Below are positions 1-64,000 of a stretch of DNA of 64,000 bases, one piece after another (within the stretch, counting starts at the first letter, position 1; the number at the start of each line of letters is the position of its first letter). The translations under genes and the position numbers were made by a program. The stretch lies in assembly GCA_030059665.1 (NCBI GenBank), contig JANVYR010000001.1:672001-736000 (forward strand), given 5' to 3'. The stretch comes from Candidatus Calditenuis fumarioli (lineage in GTDB: Archaea > Thermoproteota > Nitrososphaeria_A > Caldarchaeales > Calditenuaceae). The notes beneath the pieces were generated by a model. It saw only the letters and a program-made list of their open reading frames with translations, had not been told where the DNA came from and searched no databases.

Positions 1-360
1 GAGCCTCCTGTCCTGAACGCGGATCAGCTCCGGCTCCGTCAGAACGCTCACCTCCAGCACGATCCCGTCCATCTCCTCCTCCCTCACCGGCTCGAACCTC
101 GGGTCCTCGAACGCCGCGGCGAGGGCGGCTTTGACGGTCAGGACCTCGAGCTCGTCGATCGCCCTCGGGAACCCTATGCATCCCCTCAGCTCCATCGACG
201 GGTGCTGGTACAACGTCACGAAGACCCCTCTCCTCAGGCCCGATCTCCTGAGACCGTTCAGCAGCTCCTCAGGGTCGCCGCCCCTCAGCGCGGTCTCGAT
301 GCTCCGCCTCGCGAGCCTGACCAACTCCTCGCCCAGCGGGTCGTCTATCCGTGTGACCAT
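1..360 (-). CDS. AMMECR1-domain protein (TIGR00296 family), 3' end cut by window edge
   Basis: Not in ORF track. Manual translation from ATG at 360: MVTRIDDPLGEELVRLARRS...RGVFVTLYQHPSMELRGCIG...AAFEDPRFEPV...LEVSVLTEPE, the AMMECR1 signature motifs. Confidence 0.9.
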   Translation of the reverse strand, partial: MVTRIDDPLGEELVRLARRSIETALRGGDPEELLNGLRRSGLRRGVFVTLYQHPSMELRGCIGFPRAIDELEVLTVKAALAAAFEDPRFEPVREEEMDGIVLEVSVLTEPELIRVQDRRL

Positions 361-393
361 CCGACCGTTGCTCGTCGATCCGAGATTATGAGC

Positions 394-1023
394 TTAGCCG
401 GGCCTTTCGCTGGCGAGCGCGTCCAGCAGCGGCCCTATCGACCGAACGACCGCCTCGACCGATGAATCCAGGTCTCCCCTGAGCTCGATGTAGGCGTAGA
501 CGTGGGGCAGCTCCGGCCTGACCGCGAGCAGAAGCACCGACGTCCCGGAGAGGGATCTGAGGAGGTCCTCGTCGATGGATGGTGGTGGGCCGTCGTACGC
601 GACCACGAAATCGCCGAGGTCGGAGCTGTGCTCTCCCCAAGCCCTCGCGCTCCTGACGGCTGGAGTCCCCTTCCTCAGCAGCGCGACGCTCCTGACCGGT
701 GGCCTGGCGACCGCTCCCCTGAGCATCACGAGGTCCCTCCTGCCCGCGAGGCGGGCTGCGACGAAGCCGAACGCGTTGGACCTGGGCACGATACCGACGA
801 GGACTGAGAACTCGACCAGCTCGCCGAGCCTCTTCCCTGAGACCAGCGCCATGGAGGAAGACCTCCGGACGACCCTCACCTCGGCACCCATCCGCGTAAG
901 CGACCTCCTCAGCACCTCGATGACCGACTCGACCCTCTTCCGACCGATGAAGTTTCCGGCCACGATCGAGGCGGTTACTGCCACTATCAGCACCAGGAGG
1001 ATTGTGGACTCGTCGAGCTGCAT
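394..1023 (-). CDS. Single-pass membrane-anchored protein, possibly CCDC47/DUF1682-like
   Basis: 209-aa ORF with an N-terminal hydrophobic helix followed by an alpha/beta domain. Co-oriented with the cstA-ArsA operon. Confidence 0.75.
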   Translation of the reverse strand: MQLDESTILLVLIVAVTASIVAGNFIGRKRVESVIEVLRRSLTRMGAEVRVVRRSSSMALVSGKRLGELVEFSVLVGIVPRSNAFGFVAARLAGRRDLVMLRGAVARPPVRSVALLRKGTPAVRSARAWGEHSSDLGDFVVAYDGPPPSIDEDLLRSLSGTSVLLLAVRPELPHVYAYIELRGDLDSSVEAVVRSIGPLLDALASERPG

Positions 1024-1062
1024 CGCTCAGCGTTATCGGTTCCGGGTAAAAGGGAGTGCGGA

Positions 1063-1536
1063 TCAGTGGCACTCGGATTCCTGAAGCGCCTCCAGCACCT
1101 CCTCGGGAAGCTCCGAGGGCGAGGTGACCTGTATCGTGATCCTCCGGTCGGTGACGTCGCAGTACGTTTTGATCTCGTGCTCCGTGACCCGCTCCTTCCT
1201 GAACAGACCCCTCGTGTACGACCTCACGGTGACCAGCGCGATGTGGCCTCCGAGCCTCACGACCCTCTCCCCACCCGACGCGTGGCGGTCTGTCCTACCC
1301 TTCCCCTTCCTGATCTCGACGACGAGGTCGTAGCTCTCCCCTGAGACCTGATTGGCCAGCAGGTAGTGCGCGAACCCCTCGAGGATCCAGCGTCTGCCCG
1401 CCACCTCGCCCATGTAGTAGATGTCCGGCGGGTTCCTGCTCCTCTGCACCGTCCACCCCTCCGGAAGGGTCAGGGTGACCAGCGTGTAGGTCCCCATCAG
1501 GACGTTTCCGGTGAAGAGCTCGAACTTGCGCCTCAA
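1063..1536 (-). CDS. Hypothetical protein (157 aa), possible PsbP/Mog1-like fold
   Basis: C-terminal part of track ORF 1063..2247. Real start is probably the TTG at 1536 just after the ArsA stop (MRRKFELFTG...LTLPEGW...YCDVTDRR...ECH). Confidence 0.7.
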   Translation of the reverse strand: MRRKFELFTGNVLMGTYTLVTLTLPEGWTVQRSRNPPDIYYMGEVAGRRWILEGFAHYLLANQVSGESYDLVVEIRKGKGRTDRHASGGERVVRLGGHIALVTVRSYTRGLFRKERVTEHEIKTYCDVTDRRITIQVTSPSELPEEVLEALQESECH

Positions 1537-1547
1537 GGCCCACGCTC

Positions 1548-2555
1548 CTACGCGGGGATCGGCGGGGTGTAGCTGCGGAGGTCCCTGATCACGTCCTTGA
1601 GGGCCTCGATCCCCCTCACCTCTGACGGGAAGGACCTGACGTACCCTATCACGAGCCTCCCCAACCTCTCCTCGATCATCCTGAGGTAGCCGCGCTGCTC
1701 CTCGACCTTCGCCGCGAGGTACCCGCTCGGATCCGTGGAGGCGTCGGAGACGTCGATCACGTTGTTCACGAAGACGCCGCCGACGGGAATGTTGAAGGAC
1801 TCGACCATCCGGATGAACCTGACCACGACGGATATCGGCAACGACTCGGGCGTCGTGACGAAGTAGAAGCCGGTCAGCTGGGGGTTCGTGATGACCTCCC
1901 TGGTTTTGGTGAACTTCTCGTTCAGCGATATCAGGTCCGCTATCACCGGGTCCCTCTTGATCTCCTCCATCACCTTCTCCTTCCTGAAGGAGAGCCTGAG
2001 CCTGTACTCCATCGCCTCCCTCCTCGACTGGATCATCCTCGCGAGCCAGAGGCCGTAGAGCTTGCTGAGGCCGATCAGCCTGACCGCGTTGGCGACGGCC
2101 GCGGTGTCGAAGACCACCAGGTCGTACTTCCCTCCCATCTCCAGCACTATGTCCATGACCCTGTCGAACATCGCGGACTCGTGGAACGCGGGGTTTGTCG
2201 TCGCCACCTCGATGAAGGGCTCCGGGTTTATCGGAACCTCGGCCCACTTGAAGAACTCCCTCAGCCGTGCGGTCATCCTGCTCTTGTACTGGCTCACGAG
2301 GTCCTCAATCTCCACCTCGACCGCGTCCAGGTTCGGAGCGCCCTTGACTGGCATTATCGTCCCGCCGGAGAAGTCCTGTCCGAAGAGGCTCGAGAGCGAG
2401 TGGACGGGGTTCAGGCTCGCGAGGAGGACCTTCCTGCCGTGCTGGGATGCGTCCAGCGCAAGCGCAGCGGCTATGACGGTCTTGCCGACCCCACCCTTGC
2501 CGCCGACGAAGACGAACTTCCGGTCGCCGACGATGGGAACTCCCTGGCTCACCAT
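1548..2555 (-). CDS. ArsA/Get3(TRC40)-family ATPase, paralog 2 (degenerate switch I/II)
   Basis: P-loop GKGGVGKT; SLNPVHSL replaces STDPAHSL; DTAAVANAVRL replaces DTAPTGHTLRL. Start overlaps the paralog 1 stop. Confidence 0.9.
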   Translation of the reverse strand: MVSQGVPIVGDRKFVFVGGKGGVGKTVIAAALALDASQHGRKVLLASLNPVHSLSSLFGQDFSGGTIMPVKGAPNLDAVEVEIEDLVSQYKSRMTARLREFFKWAEVPINPEPFIEVATTNPAFHESAMFDRVMDIVLEMGGKYDLVVFDTAAVANAVRLIGLSKLYGLWLARMIQSRREAMEYRLRLSFRKEKVMEEIKRDPVIADLISLNEKFTKTREVITNPQLTGFYFVTTPESLPISVVVRFIRMVESFNIPVGGVFVNNVIDVSDASTDPSGYLAAKVEEQRGYLRMIEERLGRLVIGYVRSFPSEVRGIEALKDVIRDLRSYTPPIPA

Positions 2556-3544
2556 ATCCTGGTCACCCCGTCCACCAGGTGCCTTGCCACCTCCCTGATG
2601 CCGTCGAGGCCCTTGGGTTCCCTGGGGAACATGGGTATCGCGGCCACCACGAGGTCGCCGAACTTGTCCAGGATCATCTTCAGGACCTCTTCCTGCTGCC
2701 GGTACCTGTTCCTGATGTACGGCGACGGGTTGTCGGCCATCTCCCTCGGAAGCACCTTGTTCAGCACCACGCCCGCGGGTTTGATCCCAATAGCTTTGAA
2801 GGCCTCGAGCGCCTTCTCGGTGTCGTAGACCGACATGGCCTCCGGCGTCATCACCATGAAGAAGGCGGATTTGCTCCTGTCCCTCATCACGTCGGTGAAC
2901 GTCGTGAGCTTTCGGCGTATGTCGTAGAGCTCGTTGAGGATCTCGTCCTCCTTGACGAGCCGCTCGCTCCTGAGCTTCCTCGCTATCTCGTCGTACTCCC
3001 TCGCCTTCTCCCTGACCTCCGTCAGCTTCTCGACCCAGCTGGTCAGGACGTCGGCCATCGTGAGCATCCTGATCCCGTGACCGAAGGGCGGCATGTCGAA
3101 GACGTAGAGGTCGTACTCACCCCTCGCGACGTACTCAGCCATCGCGTCGTAGGTCGCGGACTCGTACATGGCCGGTTCGGCGACCGAGCTGTCGATGTAC
3201 GCCTCTATCTCCGGCGGTATCTGGTCCATCTTGTACATCTCCCTGATCCTCTGCTTCACCTCCTGGATGTACGCGTTGATCTTCGCGTCGGCGTCTATCT
3301 CGACGACGTAGAGGTTCGGCATGACCTCGACCTCGCCCTTCCCGAAGATGTCCCGCTCGAAGATGTCGCTGAGGCTCGCCTGTGGGTCGGTGCTGAAGCA
3401 GAGGACCTTCTTCCCCTCCCTCGCGGCGGCGTAGGCGAGGGCCGCGCTGCTCGTGGTCTTGCCCAGCCCTCCCTTCCCAGCGAATATCACCATCTTCACT
3501 CCGTCCCTGAGGACGATGTCCCTAAGGCCCCAGGCCACTCCCAT
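2549..3544 (-). CDS. ArsA/Get3(TRC40)-family ATPase, paralog 1
   Basis: GKGGLGKTT, STDPQASL, DMPPFGHGIRML, TPE and VLNKV motifs. ATG overlaps the upstream TGA. Confidence 0.92.
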   Translation of the reverse strand: MGVAWGLRDIVLRDGVKMVIFAGKGGLGKTTSSAALAYAAAREGKKVLCFSTDPQASLSDIFERDIFGKGEVEVMPNLYVVEIDADAKINAYIQEVKQRIREMYKMDQIPPEIEAYIDSSVAEPAMYESATYDAMAEYVARGEYDLYVFDMPPFGHGIRMLTMADVLTSWVEKLTEVREKAREYDEIARKLRSERLVKEDEILNELYDIRRKLTTFTDVMRDRSKSAFFMVMTPEAMSVYDTEKALEAFKAIGIKPAGVVLNKVLPREMADNPSPYIRNRYRQQEEVLKMILDKFGDLVVAAIPMFPREPKGLDGIREVARHLVDGVTRIW

Positions 3545-3822
3545 CACCCGTAGATGACGTCGGTGAAGTCCCGCTCCCGGTAGAACCTGTGCTTCCAGGA
3601 CTGGACGTTGGGGACAGCGTAGGGCAGAAGCCTCAGCGAGTAGTAGGGCGGGAGTATCGGGAAGCCGAGCATGTCCCCGAGGATCATCAGTATGAACATG
3701 TGCTCGATGTACATCCTCGTCTTGAGGACCGCAGAGACCTGACCGTGCAGCGCAGCGCCGTAGGTGACCTCGCCCAAAACCCTCTTCAGCTTTGAGAGCA
3801 GCCCCCCTTTCTCCTTCTCCAC
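3544..3822 (-). CDS. Small CstA-associated membrane protein (cory-CC-star-like)
   Basis: 92 aa with EHMFILMILGDMLGFPILPPYYSLRLLP, located between cstA and the ArsA genes, the context typical of CstA-associated small proteins. Confidence 0.75.
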   Translation of the reverse strand: MEKEKGGLLSKLKRVLGEVTYGAALHGQVSAVLKTRMYIEHMFILMILGDMLGFPILPPYYSLRLLPYAVPNVQSWKHRFYRERDFTDVIYG

Positions 3823-3884
3823 GGTGACTGTACGTTTGCAGGCCCTAAAAAATCTGATGGGTGCGAGCTCTTAGCGGACCTCGT

Positions 3885-5639
3885 TCAAGCCTGGCCGGCC
3901 TGGGGCTGCCTCGAGTACCTGACGAAGGCCCTGAGGAAGTAGATCGTCATCATCGCTCCGATGACGAACATTATTGCGCCCATCACCGTAGAGAAGGCGT
4001 TGACGCCTGCTAAGGCCGCTGGACCGCCGAGTTGGAGCAGGGGTGCCTGCTGGGCGAAGTAAGGTGCCGGTCTGCCGTCTCTGATGACGACCGGGGTGGC
4101 TGTCGCCGTCGCGAAGACCAGCGTCTGCCACGCTATCGCCGCGAGCGTTGTTATCATCATGAAGATCCCGGGTATCGTGCTGTACCAGTGGAACTTCCTC
4201 TGGGTGAAGAGGTAGAGGCCGACGATCAGCAGCGCGAAGCCCGCCAGGAGCTGGTTAGTTCCTCCGAAGTAGAGCCAGATGTTGATCCAGCTCCCGGTCA
4301 GGACGAAGGCTACCGGCAGAACGAATCCGAGGACCGTCGCCACGTATCTGTTCCCAAGGAAGCTGAGAGATGTGCCGGAGAAGATCTCGGCCATCGTCAC
4401 CCTCCAGAACCTTCCGAGGATCGTCAGGATCGTAACAGCCATCCCGACCATGTAGCTCGCGAAGAAGATCGTCAGGAACGGCACCGCGGCATCTCCTCCG
4501 AAAACAGGTTTCGTCAGCGTGGTAGCGCCCTTCGGGAAGTTGGCTGGGGCTACAGCAGTTCCCGGAGCGAGGACAATCCAAGCGGCGAGCGACGTCAGGC
4601 CAACCAGGTTCTCGCTAAGCATAGCTCCTGCCCCCACCGGTCTAACGTCGGTCTCGACGTCGATCTGCTTGCTAGTCAGCCCAGTACTGACGAGGCTGTG
4701 CCACCCAGAGACGGCACCACACGCTATGCTCACGAACAGTGCGGGCCAGAGCGGACCTGTGGTGAAGATGCGATCGCTGTAAAACTGGGTGAAGACCGGC
4801 ACCTGCACCTTTACGCCCGTGAAGACCGACGCGAGGGCTCCGACCGCCAGCATTATCACGGCCGGGAAGAGCGTGTAGTATGCGATGTAGTTCATCGGTG
4901 TGACAAGCGTCGGCATGGGCAGCAAGGCCCCAGCGACCAACAGGGCGATCAACGGCACGTACCAGAGCGTGTAGGGAGCCGGGCCCAGAGTACCGGGTGG
5001 AGGCCAGTTGAAGACAGCGCCGATCACCACACCGATGGCCAGAAGCACTATGGCGATCAGCGTGACCTGTACGACTGGCATCTTCCTCTTGAAGAGCAGG
5101 TGTCCGGTTATGACGGCCGCTATGGTGAGGTCCAGCAGCGACCAGAAAGAGCCGGCCCATGCGTCGATCACCGTCGCGACGACGAAGAGGAAGGCAGCGT
5201 TGATCAGCAGCAGGTAGAAGAGCAGGAATCCTAACAGGAGCCTCCTGGGCGTCGGGCCGAGGAGCTCGTACGCCAGCGGACCGAAGGACCTGCCCTCCTT
5301 CCTCACCGAGAGGAACATCGCGGAGTAGTCTTGGACCCACCCGATCAGCAGAGCTGCGAAGATGATCCAGAGGAACGCCGGGAGCCACCCGAAGGTCAGG
5401 GCGATTCCTGGCCCGAGTATCGGCCCCAGCGCGGCGATGCTGTTCCACTGGAACCCGTACAGCACGAACCTGGAGACCGGGAAGAACTCGACCCCGTCCA
5501 TGTACATGTGCGCAGGCGTCGGCCTCTTCGGATCCGGTGCCCACACCTTCCGGTCTATCCACTTGCTGTAGGTCCAATACGTCAGCAAGAACACGACGAT
5601 GCCGATGGCAGTTATGCCAAACGGCGTATCGAAGACCAT
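3885..5639 (-). CDS. cstA: Carbon starvation protein A (CstA)-family transporter
   Basis: 584-aa multipass protein with PTPAHMYMDGVEF, SIAALGPILGP, LFVSIACGAVSGWHSLVS and IWLYFGGTNQLLA motifs. Confidence 0.93.
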   Translation of the reverse strand: MVFDTPFGITAIGIVVFLLTYWTYSKWIDRKVWAPDPKRPTPAHMYMDGVEFFPVSRFVLYGFQWNSIAALGPILGPGIALTFGWLPAFLWIIFAALLIGWVQDYSAMFLSVRKEGRSFGPLAYELLGPTPRRLLLGFLLFYLLLINAAFLFVVATVIDAWAGSFWSLLDLTIAAVITGHLLFKRKMPVVQVTLIAIVLLAIGVVIGAVFNWPPPGTLGPAPYTLWYVPLIALLVAGALLPMPTLVTPMNYIAYYTLFPAVIMLAVGALASVFTGVKVQVPVFTQFYSDRIFTTGPLWPALFVSIACGAVSGWHSLVSTGLTSKQIDVETDVRPVGAGAMLSENLVGLTSLAAWIVLAPGTAVAPANFPKGATTLTKPVFGGDAAVPFLTIFFASYMVGMAVTILTILGRFWRVTMAEIFSGTSLSFLGNRYVATVLGFVLPVAFVLTGSWINIWLYFGGTNQLLAGFALLIVGLYLFTQRKFHWYSTIPGIFMMITTLAAIAWQTLVFATATATPVVIRDGRPAPYFAQQAPLLQLGGPAALAGVNAFSTVMGAIMFVIGAMMTIYFLRAFVRYSRQPQAGQA

Positions 5640-5663
5640 CGCGTTTCGACGGTGCAGGAAGTC

Positions 5664-5674
5664 TTATTTAATAA
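5664..5674 (-). promoter_or_regulatory. TATA box of the cstA operon
   Basis: TTATTAAATAA on the minus strand about 25 nt upstream of the ATG at 5639. Confidence 0.6.
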
Positions 5675-6400
5675 CTTACGGAGGATTGGTTTAACACGCA
5701 GAAACATGAGGAGATCGTCCGTTTTTCGGATTAGAATTCGTGGATATTCCATGTTCTGTGAAATTCGTGGCCGGAAACGGCACCCATGTTGACTGAATCG
5801 TCATCTTTCGTTCCGTATCATTACCGAACCACGGGAAAAATCCGCGGCGTAGAACGGCCCTTCTCGGGGTCGGCTCGGCTCTTCCCTCTTCACAGCTCAG
5901 TCTGGAGCGACTGGCCTCATCCCCCATTTGGTGTCCTCCGCAACTGGTTTTGAGGTTTGCCCAGCCGTCGGGTCGAACGCAGGCTCATTGTCATATAAAG
6001 GAGTTCGTAGAAATTCTACGTGGGATCTTAATGCCTGATGCGCTCTCATACTTACTGACGCTCCTTTGAGGGCGGTTGACGGAAGAGATAAGCCATCATC
6101 TGCGCCTTCCACGTCCTGAAGTCCCTCTTCCTTCCTCACCCGGTAAACACTTCTAAGATTGGTCAGAGACCCGACCATTTCCTGCTCTTTGGGTGCGGCG
6201 GGCGCCTCATCGGCCTCTCCGATCGGCTCCATATGACCCTGTAACCGTAGAAACCCCTCATCCGGTCTGCTGAGCCTCCATCAACTTTTCAAGGACGGGT
6301 ATTGCCTGAGCCTCCCCTTCCTGAACCAAAACCTCCTTCATGAGCTTGGACACTAACTCACATTCCTTATGAACCCGCATTGCGATGTGAGATGATAGGA

Positions 6401-7404
6401 ATGATCGGAGAAGCAAACCAAGAACGTCTCGATTCTAAGCTGAGAGAGAAGGCCCTCGAGCTGTATAGAAGGCTTGAGGGCCTTCCGTTGCCGAAGTTCC
6501 AAGGAGCGACGGTGGACTTCCACCAGAAGAGGCCAGCGATGGTTTTCATAGCGGAGAAGGAGCTGATAGCTCAAGTCGAGAACGGAGAACTCCTGAGGTT
6601 CCTCGTCGCGCAGGGCGTCCGCCGCGTGCTGGTGGATGCCCTATGGCCGAGCAACGTAGCCATCCTCAAGCAGCTAATCGAAAGCGGGATCGAGGTCTGG
6701 GTCCTAACCAGACCGTCGGCCCTTCACGGCTGGCGGAAAAACACGAGGGTAAGCCAAAGGGCCTCGTGGAGTGGTTAGAAAGACATCATCCGAAGGTTCT
6801 GGAGGGCTTCAAGCAAAGGATAAAGAAGGATGAATTCGATGCGGTTCTGTTGAGATATGTGAAGCCGAAATTTATGAGGCCTCTCTCGAAAGAGCATCTG
6901 ACGTGCTGGGTAAAGATGCTGTTATATCGGTATGCCAGAAGGAATCGTCAGGGACTGCTCCATCAGCTCGATGCTCTACCGGTGTCAGAAGATGAAAGGA
7001 CGTGGAGGATCGAGATGTCAGAAGATTATTTGATGATAGAGGCACAGAGCTTCATTGAAACCGTAAAGCGTTGCTATCCGGGGATAGATGAACTGTTCGA
7101 GGAACTCGGTATCTCAGACGACGTTATCGCTCAGGCATATGCGTGCGAAGTGTTCTTAGAGGTGGACGAGAGACGATCACCCTACCGGGAGAGAAATCAC
7201 TTCGGATTGAAGTGGGACGATGACGCCGAGCTTCTGAGGGACGGAGCAGCACTGTATGCATTGAATCAGTTGACGGCTAAGATAGAAGGAGTGAACCCGA
7301 AATTCGCGAAGAAAGGCTTCCGGAAGAAGGAGTGGATAGTCCTAACGAAAATCCATGATTTCAAAAGGCGATTGCTGATAGGGCCAGGCCGGACGCGGGC
7401 CTGA
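6401..7404 (+). mobile_element. Divergent IS110-family-like recombinase/transposase gene, split by a -1 frameshift near 6736-6742
   Basis: Joined ORFs 6380..6778 and 6643..7404 give about 334 aa. RuvC-like acidic motifs VDFHQK, VLVDAL, KKDEFDA (cf. KTDxxDA); C-terminal LRDGAALYALNQ and KKGFRKKEWIVLTK resemble the IS110 C-terminal domain. Region is AT-richer than the host. Confidence 0.65.
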
Positions 7405-7549
7405 GGCCGGGCGCCTCGGCGGGGGAGACCCGGGCACGGGTACTCGCGCAGGCTCTAACCGCCCCCGCCGTGAGGCGGTGAGGCGTAACCTCCTCGAATG
7501 TAACACCGGCCCGGGCCCCAAACGACCGAGGTCGAGGACGCCCTGGGCG
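7386..7549 (+). ncRNA. Candidate structured ncRNA at the 3' end of the IS110-like gene (bridge/seek-RNA-like)
   Basis: Stems 7386-7390/7398-7402, 7412-7425/7462-7477 (2-nt bulge) enclosing 7428-7432/7437-7441, and 7491-7497/7532-7538; followed by a T-tract. Confidence 0.4.
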
Positions 7550-7577
7550 ACGAATCAAACGATCCAAACCCCTCCCC

Positions 7578-7592
7578 TTTCCTTTTTTCTTT
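7578..7592 (+). terminator. Pyrimidine/oligo-T tract, putative archaeal terminator
   Basis: TTTCCTTTTTTCTTT directly after the structured segment. Confidence 0.45.
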
Positions 7593-7699
7593 GTCGCATT
7601 AACCTCAGCACGTCCTTTTCACCTTGTTATGGCTTAATTCACAGGCTTCTCCCGGCTCCTGAGCCCATCCTCTGGCTTTGCGTTGGCGCTTCTCGTGTT

Positions 7700-7855
7700 T
7701 TGAAGGCGGCTCTTTATGAAGAGAAGATAGATACAGCGATATCCGTATTCAAGTCGATGTTCGGAGAAGAAGTGCTATCCAGTAAGCCGAAATGGATGAA
7801 GGTAGAGATGGTCCAGAAGGCATTCATATACAACCTGTTGCTGAACGCGGTGTGA
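7700..7855 (+). pseudogene. IS5-type DDE transposase C-terminal remnant
   Basis: LYEEKIDTAISVFKSMFGEEVLSSKPKWMKVEMVQKAFIYNLLL resembles the YxxRxxxETxFSxxKRxFG...KxxxYN C-terminus of IS5-type transposases. No N-terminal part is recognisable. Confidence 0.6.
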
Positions 7856-7989
7856 ACCCGAGACGAAGGAGCTCCAGCGGGAGAAGAGGGCATAGAGCCT
7901 AGGGAATTAGGCCACAAGGCATTGAGCTAAACAACTTTCACTCATCTCACCCTCATAGGGATTTATATATTCTCCTAAGCGCCAAAACT

Positions 7990-10173
7990 TCATTCGAGGA
8001 CCTGGACCACGTCATGCACGACGATCACCGTCCTGCCGTCCTGCTTCAGGATCCTAGCCTTGGCCAAAAATCGCCTGCCCTTCTTCACCAGCTCCCTAGG
8101 TCCGTAGTAGAGGTCCGCGTCGAGCCTCGCCCTGAAGCGGTCGTTCACCAGCACCACGGCGTAACCCGGACCGACCTTCTCCACCTCGACCTTCACGAGC
8201 GCTCCCGACTCGCTGGAGGCCCTGAGCGAGGACCTGGTGACGAACCTCCCGTTCACCTGGGCGACCTTCCGCTCCCTGACGAGCCTGAAGGCGGCACGTC
8301 TCACCACGTCCGGGTCCTCGTCAACGCTCTCCATCACCTCGGTCAGCGTCATCCCCCTACGCCCGCTCTTCAGCAGCGCGAGGTAGACGTCCTTCCTGGT
8401 CCTCTCGACGGCTCGCCTGAGCTCCTTTGCGGACCTGAAGGCCTCCGAGCCCAGATCTGTGCGCTCCTCATCCCCCCGCGGCCCCTCAGCACGCACTGTC
8501 TCCGGAGCGAGGACCGACCTCTCCGGCCGCCTCCACGGCCACGGCTCCCCTGGTGTTGGCATCGGGCCAGAGCGCGGAACCAGCACCTCCCTGACCTCCC
8601 TCGAGACCTCCTCGAGGATCGAGGCCATCCTTCTGGCCCTCCTGTAACCCTCCCGGAAGTAGTACTCCTCGACGGTACCCTCCGTGACCAGTATCAGCAC
8701 CTTTCCCGGCATCCTCCTGCCGGTCCGCCCCCTCCGCTGGACGTGCCTGATGCCGCTGGGTATTGGCTCGTAGAACACCACCAGCCCGCACTCGGGGACG
8801 TCTAACCCCTCCTCTCCTATCGAGGTCGCCACGAGGACCCTCGTCCTTCCCTCCCTGAAGTCCCTGAGGACCCTCATCTGCTCCTCCTGCGTCATCCTAG
8901 GCCCTCCCTTCCCCTCGGCCTTGCCGACGAAGAGCGCCGCATCGATCCCCTCGGACCTCAGCCGCTCCGCGAGGACCTCCGCCGTGACCCTCACGTTGGA
9001 GAAGACCAGGACCCTGTCCTGCGGCCTCTCCGCGAGGTGCGCCCTCACGGCCGATACCAGCGCGGTGACCTTGGGATGGTCTGCCGTGCAACCCTCCGCT
9101 GCCCTCAACAGCTCCGCGAAGTCCTCGCTCCGGACTATCGAGACGTGGCTCCTCAGCTCAGACCCCTTGAGGGACTCGAGGTAGCTGAGGAGCGTCCGGA
9201 CGTGCTGGCTCTCCACCAGCTCCAGGGCGTGGAAGAGGCTCAGCACCTGCGATATGACCTGAAGGAACCTCATCCTCGGACCCCTCGCGCCGGCCTCTGC
9301 CTCCGCCTTCAGCCGCTCCATCAGCGATAGCAGGACCTTCCGGTTCACCTCCACCTCCGCACCGATCAGCCCCGCTGACCTGAGGGCCTCTACGCGCCTC
9401 TCGATCGCCTTCCTTATCACGTCCCGGACCCGTTCGTACTCCGGGGTCAGCTGGACCCTCACCCATCCTACCTTGACGCCCGGGATGTAGGGTCTTACGT
9501 CCTCGTCGTCCTCAGTCCTCCACTCTATCCTCTCGATCCAGAGGTTGCGCACGACCTCGGTGACCGACTCCTTCGTGGAACCCGGAGAAGCGGTGAGCGC
9601 GAGGATCAGGGGCCACGGGCACCTCCTGACGTACTCGGAGGCGATACGGGTGTAGGCGTACCTCGCCTTCGAGCGGTGACACTCGTCCAGGACGAGGAGC
9701 GCGAACTCCTCGAGCGCCACCAGGCCGTTGCTCATGTCGTTCCACACGGCCTGAGGTGTACCGAGCACGACCCTCACCCTCCTGTCGATCCAAATCCCCT
9801 CCCTTCCCCTGACCTCGCCCGTGACGACGGCGACCTCCTCTCGGCCCAGCTTGAGGTGCCTCAGCAGGCTCTCCCGGTGCTGGAGCGCCAGCGGCTTGGT
9901 CGGTGCGAGGAACATGACCCTGCACCCCGGATACCTGCGGAGGACCTCCGCGATCACGAGCTCCGCGATCACCGTCTTTCCCAGCGCCGTCGGCAGGACC
10001 AGGAGCGTGTTGGCCTTCAGCGCGCCCTCGGCCATCTCGAGCTGGTACCTCCTCCCTTCGACGGCCCTCTCCCTAACCATCGGGTGCTCGACGTAGCCCT
10101 CTTCGCTGACCCGGAACGCCCTCGCTTGACCTCCGGCCGTCTCGCCCCCGACGTAATCCCTTAGGTCGACCAC
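7990..10173 (-). CDS. Hef/FANCM-like SF2 helicase without an ERCC4 nuclease domain
   Basis: LPTALGKT, DECH, LTASPG, ATSIGEEGLDVPECGLVVFYEP, QRRGRTGR. The C-terminus looks like a winged helix plus beta-barrel, not ERCC4. Confidence 0.9.
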   Translation of the reverse strand: MVDLRDYVGGETAGGQARAFRVSEEGYVEHPMVRERAVEGRRYQLEMAEGALKANTLLVLPTALGKTVIAELVIAEVLRRYPGCRVMFLAPTKPLALQHRESLLRHLKLGREEVAVVTGEVRGREGIWIDRRVRVVLGTPQAVWNDMSNGLVALEEFALLVLDECHRSKARYAYTRIASEYVRRCPWPLILALTASPGSTKESVTEVVRNLWIERIEWRTEDDEDVRPYIPGVKVGWVRVQLTPEYERVRDVIRKAIERRVEALRSAGLIGAEVEVNRKVLLSLMERLKAEAEAGARGPRMRFLQVISQVLSLFHALELVESQHVRTLLSYLESLKGSELRSHVSIVRSEDFAELLRAAEGCTADHPKVTALVSAVRAHLAERPQDRVLVFSNVRVTAEVLAERLRSEGIDAALFVGKAEGKGGPRMTQEEQMRVLRDFREGRTRVLVATSIGEEGLDVPECGLVVFYEPIPSGIRHVQRRGRTGRRMPGKVLILVTEGTVEEYYFREGYRRARRMASILEEVSREVREVLVPRSGPMPTPGEPWPWRRPERSVLAPETVRAEGPRGDEERTDLGSEAFRSAKELRRAVERTRKDVYLALLKSGRRGMTLTEVMESVDEDPDVVRRAAFRLVRERKVAQVNGRFVTRSSLRASSESGALVKVEVEKVGPGYAVVLVNDRFRARLDADLYYGPRELVKKGRRFLAKARILKQDGRTVIVVHDVVQVLE

Positions 10174-10423
10174 CGTCCCTACCTCGAACGACGAGGTGAT
10201 AATCGTGCGGTCGGTCCGCTTTCGGTGGAGTCTATGAGGGGATGCGGTTCGACCATAAAGGAATGGCTACTTGTTAAAACAGGAGGAAGGGCCTGGGCAA
10301 CGCGATAATAAATAATCCGTAAAGGCCGAGTGTGGCGGCATGACTTTGACGGGAATGGTATCAATAGGGGGGCGATAAAAATTAATACTATCGTTAAACC
10401 GCACTTGTTATGTTGGGAAGCCC

Positions 10424-11509
10424 ATGATTACGGAGCTGACCATCAGGAATTTCAAATCGATACAAGAGGTCACGCTTGAATGTAAAAAGATAAACATTTT
10501 CATCGGAGAGCCCAATACAGGAAAATCTAACTTGTTGGAGGTGTTTGCTCTGCTGAATCTATTCGGGAGAGATGAAACCCGTTACCCTCTCACAACAGAT
10601 GATTTGCGGTTCATCTTTAGGGTGTCTTCGTGGCGCCAACTATTCTATTGGCAGGATACCAGTCGGGAATTATCAATAAGTTTGCTGTTATCAAACGGGG
10701 GTACGAATAATTCGTACGACCTGAAATTCAGATATGAGGAAGGCAATATAAGCGTTGCCGTTAGTGAAACACAACAAGGAATTGCAGAGACCTCCCCATT
10801 ATCCTACTCTTATACTCTCAGGGCCGATGACCTTCACCCTCTCTCAGAAATTGAATACAACAGACCATCTTTTAGTGAGTTGCAGAAGCTCGCCTTTTAT
10901 CGTTATCGTGTTAGAGATGATTACAAAATTCTGGAGAGTCGATTTGTTGTTCCTCCTGACGCTCCTAACCTAGTAAGTCTACTCCTAGAGAATAAGGAGT
11001 TGAGAAGTGAGGTCGTTCGCCTGATCAATAAGTACGGATACAGGTTGATGATAGAACCTCCTACTAAAACCCTTAAAATCGAGCGCGGTATTGATGAGGA
11101 CTCATTTATAGTGATTTCGCTCCCCTACTCGGCGGTATCCGACACACTACAGCGAATGGTCTTCAACCTCGCCATCGTCACGTGTAACAGAGACATGGTA
11201 ATCGCTATGGAGGAACCAGAGGCGCATGTATTCCCATACTACGTCAAGTATCTGGCTGAGAAGATCGCTGAGGACGAGCAGGGCAATCAGTTCTTTATCA
11301 CGACGCACAACCCGTATTTCCTGCTATCCGTTCTAGAAAAGGGCCGCACGGACGACGTTAACGTTTTCGTTACGCACTATGAGAACTTCGAGACCAAGGT
11401 AATGCAATTGTCCGATGAGCATAAGGAGGAGTTGCTCGATTATGGTGCGGATGCCTTCTTCAACCTAGATGCCATTATGGAGAAGTTGGGTGTAGTGGCC
11501 GGTGGTTAA
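10424..11509 (+). CDS. ABC/AAA-type ATPase (AAA_15/AAA_21, OLD/AriA-like)
   Basis: MITELTIRNFKSI, GEPNTGKSN, AMEEPEAH (Walker B/D-loop), ITTHNPY (H-loop). Clearly AT-rich. Confidence 0.88.
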   Translation: MITELTIRNFKSIQEVTLECKKINIFIGEPNTGKSNLLEVFALLNLFGRDETRYPLTTDDLRFIFRVSSWRQLFYWQDTSRELSISLLLSNGGTNNSYDLKFRYEEGNISVAVSETQQGIAETSPLSYSYTLRADDLHPLSEIEYNRPSFSELQKLAFYRYRVRDDYKILESRFVVPPDAPNLVSLLLENKELRSEVVRLINKYGYRLMIEPPTKTLKIERGIDEDSFIVISLPYSAVSDTLQRMVFNLAIVTCNRDMVIAMEEPEAHVFPYYVKYLAEKIAEDEQGNQFFITTHNPYFLLSVLEKGRTDDVNVFVTHYENFETKVMQLSDEHKEELLDYGADAFFNLDAIMEKLGVVAGG

Positions 11510-11953
11510 GTGTTGTTCAGCAAATACGTAGTTGAATGTGACAACGACAAAACTTTGGTTCAGGAACTCTTGAACATTAGATCAGGACGGATACACCATG
11601 CCCTTGGCAAAACGAATGTGTTGAAGGTCCTCCAAAAATCTGAAAACTCGCTTGGGTTGATAGATGAGGATCCAGAAAGTCACCAGCCCCCTATGCTACG
11701 TAGCATTCAAGTAAATTACATAGGTAATGGGATAAAGGTGGGTCAATTTAGGAGCAACAAATTGGTGATCTTGTGTCCGGAGCTCGAGGAATGGGTCGTT
11801 AGAGCCATCGAAGAAATTGCAAATCTAAATCCGAAGATTGATGCAAAGACCTTAAAATATAACCCCGAGATGTTTAGGAAGAGTCTTGGACGGCTCATCC
11901 AGTTAAATTCTAGTTATATTATTACACTCCGAAACGTGATGACAACAACCTAA
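11510..11953 (+). CDS. Small TOPRIM-like protein, partner of the ATPase
   Basis: GTG start immediately after the ATPase TAA. VVECDND (ExxD) and GLIDEDP (DxD) motifs; AT-rich. Confidence 0.65.
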   Translation: MLFSKYVVECDNDKTLVQELLNIRSGRIHHALGKTNVLKVLQKSENSLGLIDEDPESHQPPMLRSIQVNYIGNGIKVGQFRSNKLVILCPELEEWVVRAIEEIANLNPKIDAKTLKYNPEMFRKSLGRLIQLNSSYIITLRNVMTTT

Positions 11954-12037
11954 TGCTGCCCGATTGTCTCGGGTAGCGAGGGCGGTGTCCTGACCAAACA
12001 ATAACGCTATATTTCGCCACTGAGTTGAACTGTTGGC

Positions 12038-12205
12038 ATGCCGTCCCACGGCTCCGTTACCAAGGCCGGAAAGGTGAGGAGCGCCACCCCGAAGATCGAG
12101 CCCAAGCCGAAGGAGTTCCCGCCGCCGAGGATAAGGAACCGGAGGAACTACGTCAAGCGGATCCTGAACGCCCAGGTGGCGACGGCCGGCGGAAGGCTCG
12201 CCTGA
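12038..12205 (+). CDS. rps30e: 30S ribosomal protein S30e
   Basis: Not in ORF track. Manual translation [25 protein letters not shown]...[12 protein letters not shown], 55 aa. Confidence 0.95.
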
Positions 12206-12219
12206 TCTGAGTCGTCGGG

Positions 12220-12771
12220 ATGAGGGAGTTCGATGCGCGAGGGATCAAGCTGAGACTATACACAGGGGACATAACCGTCGAGACCTCGGACGCGATCGTT
12301 GTGCCGGCCAACTCGCTGATGGTAATGGGCGGCGGCGTCGCTGGGGCCGTGAAGAGGGCAGGAGGCTCGTCGATCGAGCAAGAGGCGAGGTCCAAGGCAC
12401 CGGTCGAGGTGGGCCGGGCGGTGGTCACGTCCGCCGGTAGGCTCAGGTGCAGGTACGTCATCCACTCGCCGACGATGGAGAGGCCCTCTGGCGAGACGAG
12501 CCCCGAGAAGGTTTACAGGGCCACGCTGGCGGCGCTGAGGGCGGCCGCGTCGGTCGGCGCGCGGAGCGTCTCGTTTCCCGGCATGGGCACAGGCGTGGGA
12601 GGGCTGGACCCGGTGGTCGCTGGGAGGATGATGGCGAGGGCCGTTCTCGACTTCGCGGAGGAGCGCACGTCCGGCCCCGAGGTCGTCAACTTCGTCGCCC
12701 TCAACGAGGACCTTCTGAAGGGACTGCTCGAGGGGGTCGAACAGGAGTGGAGGTCGCGCAGTACAGGGTAG
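12220..12771 (+). CDS. Macro-domain (ADP-ribose binding / Appr-1-p processing) protein
   Basis: GDIT, IVVPANS, MGGGVAGAV, YVIHSPT and FPGMGTGVGG motifs. Confidence 0.93.
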   Translation: MREFDARGIKLRLYTGDITVETSDAIVVPANSLMVMGGGVAGAVKRAGGSSIEQEARSKAPVEVGRAVVTSAGRLRCRYVIHSPTMERPSGETSPEKVYRATLAALRAAASVGARSVSFPGMGTGVGGLDPVVAGRMMARAVLDFAEERTSGPEVVNFVALNEDLLKGLLEGVEQEWRSRSTG

Positions 12772-13406
12772 AGGTGGACGAGGAGGTCCGGAGCAAATTC
12801 GAGATACCGACGAGGGCCGTCGTGCTGAGGCGTATCGAGGTCGGCAAAATGCGCAGCGACGATCGCTTCAGGGAAGAGGTCTACGCAGAGGTGAGGAGGA
12901 GGTACACGCTCGACTCGGTGAAGGACGACCCGGTCTTCAGGGCCTACAGGGACTTCTACTGGCGGATCGGGATAGACCCGACGAAGACCAGACCGTCGTC
13001 CGAGGCCCTCGTCCGTAGGATCCTGCTCGGGAAGGGTTTGCCCTCGATCAACCCGCTCGTGGACGTGTGCAATCTCGTCTCGGCGCTCACGGGCGTCACC
13101 TTCTCGGCCTTCGACCTCGACAGGGTCTCTGGAAACGTCAGGCTGACCTGGTCTCGTCACGGAGAGAGGTTCCTCGGGATAGGTACGGGCGAGGTGGAGC
13201 TCACAGGCCGGGAGGTCGTTCTGAGGGACGTGTTGGGCCCCATCTCTATCTACCCCTACCGCGACTCCGAGCGGACCAAGACCACGCCCGAGACCCGGAA
13301 CGTGCTTCTGGTGCTTTGCGGCGTCCCGGGGATACCACTCCACAAGCTCATCGAGGCGGAGAGGATGATGCTGGAGAGGATCGCGGATTCGGCCAGAGCC
13401 GTCTGA
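12747..13406 (+). CDS. Standalone PheRS B3/4-domain protein (putative tRNA deacylase)
   Basis: AYRDFYWRIGIDPTKTRPSSEALVRR, INPLVDVCNLVS, FDLD motifs. GTG start at 12747 after AGGA. Confidence 0.88.
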   Translation: MEVAQYRVEVDEEVRSKFEIPTRAVVLRRIEVGKMRSDDRFREEVYAEVRRRYTLDSVKDDPVFRAYRDFYWRIGIDPTKTRPSSEALVRRILLGKGLPSINPLVDVCNLVSALTGVTFSAFDLDRVSGNVRLTWSRHGERFLGIGTGEVELTGREVVLRDVLGPISIYPYRDSERTKTTPETRNVLLVLCGVPGIPLHKLIEAERMMLERIADSARAV

Positions 13407-13525
13407 GTTCTGAACCCGCTCCCCCATCTCTTATTGAGTCCTACACGGAGATCGTGCCCACGCTCATTCACTCGATCAGCGGAAACGACGCTTGTGGCCA
13501 AACTTGAGGTCAAAGTCGAGCCGAG

Positions 13526-13555
13526 TTGCAAAAACATGCAATCAAAATTTTTATA
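13526..13555 (+). promoter_or_regulatory. ECF operon promoter: TTGCA-N6-TGCAA palindrome, BRE-like CAAAA, TATA TTTTTATA
   Basis: Palindrome 13526-13541, TATA 13548-13555, ATG at 13596. Confidence 0.55.
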
Positions 13556-13595
13556 CAACTTTAACGGACCGCATAACGTGAAAGAGATTTTCACG

Positions 13596-14384
13596 ATGTG
13601 GAGATACACCCAGATGATAACGGCGTTCATCGTGTCCGCGGGGCTCTATGCCGCCCTCCTCTTTGTGTTCGCGGCGTTGCCGATCTGGATCATCCCGGGA
13701 GTCACGGCGGTGAGACCGGGGAACGCGATACCGCCCTTCACGAGCCTGCTCTTCGGACCGGCGGCCGCTTGGGGCTCGGCGGTGGGGAACCTGATAGGAT
13801 TCGACATCCTGGGAGGAGCTCTGACGATAGGGAGCATCGGCGGGTTCATCGGCAACTTCTTCCTCGGCCTGGTTCCGTACAAGATCTGGCACAGGGTCTT
13901 CAGGGAGGAGCCGCACTGCAGGACGCTCTCGAGCCTCCTGAAGTTCGAGTTCGTGATACTGACGCATGCCGGCGTGGTCGCCCTGATCATCCCGCTCTGG
14001 ACCGAGCTGGTGGGATTCGTCCCGTTCACACCGCTGGCCTTCATCATCTTCTTCAACGAGCTGATATCGGCCGGGATAATCTCTCCGATCCTGATGGCGC
14101 TCGTCTACCCGAGGGCTAAGAGGGCCGGCTGGCTCTGGACCGACGTGATGAAGGGTTACCAGTACACACCGACGGAGAGGAAGACGATCCACGTCCTCGG
14201 AGCGATCCTGGTCTTCGTGGCCGGCGTGATCGGCACCTGGGTCACCGTGCTGGTGGGGCTCGGCTTCGGTCAGGCTCTGTTCTTCGGGCCTAACGTCGGG
14301 TTCGCTGGGGCTCCGCTTCTGACGACCGGGGGCGTCTTCGTCCTGATCTTCGCAATAGGGCTTGCCCTGCTCGCGAAGGACTGA
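13596..14384 (+). CDS. ECF transporter S component (QueT-like)
   Basis: VRPGNAIPPFTSLLFGPAAAWGSAVGNLIG motif, multiple TM helices, upstream of ecfA/ecfT. Start reassigned to the ATG at 13596. Confidence 0.85.
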   Translation: MWRYTQMITAFIVSAGLYAALLFVFAALPIWIIPGVTAVRPGNAIPPFTSLLFGPAAAWGSAVGNLIGFDILGGALTIGSIGGFIGNFFLGLVPYKIWHRVFREEPHCRTLSSLLKFEFVILTHAGVVALIIPLWTELVGFVPFTPLAFIIFFNELISAGIISPILMALVYPRAKRAGWLWTDVMKGYQYTPTERKTIHVLGAILVFVAGVIGTWVTVLVGLGFGQALFFGPNVGFAGAPLLTTGGVFVLIFAIGLALLAKD

Positions 14385-14442
14385 GGGTCCGCGCGGTTCC
14401 TCAGTTCAACGATAAGAGTTCCCTCTCCCAATTTTCTGCAAG

Positions 14443-16122
14443 TTGGGCACCATCGCCGAGGCGAGGGACGTCTGGGTGAAGTACAGGGGAGGCACCGACT
14501 ACGCCCTGAAGGGGGTCAGCCTCAAGGTCTCCGAGGGTGAGGTGGTGGCCGTCATAGGGCCGACAGGTGCTGGGAAGACGACGCTCTGCAAGGTCCTCTC
14601 AGGCATCATCCCCAACTTCGGCGCCTACGACGAGTTCAGGGGCGAGGTCCTGGTGGACGGAGTGAGCACCGCGGGGAGGCGCGTCGGAGAGATCAGCAGG
14701 TCCTGTGCAATGGTCTTTCAGGACTACGAGTCGCAGCTCTTCCGGACCACCGTGGAGCTCGAGGTGGCCTTCGGTCCCGAGAACCTCTGCCTGCCGAGGG
14801 AGGAGATCGCCAGCAGGGTGAGGAGGTGTCTGGAGCTCGTCGGGCTCACGGGACTGGAGAAGAGGTACTCGTTCGCGCTGAGCGGCGGTCAGAAGCAGAG
14901 GCTCGCCATCGCCTCGATGCTCTCGATGCAGCCTAAGCTGCTGATCCTGGACGAGGCCACGAGCGACCTGGACCCGAGGGGGAAGAGGGAGGTCTACTCG
15001 GTGGTCAGGAGGCTCCTCGATGAGGGTGCGATAAGGTCGCTGGTGATGGTGGACCACCACCTCGAGAGGGTCGCCGAGTTCGCGGACAGGACTGTTCTCA
15101 TGGACTCGGGCCGCATCGTTCTGGAGGGCGATACCGAGGATGTGCTCAGCGAGGTCGACCTGCTCAGGAAACTCGGCCTGAATCCGCCGGAGCCGGCCGC
15201 GCTCCTCCACGACCTCGGAGTCGATTCGAGGCCGCTTCCGATGACGGTCGAAGGTGCCCTCGAGAGGATGCCTCCCATCAGGAAGTACAGGGAGCCGGTG
15301 GACGGGGAGAGGGCGGGCAGCGATCCGGTGGTTGAGGTGGACGACGTCTGGTTCGCCTACCCCGGCGGCGACTGGGCCCTGAGGGGCGTCAAGCTCACGG
15401 TCCACAGAGGCGAGATGGTCGGGCTGATAGGCCAGAACGGGAGCGGCAAGACCACGCTCGCGCAGACGATCATGGGGATCCTCAGGCCCGCGAGGGGCAC
15501 CATACGCCTCTTCGGGGAGGACGCGACCTCGATGGAGCTGATGGAAAGGGCGAGGACCGTCGGTTACGTCTTCCAGAACCCCGACTACCAGATATTCACC
15601 AAGAGCGTCTACGACGAGATAGCCTACGGCCTGAGGGCAAGGGGGATGCCCGAGGAGGAGGTGAGGAGGAGGGTGGAGGAAGTTGCGAGGATGGTGGGCC
15701 TCACGGGGCTCCTCGAGGAGGACCCGTTCTTCCTGCCCAAGGCCCACAGGCAGAGGGTGGCGGTGGCCTCGGTCCTGGCACTGAACCCGAAGCTGGTGAT
15801 CCTGGACGAGCCAAGCACCGGTCTCTCACCCGGCGAGACAAGGGCCATGATGGACCTCGCGAGGGACCTGAACAGCAAGGGGACAACGTTCGTCGTGATA
15901 ACGCACGAGATGTGGGTCGTTGCGGAGTACTGCAACAGGGTGGTGCTGATGTCCGAGGGGAGGGTGGTGCTCGACGCTCCAACGAGGACCGCATTCGCAA
16001 TGGGAGACCTCATCAGGGGTTACGAGATCGAGCCTCCCGCGGTTGTGGAGATCTCTAAGCGGCTCTTCGGCACTCCCTTCCTCACGATCAAAGAGTTCGT
16101 CGAGTCGGTGGAGGTGGGCTGA
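14443..16122 (+). CDS. ecfA: ECF transporter ATPase with two fused ABC domains
   Basis: GPTGAGKT...LSGGQKQR...LDE and a second GQNGSGKT...FQNPDYQ...LDEP domain. Confidence 0.93.
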   Translation: MGTIAEARDVWVKYRGGTDYALKGVSLKVSEGEVVAVIGPTGAGKTTLCKVLSGIIPNFGAYDEFRGEVLVDGVSTAGRRVGEISRSCAMVFQDYESQLFRTTVELEVAFGPENLCLPREEIASRVRRCLELVGLTGLEKRYSFALSGGQKQRLAIASMLSMQPKLLILDEATSDLDPRGKREVYSVVRRLLDEGAIRSLVMVDHHLERVAEFADRTVLMDSGRIVLEGDTEDVLSEVDLLRKLGLNPPEPAALLHDLGVDSRPLPMTVEGALERMPPIRKYREPVDGERAGSDPVVEVDDVWFAYPGGDWALRGVKLTVHRGEMVGLIGQNGSGKTTLAQTIMGILRPARGTIRLFGEDATSMELMERARTVGYVFQNPDYQIFTKSVYDEIAYGLRARGMPEEEVRRRVEEVARMVGLTGLLEEDPFFLPKAHRQRVAVASVLALNPKLVILDEPSTGLSPGETRAMMDLARDLNSKGTTFVVITHEMWVVAEYCNRVVLMSEGRVVLDAPTRTAFAMGDLIRGYEIEPPAVVEISKRLFGTPFLTIKEFVESVEVG

Positions 16123-16919
16123 TGCCGGAGTACGTCCTTTACGTCGATCGCAAATCATTCTTCCACGGCCTCGATCCCAGGTCGAAGCTTCTCTTCGTGG
16201 TGTGCGTCTTCATATGGTCCTCGGTCTTCAACCACCCGCTTTACACGGGCATCGTGCTGGCGGCCGTTCTGACGATGGTATTCGCGTCCGGTGTCGCTTC
16301 CAGACTCAAGCTCTTCTGGTTCGGCCTCCTCTCGCTCGCCGTCATGAGCCTCGTCCTCTGGCCCCTCTTCAGGAGGGGAGGGAAGACGCCGTTCGTTGAT
16401 GTGATGGGCTTCGTGGTGACCCAGGAGTCGCTGCTGTACGCTCTTGCGGTTGCCTTCAGGCTTGTGGCGATGGTCCTCTCGGGACTTTTGCTGCTGACCA
16501 CCACGAAGATCGAGGAGCTGGAGCTGGCCTTCACGAAGCTCGGCCTTCCCTTCCCCGTGGCCTTCGGCTTCTCAGCGGTCTTCAGGTTCATCCCGACGAT
16601 GGTGGGAGACGGATTGACGGTCCTCGCAGCCCAGCAGTGCAGGGGCGTCAACGTGGCCAGAGGCAGCGTCTTCAGCCGCCTCAGGAACTCCGCGGCCATC
16701 ATCGTTCCACTCTTCATCACCACGATGAGGAGGTTCAACGAGCTCCCCATGGCTATCGAGTCGAGGGGTTTCGTCCCTATGGGAAGGAGGACGTTCTTGC
16801 TTGAGCTGCGGTTCAGGAAGAGGGACGTTGCGTTCTCGTCCGTCGTGCTCTTCCTCGCGGTCCTGAGCGTTTACCTCCGCCTCAACGGATACGGAGCTAT
16901 TTTCCCGGAGGTGATATGA
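16122..16919 (+). CDS. ecfT: ECF transporter T component (CbiQ/EcfT)
   Basis: LDPRSKL, AQQCRG and AIESRGF motifs. Confidence 0.93.
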   Translation: MPEYVLYVDRKSFFHGLDPRSKLLFVVCVFIWSSVFNHPLYTGIVLAAVLTMVFASGVASRLKLFWFGLLSLAVMSLVLWPLFRRGGKTPFVDVMGFVVTQESLLYALAVAFRLVAMVLSGLLLLTTTKIEELELAFTKLGLPFPVAFGFSAVFRFIPTMVGDGLTVLAAQQCRGVNVARGSVFSRLRNSAAIIVPLFITTMRRFNELPMAIESRGFVPMGRRTFLLELRFRKRDVAFSSVVLFLAVLSVYLRLNGYGAIFPEVI

Positions 16920-16923
16920 AGTT

Positions 16924-17883
16924 ATGGTGAGGTGCAGGGCACTGTACTTCGATGGAACCTCGTTGAGGCTGATAGATGACCACGTGGTGGAGCGCGGCAA
17001 TGAGGTGCTGGTGCGCGTGAGGTACGCAGGCATCTGCGGAACTGATCTCCAGATCCTGCGGGGCTACGCTGGCTTCAGGGGCGTTCCGGGGCACGAGTTC
17101 GTCGGGGTGGTTAAGGAGGCAGACGACCCGAACCTCATCGGGAGGAGGGTTGTCGGTGAGATCAACGTGGCGTGCGGGAAATGCGACATGTGCTCGATCG
17201 GCCTGAGGAGGCACTGCCGCAATAGGACTGTCCTCGGCATCGCAGGACGTCACGGTTCCTTCTCCGAGTACCTGAAGCTTCCTCCAGAGAACCTGCACCC
17301 AGTACCGGACGGTGTGACCGATGAGGAGGCGGTCTTCGTCGAGCCCCTGGCAGCGGCCCTCGAGATCTCCGAGCAGCTTCACATCGAGCCGACGTTCAGG
17401 GCAGCGGTCGTGGGCGACGGCAGGCTAGCTAACCTGATCGCGCAGGTTCTCAGGTACCGCGTTCAGGAGCTCAGGGTCTTCGGTAGACACGAGAGGAAGC
17501 TCCGCCTTCTGGAGGAGCTGGGGATCGAGGTCGCCCTCTCGGTCTCGGAGGAGGACAGGGCCAAGTACGACCTGGTAGTCGAGGCAACCGGGAGGGACTC
17601 GGGGCTGAAGACCGCCATCGAGCTCGTCAGGCCCCGGGGGACCGTAGTCCTCAAGTCCACCATCGCAGGCGAGTACAGGATAGATCTGGCACCGGTCGTG
17701 GTCAACGAGATAAGGCTGGTCGGATCGAGGTGCGGCCAGTTCCCTCCGGCCATCACTGCGCTAAGGCAGAAGCTCGTCGACGTCAGGAGGCTGATCGACG
17801 GGATCTACCCGCTCGAGTCGTACCTCGAGGCCTTCGAGGCCGCCTCCTCACCCGGGACGATGAAGGTGCTCCTGAAACCCTGA
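16924..17883 (+). CDS. Zn-dependent MDR alcohol/polyol dehydrogenase
   Basis: GICGTD, GHEFVG, CGKCDMC...C, VVGDGRLA. Confidence 0.9.
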   Translation: MVRCRALYFDGTSLRLIDDHVVERGNEVLVRVRYAGICGTDLQILRGYAGFRGVPGHEFVGVVKEADDPNLIGRRVVGEINVACGKCDMCSIGLRRHCRNRTVLGIAGRHGSFSEYLKLPPENLHPVPDGVTDEEAVFVEPLAAALEISEQLHIEPTFRAAVVGDGRLANLIAQVLRYRVQELRVFGRHERKLRLLEELGIEVALSVSEEDRAKYDLVVEATGRDSGLKTAIELVRPRGTVVLKSTIAGEYRIDLAPVVVNEIRLVGSRCGQFPPAITALRQKLVDVRRLIDGIYPLESYLEAFEAASSPGTMKVLLKP

Positions 17884-17898
17884 AGGGGTTAGAGACCG

Positions 17899-19074
17899 CT
17901 AATCGATCGAGTAGATCGTGACGTAGGCGTAGTGCCCGGTACCTCCGACGTTGTGGGTCAGCGCCACGCCGTTCCGTATGTCGGCCTGTCTCCCGTTCTC
18001 CGCACGCCTCGTCAGCTGCTTGACGGCCTCCACCGCCATCCCCACCCCGGTCGCGCCGATCGGGTGGCCCTTCGCCTTGAGGCCGCCGTCGAGGTTGACC
18101 GGTATCAGGCCGCCGATGTAGGTCTGGTCCTCGCGGAGGAGCATGTAGCCCTCTCCCCTCCGGGCGAATCCCAGGTCCTCGTACGCCAGGATCTCCGCTA
18201 TCGAGAAGCAGTCGTGGACGGTCGCCACGTCTATCTGCTTGTAGGGCCGGTCGTGGTCTATCCCCGCCTTCTTGTATGCGGCCCTCGCGGCCCTGTAGGC
18301 CGCCTCGAGCCCGAGGAAGTCGGGCCTCTTGGAGAGGTTGGCGGTTCCGCTGGCGTGGCCGATGGCCCTTATCCACACGGGAGAGTCGGTCAGCTTCCTC
18401 GCAACTTCCTCTGACGCGAGGACCACAGCGGCCGCTCCGTCGGTGATCGGCGAGCACTCAAGAAGCTTCAGGGGCCATGCGATGTACCGGGAAGAGAGCA
18501 CCTCCTCCAGCGTGACCTTGCGCTGGAACTGCGCCTTCGGGTTGAGCGAGCCGTAATAATGGTTCTTCACGGCAACGCGGGCTATGTCCTCCTCGGTGGC
18601 TCCGTAGGCGTCCATGTAGGCGGTGGCGTAGAGCGCGTAGTAGCCCGGGAAGGTGAGGCCGAAGTTCTCGAACTCCCAGAAGTAGTTCCCCGCACGGCCG
18701 ATCAGCTCCACCACGTTCGGCGTAGGAGACTCGTTCATCCGCTCAACGCCCAAAGCCATCGCGATGTCGGCGGCGCCGGAGGCGACTGCGTCGTGGGCGA
18801 TCTTGATGGCGGCGCTCCCGGAGGCACAGGCGGCCTCCACCCTGAGCAGACCCGGTGAGTCGAGACCGAGGTACTCCGAGACGACAACGGCCGGTAGGGA
18901 CTCGGAGCTCCAACCCGCCACGTTTCCGACCGCGACGAACTGGACCTCACCGGGCTCCACGCCAGCGTCCCTGAGCGCCTCCCTTCCTGCCTCGAAGGCC
19001 AGCTCCTGCAGGGTCCTGTCGGAGGCCCTTCCGAACCTCGTAATTCCAATGCCTACAACAGCAACCCTCCTCAA
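17899..19074 (-). CDS. Thiolase-family protein (archaeal SCP-x-like acetyl-CoA acetyltransferase)
   Basis: VEAACASG, VHDCF, GGLKAKGHPIGATG, HNVGG. Confidence 0.93.
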   Translation of the reverse strand: MRRVAVVGIGITRFGRASDRTLQELAFEAGREALRDAGVEPGEVQFVAVGNVAGWSSESLPAVVVSEYLGLDSPGLLRVEAACASGSAAIKIAHDAVASGAADIAMALGVERMNESPTPNVVELIGRAGNYFWEFENFGLTFPGYYALYATAYMDAYGATEEDIARVAVKNHYYGSLNPKAQFQRKVTLEEVLSSRYIAWPLKLLECSPITDGAAAVVLASEEVARKLTDSPVWIRAIGHASGTANLSKRPDFLGLEAAYRAARAAYKKAGIDHDRPYKQIDVATVHDCFSIAEILAYEDLGFARRGEGYMLLREDQTYIGGLIPVNLDGGLKAKGHPIGATGVGMAVEAVKQLTRRAENGRQADIRNGVALTHNVGGTGHYAYVTIYSID

Positions 19075-19116
19075 TACCGTTCAATAAACCACCGTTAGGC
19101 AATCTGATAAGTCTTA

Positions 19117-19863
19117 GTGGACGGCACCGGACCGGTGGGAAAGGGTTACGTGATCGCCGGTCAGCGGAGGGCGGGGTTGCTCGGCTGCGCGGTCTTCGAC
19201 CTGGACGGAACGCTGGTGGAGTTCCCACACGAGTGGATCAGGAGGGCGAAGGCGTGCACCGTCGAGAAGCTGATCGACGCGGGCTTCAAGGTCCCGGATG
19301 TTCCTCTGACGAGGCCCCTCTCCGAGATAATGGGGAGGATGGTCAGCCTCAACGGGCCCGATTCTGAGGATGAGATCTACCGGATCGTGGACTCCACGTT
19401 CAGGGAGTTCGAGCTCAGGGCTGCGATGGAGGCCAGGGTCAGGGAGGGAGCTGCGGAGCTGCTGGAGTCGGTGAGGCGGGAGGCCCGAGTCGCGGTGGCC
19501 ACCAACAACTCGAGGGAGGCTGCGTTGAGGTCGCTCCAGGTCGCTGGCCTCAGCGGGTACGTGAGCGTGGTGGTCTCAAGGGACGAGGTGGATCGGATGA
19601 AGCCGGACCCCCAGATGGTCATCAAGGCCGTGAGGGAGTGCAGGTCTCCCCTGAACGGTGCTGTTCACGTGGGTGACTCGTACGTCGACGTCGTCGCCGC
19701 GCGGAGCACCGGCGTCCTCTCCATCGCGGTGCTGGGCGGCGTTTCGAACCTCGAGGAGCTGGTGAGACACAGGCCCCACATAATCGCGAGGGACCTGAAC
19801 GAGGTGAGAATGACGCTGGAGTCGATGATGCTGGGCAGACGCCCACTGGTCCGAAGCGGTTGA
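19117..19863 (+). CDS. HAD-family hydrolase (phosphoglycolate-phosphatase-like)
   Basis: FDLDGTLV, ATNN, MKPDP and HVGDSYVD motifs. Start uncertain. Confidence 0.88.
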   Translation: MDGTGPVGKGYVIAGQRRAGLLGCAVFDLDGTLVEFPHEWIRRAKACTVEKLIDAGFKVPDVPLTRPLSEIMGRMVSLNGPDSEDEIYRIVDSTFREFELRAAMEARVREGAAELLESVRREARVAVATNNSREAALRSLQVAGLSGYVSVVVSRDEVDRMKPDPQMVIKAVRECRSPLNGAVHVGDSYVDVVAARSTGVLSIAVLGGVSNLEELVRHRPHIIARDLNEVRMTLESMMLGRRPLVRSG

Positions 19864-19904
19864 GACGGATGACACTTATTGCCTCCTATTGAGAGGTCGT
19901 CTCG

Positions 19905-20687
19905 GTGCGCAGGTCGAGGTACGTCGCACCTCCGCTGCTCGCGCTGGCGCTGCTACTGCTCTTCCTGCTGATGCCCATGCGGGAGGCCGGATCAGGCCAG
20001 CTCCTCGAGATCGAGCAGCTCATCTCCGTCCCGGGAACGGGCGAACCGAACAGGGTGACCGTCAGGGTGGTCGTCCTCCACTCGGTCGACTGGGGGCCTC
20101 CGAGGAGGGCGAGGTTCGCTGAGGCGGTGGTGATGGTGGGGAGCGAGGTCCGGAGGGTCTCCTTCAACGGCGAGGCGGTCTTCCAGGTCCGGGTTGGGAA
20201 CCACACCGTCTCGGTTTACTGGGCCGACGGCCGGTTCCCCGCCTTCAGGACCAGCGTCCAGGTCCAGCAGGACACCGAGGTGACCGTCCAGTTCACAGAG
20301 CTGAGGGTCAGACCCCAGGCCATCGAGGTGGTGGCCGATCGGCAGATGGGGAGGAGCCTCGTGACGGTAACGGCAGTGGCCCCCGTGAGCGGTGACTTCT
20401 ACGTCGCAACGCCCGTGATAAGGTACGTCGATTGGGAGGGCGAGGTGCTGGTACACCCGTTCATGACCAGGGCCGATCTGGTCTCGGTCATGCCCTACTC
20501 ACTTGACCGGTCGAGGCTTGCGGCCAGCGCTGATGAGGAGACGGGCCTCGGGGACGCCGCCATCGACGCCCAATCCAACGTCATCAGGATCGAGACCACG
20601 GTTCAGGACGTTATCGCTGCGGTGCTGGAGGGGAGCTACGTCCCGGTCCTGGTGATGAACCACACGGTGAGGGCCGTTGCTCGCTGA
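19905..20687 (+). CDS. Hypothetical exported protein
   Basis: Signal-peptide-like N-terminus (RRSRY + LLALALLLLFLL) and beta-rich body; overlaps the next gene. Confidence 0.65.
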   Translation: MRRSRYVAPPLLALALLLLFLLMPMREAGSGQLLEIEQLISVPGTGEPNRVTVRVVVLHSVDWGPPRRARFAEAVVMVGSEVRRVSFNGEAVFQVRVGNHTVSVYWADGRFPAFRTSVQVQQDTEVTVQFTELRVRPQAIEVVADRQMGRSLVTVTAVAPVSGDFYVATPVIRYVDWEGEVLVHPFMTRADLVSVMPYSLDRSRLAASADEETGLGDAAIDAQSNVIRIETTVQDVIAAVLEGSYVPVLVMNHTVRAVAR

Positions 20688-21141
20688 GGAGCTCCTTTAC
20701 AGCCCTCTCTTCCTCATTGCGGTCAACGCCGCTCTTGCGGCCGGAATAGTGCTGGCGGTCAGGCGCTTGAGGTCGGCTGCGAACCAGCAGGTCGAGCAGG
20801 TCCGGGATCCGCACGAGAGGCTGAGGTCCGCGATCCGTGCGGAGGTCAGGGACCCCTCAGAGTACGTGATCGGTGTGGGTAGGGCGCTGATGGGAGAGCT
20901 CCTCGAAATCCGTGAGCTCGGGCTGAGCAGGTCCAGCACCTTCAGGGAGGCCCTCGACGCGCTGGCCTCACACCTCGGTCAACTGGACGGTCTCGATGAG
21001 TTCGCGATGACCTTCGAGAGGGTCAGGTACGGAGGCGAGGTGCCGAGCGGGGAGGAGCTGGAGAGGTACAGGGCTACTGCGCTGGCGATCCTCGAGGCCC
21101 TCGATCGAAGAGCTCCGATGAGACCCTCCAGAGCTCGTTGA
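20677..21141 (+). CDS. DUF4129-domain membrane-anchored protein
   Basis: N-terminal TM helix; SSTFRE...FAMTFERVRYGG motif. Confidence 0.75.
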   Translation: MLAEELLYSPLFLIAVNAALAAGIVLAVRRLRSAANQQVEQVRDPHERLRSAIRAEVRDPSEYVIGVGRALMGELLEIRELGLSRSSTFREALDALASHLGQLDGLDEFAMTFERVRYGGEVPSGEELERYRATALAILEALDRRAPMRPSRAR

Positions 21142-22060
21142 TGGCCCTCCTCGGATACGGTCCAAGGGGGCCGCCGAAGACGATCCCGTCTAGGAATCGG
21201 ACCGGAAGCTCCGAGAGGGACCTCCTTACGTCAGCGGCGTTACCTGATACCGAGAGGGCGAGGGCCAGGTCGTCCGGCAGGACCTCGTGGATCCTCAGCC
21301 AGTCCCCTTTCGAGACCGCGTCGCTGAGCCTCGTCAGGAGGCCCTCTTCAACGCCCAACCGCTCACGCCAGGTTTGTGGCATGCCGAGCAGGACCACGGC
21401 CACGTACGGCTTCACGGTCTTGACCGCCTTGGCCCTCTCCTCATGTAGCGAAGTCAGCACCTCCGCCTCCACCGCGAAGCCTTCCCTACCCGCCGAGGTC
21501 GCGGCGTCACGGGCCCTCCTCGCCGACTCCTCGAGGAACGGAAGGTTGGCCGAGTTGATCAGGACACCGTCACCGACCTTACCCGCGAGCTCCAGCATCC
21601 GCTTCCCCTGAGCGGCCAAGTAGATCGGAACGGTGCCGCGCGGCCTGAAGTCGAGCCTCAGGTGGCCCTCAGTCCTCGAGCCCGTGAGGAGCGTCCTGAC
21701 CGTCACCACAGCCTCCTCCACCCTCCTCAAGGGATCGACCCAGCCGAGGCCCATCGCTTTGAGCGAGACAGGGTCTCCGGCCCCTATCGAGAGCGCCACG
21801 CGGCCCGGAGCGAGTTCCGTCAGGCTCGCGGCGAACTGCGCCATCAGCGCAGGACTGAAGGCGTAGGGGTTGAGCACGCCCATCCCGATTCGCAGAACCC
21901 TGGTCCTCAGCGCGAGGTAGGTCGCGGCCACGACGGAGGACCTGTTGAAGTGGTGCTCGCTGAGCCAGACGGCGTCGTAACCGAGGCGCTCCGCGGTGAC
22001 CGCGTAGACCCTCATCCTCCAGAACGGGTCCTTCGGAACCAGCTCGATCGAGAGCCTCAA
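21074..22060 (-). CDS. LLM-class oxidoreductase, Mer-like (F420-dependent methylene-H4MPT reductase family)
   Basis: AERLGYDAVWLSEH, IGMGVLNPY, ALSIGAGD, IYLAAQGKRML, GDGVLIN. Confidence 0.85.
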   Translation of the reverse strand: MRLSIELVPKDPFWRMRVYAVTAERLGYDAVWLSEHHFNRSSVVAATYLALRTRVLRIGMGVLNPYAFSPALMAQFAASLTELAPGRVALSIGAGDPVSLKAMGLGWVDPLRRVEEAVVTVRTLLTGSRTEGHLRLDFRPRGTVPIYLAAQGKRMLELAGKVGDGVLINSANLPFLEESARRARDAATSAGREGFAVEAEVLTSLHEERAKAVKTVKPYVAVVLLGMPQTWRERLGVEEGLLTRLSDAVSKGDWLRIHEVLPDDLALALSVSGNAADVRRSLSELPVRFLDGIVFGGPLGPYPRRAINELWRVSSELFDRGPRGSPAQ

Positions 22061-22320
22061 ACCTCCAGCCCTCGCCTCCTCAGGACTTCCCTGAACTTCT
22101 CGGGCTCCGTCCTCATCGCGAGCTCGCAGAGGAACTTGAACCCATCAGCGTCGTGGAGGGCCCCTCTCTCGTAGAGGTCGGCGAGCCTCTCTCCCTCTCC
22201 CGGATCGATCAGGTGATGGTTGTAGGTCGTCAGCGCAACGTCCAGGAGGTCCTCGACCAGCTCCCCGAAGTCAGACCTTCCCCTTACGGCCTCGTAGAGC
22301 CCGATCGGGTCCATCCTCAA
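22057..22320 (-). CDS. Hypothetical protein (87 aa)
   Basis: TGA/ATG-type overlap with the Mer-like gene; host-like codon usage. Confidence 0.7.
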   Translation of the reverse strand: MRMDPIGLYEAVRGRSDFGELVEDLLDVALTTYNHHLIDPGEGERLADLYERGALHDADGFKFLCELAMRTEPEKFREVLRRRGLEV

Positions 22321-22358
22321 TCATCTGAACCGATGCAATATTTAGGGGACCGGTTGCG

Positions 22359-23069
22359 ATGTCGCGTGTGGCCTTCGTCAGCAGCAGGGCCAGAGTATTG
22401 GGAAGGGTTCTTCCTGGGGCGGTGATCCTCGGACCGACGGTGGTCGGAGAGCGGAGCCTCATCGACTCCTTCGCGACGCTCGGGTATCCCAAGAGGTCGA
22501 AGCTGCTCGAGCTGAGGGAGGGGAGGCTGGAGGAGCTGGACGCGGTCAGCAACGGTTGCTCCGTCGGTTCGTGGTGCCTGATCAGGAGGGGATGCGTGGT
22601 CTACGAGGACGTCACGCTGATGGACGGCACAGAGCTCGGGCACAACGTCCTCATCCGCTCGGGGAGCGTCGTGGGCCGGAACACCAGGATAGGGACCGGG
22701 ACGCAGCTGGACGGAGAGGTGGTCGTCGGCGACGGCTGCTCGATACAGTCCAACGTCTACCTTCCCCACCTGACCCGGGTCGGATCGAACGTCTTCATAG
22801 GACCGGGGGCGTCCGTGATGAACGACAGGTACCCGCCCAGCGACAGGCTCGAGGGCGTCGAGATAGGTGACGGAGCGGTGATAGGTTCGGGAGCGCTGCT
22901 GGTGGCCGGCATCAGGATCGGGAGAGGTGCGGTGGTGGCCGCTGGGGCCGTCGTCACCCGGGACGTACCCGATGAGGCGGTGGTAGTCGGGGTTCCGGCG
23001 CGGGTCGTGGGAACCAGGTCCGAGTACGACCTGAAGCGCCTCGGCGTGATCAGGCGTCCTCGAGGATGA
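22359..23069 (+). CDS. Hexapeptide-repeat acyltransferase (WbpD/DapD-like N-acetyltransferase)
   Basis: Left-handed beta-helix repeats, NVFIGPGASVMNDRYP, IGRGAVVAAGAVVTRDVP...GVPAR. Confidence 0.88.
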   Translation: MSRVAFVSSRARVLGRVLPGAVILGPTVVGERSLIDSFATLGYPKRSKLLELREGRLEELDAVSNGCSVGSWCLIRRGCVVYEDVTLMDGTELGHNVLIRSGSVVGRNTRIGTGTQLDGEVVVGDGCSIQSNVYLPHLTRVGSNVFIGPGASVMNDRYPPSDRLEGVEIGDGAVIGSGALLVAGIRIGRGAVVAAGAVVTRDVPDEAVVVGVPARVVGTRSEYDLKRLGVIRRPRG

Positions 23070-23724
23070 GGCCGTAAACGGTGCAGGGCGCGCTGTCGAT
23101 GAGGTCGATGGCCAGCGGCGCCACCAGCATCAGGTCGTACCTCTCTGGCTTCCCCTCGAGGTCCATGTCCTCCACGATCAGGAACCTCCTGCCCCTCAGC
23201 AGGACCCTGTGGGCCTCCCTTCCCATCTCCCTCCTGAGCGGGGAGCTGATGCTTATCGCGTCGATCCCGATGGCCCTGAGGTTGCCGAAGGAGGCGATGA
23301 GCCTCGCTGCCTCGACCGAGAGGGAGATCCCGACGTTCGCGTAGGTCTCAGGGTCCCTCGACCTGTGCCGCTGGAGCCCCGTCCTGATCAGGACCGCCTC
23401 GGACGTCCTCAGCTCCTCACCGTACCCTCTCAGGTCCTCCGGTGCGATGACCTCTCCCGGGGACTTGGGGACGTCCAGCACGCGAACTCCCCGGAAGGTC
23501 AGCTCCTCAGGCCCGAACTCGGAGATCCTGGGACCTGCGTCGTCGAAGTGGTTCGGGGCGTCGACGTGGGTGCCGATGTGGTTGGTGAGGGAGAGACGCC
23601 AGGCGTTGGAGCTGTCTCCGCGCGCAATGCTCCTCACCTGCTCCAGAACCGGCCCCTCGTTCCCAGGGTAGACCGGGTCGCCGATTCGGGTCACGTGGGA
23701 CAGCCTGAAAACCCTGAAGCGCAT
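23050..23724 (-). CDS. Cyclase-family (kynurenine formamidase-like) metallohydrolase
   Basis: HIGTHVDAPNHF, GIDAISI and H...LIVEDM motifs. Start reassigned to the ATG at 23724. Confidence 0.9.
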   Translation of the reverse strand: MRFRVFRLSHVTRIGDPVYPGNEGPVLEQVRSIARGDSSNAWRLSLTNHIGTHVDAPNHFDDAGPRISEFGPEELTFRGVRVLDVPKSPGEVIAPEDLRGYGEELRTSEAVLIRTGLQRHRSRDPETYANVGISLSVEAARLIASFGNLRAIGIDAISISSPLRREMGREAHRVLLRGRRFLIVEDMDLEGKPERYDLMLVAPLAIDLIDSAPCTVYGLILEDA

Positions 23725-23842
23725 CGGCTCAACCCGATCCGACCTCAGCATATACCGGTGGTCCGATCCGCGTGTGGCCAAAGCGAGCGTCCATGCCCGG
23801 GTCAGGGGGATGGCCTTTATCAGGTGCAGCAGCTGGGAGGGG

Positions 23843-24892
23843 GTGAGGTTGCGAAGCAAAAGGGAGCTCAAGCTCGGCTACTGGCTGGCGACGGAGCAGC
23901 ACGGCCCTACGAGGCTTATGGAGCTGGCGACCCATGCGGTCATCGCGGGCTTCGACGTCCTCGTGCTAAGCGACCACTTCCACCCGTGGAGGGACAAGGG
24001 AGGTCAGGCACCGCACCCGTGGATAGTGCTCACCGCCATCGCCGAGCGCTTCAAGGGGGTTGAGGTGGGGACCGCGGTGACGACGCCCCTGTTCAGGTAC
24101 CACCCTGCAATAGTCGCGCAGGCCTTCGCAACCCTCGACCACATGTACCCCAACCGGATCTTCATCACCGTCGGAACTGGTCACGCGATGAACGAGGTTC
24201 CACTGGGCTTCGAGTGGCCGGGCTACAAGGAGAAGGTGGGGAGGCTGAGGGAGGCGATCGAGATCATGAAGCTGCTCTGGGAGGGGGACTTCGTCGATTA
24301 CGAGGGGACTTACTACAAGCTCAGGACCGCGAAGCTCTACACCAAGCCCCGCGGAAGGGTGAGGGTTTACGTGGCCACAGCCGATGCGGGCGTTGCGCGG
24401 ATCGCCGGAGCGCTCACCGACGGGATCCTGACGAACCCGAGGGGGATGGAGAACTTCAACGCGCTGGTATCGGCATTCCTGGAGGGCGCTAAGTCCGCCG
24501 GTAAGGACCCGTCGAGCCTCTCACTTTGTCTGGAGTTCAAGGTCTCCTACGACATCGACTACGACAGGGCGCTCCAGGGAGCCCTCTTCTGGGGGCCGAC
24601 CGCGATACCGCGGGAGAAGCGGGAGAAGATCTGGGACCCGAGGGTTCTGGAGAGCATGGTCGGCGAGGCCGAGGTCGAGAAGATCAAGAAGACCTGGCTG
24701 ATCACGAGCGACCCGGACGACATCTACAAGGCTCTGGGCGAGCTGATGAAGCTCGGGTTCGACAGGGTCTACATCCACAGCTCGTCTCCCGACGAGGAGA
24801 AGTTCCTGAGGATGCTGGGGAGGGAGATACTGCCGTGGCTGAGGGAGTACTACAGCTCCCTCCGGGTGCCTCTCAGGGTAGCGCCCGAGTGA
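23843..24892 (+). CDS. LLM-class F420-dependent oxidoreductase (G6PDH/FGD-like)
   Basis: EQHGP, SDHFHPW, YHPAIVAQAFATL, GTGHAMNE, FEGTYY-like motif. Start reassigned to the GTG at 23843. Confidence 0.88.
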   Translation: MRLRSKRELKLGYWLATEQHGPTRLMELATHAVIAGFDVLVLSDHFHPWRDKGGQAPHPWIVLTAIAERFKGVEVGTAVTTPLFRYHPAIVAQAFATLDHMYPNRIFITVGTGHAMNEVPLGFEWPGYKEKVGRLREAIEIMKLLWEGDFVDYEGTYYKLRTAKLYTKPRGRVRVYVATADAGVARIAGALTDGILTNPRGMENFNALVSAFLEGAKSAGKDPSSLSLCLEFKVSYDIDYDRALQGALFWGPTAIPREKREKIWDPRVLESMVGEAEVEKIKKTWLITSDPDDIYKALGELMKLGFDRVYIHSSSPDEEKFLRMLGREILPWLREYYSSLRVPLRVAPE

Positions 24893-25026
24893 GCGGAGCC
24901 CTTCGCGCCCGGTTCCCGATCTGGGCCAGCTCTCCGTTAATTTCCGCTTCCCAAACCGTCGGAGCCGCAGGACAGCGCAAACACTACAAATTGCACCGCG
25001 TATTGCTGACCGGAGCGGGTGGAGGG

Positions 25027-25605
25027 ATGTCCGAGCTGAGGGCTGAGACGACGGCGAAGCCGAAGTACGCGGAGGAGGTCGTCCAGATCCCGGAGGGCGT
25101 GACGGTCGAGGTGGTGGACGAGGTGACGATAAGGGTGAAGGGGCCGCTGGGGGAGCTGGTGAAGTCCTTCGCGAACGCCGGCATCAGGATCTCCAAAACC
25201 GAGAACGGCCTGCTGGTCAGGGTCTACGGGAGGGGCAAGAGGGTCGATGCGATGATCGGGACGTTCAAGGCCGTCTTCAGGAACATGGTGCTGGGCGTGA
25301 CGAAGGGATTCACGTACAAGCTTAAGGTCGTTCAGACCCACTTCCCGATGAACCTGAAGGTGCAGGGGAACAGGCTCGTGATCGAGAACTTCATCGGCGA
25401 GCGCTACCCGAGGGTCGTCGAGATTTTGCCGGGCGTTAAGGTGACAGTGAAGGGCGAGGACGTGATCGTCACCGGGATCGATAGGGAGGCGGTCGGGCTC
25501 GTCGCGGGCCGGATAGAGCAGGCGACCAAGATCAGGAACAAGGACCTCAGGAAGTTCCTCGACGGGATCTACGTCTACTACAAGGGCGTTGGGATCGAGA
25601 AGTAG
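25027..25605 (+). CDS. rpl6: 50S ribosomal protein L6
   Basis: IPEGVTVEV, VKGPLGEL, HFPM, NFIGER, KDLRKFLDGIYVY. ATG at 25027 after GGAGGG. Confidence 0.96.
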   Translation: MSELRAETTAKPKYAEEVVQIPEGVTVEVVDEVTIRVKGPLGELVKSFANAGIRISKTENGLLVRVYGRGKRVDAMIGTFKAVFRNMVLGVTKGFTYKLKVVQTHFPMNLKVQGNRLVIENFIGERYPRVVEILPGVKVTVKGEDVIVTGIDREAVGLVAGRIEQATKIRNKDLRKFLDGIYVYYKGVGIEK

Positions 25606-25616
25606 CCGCACCCCCT

Positions 25617-27716
25617 TCACGACCTCGCCTCGAACCGCAGCAGCTCCAGCGGGTGGAGCACCCTCATCCCGGTTCCCGACCTCAGGTGAAGGGCGCAGAC
25701 GCTGCTCTCCGTGACGATCGCGTCGAACCCTCCCGACCTGAAGGCGTCGAAGAGCCTCCTGCCCATCGCCTGAGAGAGCTTTCTCCCGATCGGCCCGGCC
25801 TTCATCCCGAAGGTTCCGGCCATGCCGCAGCACATCCCGTCGCCGACGACCTCGGCCTCTGCACCGGCCCTTCGCAGCAGCCAGAGAACGTTCTCGGCAC
25901 CGGAGAGGGCCCTCTGATGGCACGGGACGTGGACGCCGTACCTACCCCTCACCGGCCTCGCGGACAACCTGCCCGATGCCGCGAGCTCCCTCAGCAGCCC
26001 CAATGCTTCCACCGTTTTCCCCGCGACCTCCACAGAGGCCTCGTTGCGTAGCAGGTAGGGGTAGACGAACTTGAGCGCGTAGGTCGCCGTCGGCTCCAGA
26101 GATACGACGAGATAACCCCTGGAGGTGAACTCTCGCAGCACGCGGACGTTGTACTCCGCGATCCTCATCGCCCCCTTCAGGTCTCCGTAGGCCACCAGCG
26201 GGTAGCCCGAGGTCCTAACGTCGGGGACATCCACCTCGATCCCGGTTTCCTGCAGCAGCGCGATCATCCCCTCGGCCAGGTCAGGCCTGACGTACTCGTA
26301 GAAGAAGTCCGGGAAGAGCGCGACCCGCATCACGGGGTTCTCGGGCCTCCGCATCACCCTCCCCAGACGCGCCCTCAAGCTCCTCTCCGCGAAGGGAGGA
26401 ACCTCTGCATCCCTGTCCAGGCCCAGCAACCTCTCCATCAACCACCTGAAGGTACGGGACCTCAGCGCCCAGTTGGCGACGGGCGCGAACCTCGAGGCCA
26501 GTGCTCCGAACCGCTCGTAGGCCATCATGACCCTGTTGACCCAGGGGAATCCGCGGGACTCCGCGTCGAGCTCCTTCACCCGCGCTATCATCATCGGTAT
26601 GTTGATCTCCACTGGGCAGACCTCCCTGCAGAGGCCGCAGGAGATGCAGAGGTGCGCGAAAACGGCACGATCGAGGCCGTGGACGTTCGCGGTCCAGGGT
26701 ATACCGATGGGCCCTGGGTAGATGTGCCCGAAGACGTGACCGCCGACGACGCTGTACGGAGCGCAGACGTTCATGCAGGCCCCGCACCGGATGCAGTAGA
26801 GGGCCTCCCTGAAGACCGGATCTTCCCTCATCCTCCTACGGCCGTTGTCGAGCAGAACCACGTGCAGCTCCCTCCCCTCGGACCCTGGCAGCTCCATCCT
26901 CCCTCCCATCACGGAGACGTAGACGGTCAGCCTCTGGCCCGTGGCGGCCACCGCGTGGGACCTGGCGAGCATCAGGGCCTCCTCGACTGTACTCACCACC
27001 TTCTCGATGCCTAGGAGGACGATCTGGATTCTCGGCAGCGAGGCGACGAGCCTGCCGTTCCCCTCGTTCGTCTCCAGCACCACCGCACCCAGCTCCGCGA
27101 TCGCGACGTTGGCGCCGTTGATGCCGACGTCAGCCTCGAGGAACTTCCGCCTGAGCCTCTCCCTGACGTACCTGAGCACCGCGCCTATCTCCGGCTCAAG
27201 CCTCACTCCTGCCTCCGCGGAGAAGAGCCCTGCCACCTCCTCGACCGTCCTGTGTATCGCGGGGAAGACCAGGTGGCTCGGCCTCTCCTTCGCCAGCTGG
27301 ATGATCCGCTCGCCGAGGTCCGTCTCGATCACCTCGATCCCAGCACCCTCGAGAACCCCGTTCAGCTCGATCTCCTCGCTGGTGAGGGACTTAGACTTGA
27401 CGACGGTCCTGGCGCCTGCCCTCTCCGCTATCCCGAGGATTATCTCGCAGGCCTCTTTCGCGTCCGCTGCGAAGTGCACCTTCGCTCCCCTCGCCTCGGC
27501 GTTCCTGACGAACTCCCGCACCAGCTCCTCGAGCTCCTCGACGCTCCTCTCCTTGATCGCCCTCACACCAGCCCTGAACGACGCGTAGTCCTCGAACTCC
27601 GCTATCGCCCGCTCCCTACCCCTCAGACCCCTGAGCATGGCCGCGTACAGCCCCCTCACCCCTCCCCTCCGGATCGACTCGGAGACGGCCCGCTCGAGCT
27701 CCCGGTACGTCATCAC
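25617..27716 (-). CDS. LutB/LldF Fe-S protein fused to a CCG (LutA/GlpC-like) domain
   Basis: KSKSLTSEE, ETDLGE, SHLVFPAIH, CIRCGACMNVC, CISCGLCREVCP, then HVPCHQ and CCGMAGTFG. Confidence 0.9.
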   Translation of the reverse strand: MMTYRELERAVSESIRRGGVRGLYAAMLRGLRGRERAIAEFEDYASFRAGVRAIKERSVEELEELVREFVRNAEARGAKVHFAADAKEACEIILGIAERAGARTVVKSKSLTSEEIELNGVLEGAGIEVIETDLGERIIQLAKERPSHLVFPAIHRTVEEVAGLFSAEAGVRLEPEIGAVLRYVRERLRRKFLEADVGINGANVAIAELGAVVLETNEGNGRLVASLPRIQIVLLGIEKVVSTVEEALMLARSHAVAATGQRLTVYVSVMGGRMELPGSEGRELHVVLLDNGRRRMREDPVFREALYCIRCGACMNVCAPYSVVGGHVFGHIYPGPIGIPWTANVHGLDRAVFAHLCISCGLCREVCPVEINIPMMIARVKELDAESRGFPWVNRVMMAYERFGALASRFAPVANWALRSRTFRWLMERLLGLDRDAEVPPFAERSLRARLGRVMRRPENPVMRVALFPDFFYEYVRPDLAEGMIALLQETGIEVDVPDVRTSGYPLVAYGDLKGAMRIAEYNVRVLREFTSRGYLVVSLEPTATYALKFVYPYLLRNEASVEVAGKTVEALGLLRELAASGRLSARPVRGRYGVHVPCHQRALSGAENVLWLLRRAGAEAEVVGDGMCCGMAGTFGMKAGPIGRKLSQAMGRRLFDAFRSGGFDAIVTESSVCALHLRSGTGMRVLHPLELLRFEARS

Positions 27717-27717
27717 C

Positions 27718-28269
27718 TCACACCTCCAGGAAGACCACCGTTGTGTGTGGTCCGTGCACGCCGAGCGTCAGCCTGAGCTCTATGTCGCCGGTCCTGCTCG
27801 GCCCAGAGATCAGCGTCACCGCGAAGCCCCTGCTCTGAGCTGCCCTCCTGATCAGGCCAGCGACCTGAAGGAGGTCCGGGAGCACAGCTTCGGCCCTGAT
27901 GTGGGCGACGTGGACCGGAGGTAGAGCGGAGACCAACCTGTCGGACTCGGTGTGGCAGACCTCGACGATCGATCCCGTTTCGGCGACCGCCGCTGCCGGG
28001 AAGGTTACGCCGGCCCCGCAGCCCTCGATGCTCGCCGCGTCTGCGCCCGGTGGAACCACCTCGAACCGTCCGCGGAGCTCTCGGATCAGATCGCTCGACC
28101 TGTTGTCGCCGGAGGAGGCCACAGCCACCCGTTTCACCCCTCTCCTCTCCAGCCACTCCGCTATGCCCCGGACGGCCCCGTCCCAGCCGCGCGTGACCAC
28201 GACCTCGCCGTTCTGGTCGGTGAACCTCTCCGCAAACCTCCTCACGACCTCGCCGACCTCCGGCTGCAA
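27718..28269 (-). CDS. lutC: LutC/YkgG (LUD-domain) protein
   Basis: AETGSIV, LPPVHVA and ISGPSRTGDIELRLTLGVHGP motifs. Confidence 0.92.
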   Translation of the reverse strand: MQPEVGEVVRRFAERFTDQNGEVVVTRGWDGAVRGIAEWLERRGVKRVAVASSGDNRSSDLIRELRGRFEVVPPGADAASIEGCGAGVTFPAAAVAETGSIVEVCHTESDRLVSALPPVHVAHIRAEAVLPDLLQVAGLIRRAAQSRGFAVTLISGPSRTGDIELRLTLGVHGPHTTVVFLEV

Positions 28270-28293
28270 CCCACGACGGCATCAGCCCATCGC

Positions 28294-28300
28294 TATAAAA
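28294..28300 (-). promoter_or_regulatory. TATA box of lutC-lutB
   Basis: TTTTATA about 25 nt upstream of the TTG at 28269. Confidence 0.55.
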
Positions 28301-28395
28301 GTGGGGATCGCAACGGGTTCCGAGAGGTCAACTGTGGGGACGCAGGCGCGGGAACCCGGCACGATCCGATGGGACGCCTCAATCGCGGCGAACCA

Positions 28396-28402
28396 CTAAA
28401 TA
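28396..28402 (+). promoter_or_regulatory. TATA box of tRNA-Val
   Basis: CTAAATA 25 nt upstream of the tRNA 5' end. Confidence 0.5.
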
Positions 28403-28426
28403 CTGTGGCTCAACAGTCCTGTCTGC

Positions 28427-28498
28427 GGGGCCGTGGTCTAGTGGCATGACGCCGCCCTCACACGGCGGAGGTCGTGGGTTCGATTCCCACCGGCCCCA
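28427..28498 (+). tRNA. tRNA-Val (anticodon CAC), no intron, CCA not encoded
   Basis: Acceptor stem GGGGCCG/CGGCCCC, anticodon arm CCGCC-CTCACAC-GGCGG, T arm GTGGG-TTCGATT-CCCAC, discriminator A. Confidence 0.97.
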
Positions 28499-28617
28499 TC
28501 CGATAAGTTGGGCAACTCTCGTCCACGGCGGGTCACTTGCTGAGCTTCGGCCCCTCGGCGAGAGGTCGGTTCGGCGTGACGTGAGCAATATATTAGACCG
28601 GTTGAGGACGGATCGCC

Positions 28618-28950
28618 GTGGCGGAGCAGATCGACATCTCCGAGTTCAGGAAGGTCGACATCAGGATAGGGAAGGTAGTCGAGGCCGAGCGGGTCCAGGG
28701 GACCGACAGGCTGATCAGGCTGACCGTGGACTTCGGAGGCGTCCGGAAGCAGGCCCTTACGGGACTCGGTCACCTCTACCAGCCCGAGCACTTCCTGGGA
28801 AGGAAGTTCGCCTTCGTCACGAACCTTAAGCCGAAGAAGGTGAGGGGTCTCGTGTCCGAGTGCATGATCCTTGCGGCCATGAAGGACGAGAACGACGTGG
28901 TCCCTCTGGTCCCGGAGAGGGACATCGCCGAGGGCTCTCAGGTCCTCTGA
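28618..28950 (+). CDS. tRNA-binding OB-fold protein (MetRS C-terminal / Trbp111 / CsaA family)
   Basis: FRKVDIRIGKV, TNLKPKKVRGLVSECMILAA. Confidence 0.92.
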   Translation: MAEQIDISEFRKVDIRIGKVVEAERVQGTDRLIRLTVDFGGVRKQALTGLGHLYQPEHFLGRKFAFVTNLKPKKVRGLVSECMILAAMKDENDVVPLVPERDIAEGSQVL

Positions 28951-29366
28951 CCCCTCAGGAACTCCTCAGCGGCCGCGAGCACCTCCCTCGACGTCCTGAA
29001 CCTCAGCCTGGACATCGCCTCCTCGAAGGGCAGCCACTCGAACCCCTTGTGCTCGTGGGAGATCCTCACGTCGGTAGTTTTGGATTTTCCAAGATAGTAG
29101 ACGACGCTCTTATGCACTTTCTCACCCTTCTCGGTGTAGAAGTAGCTGATCTCCTTCCGGAAGCCGAAGAGGACCTCGACGTCGTTCAGGCCGGTCTCCT
29201 CGCGGAGCTCCCTCAGGGCGGCCCTGATGTCGCTCTCCCCCTGCTCCACGTGGCCCTTCGGGAAGTCCCAGTGACCGCTGGGGTAGTGGAGAAGCAGATA
29301 GAGCCTGGTGCCGTCCTCGCGCTCGGAGAAGACGACGAAGCCCGCGGACCTCTCCCTTCTGACCAT
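28938..29366 (-). CDS. NUDIX hydrolase, Ap4A hydrolase-like
   Basis: HWDFPKGHVEQGESDIRAALRELREETG, SHEH. Confidence 0.93.
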   Translation of the reverse strand: MVRRERSAGFVVFSEREDGTRLYLLLHYPSGHWDFPKGHVEQGESDIRAALRELREETGLNDVEVLFGFRKEISYFYTEKGEKVHKSVVYYLGKSKTTDVRISHEHKGFEWLPFEEAMSRLRFRTSREVLAAAEEFLRGQRT

Positions 29367-29370
29367 CCGC

Positions 29371-31380
29371 TCAGCGGATCTGCCTCCTCAGCTCCTCGTA
29401 AGCGGTCTTGATCTCCTCAACGGTCGCCTCATCCTCGAGGGTCGTGACGTCGCCCAACGGCGCGTTCATCAGGACCGCCCTCAGCAGCCTCCTCATGATC
29501 TTCCCGCTCCTGGTCTTGGGAAGGGCCCTGACGAAGACCACCTCCCTCGGCACCATTATCGGTCCGTACCTCTCCCTTATCCACCTCATCAGCTCGGCCT
29601 TCAGCTCGCCCGACGGCTGGTGTCCTGACTTGAGGACGACGAACGCCACCGGAGCCTCGCCCTTGACCTCGTCCGGAACGCCCACCACGGCCGACTCCGC
29701 AACGGACGGGTGAGCGACGAGCGCCGACTCGAGCTCGTAGGTGCCTATCCTGTGGCCGGCGACCTTGAGGACCTCGTCAGCCCTTCCAGCGACCCAGATG
29801 TAACCGTCCTCGTCCCTGATCGCGTAGTCGCCTGTGTAGTAAACCCCTGGGAACCTGGACCAGTACACCCTGTTGTAGCCCTCCGGATCCCCCCACATGC
29901 CGGTGGGAGGAGCGAGCATCCCGGGCCAGGGCCTCTTGATCACGAGGAAGCCCTTCGATCCGGCCGGCAGGGACCTTCCCTGCTCGTCGACCACGTCCAC
30001 CTCTATCCCAGGAAGCGGAGGGCCGTTGGTGCCGGGCTTCAGCGGGACAAGCGCCAGCCCGGGAGCGTGGCTGATCAGGATCCCACCGGTCTCGGTCTGC
30101 CACCAAGTGCTCCCGACCGGGCACCTCCCTCCGCCGACCACCTCGTAGAGCCACCTCCAGGCCGACGGGTTGATCGGTTCGCCGACGCTGTGGATCAGCC
30201 TCAGCGTCGAGAGGTCGTGCCTCTTCACGTGCTCGTCGCCGAAGCGGATGAGCATCCTGACGGCCGTCGGGGTGGTGTAGAGGATCGTGACGCCGTACCT
30301 CTCCACTATCGACCACCACCTGTCTGGTGCCGGGTAGTCGGGCGTTCCCTCGTACATCACGATCGTTGCTCCCTCCATCAGCGGCCCGAAGACGACGTAG
30401 CTGTGCCCCGTGACCCATCCTATGTCGGCCGTGCAGAAGTAGACGTCCTCGTCCCTTATGTCGAAGACCCACTTCATCGTGGCGTGGAGGAGGACGGAGT
30501 AGCCGTGGTGGTCGTGGATGATGCCCTTGGGCTTCCCGGTGGTACCTGAGGTGTAGAGCACGTAGAGCGGCTCATCGCAGGTCATCCTCTCGGGCTCCAC
30601 GTAGGCGTTCACGGGGACCTCAGCGAGCAGGTCGTCGAGGAAGACGTCGCGTCCATCCGTCATCGGTACATCGGCCCCGAGCCTACTGACGACGACCACC
30701 TTCCTGATGCCGTCGTAGAGCCTGATCGCCTCATCGGCGATCTTCTTCAGCTCGATGACCCGACCCCTCCTGTAGAACCCGTCGGCGGTGATCAGGTACC
30801 TGGCTCCGAGGTCCCTCATCCTCATCGCGAGGTTCTCGCCGGTGAAGCCGCTGAAGACGACGGTGAAGACAGCGCCGAGCCTGGCGCATGCCAGCATCAC
30901 CGCTGGGAGCTCCGGAACCATCGGCATGTAGATCGCCACCCTCTCCCCCCTCGAGACGCCCAGACGCCTGAGGGCATGGGCTATCCTGTTGACGAGCCTC
31001 CAGAGGTCGAAGTAGGTGAGGACGCGCCTCTCTCTCGGTTGGCCCCTCTCGTCGACCGGCTCACCCTCCCAGATGATCGCGACCTTGTTCCGCCTCCAGG
31101 TCCTGACGTGCCTGTCGAGGCAGAGGTGGGAGACGTTGATCTCGCCGCCGACGAACCAGCGGTAGACGTTCGGGTGCTCGCCTGGAACGAGGACCCTATC
31201 CCACTTCCTGAACCACTCCAGCTCCTCCGCGACCCTACCCCAGAAGCCCTCCAGGTCCTCGACCGCGGCACGGTGGAGCTCGAAGTACGACTTCGGGTCC
31301 ACGACTTTACCCGAGTGGCTCGCCGGGACGATCCTCTCCTCAAACGGAAGGGGTTCGCCCATGATGCCCTCGGACGACAT
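29371..31380 (-). CDS. acs: Acetyl-CoA synthetase (AMP-forming)
   Basis: YTSGTTGKPKG, WWQTETG, GRADEV and PKTRSGKIMRR motifs. Confidence 0.96.
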   Translation of the reverse strand: MSSEGIMGEPLPFEERIVPASHSGKVVDPKSYFELHRAAVEDLEGFWGRVAEELEWFRKWDRVLVPGEHPNVYRWFVGGEINVSHLCLDRHVRTWRRNKVAIIWEGEPVDERGQPRERRVLTYFDLWRLVNRIAHALRRLGVSRGERVAIYMPMVPELPAVMLACARLGAVFTVVFSGFTGENLAMRMRDLGARYLITADGFYRRGRVIELKKIADEAIRLYDGIRKVVVVSRLGADVPMTDGRDVFLDDLLAEVPVNAYVEPERMTCDEPLYVLYTSGTTGKPKGIIHDHHGYSVLLHATMKWVFDIRDEDVYFCTADIGWVTGHSYVVFGPLMEGATIVMYEGTPDYPAPDRWWSIVERYGVTILYTTPTAVRMLIRFGDEHVKRHDLSTLRLIHSVGEPINPSAWRWLYEVVGGGRCPVGSTWWQTETGGILISHAPGLALVPLKPGTNGPPLPGIEVDVVDEQGRSLPAGSKGFLVIKRPWPGMLAPPTGMWGDPEGYNRVYWSRFPGVYYTGDYAIRDEDGYIWVAGRADEVLKVAGHRIGTYELESALVAHPSVAESAVVGVPDEVKGEAPVAFVVLKSGHQPSGELKAELMRWIRERYGPIMVPREVVFVRALPKTRSGKIMRRLLRAVLMNAPLGDVTTLEDEATVEEIKTAYEELRRQIR

Positions 31381-31451
31381 GACCTTAACACTCCCGCGAC
31401 CCGTCCAACGGATAAGCCTTCAGGCACACGTAAAGCCGTGGTCGGAGAACG

Positions 31452-32503
31452 TCAGCTCAGGTCCTTTTCCTCGGCTGCACCGGTCCGCCTGAACTTCCCC
31501 TTCCAGAAGGCCGGATAGGTTCCCCGCTCCATCAGGACGACGTCCGTCCTCACGAAGACGCCTCCCTCGTCGAAGTCGAGCGCCGACTTCTCGGCTTTGC
31601 CGAGGGCCACCAGCTCGCCCTTCAGCGTGAAGATCGCAACGAGGTCGCCCTTCTCGATGGTCCGGTCGTAACGCGCCACCCCGGGCGTCGCCAGTGGGGC
31701 TCCGTGGCATATGGCATCGACCGCCGTGTCGAGCACTTCCACCCTCGGGAGGTGTGCGACCAGCTCCTCGGGGTTCCGGACGATCTCCCTGAGCCAGGAC
31801 CCGTCGCCCTCCAGATAGGACCTGTAGGCGGCGTAGACCTCCAGCAGGCTGTGGGCCTGGGACTCGTGGAGGTTCCCGACCCTGGTGCGCCTGAGCTCGC
31901 GAAGGTGGGCTCCTGTTCCCAGCAGAAGGCCGACGTCGTGGCAGAGCTTCCGGACGTAGGTCCCTCCGCTGACGACGACCCTGAAGAGGACGTCCCTCCC
32001 CTCCCTCTCGAGGACCTCGAGCTCGTAGACCGTCCTGAGCCTGGGCCTCCTGGCGACCCTCGACCTGACGGGTGGGGTCTGGTAGATCTCGCCGACGAAC
32101 TTGGTCAGCGCCTCCGCCAGCTCCCTGTCCGAGACGTCGCCGTGCAGCCGCATTACGCCCACGTACTCCTTGGGCAGGCCCGTCACCGCCTGCGTGAGCC
32201 TCGTGGCCCTTCCCAGCAGCACCGGGAGGACGCCGGTTACAGCGGGATCTCCCCCGCCCCGAGGGCGCCAAGGGTCCCGCCGTGGCCGGCCTGCTCGACG
32301 CCGAGTATCCGGCGGACGGATGCCACCACGTCCTGGCTCGTAGGCCCGGCGTGCTTGTCCGCGACGAGGTACCCGAACTCGAGCAGATCCCGCAGGGTCC
32401 GGTCCTCGGGACGCTTGCCGTACCTCTCGTCGGTCGTCGCGTCCACCACCGTCACGATCTCCCTCTCACGCTCTCTGAAGGGGTCGGAGTAGACGAACCT
32501 CAA
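31452..32503 (-). CDS. cbf5: H/ACA pseudouridine synthase Cbf5 (TruB + PUA), two exons: 32503-32269 and 32248-31452
   Basis: Exons of 235 + 797 nt give 344 codons. Splicing restores GHGGTLD-PAVTGVLP; downstream YQTPP, SGGTYVRKLCHD and PUA domain. TTG start overlaps the rpl14e stop. Confidence 0.93.
32249..32268 (-). other. 20-nt archaeal BHB intron in cbf5
   Basis: GCGGGA/UCCCGC outer stem, CCCU/GGGG 4-bp helix, UGG and AGA 3-nt bulges, CGCCC-UCG-GGGCG inner hairpin. Cutting after nt 2 of each bulge yields CTT G|AT CCC. Confidence 0.9.
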
Positions 32504-32790
32504 CTGACCCCGACCTTCACCCTCGACCTCACGTACTCGATGAGACCCGCCTCTTCCAGCGCCCTCTTCACCTCCTCGTCGGACGCTCCCCTCGCTATCC
32601 TGACCTTGTGCGGGGTGAAAGCCAGGTGGAGCACGTTGACCCTGCGCCTCCTGACGCCCGATACCTCCTTGGGCCCGGTCACCACCACGAACCCGTCCTC
32701 CTTGTCGACGTCCACGATCACGCACTTCAGCCCCGCCTCCCTTCCCCTCGTCTTCACCGCGATCCTCCCGATCTCCTCATCCAGGCCCAT
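32500..32790 (-). CDS. rpl14e: 50S ribosomal protein L14e
   Basis: IGRIAVKTRGREAGLKCVIVD...VTGPKEVSGVRRRRVNVLHL; conserved rpl14e-cbf5 linkage. Confidence 0.96.
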   Translation of the reverse strand: MGLDEEIGRIAVKTRGREAGLKCVIVDVDKEDGFVVVTGPKEVSGVRRRRVNVLHLAFTPHKVRIARGASDEEVKRALEEAGLIEYVRSRVKVGVS

Positions 32791-32888
32791 GCCAGCGGCA
32801 CAGTCCATCAACCCAAATTTGAACGCTAACGACGCTGGAGGCGTCTGAGGGCGGAAGCGCAATAACCCGCGGGCTCGGTGGCCGGTGC

Positions 32889-33461
32889 GTGGGCGCAGAG
32901 GAGGAGGTCTACGAGCGGTTGCTGAGGGCCCACGCGGAGGAGGTGAGGTCGCAGGGGCTCGCGAAGGTCCCGGAGGAGCTGCTCGACGCGATCGCCGCGC
33001 ATGCCTCATCGCTGAGGAGGGCCATCAGGACCGCCGCGGAGAAGGGGTCGGTACACCAGAGGCTGAGGGAGCGGGAGCTCGAGGTCATGCGGAGGGTTCT
33101 GGCCGATCTGCTCGAGCGGAGGCTGGCGAAGGTCGTCGGTGCGGCACTGGAGGGAAGGGTGCCTGAGAACGCGCTGCTCTTCGAGCTGCAGCTGTACCAG
33201 GAGCTCCGGACCGCCCTCGACTCCTACAGGGACCTCATGCTGCAGGCGGTGGAGGACCTGGACCTCCGGGGCTGCACATACCGGAGGGGACAGGCTCTGC
33301 TGGTCTTCACGGAGGACCACCCTGCGGTTACGGACGAGGAGGGCAGAAGAAGGGGCCCCTTCAGGCGAGGCTCCATTGCCTCCCTGCCACCGGTGACCGC
33401 GCTGCTCGCGCTGGACGCCGGAAAGGCGCGGCGCATCCCGCCACCACGGAGGCCGGAATAG
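32889..33461 (+). CDS. GINS complex subunit (Gins51/Gins15 type)
   Basis: Helical A domain (LLERRLAKV) and C-terminal B domain GPFRRGSIASLP...LALDAG. Confidence 0.75.
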   Translation: MGAEEEVYERLLRAHAEEVRSQGLAKVPEELLDAIAAHASSLRRAIRTAAEKGSVHQRLRERELEVMRRVLADLLERRLAKVVGAALEGRVPENALLFELQLYQELRTALDSYRDLMLQAVEDLDLRGCTYRRGQALLVFTEDHPAVTDEEGRRRGPFRRGSIASLPPVTALLALDAGKARRIPPPRRPE

Positions 33462-33515
33462 CCGAATCTCCAGTAACCAATATTCATATGACGGTGCGGC
33501 CGAGCAGGGCCGGCG

Positions 33516-34670
33516 TTGTCTATCCCGAAGAGCAGCGTCGGGTATCTAACGCAGGTCTATCAGAACGTCTCCGAGGTCGACTGGTCCGGGGCCGAGGCAC
33601 TCTACAACTCCCTCAGGTCCGCGGGCGTGATCATCCCTGACGGGGAGGGGAGGAGCAAGGGAGCGCTGAGCATCGTCTGCAGCGAGATCGCCAAGATGCG
33701 CGGCGGCAAGGTCGTGATCGACAGGGCCGACATAGGATTTCCGGACAGGGACGTGGACGGAGCTGCACCGATCCTGAGGGAGAGGTACGGCCCAGTATCC
33801 CTGCTGATCTTCTCCGGCAGCGGACGGTCGCTGATACCGCTGGTCGACGCGCAGAAGCTGGCGCTCTACATCACCAAGTCGGGCAGGAGGAGGGACTACA
33901 GCATCGACGTGGTCACGAGCGACCCCAGCTCACCGCTGGGCAGGCTCGGGATGGAGTTCGGGACGTGCCTCGTCGTGAAGGGGAGGGAGCTGGAGGAGGA
34001 CACGGTCGACACCTCTGCCTTCAAGTCCGTCGGCATCCTCGGCGACGTCTTCATCCTCGGCGCCAGCCTCGTGCTCCAGGCCATCGCAGAGTCCCTCTAC
34101 TCGGGCAGGCCCTCCGAGATACGGAGCAGGGCCGCGAGGCTGATGGAGGAGACGAACGCGGTGGTTGAGAGGTTCGTCAACAGCGACTTCCTCACCGAGC
34201 TCGTCAGCCTCCTCGAGAGGAGGAACCTCTGTTTCTTCGCTGGCCTCGGGAGCGGACGTGAGGTGGCCCGGATGACCGCGGTCAGGATGGGTCACGTCAA
34301 GAGGGCGATAGGCGATCAGGTCTACGTCGCCGGCGAGTCGAGCACCCCGCCTCCGAGGGCAGGAGACGTGCTGGTGGTGATATCCTACAGCGGCGAGACG
34401 GAGGTCGTCGCGGCCTGGTGCAAGAACTTCAAGAAGCTCGGGGGGACGATCGCCTCGATCCTCGGCAGGAAGGGGACCACCATCGAGTCGCTCTCGGACA
34501 TGGTCTTCCACATCGAGACGGAGGTCGAGCCCGGCGCACCGAACGACTTCTACATCAAGGCGGCCTTCGCCACCAGTCCCCTGCCCATCTACCTGATCGA
34601 GAAGCTGCAGGAGAGGGGGCTCAAGCTCCCCGAGTACATCATCCGCTGGTACCACTCGGTGACCGGCTGA
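33516..34670 (+). CDS. Tandem SIS-domain protein (3-hexulose-6-phosphate isomerase-like)
   Basis: Two repeats: GEGRS...IFSGSGRS...VTSDPSSPLG and GLGSG...VISYSGETEVV. Confidence 0.75.
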   Translation: MSIPKSSVGYLTQVYQNVSEVDWSGAEALYNSLRSAGVIIPDGEGRSKGALSIVCSEIAKMRGGKVVIDRADIGFPDRDVDGAAPILRERYGPVSLLIFSGSGRSLIPLVDAQKLALYITKSGRRRDYSIDVVTSDPSSPLGRLGMEFGTCLVVKGRELEEDTVDTSAFKSVGILGDVFILGASLVLQAIAESLYSGRPSEIRSRAARLMEETNAVVERFVNSDFLTELVSLLERRNLCFFAGLGSGREVARMTAVRMGHVKRAIGDQVYVAGESSTPPPRAGDVLVVISYSGETEVVAAWCKNFKKLGGTIASILGRKGTTIESLSDMVFHIETEVEPGAPNDFYIKAAFATSPLPIYLIEKLQERGLKLPEYIIRWYHSVTG

Positions 34671-34759
34671 TCTCCGAACGCCCGACCTCCTCACGTGCCG
34701 GGCCGCTCCCTCCCCTGCTGGGGTAAAGGAGAAAAGGGCCGCTCTGCCCACTACATCTC

Positions 34760-35236
34760 GTGTCGGCCGGTAAGGACGTCGTCATCGGTCTCCTGAGGGA
34801 GGCCAACGTCCCGTTCGAGGTCTACGAGCTCCGGGGTGATCAGGCGGCCACCGTGGAGAGCGCAGCCAGGTCCATCGGCGTCGACCCTTCCGTGATAGTG
34901 AAGAACGTGGTCTTCACCTCCGGCGACGAGGCGGTCGTGGTGCTCTGCTCCGGCGACAAATCGGTCGATCGGGCGAAGCTCTCCGCAGCGCTGGGGAAGA
35001 ACCTCCGGCTGGCCTCGAGGGACGAGGTACCGAGGCTCACCGGCTTCGTGGCAGGAGGCGTACCGCCCTTCGGTCACAGGGGCGAGGTGAAGGTCACCGT
35101 CGTTGCGGACAGATCGATCCTGAGGTTCGAGGAGGTGGTGACCTCCGCAGGCACGCCGAGCTCCCTTCTCAGGATCAGGACCGAGGACCTGCTCAAGCTC
35201 TCGAAGGCGATCGTCCTCGACGTCGCGAGGGGATAG
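34760..35236 (+). CDS. YbaK/EbsC aminoacyl-tRNA deacylase family
   Basis: IVKNVVF, TGFVAGGVPPFG, SAGTPSSLL. Confidence 0.92.
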   Translation: MSAGKDVVIGLLREANVPFEVYELRGDQAATVESAARSIGVDPSVIVKNVVFTSGDEAVVVLCSGDKSVDRAKLSAALGKNLRLASRDEVPRLTGFVAGGVPPFGHRGEVKVTVVADRSILRFEEVVTSAGTPSSLLRIRTEDLLKLSKAIVLDVARG

Positions 35237-35280
35237 CGCCGATAGCGCCGCGAAGGCCCGTCCCTCTTCGCAAATCGACC

Positions 35281-35289
35281 TTAAATTAA
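35281..35289 (+). promoter_or_regulatory. TATA box of the dehydrogenase gene
   Basis: TTAAATTAA about 32 nt upstream of the ATG at 35321. Confidence 0.5.
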
Positions 35290-35320
35290 CGGGAATGGAA
35301 CCGGGACCGAGGTCGACCTC

Positions 35321-36376
35321 ATGTCACGAAACAAGACCGTGGTTTTGATACGTGGTGACGGAACCGGACCGGAGCTGACGGAAGCCTTCCTCGCGGTGCT
35401 GGAGAAGGTGAACCCTCCGGGACTCGAGGTCCTGATCAGGGAGGGAGGTTACGACTGGTGGGTATCTGCCGGCAAGCCGAAGGTGCCCGCGTTGATGCCC
35501 GAGGAGACGTGGGAGGCGATCAGGAACAGCGACGCCTGCCTCAAGGCTCCCACCACCACCCCACCCGATCCGGAGGCTCCGAGGAGCGTGGCCGTGAGCA
35601 TCCGTCAGGCGATGGACCTCTACGCCAACATTAGGCCGATCAAGACCTTCAAGGGCCTTCCCGGGCCGCTGGGAGAGGTCGACTTCGTCTGCGTTAGGGA
35701 GGCGACGGAGGGCCTCTACATCGGCATCGAGTTCATGGTCGAGAAGGGCGTTGCTGTGGCGCTCCGCAGGATAACCGACAGGTGCTCCGAGCGGATCGCG
35801 AGGGTGGCCTTCCAGGAGGCCAGAGCGAGGGGCTACGGCAAGGTCATCGCGATCACCAAGCGGAACATCCTGAGGCTGACCGACAGCGTCTTCTTCAACG
35901 CGGTCCAGCGGGTCGCCTCCGAGTTCCCGGACATAGCCCTGGAGGAGTACTACATCGACAACATGGCCCAGCAGCTGGTGAAGAACCCCCAGCGCTTCAA
36001 CGGAACGGTGCTGCTCAGCACCAACCTCTTCATGGACGTGATCTCGGAGCTCGCGTCGGCCCTCGTCGCCAACATCGGGATGATCTACTCCGCCAACATC
36101 GGCGACAGCTACGCGATGTTCGAGCCTGCCCACGGATCCGCACCGAAGTACAAGGGGATGTACCGCGTGAACCCGACGGCCATGATCCTGTCCGGCGCCT
36201 GGATGCTGGAGTACCTTGGCTACGTCAAGGAGGGTAGGGCCATCTTCAGGGCGACCGAGGAGGTGGTGGAGGAGCGGAGGGAGGTCACGCACGACCTCGG
36301 CGGCAACGCAAGCACGCTCGACATGGCGAGGGCGATAGCGAGGAGGGCAGAGCAGATCCTCGAGAGGGGAGGTTGA
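35321..36376 (+). CDS. Isocitrate/isopropylmalate/homoisocitrate dehydrogenase family
   Basis: GDGTGPE, DLYANIRP, REATEGLY, NLFMDVISE, FEPAHGSAP. Substrate not resolved. Confidence 0.92.
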   Translation: MSRNKTVVLIRGDGTGPELTEAFLAVLEKVNPPGLEVLIREGGYDWWVSAGKPKVPALMPEETWEAIRNSDACLKAPTTTPPDPEAPRSVAVSIRQAMDLYANIRPIKTFKGLPGPLGEVDFVCVREATEGLYIGIEFMVEKGVAVALRRITDRCSERIARVAFQEARARGYGKVIAITKRNILRLTDSVFFNAVQRVASEFPDIALEEYYIDNMAQQLVKNPQRFNGTVLLSTNLFMDVISELASALVANIGMIYSANIGDSYAMFEPAHGSAPKYKGMYRVNPTAMILSGAWMLEYLGYVKEGRAIFRATEEVVEERREVTHDLGGNASTLDMARAIARRAEQILERGG

Positions 36377-36379
36377 GGG

Positions 36380-36916
36380 TCAGAGGAGGGCCAGCAACCT
36401 CTCCAGCAGGCCGTCGGCCTCGAGCTCCGTGATCCAGTCTACCTCCTCCGAACGGATCTCTCCCCGAAGGGCCCTCAGCACGAGGTCCGCCACCTCCTCT
36501 ACCGTCCTGCCCGAGACCCTGATCTGGACCGTTCTCCGGGGGCCGTAGATCTCCAGCGTCCTGACGTAGACCAAGTCTATCAGCTCGGCCTCGACGTTCT
36601 GCCTCACCTTCTCCCTGTCGTAACCTCTGGACCTCAGGACCTCCACCAGCTCGATCGGGTTCCTCCTCAGCACCACCACCCTCCTCGGGATCAGGCCCCT
36701 CGGCTTGAAGGGGACGTGCGAGACGACCACCCCGCCCCCTCTCCTCAGTAGGGCTCCGGCCCTCGCGGAGACGGCCCTCATGTCGGCCTCCTCTCCGCCT
36801 GCGAGCTCCGCCAGCTCGATCAGCCTCAACCCTAGCCTCTCGGCCACGATCCTTCCCACCTCGGACTTCCCGACGCCCGGTGTGCCGAAGATCAGCACCG
36901 CCCTCACGACGGTCAA
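36380..36916 (-). CDS. AK6/Fap7-type adenylate kinase
   Basis: GTPGVGKS, SH, LRSRGYDREKVRQNVEAE motifs. Start reassigned to the TTG at 36916. Confidence 0.88.
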   Translation of the reverse strand: MTVVRAVLIFGTPGVGKSEVGRIVAERLGLRLIELAELAGGEEADMRAVSARAGALLRRGGGVVVSHVPFKPRGLIPRRVVVLRRNPIELVEVLRSRGYDREKVRQNVEAELIDLVYVRTLEIYGPRRTVQIRVSGRTVEEVADLVLRALRGEIRSEEVDWITELEADGLLERLLALL

Positions 36917-36925
36917 ATTTTTTGC

Positions 36926-37468
36926 ATGCCCTCTCAAAGCGTTCACGGTTTGGGTAGGAGGCGGCTGAGGATAGTAGCGGAGGGGTCGCTGAGGGAGGAG
37001 GCCCTTGAGGGCTCCGATGCGGTCCGGGAGGCCCTTCCGGTGGAGCCGGAGGTGGTCGTCGCGGACCTCACAGAGCGGGTCAGCAGTTCCAGGAACAGGA
37101 TGAGGGGTCAGGTGAACGCGGTGAGGTTCCTCGAATCGATCGGCACCGATCCGCGCAGGGAGGAGCTGGTGCTCCTGCTGATATCCGACGACATCTACAT
37201 CGACGGCTTCAACTTCTGCTTCGGGCTGGCATACGGTAAATCCGCGGTCGTCTCGGTCTACCGCCTCAGGTCACGGGACCGGCAGCTCTACCTGAGAAGG
37301 GTGAGGAAGGAGGTGGTCCACGAGGTGGGCCACATGCTGGGCCTCAAACACTGCAGGGACAGTAGCTGCGTCATGTTCTTCAGCAACTCGATCGAGGACA
37401 CGGACCGCAAAGGTGAGACCCTATGCCAGAGGTGCGCTGCGACTTTGCAGAGGATCGCCGTCAGCTGA
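36926..37468 (+). CDS. amzA: Archaemetzincin Zn protease
   Basis: HEVGHMLGLKHC...CVMFFSNS...D.K...C..C. Confidence 0.92.
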   Translation: MPSQSVHGLGRRRLRIVAEGSLREEALEGSDAVREALPVEPEVVVADLTERVSSSRNRMRGQVNAVRFLESIGTDPRREELVLLLISDDIYIDGFNFCFGLAYGKSAVVSVYRLRSRDRQLYLRRVRKEVVHEVGHMLGLKHCRDSSCVMFFSNSIEDTDRKGETLCQRCAATLQRIAVS

Positions 37469-37553
37469 ACCGCAGTTCCTCCCGGTCTGAGCCCTCGGTG
37501 ACCCGAGGCCCAGCGCTCCCGGATCGGGCTCCGGTGGACGTCAGTAGGCCCCC

Positions 37554-37991
37554 TCACTCCTCCCTCGCTTCCCTCTGCTCCCTCCCCTGCGTCTGGGCGA
37601 GCGCAGCACCCGAGGATATCAGGCCCTCTACGTACTCCCGGGTGATCACCTTCGACTCCAGCAGGTTCACAATGGAGTTGAGCGAGGCTATGCCCGTCAG
37701 CCTGCCGAGGGTTCCGGTGATCTGCCGCCACCTCAGCCTGGTGTTGCCGCTCCTAGAGTTGTAGATCACGCCCAGGACGTCGATCGCCTTCACGAAGGTT
37801 ATGTCCCTGATCTGGGCCAGCTCGATCTTCGCCGCGGCCTCCAGGTAGATCTGTCCCCTCTCCGCCGGTCGCTCAGGGAAGATCGTCGGGTCCCTCAGGT
37901 ACCCCTTCGGTATGAAGGAGAGGCAGGTGTTGTAGATCATGAAGCGCCTGAACCTCTCCAGCGGCGTCCTGACGTCGATCTGCACGCTCAT
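37554..37991 (-). CDS. Conserved hypothetical protein (145 aa)
   Basis: Clean ORF with host codon usage and a TATA-like ATAAATAT about 28 nt upstream. Confidence 0.75.
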   Translation of the reverse strand: MSVQIDVRTPLERFRRFMIYNTCLSFIPKGYLRDPTIFPERPAERGQIYLEAAAKIELAQIRDITFVKAIDVLGVIYNSRSGNTRLRWRQITGTLGRLTGIASLNSIVNLLESKVITREYVEGLISSGAALAQTQGREQREAREE

Positions 37992-38102
37992 GCTTCCCGC
38001 ATGTCATGACGTCCTCGGAATATTTATGTGGTTAAGGTAACAGGAGCCGCGTTCGGCCGTCCCGAGTGGAACCGTAGAATACCGGCAGGTCGGAGCAGGA
38101 GC

Positions 38103-39536
38103 GTGGCTTTCAGGAAGGGAAGGCTCGAGGGCGAGGTGCCTGAGAGGGTAGCGCGGTACATCTCATCGCTCGAGGAGGACGAGGAGATACTGGATGAGGT
38201 CCTTGCGGTGAACGCAGCCCACCTGAGGTCCCTGCGGAGGATGGGCCTGATCAGCGACGATGTCCTGGAGAGGGCGCTCGGCGCGCTGAGGGGGTTCCCG
38301 AGGGAGGCGCTGAGGACCGCGGACCCGAGGCTCGAGGACGTCCACATGGTGGTGGAGGAGCACCTGAGGTCGGAGGTACCAGAGGCCGGGGAGAACCTGG
38401 CGCTCGGGAAGAGCAGGAACGACGCCGTCTCCGCCGCGATCAGGATGAGGGTTCGCCGTTTCATCGCCGAGCTCGTCCTCTCGGGCACCGGCCTCGCGGA
38501 GGCGCTGCTCTCCAAGGCGGAGGAATACGCTGAGACCCTCTTCCCCCTCCACACGCACGAGCAGCCTGCCGCTCCGGGGACCCTCGGGTTCGTGCTGAGC
38601 TGCCACGCATCCCGCCTCCTGAAGGCCCTTCGGGCGCTGGCCTCGGCGTACGGAGAGGTTAACGCGTCGCCTCTCGGCGCCGGACCGGTTGGCGGGACCT
38701 CCGTGCCCCATGACCGGCTGGCCATTGCCGAGGACCTCGGTTTCGACGGCGTCGTCCTGAACGCCCTGGAGGCTAGCTCCTCGAGGGACTTCGCGCTTGC
38801 CTTCCTCTGCGGCCTCCTCAGGGTTTCGCTCGTCCTCACAGACCTCGCGGAGGAGCTCGTGAGGTACGTCTCGCAGAACCCTCCGTTGCTGGACTTCGAC
38901 GACGCCTTCTTCTCGACCAGCAGCATCATGCCCCACAAGAGGAACCCGGTCGTCGCGGAGGTTGCCAGGACCTCGCTCTCAAGGGTGCTCGGGGAGCTGG
39001 TGAGGTTCTCGGTCAACGTCTCGAGGAGGTTCGGTGGTTACGTGCTGGACCTCCAGGAGTCGACGGAGCCCCTCTGGAGGGCGGCGCGGTGGACGCTCGA
39101 GACGCTCGAGGCGATGGCGGAGATGGTGCGGACGCTGAGGCCGGGTCCGGGCGCTGGCACCTCGATCGATCCGAAGACCGGGTTGACCGAGTACGCTGCC
39201 TGGCTCACCCTCACCGGCAGGCTAACCTTCAGGAGGGCCCACCTGCTCTGCGGCAGAATCGCCTCGATGCTCCACTCGGGTGCCTCGCTCGAGTCCGTGG
39301 AGGCCTACCTGACGGAGAGCGGGCTAGATCGGGAGGCGGTCGCCAAGCTGAGGGAGTTCCTAGAGCCGAGGCGCGTTATCGGGACCTACGCCGTCATCGG
39401 GTCGTCGAGGCCCGACGAGGTCAGGAGATCGATAGGCGAACTCGTTCGGGAGTGCGGCGAGCTGAAGGCATGGGCCACCGATCGCCTGAGATTCGAAGAG
39501 GAGCGCAGGGCCAGGGTCCTCGGAGGCGTCAGGTAG
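38103..39536 (+). CDS. argH: Argininosuccinate lyase
   Basis: EDVH, GKSRND, SPLGAG and STSSIMPHKRNP motifs. GTG start at 38103 after AGGAG. Confidence 0.9.
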   Translation: MAFRKGRLEGEVPERVARYISSLEEDEEILDEVLAVNAAHLRSLRRMGLISDDVLERALGALRGFPREALRTADPRLEDVHMVVEEHLRSEVPEAGENLALGKSRNDAVSAAIRMRVRRFIAELVLSGTGLAEALLSKAEEYAETLFPLHTHEQPAAPGTLGFVLSCHASRLLKALRALASAYGEVNASPLGAGPVGGTSVPHDRLAIAEDLGFDGVVLNALEASSSRDFALAFLCGLLRVSLVLTDLAEELVRYVSQNPPLLDFDDAFFSTSSIMPHKRNPVVAEVARTSLSRVLGELVRFSVNVSRRFGGYVLDLQESTEPLWRAARWTLETLEAMAEMVRTLRPGPGAGTSIDPKTGLTEYAAWLTLTGRLTFRRAHLLCGRIASMLHSGASLESVEAYLTESGLDREAVAKLREFLEPRRVIGTYAVIGSSRPDEVRRSIGELVRECGELKAWATDRLRFEEERRARVLGGVR

Positions 39537-40587
39537 CCCTTCTCCCCATCGACTGTAGCTCCTCCACGGCGCCGATGTAGACCGAGCACGCGGTCCTCAG
39601 ATCGTCCACGCTCACCTCCTCCTCGTTGGTGTGCGCGAGGAGCGAGTTGCCCGGGCCGCAGGCGGCTATGCTCCTAGTCAGCTTCCAGAGTACGTTCATG
39701 TCGCTGCTACCTGTCTTCTTCACGACCCTCGGCCTCTTGCCCGTCTTCAGGATCGCCCTGATCAGCGCCCTCGGAACCGGCTGCGAGAGGCTGGTCTCGA
39801 AGGGCTCGGTCACGTCCCTGATGGAGAACGAGCAGTTGTAGAGGGAGCAGACCGTCTCGATCCTCTCGATCACGGACCTGGTCTCGACGGACGGAGGGAA
39901 CCTCACGTTCACCACGGCCTCCGCTCGCTCCGGGAGCTTCGTGGGCCAGTCGCCGGCCGAGATCATAGTGACCGCAGATGTGGGCTCGTCGTAGCTCCTA
40001 CCGTTGAAGATGGACCTGAGCGTGTTGATCGCGTCCAAGAGCCTCTCCAGCGCCGACTCCCCCATGTAGGGGGCTGAGCTGTGCCCTCCCCTCGCGGTGG
40101 CGTAGATTGTGAAGGTCAGGCTGCCCCTGTAGCTGATCGCAACGCCCGTGGTTCCCGTCGGCTCCCCGATCACTATGTGGTCTGCCTTGAAGCCCGACTC
40201 GAGCAGCTCCTTCGCGCCGGAACCCTCGCCCTCCTCGTCGACGAGACCACCGACCACGAGTTTGTAGCCCTGACCTATGCGTGCCTTCGACCCGGCGAAG
40301 AGCATGGCAGCGAACGGCCCCTTCGCATCGACAGCACCCCTTCCCCTGATGACGTCGCCCCTCCTCACGGCCTCGATCTCACCGGGTATCGTGTCGACGT
40401 GTCCGGCCAGCAGTATCACTCGGTCACCGCTGCCACGGGAGAAGAGGTAGTTCCCCGCGGAGTCGATCGTCAGCTCGTCGTACCCGAGTTCTTGCCTCAG
40501 GCGCCTCATCACCGGCTCCAGGTTCGACTCCGAACCGCTCGGCGAGTAAACCCTCAGCAGCTCCAGCAGGACGTCAGCTACGTCCAC
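39529..40587 (-). CDS. lysK: [LysW]-lysine/ornithine hydrolase (M20, LysK/ArgE)
   Basis: YSPSGSE, GHVDT, GRGAVDAKG, DEE, IGEP, GSSDMN, AHTNEE. Confidence 0.88.
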   Translation of the reverse strand: MDVADVLLELLRVYSPSGSESNLEPVMRRLRQELGYDELTIDSAGNYLFSRGSGDRVILLAGHVDTIPGEIEAVRRGDVIRGRGAVDAKGPFAAMLFAGSKARIGQGYKLVVGGLVDEEGEGSGAKELLESGFKADHIVIGEPTGTTGVAISYRGSLTFTIYATARGGHSSAPYMGESALERLLDAINTLRSIFNGRSYDEPTSAVTMISAGDWPTKLPERAEAVVNVRFPPSVETRSVIERIETVCSLYNCSFSIRDVTEPFETSLSQPVPRALIRAILKTGKRPRVVKKTGSSDMNVLWKLTRSIAACGPGNSLLAHTNEEEVSVDDLRTACSVYIGAVEELQSMGRRAT

Positions 40588-40617
40588 GCCATGAGACCAA
40601 ACCCGCCATCAAATGAA

Positions 40618-41130
40618 TCATCGCTCGTTCCCGGAATCGGCCACCGCAACTCTTCCGGAGGAGAGCGCCAGCTCCAAGGCCCTCCTGAGGGTCGACTCGA
40701 TCCGCCTCCAGTGGCTCCCCTCCCAGTACCGCTGGCCGCAGGCGACGCACTCCCAGAGGTTCTCGGCTTTCGGCACCAGCTCGCCGTTGCAGAGCGAGCA
40801 CCTGGTGGCCTCGGGCTCGAGGAAGCTCCTCGGATCGATCCCCTCATGCGCTGAGACGTAGAGGGCCACGCGGGCCAGCTGCACCTCCACCCCCTCCAGA
40901 GGCAGGAGCACCGACCTGAGGTTCCTCTTCAGCGCTGCCCTGTGGAGCTCCACGTCCGAGGTCAGGAGGACCCTGCCTGTGCGGGAGGCGAAATCGAGCA
41001 GGCCCTCGTCGTCACTGCTCCAGTAAACCGTGTCGTATCCGAGGATGCGTAGCCATCGGGCGAGCTTTCCGTGCATCGAGTCCGCAACGAACCTCGGCTC
41101 ACTCCGTTGGCCTTCCGCGTTCGAGCTCAA
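40618..41130 (-). CDS. Mut7-C RNase (PIN-like + Zn ribbon, DUF82)
   Basis: RFVADSMHGKLARWLRILGYD, LLTSD, RCSLCNG, CVACGQRYWEGSH. Confidence 0.92.
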   Translation of the reverse strand: MSSNAEGQRSEPRFVADSMHGKLARWLRILGYDTVYWSSDDEGLLDFASRTGRVLLTSDVELHRAALKRNLRSVLLPLEGVEVQLARVALYVSAHEGIDPRSFLEPEATRCSLCNGELVPKAENLWECVACGQRYWEGSHWRRIESTLRRALELALSSGRVAVADSGNER

Positions 41131-41677
41131 GGCGGCACTCCTCGCAGAGGAGCTGGTCGTCGACGCGCCGGAGCATGTCGCTCCACTCTCCGCAGGAGTC
41201 GCAGTACCCCTCGAAGTAGGGCTCCTGGGTCCTGAGGGTGATGCCTCCGATCCTGACCTGCTCCTTTACGATCTCCATGATGTCCGGTGTGAACTTCAGC
41301 ACGTCCTTCATACTCAGGATCCCCGCAACCCTTCCCCTGTATGTCACCACCAGCCTGCTGACGTTCAGCTTCGACATCAGCCTCACCGCCTCCTCCAGCG
41401 GCTCGTCGGGCCCGACGGTGATCAGCGGCGACGACATGATCTCGGAGAGCCTGACCTCGCTCGGCCTCCGGTCCCGAGCCACTACCTTCTCGACCAGGTC
41501 CCGCTTGGTCACGATCCCCACCGGTTCCTTGTTCCGGGTGACAAGGACGCTGCTGATCCGGTAACGGGCCATCTGCTCCGCTGCGTCCTTTGCGGTCGCC
41601 GACTCCTCGAGGTCTATCACGGGGCTGGTCATCAGGTCCCTCACCAGTATCTCCCTCGTCAGGAACCCCTCCCTCAA
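41099..41677 (-). CDS. CBS-domain protein with C-terminal Zn ribbon
   Basis: Tandem CBS motifs plus CDSCG...LLCEEC. Confidence 0.9.
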   Translation of the reverse strand: MREGFLTREILVRDLMTSPVIDLEESATAKDAAEQMARYRISSVLVTRNKEPVGIVTKRDLVEKVVARDRRPSEVRLSEIMSSPLITVGPDEPLEEAVRLMSKLNVSRLVVTYRGRVAGILSMKDVLKFTPDIMEIVKEQVRIGGITLRTQEPYFEGYCDSCGEWSDMLRRVDDQLLCEECRLELERGRPTE

Positions 41678-41810
41678 GCCGAGCAGAGTCGTTCCCTTGG
41701 AGCTTTAAGCGTTGGCTTTGAACTCCTCGAGGACCGATGAGGTGTTTCCTCGCCGATCTCCCATTCTACGGGTCAACGTTATTCAACCCGCTCGCCTTCC
41801 GGATGAGAGG

Positions 41811-42452
41811 ATGGGCTGGGAGGAGCTGATACCCCTGATAGTGGTGGTCTCGGCCAGCGGCGTTTTATCGCCGGGGCCGCTCTTCGTGGTCACGGTCGCC
41901 TCGAGCATCAGGAACGGGCCCTGGACCGGCCTCAAGACCTCGACGGGCCACGCGCTGGTGGAGTTCCCCCTGGTGATGGTCATCGCCGCGGGCCTCTCGA
42001 CCGTGCTCGGCGACCCGACGGTCCATCTCTTCATCGGAATCCTGGGAGGAGGAGCGCTGGTGGCATTCGGGCTGCTCGGAACCTTCTCGGCGATCCGCTG
42101 GCGGAGCGAAGAACCCGGGACACGGGACCCCTACGGCCTCAGACACGGACCGCTTCTGGCGGGAGCGCTCTTCACCGGCCTGAACCCCTTCTTCATCGCC
42201 TGGTGGCTCACCGTCGGCGCCTCCCTGATCGCCCGGGCCCTCGAACTTGCCTCGTACACCGGCGCGATGATCCTCTTCGCCTCCCACATATGGATGGACT
42301 ACGCCTGGCTGACCCTCGTCGGGTTCGCCGCCTACCGGGGGCTCTCTCTGACGGGTCACAAAGCCTTGAGGTACGTCGAGCTGGCTCTTTCGATCGTCCT
42401 AGTTCTCCTCGGCCTCTGGCTGGCCTACGGAACCCTCACGGGGACGCACTGA
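41811..42452 (+). CDS. LysE-family translocator
   Basis: LSPGP, GHALVE and LNPFFIAWW motifs. Start reassigned to the ATG at 41811. Confidence 0.9.
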   Translation: MGWEELIPLIVVVSASGVLSPGPLFVVTVASSIRNGPWTGLKTSTGHALVEFPLVMVIAAGLSTVLGDPTVHLFIGILGGGALVAFGLLGTFSAIRWRSEEPGTRDPYGLRHGPLLAGALFTGLNPFFIAWWLTVGASLIARALELASYTGAMILFASHIWMDYAWLTLVGFAAYRGLSLTGHKALRYVELALSIVLVLLGLWLAYGTLTGTH

Positions 42453-42549
42453 CCCGGGCAGTTCCGGACGTTCTAGGCGCGGTTCCACCCGACGAACGTC
42501 GAATTCCGGAGATTCCGCTTCCCCGGAACTCATCAATCTCTAATACCGC

Positions 42550-43737
42550 GTGGACCGAGTTAGGCCGCAGTTGGAGGGGTCCGGGGGCAGCAGGACGCTG
42601 ATACTGGTGGTGGACGAGGACGACGACATCGGCAGGAAGACCGGGTGGAAGACGCCCATCCTCGGGAGGGACAAGAACTTCCTCGCGGCCAAGGACCTCC
42701 TCCTCTCGGACCCCGAGGAGGCCGACGCGAACGCCATGTTCGCGGCCGTGAAACTGTACGACGAGCTCTCCAAGTCCTCGGATGGGCCCTGCGAGCTCGC
42801 GACGGTCGCCGGGAAGCCTGGAGGCGGTCTCGACTCGGACAGGAAGCTGGCCCAGGAGATAGACGAGGTCCTCTCGGAGTTCCCAGCGGACCAGTGCATA
42901 GTCATCACCGACGGGCCCCTGACGGACTCGGTCAACGCGATCATCACCTCCAGGGTCAAGGTGCTCTCGGTCAGGAAGCTCGTGGTCAAGCAGAGCCCCT
43001 CGATCGAGACGACGTGGATCCTGCTGGGCAAGTACCTCAGAACCGCCCTCTTCGAGTTCGAGTACTCCAGGGTCATCCTCGGCATTCCCGGAGCCCTCGC
43101 CATCATCATAGGCCTCCTGCTCCAGTACAACCTCCTCTCGCCTCCGATACTGCTGGTGCTTTTCGGTGCGGTCCTCGCTGTCAGGGGATTCGGGATCGAC
43201 ACGGCCGTCGTCTCGTTCTTCCGGAGGGTCTGGACGATACCCTACCGTCCCGCTCTGACGCAGCTCAGGATCTATGTCGGCTTCTCCTCGGCCCTGCTGA
43301 TGGTGGCCGCAATCTTCGCAGGCATCAACGGCATCACGGCCTTCGTCTCCGCCAACTTCCCCAACGCGCCCCCGTTCCCTGAGGACCCAGCCTTCTGGAT
43401 CCAGAGAGCGGGCCCGCTGGCCGGAGCCTTCCTCCTCAGCTCGGTAGACCTCGTGATCGTCGCCGCATCGATATCGCTCGCCTACGACCTGTTCTACCAG
43501 CTCTACCTGAGGAGCGTCCGCGTGGTCAGGTCGGCCCAGGCGATAGCGCTCGCGATCTTCCTCTGGGCCCTGTTCAGGTCTCTCGGTTCCTACCTCGTCA
43601 GGGGAGAGGAGATCTACCTGACCCAGATGGTCCTGATAGCCGTCATGGGGGTCGCCTCGCTCGCCACCATCTACGTGCTCCTGCTCAGCGTCGGGCTTCC
43701 CGTGCTTCGTCTGAGGTCGCGGGGTGAGGCGGAGTGA
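42550..43737 (+). CDS. DUF373-family membrane protein
   Basis: LVVDEDDDIGRK, DPEEADANAMF, DG..D, VKQSPSIE followed by TM helices. Confidence 0.88.
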   Translation: MDRVRPQLEGSGGSRTLILVVDEDDDIGRKTGWKTPILGRDKNFLAAKDLLLSDPEEADANAMFAAVKLYDELSKSSDGPCELATVAGKPGGGLDSDRKLAQEIDEVLSEFPADQCIVITDGPLTDSVNAIITSRVKVLSVRKLVVKQSPSIETTWILLGKYLRTALFEFEYSRVILGIPGALAIIIGLLLQYNLLSPPILLVLFGAVLAVRGFGIDTAVVSFFRRVWTIPYRPALTQLRIYVGFSSALLMVAAIFAGINGITAFVSANFPNAPPFPEDPAFWIQRAGPLAGAFLLSSVDLVIVAASISLAYDLFYQLYLRSVRVVRSAQAIALAIFLWALFRSLGSYLVRGEEIYLTQMVLIAVMGVASLATIYVLLLSVGLPVLRLRSRGEAE

Positions 43738-44519
43738 TCAGGGGCCTGCTCAGGGCTCTGGGAGCCTACGCGATTTACGAGCGGTGGCTGCTGGAGACGG
43801 TGAGGAGGGGGCCGATGCCGAGGCACGTGGCCGTGATCCTCGACGGCAACAGGCGCTGGGCCAGGTCCAACGGCCTCCCGCTCGAGGAGGGGTACAGGAT
43901 CGGCGCGAGGAAGGTCGAGGCATTGCTCCGTTGGTGCCTCGACCTGGGGATAACCGCGGTCACCCTCTACGTCCTCTCGTTGGAGAACCTGAGCAGGCGC
44001 CCCCGAGAGGAGATCGAGGCCATCTACAGGGTGCTGATAGAGTCGACCGAGCGTTTCCTCTCGGACCCGGAGGTGAGGAGGAGGAAAGTGAGGGTGAAGG
44101 TGATCGGCAGGACCTGGCTGCTCCCGGATAACGTGAGGGAGGCCCTGGAGAGGCTGGTGGCCGAGACGGCGGATCACGACTCCCACTTTCTGACGCTGGC
44201 CGTCGCATACGGAGGGAGGGACGAGATCGTGCAGGCCGTGAGGAGGCTGGTGAGCGACGTCGTATCGGGAGAGGTGCCGCCTGAGGCGATCGACGAGCAC
44301 GTCTTCAGCAGGTACCTTTACACCGCAGACCTTCCCTTCCCGGAACCTGACCTGGTCATCAGGACCTCTGGGGAGGAGCGGATAAGCAACTTCCTCCTCT
44401 GGCAGATCGCGTATAGCGAGCTGGTCTTCCTCGACGTCTACTGGCCCGACTTCAGGAGGATAGACCTCCTCAGGGCCATCAGGACCTATCAGGCGAGGGA
44501 GAGGAGGTTCGGGGCGTGA
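43734..44519 (+). CDS. uppS: cis-prenyltransferase (polyprenyl diphosphate synthase)
   Basis: PRHVAVILDGNRRWA, LSLENLSR, IRTSGEERISNFLLWQ. Confidence 0.95.
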   Translation: MIRGLLRALGAYAIYERWLLETVRRGPMPRHVAVILDGNRRWARSNGLPLEEGYRIGARKVEALLRWCLDLGITAVTLYVLSLENLSRRPREEIEAIYRVLIESTERFLSDPEVRRRKVRVKVIGRTWLLPDNVREALERLVAETADHDSHFLTLAVAYGGRDEIVQAVRRLVSDVVSGEVPPEAIDEHVFSRYLYTADLPFPEPDLVIRTSGEERISNFLLWQIAYSELVFLDVYWPDFRRIDLLRAIRTYQARERRFGA

Positions 44520-44526
44520 AAGGGGC

Positions 44527-45624
44527 TCAGACGTCGATCTCGTAGTCGTGGAGGCTGAACGTCGTCAACCTCTCCGCGCCCCTCTCCGTCACCAGAACCG
44601 TGTCCTCGAGGCGTACCCCCCACTTCCCCTTGATGTAGACGCCCGGCTCGCAGGTCACCACCATATTGGCGGCCAGCACCTCGCTGCTCGTCGGCGACAT
44701 CCTGGGCTGCTCGTGTATCTCCAGGCCCACTCCGTGCCCGAGGCTGTGCATGAAGTGCTGGTCGAGCCTCGCCTCCTCCAGCTTCCTCCTGGCGACGCTG
44801 TCGGGGTAGCTGCAGTGGGTGTCGGGCTTGATGTACTGCTCCGCCGCCTCCTTCGCCGCCAGCACGTACCGGTAAGCCGTCTCGAACTCCTCGCCGACCT
44901 TGCCGAGGGCGAAGGTCCTCGTGATGTCGGAGTGGTACCCCTCGACTACCGCACCCAGATCGATCAGGACCACGTCCCCCCTTGCCAGGGCCCTGTCCCT
45001 CATACCGCCCCTCTGGAGCGGCCCATGCGGCAGCGCAGACCGCGGTCCTGAAGCCACTATGACGTCGAACGCGGGCCTCTCCCCACCGGACCTGTGGATC
45101 TCCGCGAGGACCTCCGCCTTCACCTCGTTCTCGGTTATCCCGGGGTAAAGCACCTCGTACGCGGCCCTCATCGCCCTGTCAGCCACTTCGCACGCTCTCC
45201 TGATAGCCTGAATTTCCTCCTCGTCCTTCACCTCCCTCAGCTCCCAGATCACCGAGGAGCCCTGACGTATCTCCCTCTCCCTGAGCAGTGTCGAGTAGAG
45301 CCTGTACGTGTCGATGTCGATGTCGTCGACCGCTAAGGTGCCGTCGAGGGACGAGAGGGTCTCCGCGACGACCACCTCGAACCTCGCGTTCGTTCCCGTG
45401 TTGTTGATCTCGAGACCGCTGTACGCGTACTCCTCCGCGGCGTGAAGGCTCAGCGGCGGGACGAAGAGCACCGGCCTCTCGAGCTTGAGGGAGACCACGA
45501 GCGCCGCCGGCCCGTCGATCCCGGCGAAGTAGAGGAGGTTCGGCCCCCTCGTTATCAGGAAGTTCTCGATGCCGTGCACCCTCATCAGCGTCGCCAGCTT
45601 CTCGAGCCGCTCGGCGTACCTCAC
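44527..45624 (-). CDS. Xaa-Pro aminopeptidase/dipeptidase (M24)
   Basis: DLGA..EGYHSDITRT, HSLGHGVGLEIHE, EPGVY, GVRLED. Confidence 0.93.
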   Translation of the reverse strand: MRYAERLEKLATLMRVHGIENFLITRGPNLLYFAGIDGPAALVVSLKLERPVLFVPPLSLHAAEEYAYSGLEINNTGTNARFEVVVAETLSSLDGTLAVDDIDIDTYRLYSTLLREREIRQGSSVIWELREVKDEEEIQAIRRACEVADRAMRAAYEVLYPGITENEVKAEVLAEIHRSGGERPAFDVIVASGPRSALPHGPLQRGGMRDRALARGDVVLIDLGAVVEGYHSDITRTFALGKVGEEFETAYRYVLAAKEAAEQYIKPDTHCSYPDSVARRKLEEARLDQHFMHSLGHGVGLEIHEQPRMSPTSSEVLAANMVVTCEPGVYIKGKWGVRLEDTVLVTERGAERLTTFSLHDYEIDV

Positions 45625-45746
45625 AGCCCTGCGTTCCCATCAGGACCGTATAAGGCGTTACGTCGCTGACCGGGCGAGCGGGCGAGCCGCTCCAACTCGA
45701 TCCAGCTTGGCACCCCTAAATCGATCCCTCGGTTTGTTCGGGAGGC

Positions 45747-46754
45747 TTGGGGCCCATCGAGGGCTGGTACGTGACCTTCAGGGGCAGCCACTTCGCGGTG
45801 AAGGGCCTGATCCATCCGGAGGGGAGGGTGGTTGCGGTGCTGGCCTGGAGGAAACACCGCGAGGGCTTCATGAGGGCACGCGGGCTCATCGAAACCTACG
45901 CCTTCCTCAAGGAGCACGGTGAGAGGTACCTCTTTTTCGACGACCAATCGGGTCAGGTGCTGCCCGCGGTTCCGCTCGCTGAGCTCGAGGCGATCCTGGA
46001 GCCTCAAAACGTGGCCTCCCTCAGGAAGAGGGGCGACCTGAGCGAAAGCGTTCGGGCTTTGATGGAGGAGCTAGCGGATCACGGCGTCGAAGCGAGGCTA
46101 ACCGGATCCATGCTCCTGGGTCTGCACGGCCCCGGTTCGGACGCGGACCTCGTCGTCTACTCAATAGAGCAGAGGAAGGCCGCGCTGGAGGTCCTGGGCG
46201 AGATGAGGTCGCGGGGACGAGTCGAGGTGAACGTCAAGCACCTGCTTCGCGACTTCGCCGAGCGGAGGGCCGACAGCCTGATGGGGCCGCGCGAGTGGTT
46301 GGCCCACGAGGTGAGGAAATCGCTCCTGGGGAGCTACAGGGGACTGCCCTTCTCGGTCAAGGCGGTTCACCTTCCGGAGGAGCACTGGGAGGTCAGGAGG
46401 TCCTCGAGGTGGAGGTCGATGGGCGAGGTAGCTCTGGTTTGCGAGGTCCTGGACGACGTTTTCGCTCCGGACACGCCCAACATGTACAGGGTCAGGCCCG
46501 TCGAGCTGCTTTGGGGAAGGGAGGAGGGGATGGAGGTGGGATGGGTGGAGTCGCTCAGGTCGAGGTTCTCCGAGCAGGCCCGCGCCGGAGAGGAGGTCCT
46601 AGTGGCGGGAAGGCTCGAGGTCGACCTCCGCTCGTGGAGGTACAGGGTCTTCGTCTCGGGTGAGCGGACCCACCTGATCGCTTCGAGGCAGGCGCTCGGA
46701 GACCTCTGGTCCGGGCTGGTCGAGCGGGTGAGGGGCGTTGGAGGTCAGGGTTAG
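45747..46754 (+). CDS. Pol-beta-superfamily nucleotidyltransferase (COG1665-like)
   Basis: TGSMLLGLH...SDADLVVY motif and an OB-like C-terminus (EQARAGEEVLVAGRLE). Confidence 0.75.
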   Translation: MGPIEGWYVTFRGSHFAVKGLIHPEGRVVAVLAWRKHREGFMRARGLIETYAFLKEHGERYLFFDDQSGQVLPAVPLAELEAILEPQNVASLRKRGDLSESVRALMEELADHGVEARLTGSMLLGLHGPGSDADLVVYSIEQRKAALEVLGEMRSRGRVEVNVKHLLRDFAERRADSLMGPREWLAHEVRKSLLGSYRGLPFSVKAVHLPEEHWEVRRSSRWRSMGEVALVCEVLDDVFAPDTPNMYRVRPVELLWGREEGMEVGWVESLRSRFSEQARAGEEVLVAGRLEVDLRSWRYRVFVSGERTHLIASRQALGDLWSGLVERVRGVGGQG

Positions 46755-47664
46755 GACCGGGACGAGGCTCCACATGGGCTTCACCTCCTCAGCCGAAGAC
46801 GTCAGGCCCTGGTCGGGAATAGGCCTCGCGATCGAGGAGCCACCGGTGGAGGTCAGGGCGTTCTCATCGGACAGGTTGGAGGTTGTCGGCGAGGCGGAGC
46901 ACCGGAGGGTAATCCTGAGAGCCCTCGGCATGATGGGGCTGGAGGGCCTGACGGCGAGGATAGAGGTCAAGGCGCCTGACCTGCACGTAGGCCTTGGGAC
47001 CACCACCCAGCTGACGCTCGCGGCCTGCACCGCTGTGCTCGCCCTCTCGGGCCGTCACGTGGACCCGATCGAGGTGGCGCGCGTCACCGGCAGGGGACAG
47101 AGGTCCTGGATCGGGATCGCGGCCTTCGCGAGAGGCGGCTTCGTCGTCGACCTCGGGAGGAGGAGGGACGGGTGGCACCACGACTTCCTGACGCTCCCCT
47201 TCCCGGAGGAGTGGGCTACAATCGTCTGCATTCCGAGGGGCGCGAGGGGACCCGACGAGGCGGAGGAGGCCTTCAGGCTGGAGTCCTTCAGGCTCGATCC
47301 GGAGCGCGTTAGGGAGCTCAGGTCGCTGGTTCTGGGACTCGTGGTTCCCGGGCTGATGGGGCGCGACTTCGAGGAGTTCTGTCGCGGCATCGAGATGGTC
47401 CAGCATACAGTCGGCGACGCCTTCAGTCACCTCCAGGGAGGGAGGTTCAACGTCCGGTCGTCGGAGGCGGTGGAAGCGCTGGTCTCAGCTGGCGCAGCGG
47501 GCGTGGGTCAGTCGAGCTGGGGTCCAACGGTCTACGGCTTCACTTCATCGAGCGCGGAGGCGTTGAGGATCTCGAGGTCGGTGATGGAACAGCTGGGCCA
47601 TCGCTGGTCTGTCCTCGTGACCAGGGGCAGGAACAGGGGCGCCGAGGTCCACCAACGGAATTGA
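46738..47664 (+). CDS. beta-RFA-P synthase-family GHMP protein (MptG-like)
   Basis: RLHMGF, HVGLGTTTQL, AFARGGFVVDLG, GQSSWGPTVYG. Confidence 0.88.
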   Translation: MEVRVRTGTRLHMGFTSSAEDVRPWSGIGLAIEEPPVEVRAFSSDRLEVVGEAEHRRVILRALGMMGLEGLTARIEVKAPDLHVGLGTTTQLTLAACTAVLALSGRHVDPIEVARVTGRGQRSWIGIAAFARGGFVVDLGRRRDGWHHDFLTLPFPEEWATIVCIPRGARGPDEAEEAFRLESFRLDPERVRELRSLVLGLVVPGLMGRDFEEFCRGIEMVQHTVGDAFSHLQGGRFNVRSSEAVEALVSAGAAGVGQSSWGPTVYGFTSSSAEALRISRSVMEQLGHRWSVLVTRGRNRGAEVHQRN

Positions 47665-47706
47665 TCGGTGACAGGTGAGGCTAAGAGTTGTAGCCTGTGT
47701 GCGGCT

Positions 47707-48348
47707 TCACTCTCCGAGGTACTTCCGCCTGACGGCATCGCAGATTTCCCTGATCCTCTCGGTCGGTCCGAGCCTCTCCGCCAGCGAGAGCAGCTCTCTC
47801 ACCCGCGTCCTCAGCTCCTCGGCCCTTGACTCGTCTACCCCCTTGAAGACCGGTATCCTCGAGGCGTGGACGGCGGCCTCGACCAGCGCGGCGAGGGACC
47901 GCGTGAAGGGCCTGCGCCGACCCTCACCGAGGTGTAATGAGACGGGCCTCAGCTCGAAGCGGTTCCAGGTTTCGTCCTGGGAGAGGAGTTCGGCCCTCGC
48001 GAGGACCGCGGCGAACGCGCCCCTGACCGCCGGCACCTCCCAGCCCCTGACCTCCTCGAAGCCCATCTCCACGACGCCGAGGTCGAGCGCTGCCTCCACG
48101 AGCAATTCCTCGTCAACCACGTTCAGCACCACCACGCCGTTCCTAAGGAGGTTGGAGGAGGTCACCGAGCTCCTGGCGAGCTTGGAGACCGCTTTCCACC
48201 CCAGCTCGTCCCTCTTGAAGACACATCCCATCGCGGCCGCATGGGGCCTGCCGTCAGCGCCGACGGTCACCGCGACCAGCTCGTAGACCACTCCCTCCTC
48301 GACGCCGAGAGCCGAGAGGTCCGGTCTCCCTCCCTCAGGACTCGCCAT
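47707..48348 (-). CDS. DUF447-family protein
   Basis: YELVAVTV...PHAAAMG, VTSSNL, RSLAALVEAAVHASR. Confidence 0.8.
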   Translation of the reverse strand: MASPEGGRPDLSALGVEEGVVYELVAVTVGADGRPHAAAMGCVFKRDELGWKAVSKLARSSVTSSNLLRNGVVVLNVVDEELLVEAALDLGVVEMGFEEVRGWEVPAVRGAFAAVLARAELLSQDETWNRFELRPVSLHLGEGRRRPFTRSLAALVEAAVHASRIPVFKGVDESRAEELRTRVRELLSLAERLGPTERIREICDAVRRKYLGE

Positions 48349-48409
48349 CGGTCCCTCAGCTTGAGGTCTGCGGTGGCACTCAAAAGTAACGGCGCGTCAG
48401 GCAGAGGGG

Positions 48410-49366
48410 ATGGTCGCGGCGATCGAGGTCGAGGGTCTGCGGAAGACGTACGTGGAGCGGAGGCTCTGGAGGGTGAAACGGGTGGTGACCGCGCTGGATT
48501 CCGTCACCTTCGCGATCGAGCGGGGCACTATGGTGGCACTCCTCGGACCCAACGGCGCAGGCAAGTCCACAACCGTCAGGATCCTCAGCACCCTCCTTCT
48601 GCCCGACGGAGGGACTGCGCGCGTCATGGGCCACGACGTCGTCAAGGAGGCGAGTTCCGTCAGGAGGGTCATCGGCGTGATGCTCGACCCGGAGAAGGGC
48701 CACTTCGGCCGGCTGACGGGGCTGGAGAACCTGGTCTTCTACGGGGTGCTCCACGGCCTCACCAGGTCCGATGCGAGGTCGAGGGCGGTCGAGCTCCTGG
48801 AGCAGTTCGGGCTCGGTGACGCTAGGGACAGGCCCGTCGAGGGCTACTCGAAGGGGATGAAGGCCCGGCTCGCGATCTGCAGGGTCCTGATTCATGACCC
48901 GGAGGTCCTCATTCTGGACGAGCCCACCGCGGGCCTCGACCCGATCTCGGCGCGGGAGGTGAGGGAGAGGCTAAAGGGGCTGAAGAGGGAGGGGAGGACA
49001 GTGCTCGTGACGACCCACAACCTCTGGGAGGCTGAGGAGCTGAGCGACCGGCTGATCGTCCTCAACCGGGGCCGCGTCATCGCAGAGGGGACGCCGGAGG
49101 AGGTGAAGAGGGCGTTCGGGCTGATGTGGAACGTGGAGCTCGAGGTCTCCGGAAACCTCGAGGGCCTGAAGCTCGGCTGGGAGACGGAGCTGGGCATAAG
49201 CGAACGCGGCAGGCCCCTCCTTAAGGTGATGATCAGGGAGGACCCGTCGGAGCTCGTGCCCCTCATCCTCTCCGAGCTGAGGTCAAGGGGGGTCCAGGTC
49301 CTCTCGGTCAGCGTGAGGGAGCCGACGCTCGAGGAAGCCTTCGTGAGGGCCGTCGGGGGTGCCTGA
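48410..49366 (+). CDS. ABC-2 exporter ATPase
   Basis: GPNGAGKST, YSKGMK, LDEPTAGLDP, TTH, PTLEEAF. Confidence 0.95.
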   Translation: MVAAIEVEGLRKTYVERRLWRVKRVVTALDSVTFAIERGTMVALLGPNGAGKSTTVRILSTLLLPDGGTARVMGHDVVKEASSVRRVIGVMLDPEKGHFGRLTGLENLVFYGVLHGLTRSDARSRAVELLEQFGLGDARDRPVEGYSKGMKARLAICRVLIHDPEVLILDEPTAGLDPISAREVRERLKGLKREGRTVLVTTHNLWEAEELSDRLIVLNRGRVIAEGTPEEVKRAFGLMWNVELEVSGNLEGLKLGWETELGISERGRPLLKVMIREDPSELVPLILSELRSRGVQVLSVSVREPTLEEAFVRAVGGA

Positions 49367-49369
49367 GCT

Positions 49370-50176
49370 CTGAAGGCTATCGGCCGCTTCCTCGTCGTTG
49401 TTGAGTCGGACCTGAAGGAGCTCTGGCGCTCGGGCGAGCTTGTGCTGATGGCCGTTCTCCTCGCCTTCTTCCAGGGCCTCTTCTTCCTCATCGGGACCCT
49501 CGTCAGGCGCGAGCAGGAGCTCTTCGCCAGGATCTCGGGTTACAACGACTCGGTCCTCTACCAGATGGCAGGGGTTCCGGTCCTACTGCTGAGCCTCGTG
49601 ATGGTCTCGGCCGTCGGCGAGTACGTCATCGAGCTGGGGAGGAGAGGAGCGCTCGAGCACATCCAGACGCTTCCGGTTGACATGAAGCTGGTGATGGGCG
49701 CCCACGCCACAACGATCGTCTCCGTCTCGCTGCTTTACTACTTCGCGGTCACCGTCCCGTTCGTCTACCTCCGAGGAGGTCCAGGTGCGGTCGCTCACCT
49801 GCTCCCCGCGATGCTCGTGCTGGCGTTGGGGCTTCTGCCGCTCTTCCTCTTCGCGGCGCTCGTCGCTCTCCTCACCCTCCTCGTTCGCACAGAGGCCTTC
49901 CTCGAGCTGGTCTCCGCATCGGTCTACACCTTCACCGGGATAGCTTACCCCCTCACCGTCTTCCCCCAGTTCGTCGCGCTGGTGGCCCAGCTCCTGCCTC
50001 ACCCCCACGTGGCAGAGTCCGTCCGGCTCGCGGTCTTCTATGGCGTCCTCGAGCCGGCCCGTCTGGTCCCGATGCTGGCGGTGCTTGCGGGATACGCGGT
50101 CTTCTCCACCGCGATCTACTCCCGCATCGAGCGCGTCCTCAGGAGGGGAGGGAGGTATGAGGTCGTCACGGAGTGA
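49370..50176 (+). CDS. ABC-2 permease 1 (5' end ambiguous)
   Basis: Multi-TM, FTGIAYPLTVFP. The frame stays open upstream of the track start 49442 to 49367, with no ATG/GTG/TTG near its 5' end. Confidence 0.75.
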   Translation: MKAIGRFLVVVESDLKELWRSGELVLMAVLLAFFQGLFFLIGTLVRREQELFARISGYNDSVLYQMAGVPVLLLSLVMVSAVGEYVIELGRRGALEHIQTLPVDMKLVMGAHATTIVSVSLLYYFAVTVPFVYLRGGPGAVAHLLPAMLVLALGLLPLFLFAALVALLTLLVRTEAFLELVSASVYTFTGIAYPLTVFPQFVALVAQLLPHPHVAESVRLAVFYGVLEPARLVPMLAVLAGYAVFSTAIYSRIERVLRRGGRYEVVTE

Positions 50177-50942
50177 CCTCTGGGCTGGCCTCTGGGCCTT
50201 CTCGAGGCTGCTGCTCAGGAGCCCGTGGTTCGCCGTCGGCCTGGTCACCGCACCGGTCTGGTCGATCGGGATAGGGCTGACCTTCGCGATACACTCTCCA
50301 TCGCTCCTCTCGGACCAGGGTTCCCTCAGGGCCCTCTCGCTCGGAGCCGGTTACTTCGTCGTGACCTCGATCGTCCTCTGGAACGTCGGCCACTTCCTCA
50401 GGCAGGTCAGGGAGGAGGGCGTCCTCCACTCGGTGATCGTCGCCGGCGGCAGGGTCGAGCTGCTGATGCTCAGCAGGGGCATCACGGCCCTCCCCTACAC
50501 GGCCCTCGCGATGGCGCTCTCGTATTCGGCGATGGTCTCGCTCCTCGGCTCGTCTCCGGTCCTGGTGGACCCAGCTGGCGCCGTGATCGCCTTCCTGCTA
50601 CTCCACGCTCTCCTGGTCTCCGTCTCTTTGCTCGCAGGGTCGGCGTTCCTTTGGATCAGGAGGCCTTGGCTGGTCACCAACCTCCTCCAGTTCCTGCTAC
50701 CGCTGAGCTCCGGCATGGTCCCCATCGAGCTGTTCCCCGAGCCCATCAGGTCCGTGGTCTCCGCCTCGCCCGTTGCCCACCTGTTCGAGCTCCTGAGGAG
50801 GACCGTCACCGGAACCGAATCCATCCCGCTCGCCGATGCGCAGCTGTTCCTCTCCGCGTCCCTATCGGTAGTCTCGCTGCTGGCGCTCTCGATGGTGGCG
50901 ATGAGGCTGTCCACCGAGAGGATGAGGAGGACGGGTGCTTAG
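50157..50942 (+). CDS. ABC-2 permease 2
   Basis: GGAGGT-ATG at 50157; EEGVLHS and SSGMVPIELFP motifs. Confidence 0.85.
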   Translation: MRSSRSDLWAGLWAFSRLLLRSPWFAVGLVTAPVWSIGIGLTFAIHSPSLLSDQGSLRALSLGAGYFVVTSIVLWNVGHFLRQVREEGVLHSVIVAGGRVELLMLSRGITALPYTALAMALSYSAMVSLLGSSPVLVDPAGAVIAFLLLHALLVSVSLLAGSAFLWIRRPWLVTNLLQFLLPLSSGMVPIELFPEPIRSVVSASPVAHLFELLRRTVTGTESIPLADAQLFLSASLSVVSLLALSMVAMRLSTERMRRTGA

Positions 50943-50967
50943 ACCGGATGCTGGTCGAGAGCCGAGC

Positions 50968-51528
50968 TCAGCCGTTGCTTATGCGCTCCAGGACCTCCTC
51001 GAAGTGGGACGGCAAGTCCTTCAGGAGCTCGATGTCCGAGGCCGAGAACCTCTCCCGTGCGCCGTCGCCGAGCGACCTGACGTACTCCGCGATCACCTCG
51101 CCCCTTATCCTCGCCTCGTCGGGGAAGATCTCCTCTGATGCCGGCACCCGGAGACCGGCGTCTATGGCCCCCTTGATCGCAGCGAAGACCCTCGCGCCCT
51201 TTGAGGGCGTCCTCATGCCGATGTCCGCGATCGCCTCAGTGTAACCCTTGGCGACCGCGAGCTTCCCCGCGAGGTAACCCGTGAGGTAGGCGGCAGGGGT
51301 GTTCTTGGTCCCGGCCCTCCACCCATATTTCGAGAGGGCCTTCGAGGTCACCGTGAGGACCGTCCTGTCGCCGCCGGCCTTCGACTCCACCAGCTGGACT
51401 ATCACGTAGCGGTTGGTGCGCCTGACGACGAGCCTCGGCTTCCCCGACTTGACCAGCTTCAGCCTCGCCCTGTAATCGGTCACGCCCTCCCTTCTCCTCC
51501 TCGGAGGCATACGCTTCAGGACGGCCAT
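50968..51528 (-). CDS. rpl18: 50S ribosomal protein L18 (uL18)
   Basis: RRRREGVTDYRARLKL...PRLVVRRTN, NTPAAYLTG, GARVFAAIKGAIDAGL. Confidence 0.96.
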   Translation of the reverse strand: MAVLKRMPPRRRREGVTDYRARLKLVKSGKPRLVVRRTNRYVIVQLVESKAGGDRTVLTVTSKALSKYGWRAGTKNTPAAYLTGYLAGKLAVAKGYTEAIADIGMRTPSKGARVFAAIKGAIDAGLRVPASEEIFPDEARIRGEVIAEYVRSLGDGARERFSASDIELLKDLPSHFEEVLERISNG

Positions 51529-51532
51529 CCCC

Positions 51533-51952
51533 TCACCCCTCCTTCTTCAGCACGCCCATGTCGATGAGGAGGTTCCTGATGTCGGCGATCGACTTGAACC
51601 TCCCCGCCTTGACCTGCAGGTACAGCTTCCTGTAGAGCGACCTGTCGATGACCCCCCTGTCCCTGAGCCTCCTCAGGTACCTCCTCTGCGGCCGGACCCG
51701 CATTATCCAGCGCTCCTTCTTCGTCAGCGTCGCGTACTTCCCTCCCTTCCTCACCCTGGTCTCCTTGACCCTGTTCCGCGTCTGGCCCCTGACCGGTGCC
51801 GCGTAGATCGCCCCCTCCTCGATGAGGGCCCTGACGTCCTCCCGCGTTATGGCGTCCGCTATGTCCTCGAGCCTCTCCGGGTCGAACCTCACCCGGTTCT
51901 CGCCGACGCCCATGATGTCGGCCGCGAGCCTCCGCTGGAGCTTCAGCTGCAT
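51533..51952 (-). CDS. rpl19e: 50S ribosomal protein L19e
   Basis: LQRRLAADIMGVGENRV, AITREDVRALI, WIMRVRPQRRYL, LYLQVKAG. Start is the ATG at 51952 or 51982. Confidence 0.95.
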   Translation of the reverse strand: MQLKLQRRLAADIMGVGENRVRFDPERLEDIADAITREDVRALIEEGAIYAAPVRGQTRNRVKETRVRKGGKYATLTKKERWIMRVRPQRRYLRRLRDRGVIDRSLYRKLYLQVKAGRFKSIADIRNLLIDMGVLKKEG

Positions 51953-52043
51953 CTCCCAATCGCTCCCCTCCGATCGACTCATAAACCATTCAGCGAGGTC
52001 GCAGGAGAAACGCAATATGCACCCGTCCTCTGGTCCAGTCGGC

Positions 52044-52919
52044 TTGACGGTGCGGAAGGCAGTCCTGACCGCCGCCGGCTTGGGGACGAGGCTTCTGCCT
52101 GCCACCAAGGAGCTGCCTAAGGAGATGCTCCCGATCTTCGTCCCGGGAAGGAACGGGCCGGTGCTGAAGCCGCTCCTCCAGGCCATCTTCGAGCAGCTCT
52201 ACGATCTGGGCGTTAGGGAGTTCTGCGTCGTCGTCGGCAGGGGTAAGAGGGCGATCGAGGACCACTTCACCCCCAACTGGGACTTCGTCGAGCGCCTGAG
52301 GTCCTCGGGCAAGGACTCGCTGGTGGAGGAGCTCGAGAGGTTCTACCGGATGATCGAGGACTCCTCGGTGGTCTGGGTGAACCAGCCCTCTCCGCTGGGG
52401 TTCGGGGACGCCGTGAGGAGGGCGAGGAGCTTCGTCGACGGGGACTTCTTCGTCTGCGCCGGTGACACCTACATCGCGTCCCGCAACGGCCGTCACCTGA
52501 GACGGCTCGCTGAGCTCCATCGGAGGACCGGGGCCGACGCGACGCTCCTGCTTAAGCAGGTCGAGGACCCGAGGAGGTTCGGCGTAGCGGTGGTGGAGGA
52601 CTCGGGGGAGGGCGGGATCCTCGCGGTGAAATCGGTCGTCGAGAAGCCGGCCCAGCCGCCGTCTCGGACGGTCATCCTCCCGTTCTACGTCTTCACGCCT
52701 GAGGTCTTCAGGGCCCTCGAGCGGATTGGACCAGGTTACGGCGGCGAGGTCCAGCTGACGGACGCCATCCAGCTCATGCTCACCGAGGGCAGGAAGGTCA
52801 GGGCGACGGCCCTCGACGGCGACGAGGTCTGGCTCGACGTGGGGACTCCGGAGGGTTACAGGGACGCGGTCCTCCTCTCGTACAGGTACGCGATGGAGGT
52901 GTCCGCAGGTGACCGGTGA
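52044..52919 (+). CDS. galU: UTP-glucose-1-phosphate uridylyltransferase
   Basis: AAGLGTRLLPATKELPKEMLP, PLGFGDAV, VEKP, EVQLTDA. Start approximate. Confidence 0.9.
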   Translation: MTVRKAVLTAAGLGTRLLPATKELPKEMLPIFVPGRNGPVLKPLLQAIFEQLYDLGVREFCVVVGRGKRAIEDHFTPNWDFVERLRSSGKDSLVEELERFYRMIEDSSVVWVNQPSPLGFGDAVRRARSFVDGDFFVCAGDTYIASRNGRHLRRLAELHRRTGADATLLLKQVEDPRRFGVAVVEDSGEGGILAVKSVVEKPAQPPSRTVILPFYVFTPEVFRALERIGPGYGGEVQLTDAIQLMLTEGRKVRATALDGDEVWLDVGTPEGYRDAVLLSYRYAMEVSAGDR

Positions 52920-54318
52920 GGGCCGCAACGCCTTCGTCTCGAGGGTCGTCGACGGGATCGACATCGGGTCCGTCTCGGTCGTCGGCCTCGGTTACGTCGG
53001 CCTGACGGTCGCCGTGTGCCTCGCATCGAGGGGCTTCAGGGTCACAGGGATCGACGTGGACGCCGAGAAGGTGGAGGCGGTCAACCGCGGCAGATCGCCC
53101 ATCTACGAGCCCGGCCTCGAGAGGCTCCTGAGGTCCTCGCTGAGAAGGGGGACGCTGAGGGCCACGACGGATTACGGCGAGCTTGTGGTGACCGATGTCA
53201 CGTTCATCACCGTCGGCACGCCCAGCCTCCCGGACGGCGGCATAGACCTGCGCTACGTCGTCGAGGCCTCCACGTCCATCGGAAGGGCCCTGAGGTCGAA
53301 GGAGGGGAAGCACCTGGTGGTGGTGAAGAGCACCGTGCTCCCCGGAACCACCGAGCGGGTCGTCGCGCCGACGGTGGCCGATTCGTCCGGGAAGCAGCTA
53401 GGCAGCTCCCTGCTCGTCTCCGTCAACCCCGAGTTCCTCAGGGAGGGCTCCGCGGTCAGGGACATGCTGAGGCCCGACAGGGTTGTGGTGGGCGACGTCG
53501 GCGACGGCTCCTCCCGGATCGTCGTCGAGCTTTACAGGGAGTTCTACCGGAGGAGGATGCCCAGGGTTCTCGTGACGAGCGCGGTGAACGCCGAGATGAT
53601 CAAGTACGCAAGCAACGTCTTCCTCGCCGCGAAGGTGAGCCTGATCAACGAGGTGGCCCGGATCTGCGAGAAGCTGCCGGGAGCCGACGTCACCGTGGTC
53701 GCTGAGGGAGTCGGGCTCGACGTGCGGATAGGCCCTCATTTCCTCAGGGCAGGGATAGGGTTCGGAGGGAGCTGCTTCCCGAAGGACGTTAGGGCCCTCA
53801 TGTCGCAGGCGAGGGAGCTGGGGATCGAGCCGGTGATGCTCAGGTCGGTCCTCGAGGTCAACGAGCGCCAGCCTCTGAGGGCGGTCGAGCTGGCCGAGGA
53901 GGTCGTCGGAGATCTGAGGGGTAAGAGGGCAGCGGTGCTCGGTCTTGCGTTCAAGCCCAACACCGACGACGTCCGGGAGTCGCCGGCCATCAGGCTGGTC
54001 GAGGAGCTCCTCAGGAGGGGCGCGGAGGTCAGGGCCTACGATCCGGCAGCGGGCCCCAACGCGGCCAGGGTGCTGCAGGGGAGGGCTGAGATAGTGGGGA
54101 GCGTGGAGGAGTGTCTGAGGGACGCGGACGTCTGCTTCGTCGCCACCGAGTGGGAGGAGTTCAGGACGCTGACCCCGGATACCTTCAAGGGCCTGATGAG
54201 GAGGGCCGTCGTGATAGACGGCAGGAGGGTCTTCGAGCCCTCGGTCTTCTCCAGGGAGCTGGTCTACAGGGCGATAGGGTTAGGGCCTACTGTGGATGCG
54301 CCCTCAGCGGCGCGCTAA
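52909..54318 (+). CDS. ugd: UDP-glucose/GDP-mannose dehydrogenase family
   Basis: GLGYVG, VGTP, NPEFLREG, GFGGSCFPKD, GLAFKPNTDDVRES. Confidence 0.93.
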   Translation: MTGEGRNAFVSRVVDGIDIGSVSVVGLGYVGLTVAVCLASRGFRVTGIDVDAEKVEAVNRGRSPIYEPGLERLLRSSLRRGTLRATTDYGELVVTDVTFITVGTPSLPDGGIDLRYVVEASTSIGRALRSKEGKHLVVVKSTVLPGTTERVVAPTVADSSGKQLGSSLLVSVNPEFLREGSAVRDMLRPDRVVVGDVGDGSSRIVVELYREFYRRRMPRVLVTSAVNAEMIKYASNVFLAAKVSLINEVARICEKLPGADVTVVAEGVGLDVRIGPHFLRAGIGFGGSCFPKDVRALMSQARELGIEPVMLRSVLEVNERQPLRAVELAEEVVGDLRGKRAAVLGLAFKPNTDDVRESPAIRLVEELLRRGAEVRAYDPAAGPNAARVLQGRAEIVGSVEECLRDADVCFVATEWEEFRTLTPDTFKGLMRRAVVIDGRRVFEPSVFSRELVYRAIGLGPTVDAPSAAR

Positions 54319-55254
54319 GTACCAGTCCACGTACCTCCTCACCGTCTCCTCGAATCCCACCCTGGGCCTCCAGCCGAGCTCCCGTTGGGCCTTCGAGCTG
54401 TCGCTGTAGCTCACCAGAGCCTCGTGCGGTGCGAGCTCCCTTCTCCTCACCTCGACCCTCCGGTCCATGAGCTCCATCATCAGCTCCGCTAGCCTCAGCA
54501 CGCTCTGCGGCTCCCCCCTCCCGAGGTTGTAGATCTCGCCGGGCCTTCCCCTCTCGGCCGCGAGGATCGTTCCCTCGACCACGTCGCCCACGTAGGTGAA
54601 GTCCCTCTCCGCAGGCCTGAAGACGCCGTCGACGGTCCTGCCGTTCACGTCCACCGGCTGTCCGGACGCTATCCTGTCGGCGAAGACCTTAAAGACGATG
54701 TTCGACCTGCATCGCTCGCCGACGACGTTGAAGTACCTGACCGTTACCACCTCGAGGCCGTAGGACCTAACGTACTCCTTGCAGAGCTCCTCGCCGATCC
54801 ACTTGCTGAGCGCGTACGGCCCCTTCGGCCTCGGAGGCATCTCCTCCCTCAGGGGAGGCTGGTGGTCGCCGTAGACGCTGCTGGAGGAGGCGAATACCAC
54901 CCGCGGTGACGGCTCGGTTGTCCTGGCAGCCTCGAGGACGTTGAGCGTGGTCCTGACGTTGTTATCGATGAAGAGGTGAGGTTGCTCGACGCTCAGGCGG
55001 TGGGATGCGAGAGCTGCCAGGTGGAAGACGACCTCTGGTTTGAACCTCTCGAGCACCGTTTTGACGGCGTTCAGGTCGTTCAGGTCCAGAAGGAGCGCGA
55101 TCAGTCTGCCCTCGCCCTTGGCGCGCAGCAGGTCGTCGAGGTAGTTCTCCCCCAGGCGCGGGTGGCCGAGTGCGACGACGTCCTCGCCGAGTCCGATCAG
55201 GCGCTCGACCAGATGGCTGCCGATGAAGCCGAGACCACCGGTGACGAGCATCAC
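54304..55254 (-). CDS. NAD-dependent nucleotide-sugar epimerase/dehydratase (SDR)
   Basis: TGGLGFIGSH, ASSSSVYG, YALSK, RYFNV, RDFTYVGD. Confidence 0.93.
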   Translation of the reverse strand: MMLVTGGLGFIGSHLVERLIGLGEDVVALGHPRLGENYLDDLLRAKGEGRLIALLLDLNDLNAVKTVLERFKPEVVFHLAALASHRLSVEQPHLFIDNNVRTTLNVLEAARTTEPSPRVVFASSSSVYGDHQPPLREEMPPRPKGPYALSKWIGEELCKEYVRSYGLEVVTVRYFNVVGERCRSNIVFKVFADRIASGQPVDVNGRTVDGVFRPAERDFTYVGDVVEGTILAAERGRPGEIYNLGRGEPQSVLRLAELMMELMDRRVEVRRRELAPHEALVSYSDSSKAQRELGWRPRVGFEETVRRYVDWYLARR

Positions 55255-55261
55255 GTCTGCT

Positions 55262-56872
55262 TCACCCGACGAGCTCGTCCACCATCATCGCCACCTCCCT
55301 TATGCCTGCGACCGAGGACCTGACGTCCTTGAGGATCGGAGCGGTCATCTTCTCAAGGCTCGACCTCGAAAGCTCACCCCGGGCGAAGTCCGTGTACGTC
55401 TTGAGCAGCGTCCTGAGCGACTCGTTCAGGAGCGTTGAGCTCCGTTGGACCTCTGAGGTCATCTTGCTGACCTCGGGACCGCGGTACGATATCCGCCTCA
55501 GCTCCTCGAGGATCGCATCGGAGGACCTCTTCACCCTCTGGACCCTCTCCCTCAGCGCGGGGAGCGCCGACTTCTCCGGAGACCTCAAAACCCGGGATAT
55601 CTCCTCGACCTCCACCAGCACCTCCTCGATAGCCTCCCTGACCCTGGAGAGCGCGGCCCTGTCGCTCTCGGCGATCTTCGGTCTCGAACCCCTCCTGACC
55701 CTGAACTGGGCCAGAACGGATCCGAGGACCAGCGCCAGAACGCCGATCGCCAGCGCGTATGCGCCCCACGGCTGGGCCGGAGATCCGGAGAGGCTGAGGC
55801 GGAGCGAGCTAAGCGGTGCGGGGCCCGGCAAGGGCACCGGGGACCTCAGATCGGCCACCGTGCCTCCGGTTGAGAGGAGCTGGACGACGTAGTCCGGGAC
55901 CTCCGCGAGCCTGACGCCCTCCGGCAGCGCTACCCTCACCCTGAAGCTCTCGACCGGGGCCTCGACCGGCAGGAATGGGTGGACCTCCAGACCGCCGTCG
56001 CGGAGGACGTACAGCCCGGCGTTGGAGACGTCGAGCAGCACCGAGAAGCCGTACCTCCATCCCTGCCGCAGCTCGTACCTCTCAGGCGTCAGGTAGACCG
56101 TGAGCTTCCCGGCTTCGGGGTCGAAGGAGCTCCTGAGGGTTCCGAGGTCGTCGCCGACCCTGAGGACCTTGACCGATCTCGCCTCGGGAAGGACCAGATC
56201 GACGGAGCTGATGCCGTTGACGTCGTCGTTCCTGAGGACCAGGCTCAACCTGAGCTTGCCGGAGTAGGGCTCGAACTCCTCGACAAGCGACTCGACCGAG
56301 AGCAGCCTGACTCCGGTGCCGGTGAAGGTGAAGGCGTTAGCCGATGGTTTGCCCGCGGGCAGCTCACCGAAGGACCGGCTGGCCGAGCTCTCCGCCTTCT
56401 GGTAATCCGTCGGGACCTGGGAGAAGGACGAGTCGGTCGGCAGGCGTAACGTCACGTTGGCCGAGTAGGTCATCCCCTCCATCACCGGGACGTCGACGAG
56501 CCTGAGGACGTAGGTGTTGGCGGTGCGCTGCTCTACCTTGCCCCGGAGCGCGTACCAGACCTCGACCACCTGCGACGTGGGCCTGATCTCGATCGCCACC
56601 GAGCCGTCGTCGCGCTTCCTGACATCGAACGACGCTCCGGAGACGTAGTGGGAGATCAGACCTCCGGCGTCCTCGCTCGGCACCAGCAACGTGAACGCCG
56701 ATCCTCCGTGTCCGGTGATCCTGTCTTTCACGATCACCAGCCCGTACCCTGTGACCTCGACGGTCCTCTCGACGAAGGCCTGGGAGTCCTCGGCATGGGC
56801 CGCGATAACTGCGGCGAGAAGCGCCAGCGTCATTGCCGTTGCCAGCAGGTGCGTCTTCATTTCCCCATGCAC
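55262..56872 (-). CDS. Type I membrane protein, Ribophorin-I (RPN1/Ost1)-like
   Basis: Signal peptide, two beta-rich domains (VERTVEV; RYELRQGWR; VALPEG), one TM helix and a C-terminal helical bundle. Confidence 0.65.
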   Translation of the reverse strand: MHGEMKTHLLATAMTLALLAAVIAAHAEDSQAFVERTVEVTGYGLVIVKDRITGHGGSAFTLLVPSEDAGGLISHYVSGASFDVRKRDDGSVAIEIRPTSQVVEVWYALRGKVEQRTANTYVLRLVDVPVMEGMTYSANVTLRLPTDSSFSQVPTDYQKAESSASRSFGELPAGKPSANAFTFTGTGVRLLSVESLVEEFEPYSGKLRLSLVLRNDDVNGISSVDLVLPEARSVKVLRVGDDLGTLRSSFDPEAGKLTVYLTPERYELRQGWRYGFSVLLDVSNAGLYVLRDGGLEVHPFLPVEAPVESFRVRVALPEGVRLAEVPDYVVQLLSTGGTVADLRSPVPLPGPAPLSSLRLSLSGSPAQPWGAYALAIGVLALVLGSVLAQFRVRRGSRPKIAESDRAALSRVREAIEEVLVEVEEISRVLRSPEKSALPALRERVQRVKRSSDAILEELRRISYRGPEVSKMTSEVQRSSTLLNESLRTLLKTYTDFARGELSRSSLEKMTAPILKDVRSSVAGIREVAMMVDELVG

Positions 56873-56959
56873 GCTCAGCCCCCATCTCTAAAATCTTGAG
56901 TGGGACCCTTCGGTCAACTGCCAACTCTTTTGATCCGCTGAGACGTACGCTTTCAGGCT

Positions 56960-57565
56960 ATGCAGGAGATCGAGCCCCGGGTGCGGCCCTTCGACCCCCA
57001 CAAGAGGGGATACAGGGTGATGGGCGTCGCGGAGAGCTTCTCGCCCGACCAGCCGACGGCCACGCTCGGGGCAGTCGTCATGAGGGCCGACCTGATAGTG
57101 GACGGAGTGGCTCTGGGGAGGTGCAGGGTGATGGGGACCGACGCGACGGAGGCGGTGATCTCCTTGTACCGGTCGCTCGGAAGGGACGACGTCAACCTGA
57201 TACTTTTGGGCGGGTGCATCATCAGCCTCTTCAACGTGGTCAGGGTCAGGGAGGTGGCATCCGCGACGGGGCTGCCTGTGGTCTGCGTGACGTACAACCC
57301 ATCCGAGGGGCTCGAGGAGGTCCTCGTGCGGAGGTTCGGTCCGGATGCGGAGGAGAGGCTGGCCGCATACCGGGAGCTCGGAGGGAGGGAGGAGCTGAGG
57401 CTGAAGACCGGTTACACTGTCTACGTCAGGAGGGTCGGCGTCTCGAGGAGGGCAACGGAGGTGATGCTGAATTCGCTCACCGTCAGCGGCAGGGTACCCG
57501 AACCGGTCAGGCTAGCGAAGCTGGTGGCGAGGGCCGCGAGGTCGTTCCTCGGATCTTCACCGTGA
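56960..57565 (+). CDS. DUF99 family (endonuclease V-like) protein
   Basis: MGVAESF, GTDAT, GCIISLFNV, GRVPEPVRLA. Confidence 0.88.
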   Translation: MQEIEPRVRPFDPHKRGYRVMGVAESFSPDQPTATLGAVVMRADLIVDGVALGRCRVMGTDATEAVISLYRSLGRDDVNLILLGGCIISLFNVVRVREVASATGLPVVCVTYNPSEGLEEVLVRRFGPDAEERLAAYRELGGREELRLKTGYTVYVRRVGVSRRATEVMLNSLTVSGRVPEPVRLAKLVARAARSFLGSSP

Positions 57566-58591
57566 GACGACGGTACCGGGCGGGACCACCACCGGCTCCT
57601 CCGGCCTCCCCACGAGGACCGCACCGTCTTGGACGACGGATCCTGGACCGATCACGCACCTCTCCACCCTGGAGCCTGCGCCGATCCTGGCGTCCTCGAG
57701 CACCAGCGATTCCCTGACGGCCGTGCCGCGTCCGACGGTTGCGCCCCTCATCACCGCAGATGCGATCACGGAGGCCTCAGGACCGATTGTGACCAGATCG
57801 TCGACGAAGGACGTCCTGAGAACCGATCCGCTAAGGACCTTCGCTTCCCTCCCCAGGTGAAAACCACCTCCCAGCTCGCGGTTCAGGTAATCGACGTTGG
57901 CCCTGAGCAGCTCCGCAGGCCCTCCCAGGTCGAACCACCAGCTCCCCTCCGACCTCAGGACCCCGATCCTCCTGCCCCTCTTGACCAGGGCGACCACCGC
58001 GTCCGTCAGCTCGTACTCTCCCCTCGGAGAGGGAGGCACGGAGGAGGCCGCATCGACGACCTCGCCCGGAAGGACGTAGATCCCCGAGTTGACCAGCGCA
58101 GGAGGCCTCACGTCCCTCGACTTCTCCGCGATCCCCCTGAGCAGGCCTCCCTCCACCTCGAGCGTGCCGAACCTCCAAGGGTCATCCCGGACCACGCCGA
58201 TCAGACCTCCGTCAAGCCCCTTCACCCGCACCATCTCCAGCAGCTCCTCGAGCGGGCCCCTCGAGACCGTGACGTCGCCGTAGACCAGAACGAACCTGTC
58301 CTCTCCCGCAATGAAGTCCCTCGCGGCCAGCAGCGCGTCCGCCGTCCCCCGAGGCCTCTCCTGGGCGGAGAAGCTCAGCCTCACCTCTCTAACGTCCGAC
58401 AGGGCCTCCCTGATCCGGTCCGCCATGTACCCGACGACGACTCGGACCTCCTCAACGCCCACCTCGGAGAGGGCCTCGATCGCCCGCCGCACGACGGGTT
58501 TGCCGGCCACCGGCAGGAGGTGCTTCGGCCTCTCCGACGTGAGGGGGTTCATCCTCGATCCGATCCCGGCAGCTAGCACGACGGCCCTCAA
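57557..58591 (-). CDS. Sugar-phosphate nucleotidyltransferase (GlmU/RmlA-like with beta-helix)
   Basis: LAAGIGSRMNPLT...PKHLL, GTADA, EK, RGEYELTDA and hexapeptide tail. Confidence 0.92.
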   Translation of the reverse strand: MRAVVLAAGIGSRMNPLTSERPKHLLPVAGKPVVRRAIEALSEVGVEEVRVVVGYMADRIREALSDVREVRLSFSAQERPRGTADALLAARDFIAGEDRFVLVYGDVTVSRGPLEELLEMVRVKGLDGGLIGVVRDDPWRFGTLEVEGGLLRGIAEKSRDVRPPALVNSGIYVLPGEVVDAASSVPPSPRGEYELTDAVVALVKRGRRIGVLRSEGSWWFDLGGPAELLRANVDYLNRELGGGFHLGREAKVLSGSVLRTSFVDDLVTIGPEASVIASAVMRGATVGRGTAVRESLVLEDARIGAGSRVERCVIGPGSVVQDGAVLVGRPEEPVVVPPGTVVSR

Positions 58592-58665
58592 TCCACCGGT
58601 CCAGCGCGGAGAGCCACCTGAAAAATCAGAGCGCGGTTGTCGGGTGGGGGGAAGTCCCGAGGGCG

Positions 58666-59004
58666 TCAGCCGCGGGCGCTTCCCAGGATCCTCGCCAGCT
58701 CCTGGGCCTCCAGCAGGTTACCCTGGACCCTGAGCTTGCCGGAGAAGAACAGCTTGAACGGATCGGCCTGGCCCCTGAAGACGTCGATGAGGTCCGACGA
58801 CGCGGCTATCACGGTCGCCGTCGGGTTATTCGTCTCGCCCTCGTGGACGGCGATGCTGCCCGGCGATATGTGGAGGTAGAAGGGGGCGCCGTCGGTGGGC
58901 CTGAACTGGAACCTCCTCTCCTTCTTGGTCAGCTCGGCGAGGAGCTTCTGATCGGACGATATCCTGCCCACCAGCTCCCTGAGGGCCTCGTACGGTGACG
59001 ACAT
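58666..59004 (-). CDS. SCP2 sterol/lipid-binding domain protein
   Basis: DLIDVFRGQADPFKLFFSGKLRVQGNLLEA. Confidence 0.9.
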   Translation of the reverse strand: MSSPYEALRELVGRISSDQKLLAELTKKERRFQFRPTDGAPFYLHISPGSIAVHEGETNNPTATVIAASSDLIDVFRGQADPFKLFFSGKLRVQGNLLEAQELARILGSARG

Positions 59005-59057
59005 CTTCCCTCGTTCTCAGATCGAGGGGCCATCTGATAGCTGTTCCGATCGACCGC

Positions 59058-60146
59058 TCAACGACGCGAGAGGCCTATCCCCTTGCAGGTGAAGAGCACT
59101 CCTTTTTCGCCGAGCTGCTGGATCTCGAAGGACGCTCCCAGGACCCTCTCCGCGATGTACGCGGCCGTCTCGGCGTGGCTCGTCAGCTCCGTTGCGCGGT
59201 ACCTCGACGTGCCGTCAGCGAGGGCCGTCCATATCACCAGCTGGTCGGAGAGGTGGGAGTCGACGGGCGCGCCGGTTGAGAGCTGCCTAACCGCCTCCTC
59301 CACGGCCCTCTCCGCCACCTTCTCCGCCGGTACCCCCCTCTCGCCGAGGGCGTCGAAGCCCATCCTGAGGCCGTTGTCGAGCTCGACGATGACGATGATT
59401 CCCGTGCCGGGGTCGGGAGAGCACTTCGGGTCGTCGCGCTGGAGCACCTCCGTCTCCTCGACCACGTCCTTGAATCCCCTGCTCCTCAGAAGCGACGACG
59501 CGGTCCTGACCATCCGCTCCGTTATGTGCGAGGGTAGGTTGCAGCTGTACGCGAAGACCCTGATGCGAACGGGCCTCGCCTCCACGACCTCTATCGGTTT
59601 GAGCCTGGTGACCGGCCTCACCCTGGCCCTCACCACCCCTCCTCCTCTCGGGTAGAAGCCCCTTCTGACCAGCTCGACCTCGGCCTGGACGCCCATCCTC
59701 CTCAGCGCCGGCAGCAGGACCTCCGTCACGTACTCGATCGGCGGAGCCAACGGGTTGTTGGTCCCTCCCCTCAGCTCCAGCTCCACCTCGCCCTTCGCGA
59801 AGGACGCCACCGGCAGCAGCGACTGGAGCATCAGAGTCGTGCTACCGGCTGTTCCTGCGTCGACCACGAACCTCCCGGACCTCACCGGGCCCGGCCTGAA
59901 CTCGATCGATGTCGAGCCGATCCTGAGGCCCTCGATGCTACCTCCAGTGAGGTCAGCCACGCCCCTCACCGCGACCAGGTGCTGAGGCCTGAGTCCAGGA
60001 GGGTTACGCCTCGCCCTGATGTTGATCACCCTCAGGGGCCTCCCGAGCAGAGCCGCAGCCGAGACGGCCATCCTGAGGATCTGCCCCCCTCCCTCCCCGA
60101 AGGACCCGTCCACGACCACCAGCTCATCTGAGACCATCGCCATCAC
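59058..60146 (-). CDS. rtcA: RNA 3'-terminal phosphate cyclase
   Basis: DGSFGEGGGQILR, GLRPQHL, RRGFYPRGGG, DSHLSDQL. Confidence 0.96.
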   Translation of the reverse strand: MMAMVSDELVVVDGSFGEGGGQILRMAVSAAALLGRPLRVINIRARRNPPGLRPQHLVAVRGVADLTGGSIEGLRIGSTSIEFRPGPVRSGRFVVDAGTAGSTTLMLQSLLPVASFAKGEVELELRGGTNNPLAPPIEYVTEVLLPALRRMGVQAEVELVRRGFYPRGGGVVRARVRPVTRLKPIEVVEARPVRIRVFAYSCNLPSHITERMVRTASSLLRSRGFKDVVEETEVLQRDDPKCSPDPGTGIIVIVELDNGLRMGFDALGERGVPAEKVAERAVEEAVRQLSTGAPVDSHLSDQLVIWTALADGTSRYRATELTSHAETAAYIAERVLGASFEIQQLGEKGVLFTCKGIGLSRR

Positions 60147-61342
60147 CTCGCGGAGCTGACGATCGAGACCACGTCCCCCCTCCTCAGTTTGTAGTCCGAG
60201 GGGAGCCTGAGCTTGGTCCGCGCGTCGACGGCGTAGAGGAAGTTCCGTCCGAGGTCCGTGTGGATCTTGAAGGCGAGGTCCCTCGGCGTGGAGCCCTCCT
60301 TCACCAGGTAGACGTCGGGTAGGACGTTCCCCTTCGAGTCCGTGAGCGCGTTGGGGTCCTCCACCGGGAAGACCGGGACGTACCTGAGGACCTCGAGGTA
60401 GACCTTGTCGATCAGCTGCTGGACCCCGGTCCCGCCGTTACGCTCCATGAACTCCGCCACCATCTCGAGAGCCCTCTTCTGCTGGGCCGTGAGCTTACCC
60501 GGTTCGAGGACCTCGAACGTCCTCTCCCCCGGCATGTACCTCACGATGCCCTTCCTCGCCGCGAGCCTCAGCAGCTTCTCCGCCTCGGAGCTGCACGGCA
60601 CCACCTCGTACCCAGCCTCCCTCAGCCTCCTGATACCGCGCTCCGCTGTCGGGACGTCTGCCTTGTTCGCGGCCACGATCATCGGCTTCGTCAACCTCCT
60701 CACCGCGTCCGCGTACCTAACCAGGTCCTCCTCGCTCCACTTAGATGGCGTTGATCCGTCGAGCCCAGCCGCGCTGAGAGCGGCCTCGGCGTCGGCAGCG
60801 GTGACGCGCAGACCGGAGAGCCTGCTGGCGACCTCCTCCGGCAGCGTGGACTGCTTCGTCTCCACCAGCCTGACGAGCCTGTTCCAGTCCTTCCTGATCA
60901 GACCAGCGATCCAGAGGCTCAGCTCGCGCTCCACCAGCCTGACGTCCTCCACAGGGTCGTGCGTCCCCGGCTCCACGGGGTTGCCGTCGTCGTCGGTCCC
61001 TCCCGAGGCGTCTGCCACCACTATCAGCGCGTCGGCCTGCCTGATCTCGTCGAGGAACTGGAGCCCCATGCCCCTTCCCGCGTGAGCGCCCCTGACGATC
61101 CCGGGACAGTCGATCACCGTTATCGGCACGAACCTCCGGCCGTCCACGCAGATCGAGTTCCGCGGGTTGTCACGTACACCCAGCTCCTTGCACACGCAGT
61201 CGACCCTCAGGTAGGTTATGCCCCTGTTCGGTCTGGTAGTGGTGAAAGGGAAGTTCGCGGCTGGCACCTCGACCATCGTGAGCGCTGTGAAGAGGGTGCT
61301 CTTCCCGACGTTGGCCTTTCCGACGATGCCGGCCAGCTCCAT
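60143..61342 (-). CDS. ychF: YchF/Obg-family ATPase (archaeal)
   Basis: GKANVGKST, NFPFTT, DCPG, AANKAD and a TGS domain. Start at the ATG 61342. Confidence 0.92.
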   Translation of the reverse strand: MELAGIVGKANVGKSTLFTALTMVEVPAANFPFTTTRPNRGITYLRVDCVCKELGVRDNPRNSICVDGRRFVPITVIDCPGIVRGAHAGRGMGLQFLDEIRQADALIVVADASGGTDDDGNPVEPGTHDPVEDVRLVERELSLWIAGLIRKDWNRLVRLVETKQSTLPEEVASRLSGLRVTAADAEAALSAAGLDGSTPSKWSEEDLVRYADAVRRLTKPMIVAANKADVPTAERGIRRLREAGYEVVPCSSEAEKLLRLAARKGIVRYMPGERTFEVLEPGKLTAQQKRALEMVAEFMERNGGTGVQQLIDKVYLEVLRYVPVFPVEDPNALTDSKGNVLPDVYLVKEGSTPRDLAFKIHTDLGRNFLYAVDARTKLRLPSDYKLRRGDVVSIVSSAR

Positions 61343-61534
61343 CCGGATCACCAAAAGCCCACGGTCCTCATAAAGGGCAACAACCGCAGCGAGCCACAGG
61401 GAGAGCTCAGTTCCAGCGCGTCTCAGGTCGTCGCGTGGGATGGTCGGTGAGGTTCTGCGGTGGTGGTCTCCCTTGGGCGACCGGATACCGTTGACCCTAG
61501 CGGACCGCGATGAGCGTTATCTGGAGGGGCGGAC

Positions 61535-61744
61535 ATGGGGTTGGCGTTGAGCCCGAGGGCGGTGATCGTGCTGATGGCGGTCGCGTTCACCTTCCTCTCG
61601 GCCCTCGGCCTGGTTCTTTACGGGTTCTTGGCCGGCCTCCGGGTGGCCCTCAGGTTCCTGATGCCGCTGTTGCTGATCTTCCTTGTTCTGCTGTTGCTGA
61701 GCTCTCTCCTCGGAGGCTCTAGGACCGACTCACGTCCCAGCTGA
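61535..61744 (+). CDS. Small two-helix membrane protein (69 aa)
   Basis: Almost entirely hydrophobic ORF preceded by GGAGGGG. Confidence 0.55.
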   Translation: MGLALSPRAVIVLMAVAFTFLSALGLVLYGFLAGLRVALRFLMPLLLIFLVLLLLSSLLGGSRTDSRPS

Positions 61745-63016
61745 GGCCCTCAGCGCCGCCTCGAGCCTCAGCGGCCTGACCAGGTGCCTCCTCGCGGAGA
61801 CGGCCACCTCGTAGAGCCCCGGTCTGATGCCGCGATCTACTGCCACGAGGACCTTCTGCGCCCTCGGATCCCTGTGACCGCACCTCCCGCACCTGTAGCC
61901 CTGACCTCTGCCGGCCGACTCCATGGTCTTGCCGCAGACCGGGCACGCCGGCGCCCTCGCGGCGTAGACCTGCCTCAGCTCGATGACCCTCAGCTTCTCC
62001 AGGTTGAGCGTCAGGCCCTGCGGCTTCGCCTTGACGGCACCGTAGACCTCGACCAGGTCGCCCTCCACGAGCCTGAACGCGATTTCCCTTATCCTTCCCG
62101 TGGGCTCGTAAACCGCCACCGTCACGCTCCCCGTTCCGTCGTCGAGCTCGAAGAAGACGTGGCCTCCCGGGCCGATGCGGGGCCTTCCGACCACCCTGCC
62201 GGTGACGATCGCTGAGACGAGGGGCCTGAGGTCCTTCACGCTGAGCCGCTGGTAGTGGACGTCGGTCGCCTGGTTGGTCCTGAACACCTGGTAGAACTCG
62301 TAGGGCTCGCCGAGCCTCAGAACCGAGAGCGCCTCCGGGAGCACCTCGGGTGAGGTACCCCTGATCCCCAGCAGGACAGGGCAGGGAGTGTGGGGGGTGA
62401 GCCTGACCTCGCCATTCTCGTAGTCGAAGTTGTCGAAGGTTCGGTCGCCGAAGAGCGCGTCCATCCTCACGACCGACTCGGGATCGACCCACCTCTCCCT
62501 CCCCCACATCTCCCTCCTGCGATACGCGAGGAGCTCGTAGGTGGTGAGCGTCCCGACCGATGCGCCGGCAGCGGCAACCGCCCCGACGATCCCCCTCCCC
62601 TCACCGTGCCTCCAGAAGGCGAGGGCGTACCTCTCCGCCAGCTCCAGCGCCTCCTCGACCTCGACCATCTCCCTCACGGCCCTGAAGTAGAACCGCTCCA
62701 GGTGCCCCCGGTTCTCCTCGGGGAAGGCCGCAACGCCGGGATCGGCGCCGTTCTCGAGCTCCGCGAGCTCCCTCACGACACCGAGCACCGCCTCCCAGAC
62801 CCGATCGAATCCGGACCGCTCGACCTCCAGCGGCAGGCAGACCGCTGCGTTCCCGCGGGTCTTGTACGGGCAGTTGGGGTTGAGCCTGACCAACCAGGGG
62901 TGATCCGCGGCCCTCGCTCCCTCTCCCTCCGCGGCCCTGAGGGCCCTCGCGGCCACGTAGGTCGTGCACATCCCCTTCGGCGAGTCGGTGTCGTCGATCC
63001 CGATGTAGACCAGCAT
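61730..63016 (-). CDS. tiaS: tRNA(Ile2) agmatinylcytidine synthase
   Basis: YIGIDDTDS..GMCTT, LVRLNPN.P.KTRGN, PHTPCPVL.GIRG, TNQATD, OB fold and CPVCG...CGRC. Confidence 0.96.
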   Translation of the reverse strand: MLVYIGIDDTDSPKGMCTTYVAARALRAAEGEGARAADHPWLVRLNPNCPYKTRGNAAVCLPLEVERSGFDRVWEAVLGVVRELAELENGADPGVAAFPEENRGHLERFYFRAVREMVEVEEALELAERYALAFWRHGEGRGIVGAVAAAGASVGTLTTYELLAYRRREMWGRERWVDPESVVRMDALFGDRTFDNFDYENGEVRLTPHTPCPVLLGIRGTSPEVLPEALSVLRLGEPYEFYQVFRTNQATDVHYQRLSVKDLRPLVSAIVTGRVVGRPRIGPGGHVFFELDDGTGSVTVAVYEPTGRIREIAFRLVEGDLVEVYGAVKAKPQGLTLNLEKLRVIELRQVYAARAPACPVCGKTMESAGRGQGYRCGRCGHRDPRAQKVLVAVDRGIRPGLYEVAVSARRHLVRPLRLEAALRASAGT

Positions 63017-63130
63017 CCTCCGTTCGAGGTGACCAGAGCCCGCTATGTAGGTCTGTGCGCGGAAGCTGCCCTACAGTGTCCCATCAGACCGGGTTTGCGG
63101 CCGTGAGCAGAATGGTGAGCAGGCCGGCCC

Positions 63131-64000
63131 TCAGAACCTCCCACCGGAGAGGGTCCTGGCGGCAACGATCAGCGGGTGCCAGACGGGTGCGGTGGCTGGC
63201 ATGTAACCGATGTCGGTGAAGAAAAGGTCCTCAATGGTGAAGCCCGCGGTGATCGCAGTTGCAGCGACGTCGGCGTACCCCGCGACGACCGGATCGTCCC
63301 CCACCACCTGCACCCCGAGCAACCTTCCGCTCTTGGACTGGACCACCATCTTCACCGTCACCTCAACCCCTCCGGGGTAGTAGCCTGCTTTGGTCCTGGC
63401 CTTGATCAGGGTCGACTCGACGTTGAAGCCGTTGGCCCTGGCCTCCGTCTCCGAGAGACCGGTCCTGGCGACGTAGGTGTTCCTGAACTTCGTCACGGCC
63501 GTTCCCACGATGCCCCTCATCCTGAGCGATCTGGGGACCACGGCGTTCGCTCCGGCCACCTGCCCCTCCTTGTTCGCCGCAGGCGCCAGAGGTATCCAGA
63601 CCTTCCTCCAGAGCAGGAGGTGGTGCTTCTCGACCAGATCGCCGGCCGCGAAGACGCCCTCGAGGTTCGTCCGCATGAACTCGTCGGTCTCCACGGCCCC
63701 TGTCGCTCCGAGCCTCACGCCAGCCGAGACCGCGAGGTCCGCGTTCGGCCTCACGCCCAGCCCCATCACCACCTCGTCGAAGACCTCCTCGCCGGCGTCG
63801 GTGATCACGGCTATCCCATCTGACCTCCTCCTCAGGGCCCTCACCGGCTGGCCGAGCCTGAGGTCAACGCCCGAGCGCTGCATCGACTCCTCGAGGACCC
63901 TCGAGACGTCGCCGTCGATCGCCGTTGGCAGAAGCCTGTCCATCATCTCGTACAGCGTCACCTTCTTCCCGAGGTCGACCAGGGCCTCCGCAGCCTCGAC
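63131..64000 (-). CDS. CoA-disulfide reductase / NADH oxidase-family flavoprotein, 5' end beyond window
   Basis: GVRPN, FAAGD, PLAPAANKEG, ARTGL and dimerisation domain; reading frame runs off the edge. Confidence 0.9.
   Translation of the reverse strand, partial: VEAAEALVDLGKKVTLYEMMDRLLPTAIDGDVSRVLEESMQRSGVDLRLGQPVRALRRRSDGIAVITDAGEEVFDEVVMGLGVRPNADLAVSAGVRLGATGAVETDEFMRTNLEGVFAAGDLVEKHHLLLWRKVWIPLAPAANKEGQVAGANAVVPRSLRMRGIVGTAVTKFRNTYVARTGLSETEARANGFNVESTLIKARTKAGYYPGGVEVTVKMVVQSKSGRLLGVQVVGDDPVVAGYADVAATAITAGFTIEDLFFTDIGYMPATAPVWHPLIVAARTLSGGRF

What the first reader, a model, noticed from the sequence alone, without database searches (positions are those of the whole stretch)
394..5639. 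cstA / small membrane protein / two ArsA-Get3 ATPases / two unknowns: an uncharacterised ATP-dependent membrane module
Seen: six co-oriented genes behind one TATA box (the two ATPase junctions overlap, the other gaps are 11-62 nt), with AMMECR1 following. The ATPases contain almost no Cys, so they lack the Cys metalloid site of E. coli ArsA, and no arsB/acr3/arsC gene lies in the window. Known: CstA proteins are secondary peptide/pyruvate transporters; Get3 inserts membrane proteins. Inference: the ATPase pair either energises or gates the CstA transporter, or is a dedicated biogenesis factor for it.
Basis: partly seen in the sequence, partly recalled or inferred. Interest (0 to 1): 0.7.

Follow-up and report, generated by a model that had tools for sequence, protein, structure and literature searches.

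The report
CstA permease with Get3-like ATPases
This is a hot-spring archaeon's copy of a widespread but never laboratory-tested gene module in which a CstA-family membrane permease always travels with small helper proteins and a pair of Get3/ArsA-type ATPases; one of the "unknown" genes is a miniature relative of CCDC47, a eukaryotic membrane-protein assembly factor said to be missing from prokaryotes.

Summary
Six co-oriented minus-strand genes lie at 394-5639: cstA, a 92-aa protein, two single-domain ArsA/Get3 ATPases, and two proteins with no family match. Junctions are +62, -4, -7, +11, +39 nt.

The idea is not new. Castillo & Saier (2010, PMC2963123) described cstA-cstX-(cstY)-arsA clusters and proposed that ArsA energises CstA through CstX. 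I found no laboratory test of this. This scan has also met the module before on other DNA.

- **Core module:** it is complete in 37 of 39 well-flanked loci from bacteria and archaea.
- **Co-occurrence:** in 41 Caldarchaeales genomes, CstA, both ATPases, CstX and CstY occur in exactly the same 17. The other 24 have no ArsA/Get3 at all.
- **ATPase pair:** the two form ancient alpha/beta clades. Beta has Asn in place of the catalytic switch-I Asp in 76 of 77 orthologues.
- **92-aa protein:** it is CstX (DUF7990, homologous to NCBIfam cory-CC-star).
- **209-aa unknown:** it is CstY, with a CCDC47/TtfA fold (Z 16.3).
- **Other unknown:** it has an invariant His/Cys/Cys/His set.
- **Arsenic:** no arsenic genes were found in the genome.

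The most likely reading is an ATP-coupled or ATP-gated CstA permease complex (about 0.45). A dedicated assembly machine is the main rival.

The parts
5664..5674 (-). TATA-like box (TTATTAAATAA) 24-34 nt upstream of the cstA ATG; candidate promoter
   Evidence: Read directly from the sequence. Function not tested.
3885..5639 (-). cstA: CstA-family multipass permease, 584 aa
   Evidence: PF02554 E 2.4e-105. Only 173 bits against the E. coli CstA equivalog NF011590, whose cut-off is 1188. Many hydrophobic segments. No solved relative.
3847..3852 (-). TTTTTT run in the 62-nt cstA-cstX gap; possible archaeal terminator/attenuator or second TATA-like promoter
   Evidence: The only T-run of 5 or more on the coding strand of the module. 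Role inferred only.
3544..3822 (-). cstX (a-type): 92-aa helical protein with GDxLGxP..PPYYSLRLLPY core; DUF7990 family
   Evidence: Its homologues carry PF25952 = DUF7990. 47 of 52 family members hit NF041419 cory-CC-star. At least 584 species genomes hold a relative. AF2 model is all-helical, pLDDT 76. 4-nt overlap with arsA1.
2549..3547 (-). arsA-alpha: single-domain Get3/ArsA ATPase, 332 aa. P-loop GKGGLGKT; switch I STDPQ (Asp54, codon 3386-3388); switch II DMPPFGH
   Evidence: PF02374 E 6e-71, TIGR00345 233 bits. Best solved relative is an archaeal Get3, 3zq6, E 1.4e-54. Alpha clade of 77 sequences, support 1.0. Motifs.
1548..2555 (-). arsA-beta: paralogous ATPase, 335 aa. P-loop intact; switch I SLNPV (Asn49, codon 2409-2411, in place of the catalytic Asp); switch II DTAAVAN (no Pro/Gly-His). 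Probable ATP-binding, hydrolysis-poor subunit
   Evidence: PF02374 E 4e-53. Alignment to 3ug6. Asn in 76 of 77 orthologues. Beta clade support 0.98. 7-nt overlap with arsA-alpha.
1063..1536 (-). unknown 1: soluble 157-aa protein (144 aa from the ATG at 1497) with invariant His85, Cys113, Cys143, His144 (numbering from the ATG); ends ...CH-COOH; probable metal site
   Evidence: No Pfam, NCBIfam or PDB match. Family found in 32 loci of bacteria and archaea, usually right after arsA-beta. Alignment A5. Present in 13 of the 17 module-bearing relatives.
394..1023 (-). cstY: 209-aa protein with an N-terminal membrane anchor followed by GRKR, then a cytoplasmic alpha/beta domain with the CCDC47/TtfA fold
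   Evidence: AF2 pLDDT 96.1. Foldseek 7tm3_4 E 1.6e-5. VIA Z 16.3 over 207 of 209 residues; 9i78_4 Z 15.0; TtfA 6t84 Z 11.8. Atlas TM 0.79 to a PF07946 cluster. 14 of 44 family members hit Pfam CCDC47, best 25.6 bits. Family found in 55 loci.

Best explanation
The locus is a member of the cstA-cstX-(cstY)-arsA module (identity confidence about 0.95).

Most likely it encodes one membrane complex:
- CstA is the translocation pathway for a small carbon substrate, such as pyruvate, another carboxylate or a peptide.
- A catalytically asymmetric ArsA-alpha/beta heterodimer sits on its cytoplasmic face. Alpha hydrolyses ATP. Beta binds ATP but lacks the catalytic Asp.
- ATP binding and hydrolysis in this dimer drive or gate transport, as ArsA does for the carrier ArsB.
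- The small CstX proteins, one per ATPase protomer, couple ATPase to permease.
- CstY anchors or scaffolds the assembly at the membrane with its cytoplasmic CCDC47/TtfA-fold domain.
- The His/Cys protein, and the thioredoxin-like proteins encoded elsewhere in this genome, are accessory, perhaps metal- or redox-sensing.

Shown here: gene identities, folds, motifs, co-occurrence. Inferred: the physical complex, stoichiometry, direction of coupling and substrate.
For: 1. **Order and coupling.** cstA-cstX-arsA-alpha-arsA-beta is kept in 37 of 39 loci with at least 3.5 kb on both sides, from Caldarchaeales, Bathyarchaeia, Thermoplasmata, Heimdallarchaeota, Symbiobacteriaceae, Anaerolineae, Terriglobia, Burkholderiales, Desulfobacterota and others. 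The genes stay together through local rearrangements. The cstX/arsA/arsA junctions overlap.
2. **All-or-none pattern.** In 41 Caldarchaeales genomes, CstA, two ArsA, CstX and CstY are in the same 17 genomes. None was found in the other 24, many of which are 95-99% complete.
3. **Matching numbers.** There are two CstX and two ArsA per genome in 15 of the 17 Caldarchaeales genomes; the other two, G005 and G040, have fragmentary or partial matches. There is one CstX (cory-CC-star) per genome in 17 actinobacterial genomes, and a single adjacent ArsA in the 10 actinobacterial loci examined.
4. **Asymmetric pair.** Alpha keeps S[TV]DPQ. Beta has S[TL]NPV in 76 of 77. The two are ancient sister clades that span both domains.
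5. **Precedent from established knowledge.** ArsA converts the carrier ArsB into an ATP-driven pump. Castillo & Saier reached the same proposal from co-evolving trees.
6. **TtfA.** This solved bacterial protein has the CstY fold (Z 11.8). It is an accessory factor of the MmpL3 transporter (own knowledge).
7. **Fusions.** CstX-CstX and thioredoxin-like-CstX fusions exist, plus one CstA C-terminus-CstX fragment.
Against: - No interaction, transport or ATPase data exist for any member.
- E. coli CstA and BtsT work as proton symporters without such ATPases.
- The closest solved relatives of both ATPases are archaeal Get3 targeting factors, not pumps.
- CstY's closest structural relatives are eukaryotic CCDC47, a biogenesis factor.
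- The Cys/His-rich accessories are not explained by simple energisation.
- The CstA-CstX fusion fragment could not be located on a contig, and longer forms are rare.
Confidence: 0.45

Rival explanations
1. Dedicated biogenesis/assembly machine. The Get3-like heterodimer, the CCDC47-like CstY and CstX act as a private targeting and intramembrane-chaperone system. It inserts or assembles the multipass CstA permease rather than powering it.
For: Both ATPases are closest to archaeal Get3. CstY matches CCDC47 over its full length, including the N-terminal anchor and the N-out/C-in charge pattern. CCDC47 is part of the PAT chaperone for multipass proteins.
Against: - Operon-level, apparently stoichiometric co-expression with a single client is unusual for a chaperone.
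- CstA homologues in E. coli and elsewhere insert without it.
- No Asterix homologue was found.
- CstY lacks the C-terminal part of CCDC47; the aligned chain range ends near residue 405.
- Both ATPases lack the Get3 CxxC zinc clamp.
- In the desulfobacterial-type loci, cstY and unknown 1 were not found nearby.
Confidence: 0.25
2. CstX proteins are the clients. The ATPase pair captures the hydrophobic CstX helices and delivers them to the membrane or to CstA in an ATP-dependent, regulated way. This switches the permease on or off, for example under carbon starvation.
For: CstX has a marginally hydrophobic, extremely conserved segment. The number of CstX copies matches the number of ATPase protomers. 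Get3 grooves bind single hydrophobic helices (established knowledge).
Against: - The conserved core holds invariant Asp/Arg/Pro/Tyr residues, unlike a tail anchor.
- It is not C-terminal.
- AF2 does not model a membrane span.
- The groove character of alpha/beta was not tested.
Confidence: 0.1
3. Metal, metalloid or thiol-reactive substrate handling on the ArsD-ArsA-ArsB pattern. Thioredoxin-fold and Cys/His proteins hand a soft ligand to the ATPase/CstX assembly for transport through CstA.
For: - Unknown 1 has an invariant H/C/C/H set and ends in CH.
- A thioredoxin-like family with an HCxHC motif lies in 38 loci and is fused to CstX in some bacteria.
- Some CstX end in His-rich tails, and the actinobacterial ones end in CC.
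- The unrelated E. coli CstA partners YbdD and YjiX also end in Cys-Cys.
Against: - The ATPases themselves have almost no Cys.
- There are no ars genes.
- The thioredoxin-like genes and unknown 1 are missing from many loci.
- The Cys/His sets could be structural zinc sites.
- Characterised CstA proteins carry pyruvate or peptides.
Confidence: 0.1

Closest known systems
cstA-cstX-(cstY)-arsA-homologue gene clusters (Castillo & Saier 2010, Int J Microbiol, PMC2963123; CstA family of transporters)
   Same: Same parts and sizes: CstA, a CstX of about 90 aa, one or two single-domain ArsA homologues of about 330 aa, and a single-anchor CstY of about 210 aa. No ars genes. Adjacent ArsA pairs and paralogous CstX were already noted there.
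   Different: That work listed 26 cases and found CstY in only five archaea. Here CstY is also in many bacteria. Three points do not appear in the passages of that paper I read: the fixed alpha/beta asymmetry, the His/Cys protein, and the thioredoxin-like family. No CCDC47-prokaryote link turned up in the paper searches. Nothing has been tested experimentally in either case.
ArsAB arsenite pump (E. coli R773 ArsA + ArsB, with ArsD metallochaperone)
   Same: An ATPase of the same superfamily attached to a secondary carrier. Two non-equivalent nucleotide sites. A thioredoxin-fold helper in some loci.
   Different: Here there are two separate half-size proteins instead of a fused A1-A2 protein. 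No metalloid Cys triad (0-1 Cys). TIGR04291 scores are 107 and 80 bits against a cut-off of 650. The carrier is CstA. No ArsB or Acr3 in the genome.
Get3/TRC40 tail-anchor targeting ATPases (archaeal Get3: PDB 3zq6, 3ug6)
   Same: Best solved relatives (E 1e-54 and 9e-43). Full-length collinear alignment. Both pass TIGR00345.
   Different: An obligate alpha/beta pair instead of a zinc-clamped homodimer. The CxxC motif is absent. Beta lacks the catalytic Asp. The genes are present only where CstA is present, so this is not a housekeeping pathway.
Eukaryotic CCDC47 (PAT complex subunit, PF07946/DUF1682) and mycobacterial TtfA (PDB 6t84)
   Same: CstY shares the N-terminal anchor plus alpha/beta domain. 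Z 16.3, 15.0 and 11.5 to translocon chains whose residue ranges fit CCDC47, and Z 11.8 to TtfA. TM 0.79 to a PF07946 cluster. Sub-threshold but collinear Pfam hits.
   Different: CstY is 209 aa, against about 480 aa for CCDC47. It has no lumenal domain and no C-terminal extension. No Asterix partner was found. The window's own protein gives no Pfam hit. It is encoded with a transporter and ATPases, not with translocon genes.
Mycobacterial BagAB (Rv3679/Rv3680), a heterodimeric Get3-like ATPase pair (own knowledge; the primary paper is not in the searchable library)
   Same: Two adjacent paralogous Get3/ArsA-like ATPases thought to act as a heterodimer.
   Different: Not orthologous. NF053622 and NF053621 score 38-53 bits against cut-offs of 400 and 521, and only over the P-loop region. 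BagAB is not next to cstA (own knowledge).
E. coli CstA-YbdD and BtsT-YjiX (DUF466 small partners ending Arg-Cys-Cys)
   Same: A CstA-family permease with a co-encoded small protein. The actinobacterial CstX (cory-CC-star) also ends in Cys-Cys.
   Different: No similarity between CstX and DUF466 was detected. The E. coli systems have no ATPase. The window's CstX has no Cys.

Membership tests
CstA family permease (PF02554) | Match to the family model over its curated cut-off | tested here: met
   353.8 bits against a cut-off of 27, E 2.4e-105.
Pyruvate/proton symporter CstA, E. coli equivalog (NF011590) | Score over the equivalog cut-off (1188 bits) | tested here: not met
   173 bits. The substrate therefore cannot be transferred from E. 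coli.
cstA-cstX-(cstY)-arsA module (Castillo & Saier 2010) | cstA adjacent to a CstX of about 90 aa and to single-domain ArsA homologue(s) of about 330 aa, without ars genes | tested here: met
   Gene order and sizes. The same order in 37 of 39 loci. No ArsB, Acr3 or ArsC found. Description.
cstA-cstX-(cstY)-arsA module (Castillo & Saier 2010) | CstY: protein of about 210 aa with a single N-terminal membrane segment in the same cluster | tested here: met
   209 aa, hydrophobic residues 2-28. Family found in 55 loci.
Arsenical pump-driving ATPase ArsA (TIGR04291) | Fused two-domain protein of about 580 aa scoring over 650 bits | tested here: not met
   332 and 335 aa. 106.8 and 79.8 bits.
Arsenical pump-driving ATPase ArsA (TIGR04291) | Cysteine metalloid-binding site and an ArsB/Acr3 partner | tested here: not met
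   1 and 0 Cys. No ArsB or Acr3 in the genome.
Get3/TRC40/ArsA superfamily (TIGR00345, PF02374) | Score over the subfamily cut-off; deviant Walker A GKGGxGKT | tested here: met
   232.9 and 177.6 bits against a cut-off of 135. P-loops.
Get3 tail-anchor targeting factor | CxxC zinc clamp of the homodimer | tested here: not met
   The aligned positions read SPYIRN and DPSGYL where archaeal Get3 has CEFC and CDFC.
Get3 tail-anchor targeting factor | Catalytic switch-I Asp in every protomer | tested here: not met
   Alpha has Asp54. Beta has Asn49, and this is conserved in 76 of 77 orthologues.
Get3 tail-anchor targeting factor | Hydrophobic client groove and a membrane receptor | not testable with these tools
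DUF7990 / cory-CC-star (PF25952, NF041419) | Homology to the family models | tested here: met
   All listed homologues carry PF25952, which is DUF7990. 47 of 52 members hit NF041419, best E 4.5e-12. The window's protein scores 28.9 bits, below the Corynebacterium equivalog cut-off of 80, so it is a homologue and not an equivalog member.
CCDC47 (PF07946, PAT complex subunit) | Sequence match over Pfam's gathering score (27.7 bits) | tested here: not met
   The window's CstY gives no hit. The best family member reaches 25.6 bits, collinear 6-183 to 7-203 of 326.
CCDC47 (PF07946, PAT complex subunit) | Fold: N-terminal anchor plus cytosolic alpha/beta domain | tested here: met
   Z 16.3, rmsd 3.1, 207 of 209 residues against 7tm3_4. 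Z 15.0 against 9i78_4. TM 0.79 to a PF07946 cluster. That these chains are CCDC47 is inferred from the entries' contents and from the residue ranges.
CCDC47 (PF07946, PAT complex subunit) | Partner Asterix and association with ribosome/Sec translocon | tested here: inconclusive
   No PF03669 match in the genome, but the control genomes also gave none. Ribosome binding is not testable here.
BagA/BagB (NF053622, NF053621) | Score over the equivalog cut-offs (400 and 521 bits) | tested here: not met
   38-53 bits, N-terminal region only.

The most novel reading that the evidence does not exclude
The module is a prokaryotic membrane-protein biogenesis device. A Get3-like heterodimeric ATPase works with a CCDC47-like anchor and small CstX helices to insert or assemble a multipass permease. 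Eukaryotic CCDC47, and so half of the PAT complex, descends from this CstY family, which is present in Asgard and other archaea. This would contradict the published statement that prokaryotes lack PAT components.
Probability: 0.15. Interest if true: 0.85.

Novelty: new member of a known kind. Interest (0 to 1): 0.58.

Why it matters
At least 584 species genomes of bacteria and archaea carry this module, yet none of its parts beyond CstA has a tested function.

**If the ATPase pair powers or gates CstA.** It would be a second case, after ArsAB, of a Get3/ArsA ATPase converting a secondary carrier into an ATP-dependent system. It would also be a new principle for carbon scavenging.

**If instead it assembles CstA.** It would be a prokaryotic counterpart of the eukaryotic GET and PAT machineries.

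**CstY in either case.** It shows that the CCDC47 fold exists in prokaryotes, with sub-threshold sequence similarity. The literature states that prokaryotes lack PAT components (PMC9630114). The fold also links CCDC47 to mycobacterial TtfA.

**The beta subunit.** Its fixed Asp-to-Asn change offers a natural, testable model of an asymmetric Get3-type dimer.

Tried and rejected
**Readings rejected**
- *Arsenic pump.* No Cys site, half-size proteins, and no ArsB, Acr3 or ArsC in the genome.
- *General housekeeping Get3.* 24 of 41 relatives have no ArsA/Get3 at all, and every genome that has one also has CstA.
- *BagAB orthology.* Scores are far below the cut-offs.
- *CstX as DUF466 (YbdD/YjiX) or Asterix.* No Pfam similarity in 52 members. 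No Foldseek match for the CstX model. No ASTER match in the genome. These are absences, not proofs.
- *AMMECR1 as part of the module.* It was not found next to the module in any relative's locus, so its position here reflects a local rearrangement.

**Searches that gave nothing or failed**
- A riboswitch that would name the substrate: none upstream of cstA in seven bacterial loci or in the window.
- Systematic fusions: only 2 longer proteins were found. The CstA-CstX fragment P0144 is not on record on any contig.
- The profile of CstY against PDB sequences found only chance hits.
- The profile of unknown 1 found nothing in the PDB or Pfam.
- The broad 52-sequence alignment was too diverse for the locus scan. 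A 13-sequence alignment was used instead.
- Two context look-ups returned only short contigs.

**Not done**

Full report
**What is in the window**

Six minus-strand genes fill 394-5639:
- cstA, 3885-5639, 584 aa.
- A 92-aa gene, 3544-3822.
- arsA1, 2549-3547, 332 aa.
- arsA2, 1548-2555, 335 aa.
- Unknown 1, 1063-1536.
- Unknown 2, 394-1023, 209 aa.

The junctions are 62 nt, a 4-nt overlap, a 7-nt overlap, 11 nt and 39 nt. AMMECR1 (1-360) follows after 33 nt.

For unknown 1, the ATG at 1497 gives 144 aa. Orthologues conserve the 13 residues upstream of it, so the TTG at 1536 (157 aa) is the likelier start.

Family matches are as follows:
- Pfam gives CstA at E 2.4e-105, and ArsA_ATPase at 6e-71 and 4e-53.
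- NCBIfam places both ATPases in TIGR00345, far below the cut-offs for true ArsA.
- The ATPases hold 1 and 0 cysteines.
- No ArsB, Acr3 or ArsC family match was found in the whole 1.57-Mb genome, which is 91% complete.
- These two are the only ArsA/Get3 homologues in the genome.

A TATA-like TTATTAAATAA lies 24-34 nt before the cstA ATG. However, the only T-run of five or more on the coding strand sits in the cstA-cstX gap, so a single transcript is not shown.

Names attached to close homologues place the organism in the Caldarchaeales (Candidatus Calditenuis / Caldarchaeum).

**It has been described before**

Castillo & Saier (2010, PMC2963123) reported 26 bacterial and archaeal clusters of this kind. 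Each held cstA, a CstX of about 90 aa, and one or two single-domain ArsA homologues of about 330 aa. Five archaea also had a CstY of about 210 aa. The authors proposed that ArsA energises CstA through CstX.

I found no later work on CstX. Two Get3 reviews and papers that I searched do not mention the cluster.

Earlier follow-ups of this scan met the same module on other DNA and reached the same placement. I re-tested their claims here and did not rely on them.

**Conservation of the neighbourhood**

A scan with the CstX family found at least 584 species genomes. In the 80 best loci the order cstA, one or two cstX, arsA1, arsA2 recurs across many groups:
- Archaea: Caldarchaeales, Bathyarchaeia, Thermoplasmata, Heimdallarchaeota.
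- Bacteria: Symbiobacteriaceae, Anaerolineae, Terriglobia, Burkholderiales, Desulfobacterota, Nitrospirota and others.

Of the 39 loci with at least 3.5 kb on both sides, 37 hold all four core genes. Within the Caldarchaeales the genes stay together despite inversions and reshuffling.

Phyletic patterns are all-or-none. Among 41 relatives, CstX, CstY, CstA and ArsA occur in exactly the same 17 genomes. ArsA is present as two copies in nearly all of them. None of the four was found in the other 24 genomes, many of which are 95-99% complete.

So in this order the ATPases exist only with CstA. They are not a general tail-anchor pathway.

**The ATPase pair**

Both are most similar to archaeal Get3 structures (3zq6 at 1.4e-54, 3ug6 at 8.8e-43). 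Both lack the Get3 CxxC zinc motif.

Across loci the two copies differ consistently:

| | First copy (alpha) | Second copy (beta) |
|---|---|---|
| P-loop | GKGGLGKT | GKGGVGKT |
| Switch I | S[T/V]DPQ | S[T/L]NPV in 76 of 77 |
| Switch II | DMPPFGH in 35 of 89 alpha orthologues, including this one | DTAxxAN, without the His, in most |

In this window the residues are Asp54 in alpha and Asn49 in beta.

In a tree of 168 sequences, alpha (77) and beta (76) are each monophyletic, with supports of 1.0 and 0.98. Each clade mixes bacteria and archaea (midpoint-rooted). The duplication is therefore old and the asymmetry is fixed.

From established work on Get3, an Asp-to-Asn change at this position keeps ATP binding but blocks hydrolysis. 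That beta is a non-hydrolysing partner is an inference from this.

**The 92-aa protein is CstX**

- Homologues carry PF25952, which is DUF7990.
- 47 of 52 diverse members hit NCBIfam NF041419, 'cory-CC-star', with a best E of 4.5e-12.
- The core GDxLGxP..PPYYSLRLLPY..P....WK is nearly invariant.
- AF2 gives three helices at pLDDT 76. The model has no structural match.
- Hydropathy is borderline for a membrane span.

This genome has a second paralogue 166 kb away, at G000:C1:509691-509930. In relatives the second copy lies inside the cluster.

CstX and ATPase numbers match:
- In 15 of the 17 module-bearing Caldarchaeales genomes there are two CstX and two ArsA per genome. The other two, G005 and G040, have fragmentary or partial matches.
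- In Actinobacteria, 17 genomes carry one cory-CC-star gene. All ten loci examined read cstA, CC-star, one ArsA.
- That single ArsA belongs to a different lineage from alpha and beta.

This suggests one CstX per ATPase protomer, which is an inference.

A CstX-CstX fusion exists. One fragment joins a CstA C-terminus to CstX, but it could not be traced to a contig. Long forms are rare.

**Unknown 2 is CstY and has the CCDC47/TtfA fold**

An iterative profile search over locus ORFs found the family in 55 loci, including many bacteria.

The evidence for the fold is:
- 14 of 44 members hit Pfam PF07946 (CCDC47). The best is 25.6 bits against a cut-off of 27.7, collinear over residues 6-183.
- The AF2 model has pLDDT 96.1 and pTM 0.89.
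- Foldseek ranks three translocon chains first: 7tm3_4 (E 1.6e-5), 9i78_4 and 6w6l_7.
- VIA-align gives Z 16.3 with 207 of 209 residues aligned at rmsd 3.1, matching chain residues 135-405. It gives Z 15.0 and 11.5 for the other two chains, and Z 11.8 for mycobacterial TtfA, 6t84.
- The ESM Atlas gives TM 0.79 to a fungal cluster that is 96% PF07946. The feature search named the same family as the nearest annotated one.

I infer that the three chains are CCDC47. The entries contain CCDC47 and the residue ranges fit. The tool prints no chain names.

The anchor is followed by GRKR, so the domain should be cytoplasmic, as in CCDC47. This too is an inference.

The window's own protein gives no direct Pfam hit, and no Asterix homologue was found. 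[quoted passage not shown] I found no paper linking CCDC47 to TtfA or to prokaryotic homologues.

**Unknown 1 and further parts**

The unknown 1 family lies in 32 loci, usually directly after arsA-beta, in both domains. It has invariant His85, Cys113, Cys143 and His144, and it ends in CH. It has no Pfam or PDB relative. The Atlas neighbours are weak leads only.

Clustering the flanking ORFs revealed one more recurrent family of about 125-145 aa:
- It lies in 38 loci, often in two copies.
- It has an N-terminal HCxHC-type motif.
- It has weak thioredoxin-fold matches: DUF1525, Thioredoxin_3, MJ0307 and MTH895/ArsE families, and 1fo5.
- It is fused in front of CstX in some proteins.
- This genome keeps two copies elsewhere, at C3:88895-89284 and C1:387903-388259.

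Some CstX end in His-rich tails, and the actinobacterial ones end in Cys-Cys. The unrelated E. coli CstA partners YbdD and YjiX also end in Cys-Cys. I cannot explain this Cys/His theme.

**Mechanism**

The co-occurrence, translational coupling and matched copy numbers argue that the proteins act together with CstA.

The best-supported reading is an ATP-coupled or ATP-gated permease complex on the ArsA-ArsB pattern. One ATPase site would be catalytic and one regulatory. CstX would act as the coupler and CstY as a membrane anchor or scaffold. I put this at about 0.45.

The main rival is a private assembly machine for CstA, at about 0.25. It is favoured by the Get3 and CCDC47 relationships. It is disfavoured by the one-client, operon-stoichiometric arrangement and by the fact that other CstA proteins need no such help.

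Two further rivals each get about 0.1:
- Delivery of CstX itself as the client.
- Metal or thiol handling on the ArsD pattern.

None can be settled without experiments or multimer models, which were not available.

**Verdict**

The locus is a new member of a known kind of module. The CCDC47-fold subunit, the fixed alpha/beta asymmetry and the Cys/His accessories make the module more interesting than its 2010 description suggests.

One unpublished genome (G217) is among the 22 of 301 actinobacterial-phylum genomes counted. No other statement rests on it.

Noticed in passing
G000:C1:509691-509930 (outside the window; locus L031:8680-8955): A second CstX paralogue (b-type, ending HEGPGVH) sits alone 166 kb from the module. 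In relatives it lies inside the cluster.
   Followed up: partly
G000:C3:88895-89284 and G000:C1:387903-388259 (L158, L159): Two copies of a thioredoxin-like, HCxHC-motif family. In 38 other loci this family lies inside the CstA-ArsA module. In a same-genus relative (L040:12341-12775) it directly follows cstY, where this genome has AMMECR1.
   Followed up: partly
window 1-360: AMMECR1 follows cstY only in this genome. No AMMECR1 match was found in the relatives' loci, so a rearrangement breakpoint probably lies at about 360-394.
   Followed up: partly
window 5501-8000: GC falls from about 0.62 to 0.50-0.55 just upstream of cstA. Earlier notes of this scan read 6380-7592 as a decayed IS110/TasR-like mobile element with a guide RNA. 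It may have disrupted the module's upstream side.
   Followed up: no
proteins P0129, P0140, P0191; P0121: Natural fusions exist: thioredoxin-like domain + CstX (three proteins) and CstX + CstX (P0121, on an 800-bp contig, L153).
   Followed up: partly
G024:C1:551675-552100 and G021:C1:719542-719655: Two nearly complete Caldarchaeales genomes without CstA, ArsA, CstX or CstY still hold a copy (G024) or a fragment (G021) of the unknown 1 His/Cys protein. This may be a remnant of a deleted module.
   Followed up: no
L052-L056, L065, L066 against G019/G022/G025: The CstX of bacterial Symbiobacteriaceae and Thermaerobacter is 62-66% identical to the window's. That is closer than the CstX of another family of the same archaeal order (54-56%). 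This suggests transfer of the module between domains among thermophiles.
   Followed up: no
L154:3459-5426 and neighbours: In Candidatus Caldarchaeum the module is preceded by an acetyl-CoA-synthetase-like gene, an acyl-CoA dehydrogenase and thiolases. This is a weak hint at a carboxylate substrate.
   Followed up: no
L056:13919-14007: A c-di-GMP-I riboswitch (74.5 bits) lies about 1 kb beyond the module in a Symbiobacteriaceae genome. It probably controls another gene.
   Followed up: no

Follow-up and report, generated by a model that had tools for sequence, protein, structure and literature searches.

A probable bulge-helix-bulge intron in the catalytic aspartate codon of cbf5 in a Calditenuis species, and inserts at the same site in other archaea

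Introduction

Among archaeal protein-coding sequences, cbf5 is the only one for which a spliced bulge-helix-bulge (BHB) intron has been published. This intron was first described in Aeropyrum and Sulfolobus and was later reported across the Desulfurococcales and Sulfolobales (Watanabe 2002; Yokobori 2009; PMC2738675). In these Crenarchaeota it disrupts the catalytic codon of the gene, and the cut falls between nucleotides 2 and 3 of the bulge (PMC2738675). Splicing at this site has been demonstrated by cDNA and by in vitro cleavage. According to the 2009 survey, the cbf5 intron is missing from Thermoproteales, Cenarchaeum, Nitrosopumilus, and Korarchaeum, and it was gained in the ancestor of the Desulfurococcales and Sulfolobales (PMC2738675). 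Reviews of 2020 and 2023 also regard the cbf5 intron as limited to a small crenarchaeal group.

In the heterotetrameric (alpha-beta)2 form of the splicing endonuclease EndA, the catalytic and structural roles are divided between two subunits; a Tyr-His-Lys triad and a crenarchaeal-specific loop are found in the catalytic one. This two-subunit arrangement has been reported for Caldiarchaeum and is tied in the literature to a broad substrate range. The genome paper of Caldiarchaeum mentions tRNA introns, rRNA introns, and the heterotetrameric endonuclease; cbf5 is not mentioned in this context. In the searchable literature, whose journal coverage is incomplete, we found no report of a cbf5 intron in Aigarchaeota, Caldiarchaeum, Thaumarchaeota, or Bathyarchaeota.

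Here, we describe the cbf5 locus in a stretch of 64,000 nucleotides (hereafter, the window) from Candidatus Calditenuis fumarioli. A first-pass annotation, made from the sequence alone, had proposed that a 20-nt BHB intron splits the catalytic Asp codon of this gene. All coordinates below are those of the window.

Host genome and organization of the cbf5 locus

The examined genome consists of three contigs, with a total size of 1.57 Mb and a GC content of 62%. Among named records, Ca. Calditenuaceae archaeon JGI OTU-1 (pSL4) is the closest, with 89% identity. The host thus belongs to Calditenuis, in the order Caldarchaeales ('Aigarchaeota'), which settles the taxonomic placement that the first-pass annotation had listed among its checks. 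The class to which it belongs comprises 76 species genomes in one order and four families; names in use within this class include Calditenuaceae, HR02, Caldarchaeum (including C. subterraneum), Pelearchaeum, Terraquivivens, Wolframiiraptor, and Geocrenenecus.

The cbf5 gene is located on the minus strand. Exon 1 (32269–32503, 235 nt) begins with a TTG start at 32503–32501, which was deduced from the reading frame and the colinear alignment with homologs of 338 aa. It encodes the DKCLD domain (PF08068, E 2e-8 in a profile search) and the motif GHGGTL, and its last nucleotide, G32269, is the first one of the Asp codon. The proposed intron (32249–32268, 20 nt; RNA G CGCCC UCG GGGCG GGGG AG) is of phase 1 and lies within the codon for Asp79. 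Exon 2 (31452–32248) comprises 794 nt plus the stop TGA at 31454–31452. Its first two nucleotides, AT, complete the Asp codon, and the encoded DPAVTG is followed by the domains TruB_N, TruB_C_2, and PUA, the TruB_N match of this downstream frame starting at profile position 17. Two NCBIfam models of Cbf5 score above their cut-offs (289–299 bits), namely NF003280 (298 bits) and TIGR00425 (289 bits).

Without splicing, the minus-strand frame reads GVEQAGHGGTL-GALGAGEIPL and terminates at TAA (32239–32237), yielding a product of 88 aa from TTG 32503. Excision of 32268–32249 fuses CTT G with AT CCC GCT, resulting in GHGGTLDPAVTGVLPVLLGR, and rebuilds GHGGTLDPAVTG in the context GTLDPAVTG, which corresponds to the universally conserved motif GHGGTLDPxV(T/S)G. 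In the mRNA with the 20 nt removed, exon 1 ends with GGGACCCTTG and exon 2 starts with ATCCCGCTGTAAC; the predicted peptide across the junction is GTLDPAVTGVLPVLLGR. The spliced open reading frame extends from TTG 32503 to TGA 31454–31452 and encodes 343 aa, with the catalytic Asp as residue 79. The resulting protein is colinear (residues 5–335 versus 5–338) with the intron-less Cbf5 proteins P0044, P0056, and P0091 (335–338 aa), and the alignment is gap-free at the junction. The frame break, the unspliced reading, the excision of 20 nt, the junction TLD-PAVTG, and the length of 343 aa given in the first-pass annotation were all borne out on the sequence. The intron boundary is ambiguous by one nucleotide (G32269 equals G32249), and deletion of 32250–32269 leads to an identical mRNA; the boundary 32249–32268 was chosen by the BHB rule, which sets the cut after nucleotide 2 of each bulge.

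An internal open reading frame of 256 aa, with its own start GTG 32222 (31455–32222, minus strand), includes neither the DKCLD domain nor the catalytic Asp. Its annotation as a gene is an artefact that arises because the intron goes unrecognised. A database protein of the same length (P0027, 256 aa), annotated as 'Cbf5', is 99% identical to it, and dozens of further 'Cbf5' entries of 247–268 aa originate from metagenome-assembled genomes (MAGs) of Aigarchaeota/Caldarchaeales. Dozens of 'Cbf5' records in public databases, each about 250 aa long, are without the catalytic Asp because gene callers ignore the intron. The gene had been expected to be annotated as a pseudogene; instead, databases mostly apply the name 'Cbf5' to the 256-aa downstream frame. 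The longer Cbf5 homologs encountered were fused forms (Cbf5-cytidylate kinase) and intein-bearing Cbf5.

The gene upstream of cbf5 (32500–32811, minus strand) encodes ribosomal protein L14e; its KOW domain scored over the cut-off, and the Ribosomal_L14e match was weak and below the cut-off. The TGA stop of this gene overlaps the TTG start of cbf5 (TTGA), which suggests that the two genes are co-transcribed.

The bulge-helix-bulge fold

The RNA of the minus strand between 32283 and 32239 can be folded into a complete hBHBh' motif of 45 nt, with three helices and two bulges. The exon helix h (32283–32275 with 32247–32239) comprises 9 bp, ACGGCGGGA/UCCCGCUGU, and extends the outer stem GCGGGA/UCCCGC of the first-pass annotation, whose description of the fold is otherwise retained unchanged. 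The central helix H (32274–32271 with 32254–32251) consists of 4 bp, CCCU/GGGG, and is flanked by the 5' bulge UGG (32270–32268, 3 nt) and the 3' bulge AGA (32250–32248, 3 nt). The intron hairpin h' is formed by 32267–32263 with 32259–32255, which enclose the loop 32262–32260 (5 bp, CGCCC-UCG-GGGCG). Two 3-nt bulges on opposite strands around a 4-bp helix define a BHB, and the strict hBHBh' form further calls for h and h' of at least 2 bp each; the helices found here have 9 and 5 bp, respectively, with a 3-nt loop. Cuts after nucleotide 2 of the bulge on both sides excise exactly 20 nt.

The BHB fold is the minimum free energy (MFE) structure at 70 °C (−14.6) and at 80 °C (−10.2), and at 37 °C it lies 0.6 kcal/mol above the MFE. 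The region of 51 nt has a z-score of −2.7 against shuffled sequences at 37 °C. The slightly shifted register predicted by RNAfold at 37 °C was rejected, since it is the BHB that has the lowest free energy at the likely growth temperature.

BHBs of equal quality (h of at least 7 bp, H of 4 bp, h' of at least 5 bp, L of at most 45 nt) number 18 in the genome and 14–20 in shuffled genomes. The shape of the fold alone is therefore weak evidence, because shuffled genomes hold as many such structures. The chance that the cut sites exactly restore both the frame and GTLDP is about 6e-6 per position. It is where the motif sits, and how it is conserved and covaries among relatives, that exceeds chance expectation; its shape does not. 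A search of the window with Rfam and ARAGORN revealed a tRNA-Val gene only, with no known RNA family over the intron site.

Conservation in Caldarchaeales

An insert at exactly the same nucleotide was present in all 30 loci (L001–L030) from the four families of Caldarchaeales, with lengths of 13, 14, 16, 17, 19, 20, 22, and 23 nt. Every junction examined from Terraquivivens and from three of the four Caldarchaeales families contained the insert (13–23 nt), as did four further loci from two families, which had been fetched for their short frames (13–21 nt). Among the named members, the insert comprises 20 nt in pSL4, 19 nt in HR02, 14 nt in Ca. Caldarchaeum subterraneum, 22 nt in Pelearchaeum, and 20 nt in Terraquivivens. 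Across all fetched loci, of this order or not, lengths determined by inspection were 16 nt (L012), 23 nt (L020), 21 nt (L133 and L160), and 22 nt (L005). Variants of the protein motif, namely GYGGTL, a form with LPM, and AHAGTL, were seen among L012, L020, L133, and L160. The 20-nt intron had been described as near-minimal; this does not hold, as relatives carry inserts of 11–14 nt at the cbf5 site. Relatives with introns of 13–14 nt do not possess h' and thus display the relaxed form.

The flanks of the insert, GGCGGGACCCU.G and GGGGAGAUCCCGC, are conserved, and its interior is variable. Pairing was counted in 37 distinct Caldarchaeales sequences. Pairing is complete (100% of the cells) in the central helix, where two pairs display double changes from CG to UA, each of them between a synonymous position of the exon and a base of the intron. 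In the exon helix, 95.8% of the cells are paired. The first pair of the hairpin is CG in 11 sequences, GC in 9, AU in 8, and GU in 2. In total, five pairs display double changes, that is, compensatory changes. The covariation score of 0.198 compares with a mean of 0.119 in shuffled alignments (none of 500 reach 0.198) and with 0.05–0.09 for slid partners; since the sequences are related, the shuffle count overstates the significance, and more can be learned from the control with slid partners and from the helix-specific double changes. In a broader set of about 75 distinct homologs, all four pairs of the central helix were formed in every sequence except one.

An intron-less clade within Wolframiiraptoraceae

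A clade of the Wolframiiraptoraceae (Wolframiiraptor, Geocrenenecus, and relatives) is devoid of the insert and is represented by 17 sequences. In the Cbf5 tree, these sequences form one clade (SH-aLRT 98), which is sister to the intron-bearing Terraquivivens and is nested, in this unrooted tree, within an otherwise all-intron clade of Caldarchaeales. Most probably, the intron was present in the ancestor of Caldarchaeales and was lost a single time within the Wolframiiraptoraceae, as far as can be read from an unrooted tree.

The two groups differ in their use of synonymous codons. The second Gly codon is GGG in 37 of the 37 intron-bearing genes and GGA in 15 of the 17 intron-less ones. The Thr codon is ACC in 34 of the 37 intron-bearing genes, whereas ACN with all four bases occurs in the intron-less group. 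The codon for Asp is GAT in 36 of 37 intron-bearing genes; it is GAC in 7 and GAT in 10 of the intron-less genes. Within a single order, the synonymous sites that take part in pairing are thus frozen in the 37 genes with the intron and free in the 17 without it. These sister clades offer a clean natural experiment on how selection for RNA structure freezes synonymous sites. The RNA structure appears to be under selection only where an intron must be removed, and we regard the codon pattern as direct evidence of this.

The same site in other archaea

In a sample of 401 genomes of the phylum, 36 loci outside the host class were chosen for their short open frames, and all 36 contained inserts at the nucleotide that is interrupted in the window gene, with lengths of 11–39 nt and from at least 18 further families. 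Bathyarchaeia MAGs are interrupted at the same nucleotide by inserts of 16 and 19 nt. Two MAGs of Aenigmatarchaeota contain an insert of 12 nt at this nucleotide, which is in frame but includes TGA.

Two loci can be matched to introns in print. One of them (L158) encodes VEKAGHGGTLD-PKVTGVLP, with an insert of 16 nt and a peptide context as in Desulfurococcus mucosus; the other one, from a genome of 1.88 Mb in a single contig (G250), has an insert of 39 nt at the same nucleotide. Both are split after G of the Asp codon, exactly as in the window gene, and agree with the published introns of D. mucosus (16 bp) and Ignisphaera aggregans (39 bp), the identities being assigned from peptide context and intron size. 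The view that the window gene holds a cbf5 Asp-codon intron of the known crenarchaeal kind agrees well with this match. By its place in the gene, the window intron is a positional homolog of the crenarchaeal cbf5 intron in print.

In the homologs sampled from beyond Caldarchaeales, exon helices mostly comprise 0–5 bp. The helix is shorter there because the codon after Pro is one for Lys, not Ala. Such short helices fit the 'relaxed' motifs described in print. The occurrence of the insert in Caldarchaeales, Bathyarchaeia, some Aenigmatarchaeota, and at least 18 more families of Thermoproteota changes the published picture of a single gain.

Splicing machinery and search for further mRNA introns

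Two EndA paralogs, of 190 and about 180 aa, are encoded in the genome (PF01974; 88.7 and 42.5 bits, respectively), at positions 825436–826005 and 664042–664584 of its contig C1, both with N- and C-terminal endonuclease domains. In comparisons with two-repeat EndA models, paralog 1 corresponds to the catalytic repeat; its candidate Y/H/K triad was picked by eye. Paralog 2 matches the structural repeat and has no His at the corresponding spot, as judged by eye without a reference EndA alignment. The two paralogs point to a putative two-subunit EndA of the crenarchaeal type. The ligase RtcB is also encoded (528 bits) and contains an intein. About 17 tRNA genes with introns of 12–51 nt were identified in the genome by ARAGORN.

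The gene for Nop10 is present, and cbf5 is the sole gene with TruB_N, i.e. of the TruB family, in the genome. Consequently, a functional H/ACA synthase would require removal of the 20 nt. The dependence of Cbf5 on splicing by EndA and RtcB, as put forward in the first-pass annotation, is in line with this gene content, splicing in vivo being a prediction.

A genome-wide scan for strict hBHBh' motifs (h of at least 5 bp, h' of at least 3 bp, L of 11–120 nt) returned 3504 matches, compared with about 3100 in shuffled genomes. Of these, 431 would join two open frames, each 50 codons or longer; matches of this kind are numerous because such frames arise by chance at 62% GC. After a coding filter based on GC3-GC2, the top matches were mostly ordinary junctions between genes, and cbf5 was recovered. 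A search of frameshifted genes for BHBs had been suggested at the outset; the genome-wide scan recovered cbf5 but yielded no second convincing mRNA intron of the strict, hairpin-containing hBHBh' form. The aEF-2 gene in this genome is uninterrupted.

Evidence from RNA and DNA reads

Three hot-spring metatranscriptomes, possibly from the source study, were sampled at 3–5% each. One run contained 13 cbf5 reads, none of which lies between 32218 and 32319 and for which no joints were reported; the other two runs contained none. In run searches, no RNA runs containing the stretch were listed. With regard to DNA, the whole stretch was present without differences in a contig of 17.5 kb from a metagenome run, which may itself be the source of the DNA. 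Nineteen further DNA runs, listed as hot-spring or other metagenomes, share half or more of the words of the stretch, as a word match only. From the comparative evidence, we infer cleavage and ligation of this transcript in vivo.

Proposed splicing pathway and alternative explanations

The insert is very probably a genuine archaeal BHB intron, of the splicing-endonuclease type, in the cbf5 pre-mRNA of Calditenuis. In the proposed pathway, the exon codons for GGT (GGC GGG A) would pair with the exon codons for DPA (U CCC GCU), and the Thr/Leu codons, CCCU, would pair with GGGG at the 3' end of the intron, with the interior forming the 5-bp hairpin. The putative two-subunit EndA of the crenarchaeal type would then cleave after nucleotide 2 of both 3-nt bulges. 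Ligation of the exons by RtcB would restore GAU for the catalytic Asp79 and the Cbf5 frame of 343 aa. Without splicing, the locus would give rise only to a fragment of 88 aa or to the 256-aa product without Asp. H/ACA-guided pseudouridylation would thus depend on tRNA-type splicing, because no other TruB-family gene is present.

Several other explanations were considered. A frameshift mutation or an assembly error, which would make cbf5 a pseudogene, might be read from the fact that the unspliced frame ends after 10 codons and that gene callers give a truncated frame only. Both exons are, however, conserved at the protein level and colinear with intact homologs, cbf5 is the sole TruB-family gene, and the stretch is identical in the 17.5-kb metagenome contig, even if that run may be the DNA source. 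Moreover, species differ in the length and sequence of the insert, which remains at the same nucleotide and displays compensatory changes. This explanation is already contradicted by the comparative sequence data, and we consider it highly improbable. The same low probability applies to the insert being skipped during translation, by ribosomal bypass (hopping) or programmed frameshifting. A stable hairpin does follow directly after the break, as at some recoding sites, but there are no conserved matching take-off and landing codons, and inserts of 11 to 39 nt fall into all three phases, including in-frame ones of 12 and 21 nt with stop codons. All inserts also keep the BHB geometry of 3-nt bulges and a 4-bp helix, which is needed by EndA and not by the ribosome, and same-site splicing in Crenarchaeota has been shown by cDNA and in vitro cleavage. 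A split gene, whose products of 88 and 256 aa cooperate without RNA splicing, might be suspected from the two open frames, the second with its own GTG start. Neither product has the catalytic Asp or DPAVTGVLPV, and 32223–32248 would remain untranslated, although the exon sequence between the intron and GTG is conserved at the protein level in the spliced frame; the probability of a split gene is close to nil.

An explanation of another kind accepts the intron and concerns its role. EndA may cut the intron mainly as a negative switch, with most transcripts being cleaved and degraded or left unspliced and Cbf5 expression being throttled, so that the intron would be more than a neutral passenger. 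Negative regulation of this kind has been proposed for Crenarchaeota by Watanabe and colleagues. The intron has long been kept at one codon where the unspliced product is surely dead, and the BHB fold is the unique MFE structure only at high temperature. The intron may equally have persisted because its helix is encoded in the exons, so that the site tolerates an intron and precise loss is rare, and one clade has lost the intron without visible consequence. We regard the switch as unlikely, though deserving of attention.

With regard to the origin of what we take to be a BHB intron, its occurrence in Caldarchaeales, Bathyarchaeia, Desulfurococcales/Sulfolobales, and others may mean that the Asp-codon intron, far from being an innovation of the Crenarchaeota, is ancient and predates the divergence of Thermoproteota (TACK). 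It would have been held in place by the codons for GGT and DPA, which form the exon helix, would have been lost repeatedly, and would occasionally have reached DPANN (Aenigmatarchaeota). The losses would include those in the Wolframiiraptor clade, Pyrodictiaceae, Ignicoccus, and ammonia oxidisers. This scenario, taken as a whole with its losses, is offered tentatively, as one that has nearly as good a chance of being right as of being wrong.

Comparison with known systems

The mechanism considered here is a known one and is not new; the lineage and the distribution are wider than the literature states. As suggested in the first-pass annotation for the case of an aigarchaeal host, Calditenuis lies beyond the published range, and the intron is conserved with covariation across its class.

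The intron of Calditenuis shares with the crenarchaeal cbf5 introns the gene, the interrupted nucleotide (after base 1 of the Asp codon), the short BHB kind, and a host with a putative two-subunit EndA. A lineage-specific pattern of losses is common to both as well, and the length of 20 nt is within the published range of 16–44 bp. The host, in contrast, belongs to Caldarchaeales, outside the published range of Desulfurococcales/Sulfolobales. The crenarchaeal motifs are mostly described as relaxed, whereas the one examined here is a strict hBHBh' in a group with exon helices of 7–9 bp. Splicing of the crenarchaeal cbf5 transcripts has been demonstrated experimentally, while the Calditenuis intron is known here from sequence.

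Archaeal tRNA introns, with canonical and non-canonical BHBs, have in common with the cbf5 intron the recognition motif, the predicted processing enzymes EndA and RtcB, and the size range. The substrate in cbf5 is, however, the coding region of an mRNA, with an exon helix made of codons of a conserved motif; constraints on the protein and on the RNA therefore overlap in this gene. The intron of HVO_1309 in Haloferax volcanii (Schwarz et al. 2020, PMC7714728) is likewise a BHB element in an mRNA that is processed by an enzyme of the EndA type. It differs from the cbf5 intron by its location in a 5' UTR, where no codon is interrupted, and by its host, a euryarchaeon with a homodimeric EndA (PMC7714728).

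Organization of cbf5 and its database homologs

At positions 32500-32503 of the window, the stop codon of the gene for ribosomal protein L14e overlaps the inferred start of cbf5 in the tetranucleotide TTGA. Judging from this arrangement, the two genes probably share a transcript, with translation of cbf5 coupled to that of the L14e gene.

Under the names Cbf5 or 'H/ACA ribonucleoprotein complex subunit 4', dozens of database entries from Aigarchaeota, Caldarchaeales, and Nitrososphaerota (among matches P0027-P0146) span no more than 225-268 aa; neither the catalytic Asp nor a DKCLD domain is present in them. These short entries are a systematic annotation artefact resulting from the unmodelled intron. 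Other forms, found among homolog search matches P0002-P0022, include fusions of Cbf5 with a cytidylate kinase domain (about 505 aa) and intein-bearing Cbf5 proteins of about 780-850 aa with LAGLIDADG and Intein_splicing domains; some of the intein-bearing proteins carry the label Hodarchaeota.

RNA-processing genes in the host genome

The gene for RtcB RNA ligase lies outside the window (C2:419125-422022 of the host genome, G000; 226-3123 of locus L167) and is a single ORF of 965 aa. Its RtcB domain is interrupted, at about residues 113-567, by an intein composed of Intein_splicing and LAGLIDADG-like domains. The candidate enzyme for joining the cbf5 exons therefore needs protein splicing for itself. 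The predicted gene for the catalytic EndA subunit (C1:825436-826005) and the gene for Nop10, an H/ACA complex protein that works alongside Cbf5 (C1:827375-827473), are located on a common strand with about 1.4 kb between them.

In this genome, ARAGORN called six tRNA genes whose 'introns' measure 1.1-2.1 kb: C1:624548-625735, C1:626773-628148, C1:848399-850184, C2:180281-182467, C2:261843-263329, and C2:491720-493447. These long 'introns' may be false joins or inserted elements that disrupt tRNA genes.

Insertions in cbf5 of other archaea

Two Aenigmatarchaeota MAGs (loci L066 and L088) possess a 12-nt insert at the same cbf5 nucleotide as in the window, near position 1150-1180 of the locus. 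The insert preserves the reading frame, yet contains a TGA, and its central helix is compensated (CCUU/GAGG). Two further Aenigmatarchaeota MAGs (L093 and L115) have no such insert and branch around the insert-bearing pair in the Cbf5 tree. This distribution suggests that the insert was gained or transferred within the DPANN.

In L126 (G079:C20:3750-4190), the insert at the cbf5 Asp codon measures 11 nt. It is too short to hold the intron-side helix and falls below the published minimum of 16 bp for cbf5 introns.

Follow-up and report, generated by a model that had tools for sequence, protein, structure and literature searches.

The gene located on the reverse strand at positions 55262 to 56872 encodes the orthologue of ribophorin I/Ost1 (RPN1 in human) in Candidatus Calditenuis (Aigarchaeota, Caldarchaeales). 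Positions refer to the window, i.e. the whole stretch of 64,000 nucleotides that was analysed (Candidatus Calditenuis fumarioli, GCA_030059665.1, JANVYR010000001.1:672001-736000). We have very little doubt about this homology, which is established over the whole length of the protein, cytoplasmic tail included. The complete explanation that we favor, in which this Ost1 orthologue would also be a non-catalytic partner of AglB that docks on ribosomes, is given a probability of about 0.55, a figure that is set by its functional part. The stretch displays a G+C content of about 65% and comes from a hot-spring archaeon, whose 1.57-Mb genome is 91% complete. According to NCBI, the genus Calditenuis is assigned to the Caldarchaeales, formerly "Aigarchaeota".

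Ribophorin I/Ost1 is an accessory subunit of the enzyme that glycosylates proteins in eukaryotes, where the structure and the role of its family have been studied in detail. It commonly appears in lists of the eukaryotic signature proteins present in Asgard archaea, and AglB is commonly presented as the only subunit of the archaeal oligosaccharyltransferase (OST). Lombard (2016) reported no prokaryotic homologues of the non-catalytic OST subunits. According to Eme et al. (2023), who added further subunits, Ost1 and Ost3 had been reported earlier in Asgard archaea, and the Agl24 paper attributes the detection of such non-catalytic homologues in Asgard archaea to Zaremba-Niedzwiedzka et al. (2017). 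A paper published in 2024 in JBC (PMC11417166) mentions in one sentence the presence of OST1 and OST3/6 in eukaryotes, TACK and Asgard archaea. The same paper solved the crystal structure 8WHN, corresponding to the cytoplasmic domain of the MK-D1 OST1, and reported that this domain can interact with eukaryotic ribosomes. In the literature that was searched, no paper deals with the TACK or Aigarchaeal Ost1 protein itself. Members of the family were known beforehand from Asgard archaea, with a short mention for TACK, and the gene described here does not represent a novel type of system. The original prediction had stated that RPN1 homologues were highlighted in Asgard archaea, which is correct, although restricting them to Asgard is slightly dated in view of the TACK occurrence stated in PMC11417166.

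Gene structure and predicted topology

The open reading frame begins with the codon GTG 56872 and its translation contains 536 amino acids. A public copy of the protein (P0035) begins at the codon ATG 56860, located four codons after the GTG, and contains 532 amino acids. Because the public copy begins there, we prefer this ATG, which is the likelier true start. The N-terminus is composed of M-K-T-H, 15 hydrophobic residues, A-H-A and E-D and is, as read from its sequence, a classical signal peptide; this region is laid out alike in the orthologues. All features are listed in Table 1.

Table 1. Features of the Ost1 homologue and of its neighbouring genes, with positions in the window.
Feature	Position	Strand	Remarks
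Ost1/ribophorin I homologue gene	55262..56872	(-)	stop codon 55262-55264; homology by profile and fold
Signal peptide	56792..56860	(-)	residues 5-27; K-containing n-region, hydrophobic core, A-H-A cleavage motif; predicted from sequence and from N-terminal helix 2-25 of the model
Extracellular beta-sandwich domain 1	56315..56779	(-)	residues 32-186; opens with the conserved V-E-R-T-V-E-V strand
Extracellular beta-sandwich domain 2	55778..56308	(-)	residues 189-365; carries R-Y-E-L-R-Q-G-W-R and V-R-V-A-L-P-E-G
Single transmembrane helix	55694..55768	(-)	residues 369-393; aligned with the RPN1 transmembrane helix in the profile alignment
Cytoplasmic four-helix bundle	55268..55669	(-)	residues 402-535; model and profile matches to 8WHN and to the human RPN1 C-terminus
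NAD-dependent sugar-nucleotide epimerase/dehydratase (SDR)	54304..55254	(-)	begins 7 nt past the Ost1 stop codon
UDP-glucose 6-dehydrogenase	52909..54318	(+)	best match to the NCBIfam model AglM, under the cut-off of this model; convergent to the epimerase gene
GalU/AglF-like sugar-1-phosphate nucleotidyltransferase	51822..52919	(+)	profile match from residue 77
Archaeal GlmU-like sugar-1-phosphate nucleotidyltransferase	57557..58591	(-)	left-handed beta-helix tail

A model of the protein was obtained with AlphaFold2 from an alignment of 29 sequences (mean pLDDT 88.6). In this model, residues 32-363 form strands only, arranged in the two blocks 32-185 and 191-363, and the C-terminal part consists of one helix (369-393) followed by four long helices (402-535). 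When folded separately, the tail gives a four-helix bundle (pLDDT 95.8). The residues G44 and D50 of the first beta-sandwich domain are invariant across the family, and the second domain is the region where the orthologues match the Pfam family Ribophorin_I (positions about 275-358 of 437). The transmembrane helix is followed by the positive-inside sequence R-V-R-R-G-S-R-P-K. From residue 394 to the C-terminus the protein displays a pI of 9.7, and the motif G-x-x-S-R-x-x-Y/L is localized at the turn between helices 3 and 4 of the bundle. From the sequence and the model, we predict a type I topology, in which the signal peptide is cleaved and one transmembrane helix follows the beta domains. 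The anatomy that had been proposed at first (signal peptide, two beta domains, one transmembrane segment and a helical tail) is the one found in the model, where the tail contains 135 amino acids.

Homology to ribophorin I/Ost1

Used alone as query against Pfam, NCBIfam and the PDB (phmmer), the protein gave only noise and reached no Pfam threshold; a six-frame search of the source genome with PF04597 missed the gene even at E<=10. Nevertheless, one of the orthologues displaying 69-71% identity reaches the PF04597 family with 25.2 bits for a cut-off of 25. The word-indexed homologue search, with the single protein or the alignment A1 as query, detected five close orthologues only, and the exhaustive phmmer search yielded some 30 full-length relatives, each with about 530 amino acids. 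PF04597 is matched by 11 of the 29 relatives found by phmmer and by 18 of the 32 members of the phylum-wide alignment A4, with a best E-value of 1e-13. A match to Ribophorin_I in Pfam, which the original prediction had proposed as a check, was found in the relatives and not in the protein taken alone.

The order-level profile A1 recovered the structure 8WHN only with an E-value of 0.0044, amid coiled-coil noise, and the order-level profile of the lumenal region (A2) recovered no RPN1. These two profiles were too narrow, since the decisive matches came when the profile was widened to the level of the phylum, by addition of homologues from 20 more genomes (A4). The profile A4 matches human RPN1 with an E-value of 6.2e-26 (profile positions 223-538 on residues 275-607), the whole cytoplasmic domain of the Lokiarchaeal MK-D1 OST1 (8WHN) with an E-value of 1.2e-14, and yeast Ost1 with an E-value of 3.9e-11. 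Unrelated helical proteins enter this search only from 1e-4. The matches to RPN1 are collinear through the second beta domain, the transmembrane helix and the tail. Furthermore, the neighbours in the ESM Atlas are archaeal clusters annotated "hypothetical" or "Ribophorin I domain-containing" and eukaryotic clusters of OST subunit 1.

Five motifs of human RPN1 (6s7o_E) are found in the A4 alignment: VKRTVDL, FLTITSMTRVIEV, RFPLFGGWK, VKIILPEG and LVAGKLKKDTY. The corresponding columns contain VERTVEV, LLSVESLVEEFEP, RYELRQGWR, VRVALPEG and FARGELSRSSL (consensus read against the translation). The alignment thus reproduces, in the same order, the five motif pairs that had been put forward in the original prediction. 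The pairs of VKRTVDL and FLTITSMTRVIEV are included in a weakly scoring stretch of 13.6 bits, and the three other pairs in a stretch of 80 bits. At the turn of the tail, the family consensus is y-r-r-G-e-i-s-k-e-e-Y, and the corresponding sequences are L-V-A-G-K-L-K-K-D-T-Y in human RPN1 and Y-K-R-G-K-L-P-S-K-A-A-Y in MK-D1.

The full model was compared to the PDB with Foldseek, and the eight best matches are all human or yeast RPN1/Ost1 chains with E-values from 1.2e-20 to 6.6e-14, as had been anticipated for RPN1 in the OST structures. These matches include 8b6l_O (1.2e-20), 8pn9_E, 6s7o_E and 6ezn_A, and the next fold is found at 4e-7. With VIA-align, 476 residues were superposed between residues 28-528 of the model and residues 29-594 of RPN1 with a Z-score of 24.3; the values for the RPN1/Ost1 chains range from 20.6 to 24.3, and the next beta-fold is the N-domain of M1 aminopeptidases with a Z-score of about 13. 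The fold search with the tail only was non-specific: it recovered designed bundles and FAT domains, and 8WHN ranked 23rd. A non-homologous protein of the cell surface, of generic Ig-like or aminopeptidase-N-like type, with a coiled coil as tail and a mere resemblance to RPN1, would fit with the lack of a Pfam match for the sequence itself, the Z-score of about 13 of the M1 aminopeptidase N-domains, the lack of RPN1 with the lumenal profile A2 and the frequency of the bundle fold, but it is effectively refuted by Foldseek, VIA-align and the profile A4, as the RPN1/Ost1 chains are far above every other fold, three independent RPN1/Ost1 entries are matched by A4 (E-values of 6e-26, 1e-14 and 4e-11) and orthologues exceed the Pfam cut-off. 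The presence in a TACK archaeon of an RPN1/Ost1 homologue that includes the cytosolic bundle, which was the core of the original prediction, has strong support from the profile, the fold and the motifs.

Comparison with known Ost1 proteins

Human RPN1 (chain E of 6S7O and 8PN9, chain O of 8B6L) belongs to OST-A at the Sec61 translocon and displays the same domain order and the same fold as the Calditenuis protein over the full length. The A4 alignment extends to the C-terminal residue 607 of RPN1, with the five motifs collinear. However, the identity to RPN1 is about 10-14%, the lumenal domains are shorter in Calditenuis (536 against 607 amino acids for the proteins) and the relative orientation of the domains differs between RPN1 and the model (rmsd of about 20 A for the full length). 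Human RPN1 is part of a complex of eight to nine subunits with TMEM258/Ost5, and Ost5 was not detected in Calditenuis.

Yeast Ost1 (6EZN, 6C26, 8AGB) possesses, like the Calditenuis protein, two lumenal beta-sandwich domains and a transmembrane helix (Z-score of 23.5, rmsd of 8 A, 348 residues). In contrast to the Calditenuis protein, it contains no cytoplasmic four-helix bundle. A similar absence of the bundle is observed in the homologues of about 415-450 amino acids of one family of the phylum.

The OST1 of MK-D1 (the Lokiarchaeon Candidatus Prometheoarchaeum syntrophicum) is, like that of Calditenuis, an archaeal type I Ost1 with a cytoplasmic four-helix bundle, and the turn motif R-G-x-L/I-x-S/K-x-x-Y is common to 8WHN and to the Calditenuis family. 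The two proteins come from different groups, an Asgard phylum for MK-D1 and Aigarchaeota/TACK for Calditenuis. Moreover, the MK-D1 genome contains OST3/6 and TRAP subunits that were not found in the Calditenuis genome, and an interaction with eukaryotic ribosomes is reported for the MK-D1 tail, the Calditenuis tail being known from sequence and model. The bundle had been called "metazoan-type" in the original prediction, a term that does not hold: the domain is shared by the Lokiarchaeal OST1 (8WHN) and by the majority of the homologues of the phylum, and for this reason it looks ancestral rather than metazoan.

Concerning the M1 aminopeptidases (ERAP1, LTA4H), their N-terminal beta-domain resembles one of the lumenal domains (Z-score of about 12.5-13 on about 160 residues). 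The resemblance is limited to one domain at half the Z-score, with neither transmembrane helix nor tail and with no sequence-profile signal, and the Calditenuis protein lacks the catalytic domain of these enzymes.

Distribution of the family

The family profile detected the full-length gene in 37 of the 41 relatives belonging to the order. In the phylum, the family was found in 206 of the 401 sampled genomes, corresponding to 97 of the 158 genera. Such a number of full-length homologues excludes a chance open reading frame, and the sequence described here is a genuine gene. The full-length Ost1 with its tail is a conserved Aigarchaeota gene, and about one in two of the genomes sampled in the phylum possesses a member of the family. 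Some well-sampled families are devoid of the gene (0 of 64 in one family) and several families with complete, presumably cultured, genomes gave marginal matches only. In one family, the homologues are shorter, with open frames of about 415-450 amino acids (e.g. L046 and L047), and the match ends at the transmembrane helix, without the bundle.

The closest named relative is a Candidatus Calditenuis MAG, where the protein is 69% identical and the neighbouring genes are 75-90% identical. Among the named public copies listed, all are annotated as "hypothetical protein". Pfam alone misses the Calditenuis copy, and the identification is of practical value for a better annotation. A second weak match to the family is localized elsewhere in the genome (C1:201685-202029, E-value of 7e-4); it covers a transmembrane and coiled-coil region only and looks non-specific.

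Gene neighbourhood

The SDR epimerase/dehydratase gene and the Ost1 homologue are probably co-transcribed, as they are carried by the same strand and separated by a gap of 7 nt. The close downstream position of the epimerase and the vicinity of galU, ugd and a GlmU-like gene, already noticed in the original prediction, are confirmed by this gap and by the profile assignments. For the GalU/AglF-like gene, the true start is probably later than that of the listed open reading frame, since the profile match begins only at residue 77. The divergent gene upstream of the Ost1 homologue encodes an endonuclease dU-like protein, which is unrelated. Genes for nucleotide sugars can supply glycan pathways of any kind, N-glycosylation or other.

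The clustering of the neighbours covered 22 Ost1 loci. The arrangement of Ost1 and epimerase is kept within Calditenuis (L002, L012), the epimerase also adjoins the Ost1 homologue in an unrelated family (L046, L047), and a UDP-glucose 6-dehydrogenase gene (UGDH) is found beside it in a further family. In four other Caldarchaeales genomes, the Ost1 gene lies beside a DUF354 gene, which we take to be of a GT-B-type family, and a Glycos_transf_4 gene (MraY/WecA/Alg7/AglH-type); the same four loci also contain UDP-GlcNAc 3-dehydrogenase-like and sugar dehydrogenase-like genes. Outside the Caldarchaeales, the neighbours are mostly unrelated housekeeping genes such as those encoding the glycine-cleavage P protein (7 loci), PolD, reverse gyrase and PCNA. 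The genomic context repeatedly ties the Ost1 gene to genes for glycan precursors and lipid-linked sugars, and not directly to AglB. An identification of DUF354 with Agl24 was considered and dropped, the family PF04007 having no match in Sulfolobus acidocaldarius, where Agl24 was defined.

Proposed function

In mammals, RPN1 couples glycosylation to translocation in the OST-A translocon (structures 6S7O and 8B6L). By analogy, the Calditenuis Ost1 homologue would be a type I protein of the plasma membrane, with the beta-sandwich domains outside the cell and the basic bundle in the cytoplasm, and could assist, as a non-catalytic partner, the only oligosaccharyltransferase, AglB/STT3. The outer beta domains may handle the emerging acceptor polypeptides beside AglB, and the cytoplasmic bundle may dock on translating ribosomes at SecY. 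Such a docking would link N-glycosylation with export during translation, in the manner of RPN1 in the OST-A translocon and as proposed for the Lokiarchaeal domain. It is suggested by this role of RPN1 and by the reported interaction of the MK-D1 tail with eukaryotic ribosomes; the indications of ribosome binding in Calditenuis are the basic pI of the tail (9.7) and its homology to the MK-D1 domain. We estimate that the chances of this role, a partner of AglB with ribosome coupling, are about even.

The alternative that survives best is a true Ost1 homologue working without AglB, as a stand-alone membrane protein, for example a receptor for ribosome or translocon or a chaperone assisting proteins that are exported or belong to the S-layer, with a recruitment into the OST complex that would have occurred later, in the Asgard-eukaryote line. 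AglB is adjacent to the Ost1 homologue in none of the 22 loci and is found among housekeeping genes, no further OST subunits were detected, and the family is broadly conserved in spite of varied neighbours, all of which would be expected if Ost1 acted alone. We nonetheless consider this alternative rather unlikely, as in Caldarchaeales the gene clusters with an AglH/Alg7-type transferase and sugar-nucleotide enzymes, and an epimerase or UGDH gene adjoins it in three further arrangements. In addition, to our knowledge the Ost1 family member is an OST subunit in every studied system (yeast and mammalian OST).

If the Ost1 homologue is the partner of AglB, Ost1 with a ribosome-docking bundle could be an ancient core protein of TACK and Asgard archaea and could form with AglB a minimal two-subunit OST docking on ribosomes, which we advance tentatively, being somewhat inclined to doubt it. 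In that case, co-translational N-glycosylation coupled to the translocon would be older than the Asgard-eukaryote lineage, and only the model organisms without the gene would conform to the textbook "single-subunit archaeal OST". The proteins of this family, thermophilic and of non-Asgard origin, are of practical value for probing the binding of Ost1 to AglB and to ribosomes.

AglB and other OST subunits

The original prediction went further and proposed a multi-subunit, eukaryote-like OST, which goes beyond the evidence. The OST proteins found in the source genome are only an AglB/STT3 and the Ost1 homologue. This AglB contains 713 amino acids with about 13-14 hydrophobic segments; its gene is localized on contig 3, separate from the Ost1 contig, and is flanked by glycerol-phosphate, FEN1 and PAC2-type genes, with no accessory OST candidates around it in this genome. 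For subcomplex III, the six-frame Pfam search of the genome, which is insensitive to divergent archaeal forms, detected neither OST48/Wbp1 (PF03345), nor ribophorin II/Swp1 (PF05817), nor Dad1/Ost2 (PF02109). No Ost5/TMEM258 (PF05251), the partner of Ost1 in subcomplex I, was found at E<=1 in this 91% complete genome, for what is a short transmembrane protein, and nothing convincing was obtained for TRAP-beta with the same six-frame search. These negative results are weak, because the same search misses the Ost1 gene itself.

Ost3 and Ost6 are composed of a thioredoxin domain followed by four transmembrane helices. The sole match to OST3_OST6 (PF04756) in the genome reaches 23.8 bits, below the cut-off, and is a soluble thioredoxin of 157 amino acids with the motif W-C-M-P-C and no transmembrane helices. 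A search for Wbp1- and OST3-like genes had been suggested with the original prediction; the insensitive six-frame search gave no Wbp1 and only this thioredoxin. An OST in which Ost1, Ost3/6, Wbp1, Swp1, Dad1 and others surround AglB is, in our opinion, very improbable. The genome does contain both Ost1 and AglB, OST3/6 is also mentioned in TACK (PMC11417166), and Pfam searches that overlook Ost1 could overlook other subunits; against this, OST48_N, Ribophorin_II, DAD and Ost5 are all without a match, the thioredoxin that matches OST3_OST6 lacks the transmembrane helices, and Eme et al. (2023) found subcomplex III in Heimdallarchaeia only. In the source genome, a DUF354 gene is localized at 14 kb from AglB and an AglH-type gene is present on contig 2.

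Variation of Ost1 and its gene neighbourhood

In one family of the phylum, represented by two of the compared loci and about a dozen further genomes, the Ost1 open frames comprise only ~415-450 amino acids. These short homologues stop soon after the transmembrane helix and therefore do not possess the cytoplasmic four-helix bundle, which is likewise missing from yeast Ost1. An SDR epimerase gene also adjoins them.

In 7 of the 22 loci, distributed among five families, the opposite strand upstream of Ost1 carries gcvPA and gcvPB, the genes for the two subunits of the glycine-cleavage P-protein. They are immediate neighbours of Ost1 in three loci and are separated from it by one or two small genes in the other four. 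The synteny is conserved, but the genes have no evident connection in function.

Beside Ost1 in other Caldarchaeales stands a gene pair, one member encoding a DUF354 (PF04007) protein and the other a Glycos_transf_4 protein of the AglH/Alg7 type. The identification of DUF354 as Agl24 was rejected, because DUF354 gives no match in Sulfolobus acidocaldarius. DUF354 may be the Caldarchaeales glycosyltransferase that follows AglH in the pathway. The homologue of the window's own genome is found 14 kb from AglB. Its longest ORF encodes 464 amino acids and the DUF354 match starts only at residue 126, the preceding residues being either an N-terminal extension or the result of an over-called start.

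In the window, the gene divergently oriented relative to Ost1 encodes a conserved endonuclease dU-like protein (53% identity to a Ca. Calditenuis counterpart) that has no relation to glycosylation. The window also holds a run of RNA-related housekeeping genes, which encode RNA 3'-phosphate cyclase, a TGS-domain GTPase of the YchF/Obg-like type and TiaS (tRNA-Ile2 agmatidine synthetase). The run confirms that the host is an archaeon.

Positions of the genes discussed (L, numbered loci; G000:C3, contig 3 of the window's own genome, on which L058 lies)
Feature	Position	Strand	Remark
Short Ost1 homologue, family without bundle	L046:5995-7239	+	Open frame
Short Ost1 homologue, family without bundle	L047:5923-7212	-	Open frame
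gcvPA/gcvPB near Ost1	L043:2497-5420		Also L044, L046, L047, L048, L053, L054
DUF354 + Glycos_transf_4 pair	L036:7588-9689		Equivalent stretches in L037-L039
DUF354 homologue	G000:C3:54335-55726 = L058:2335-3726	+ (L058)	
Endonuclease dU-like protein gene	window 56960-57565	+	NCBIfam NF052283, 173.6 bits (cut-off 200)
Run of RNA-related housekeeping genes	window 59058-63016	-
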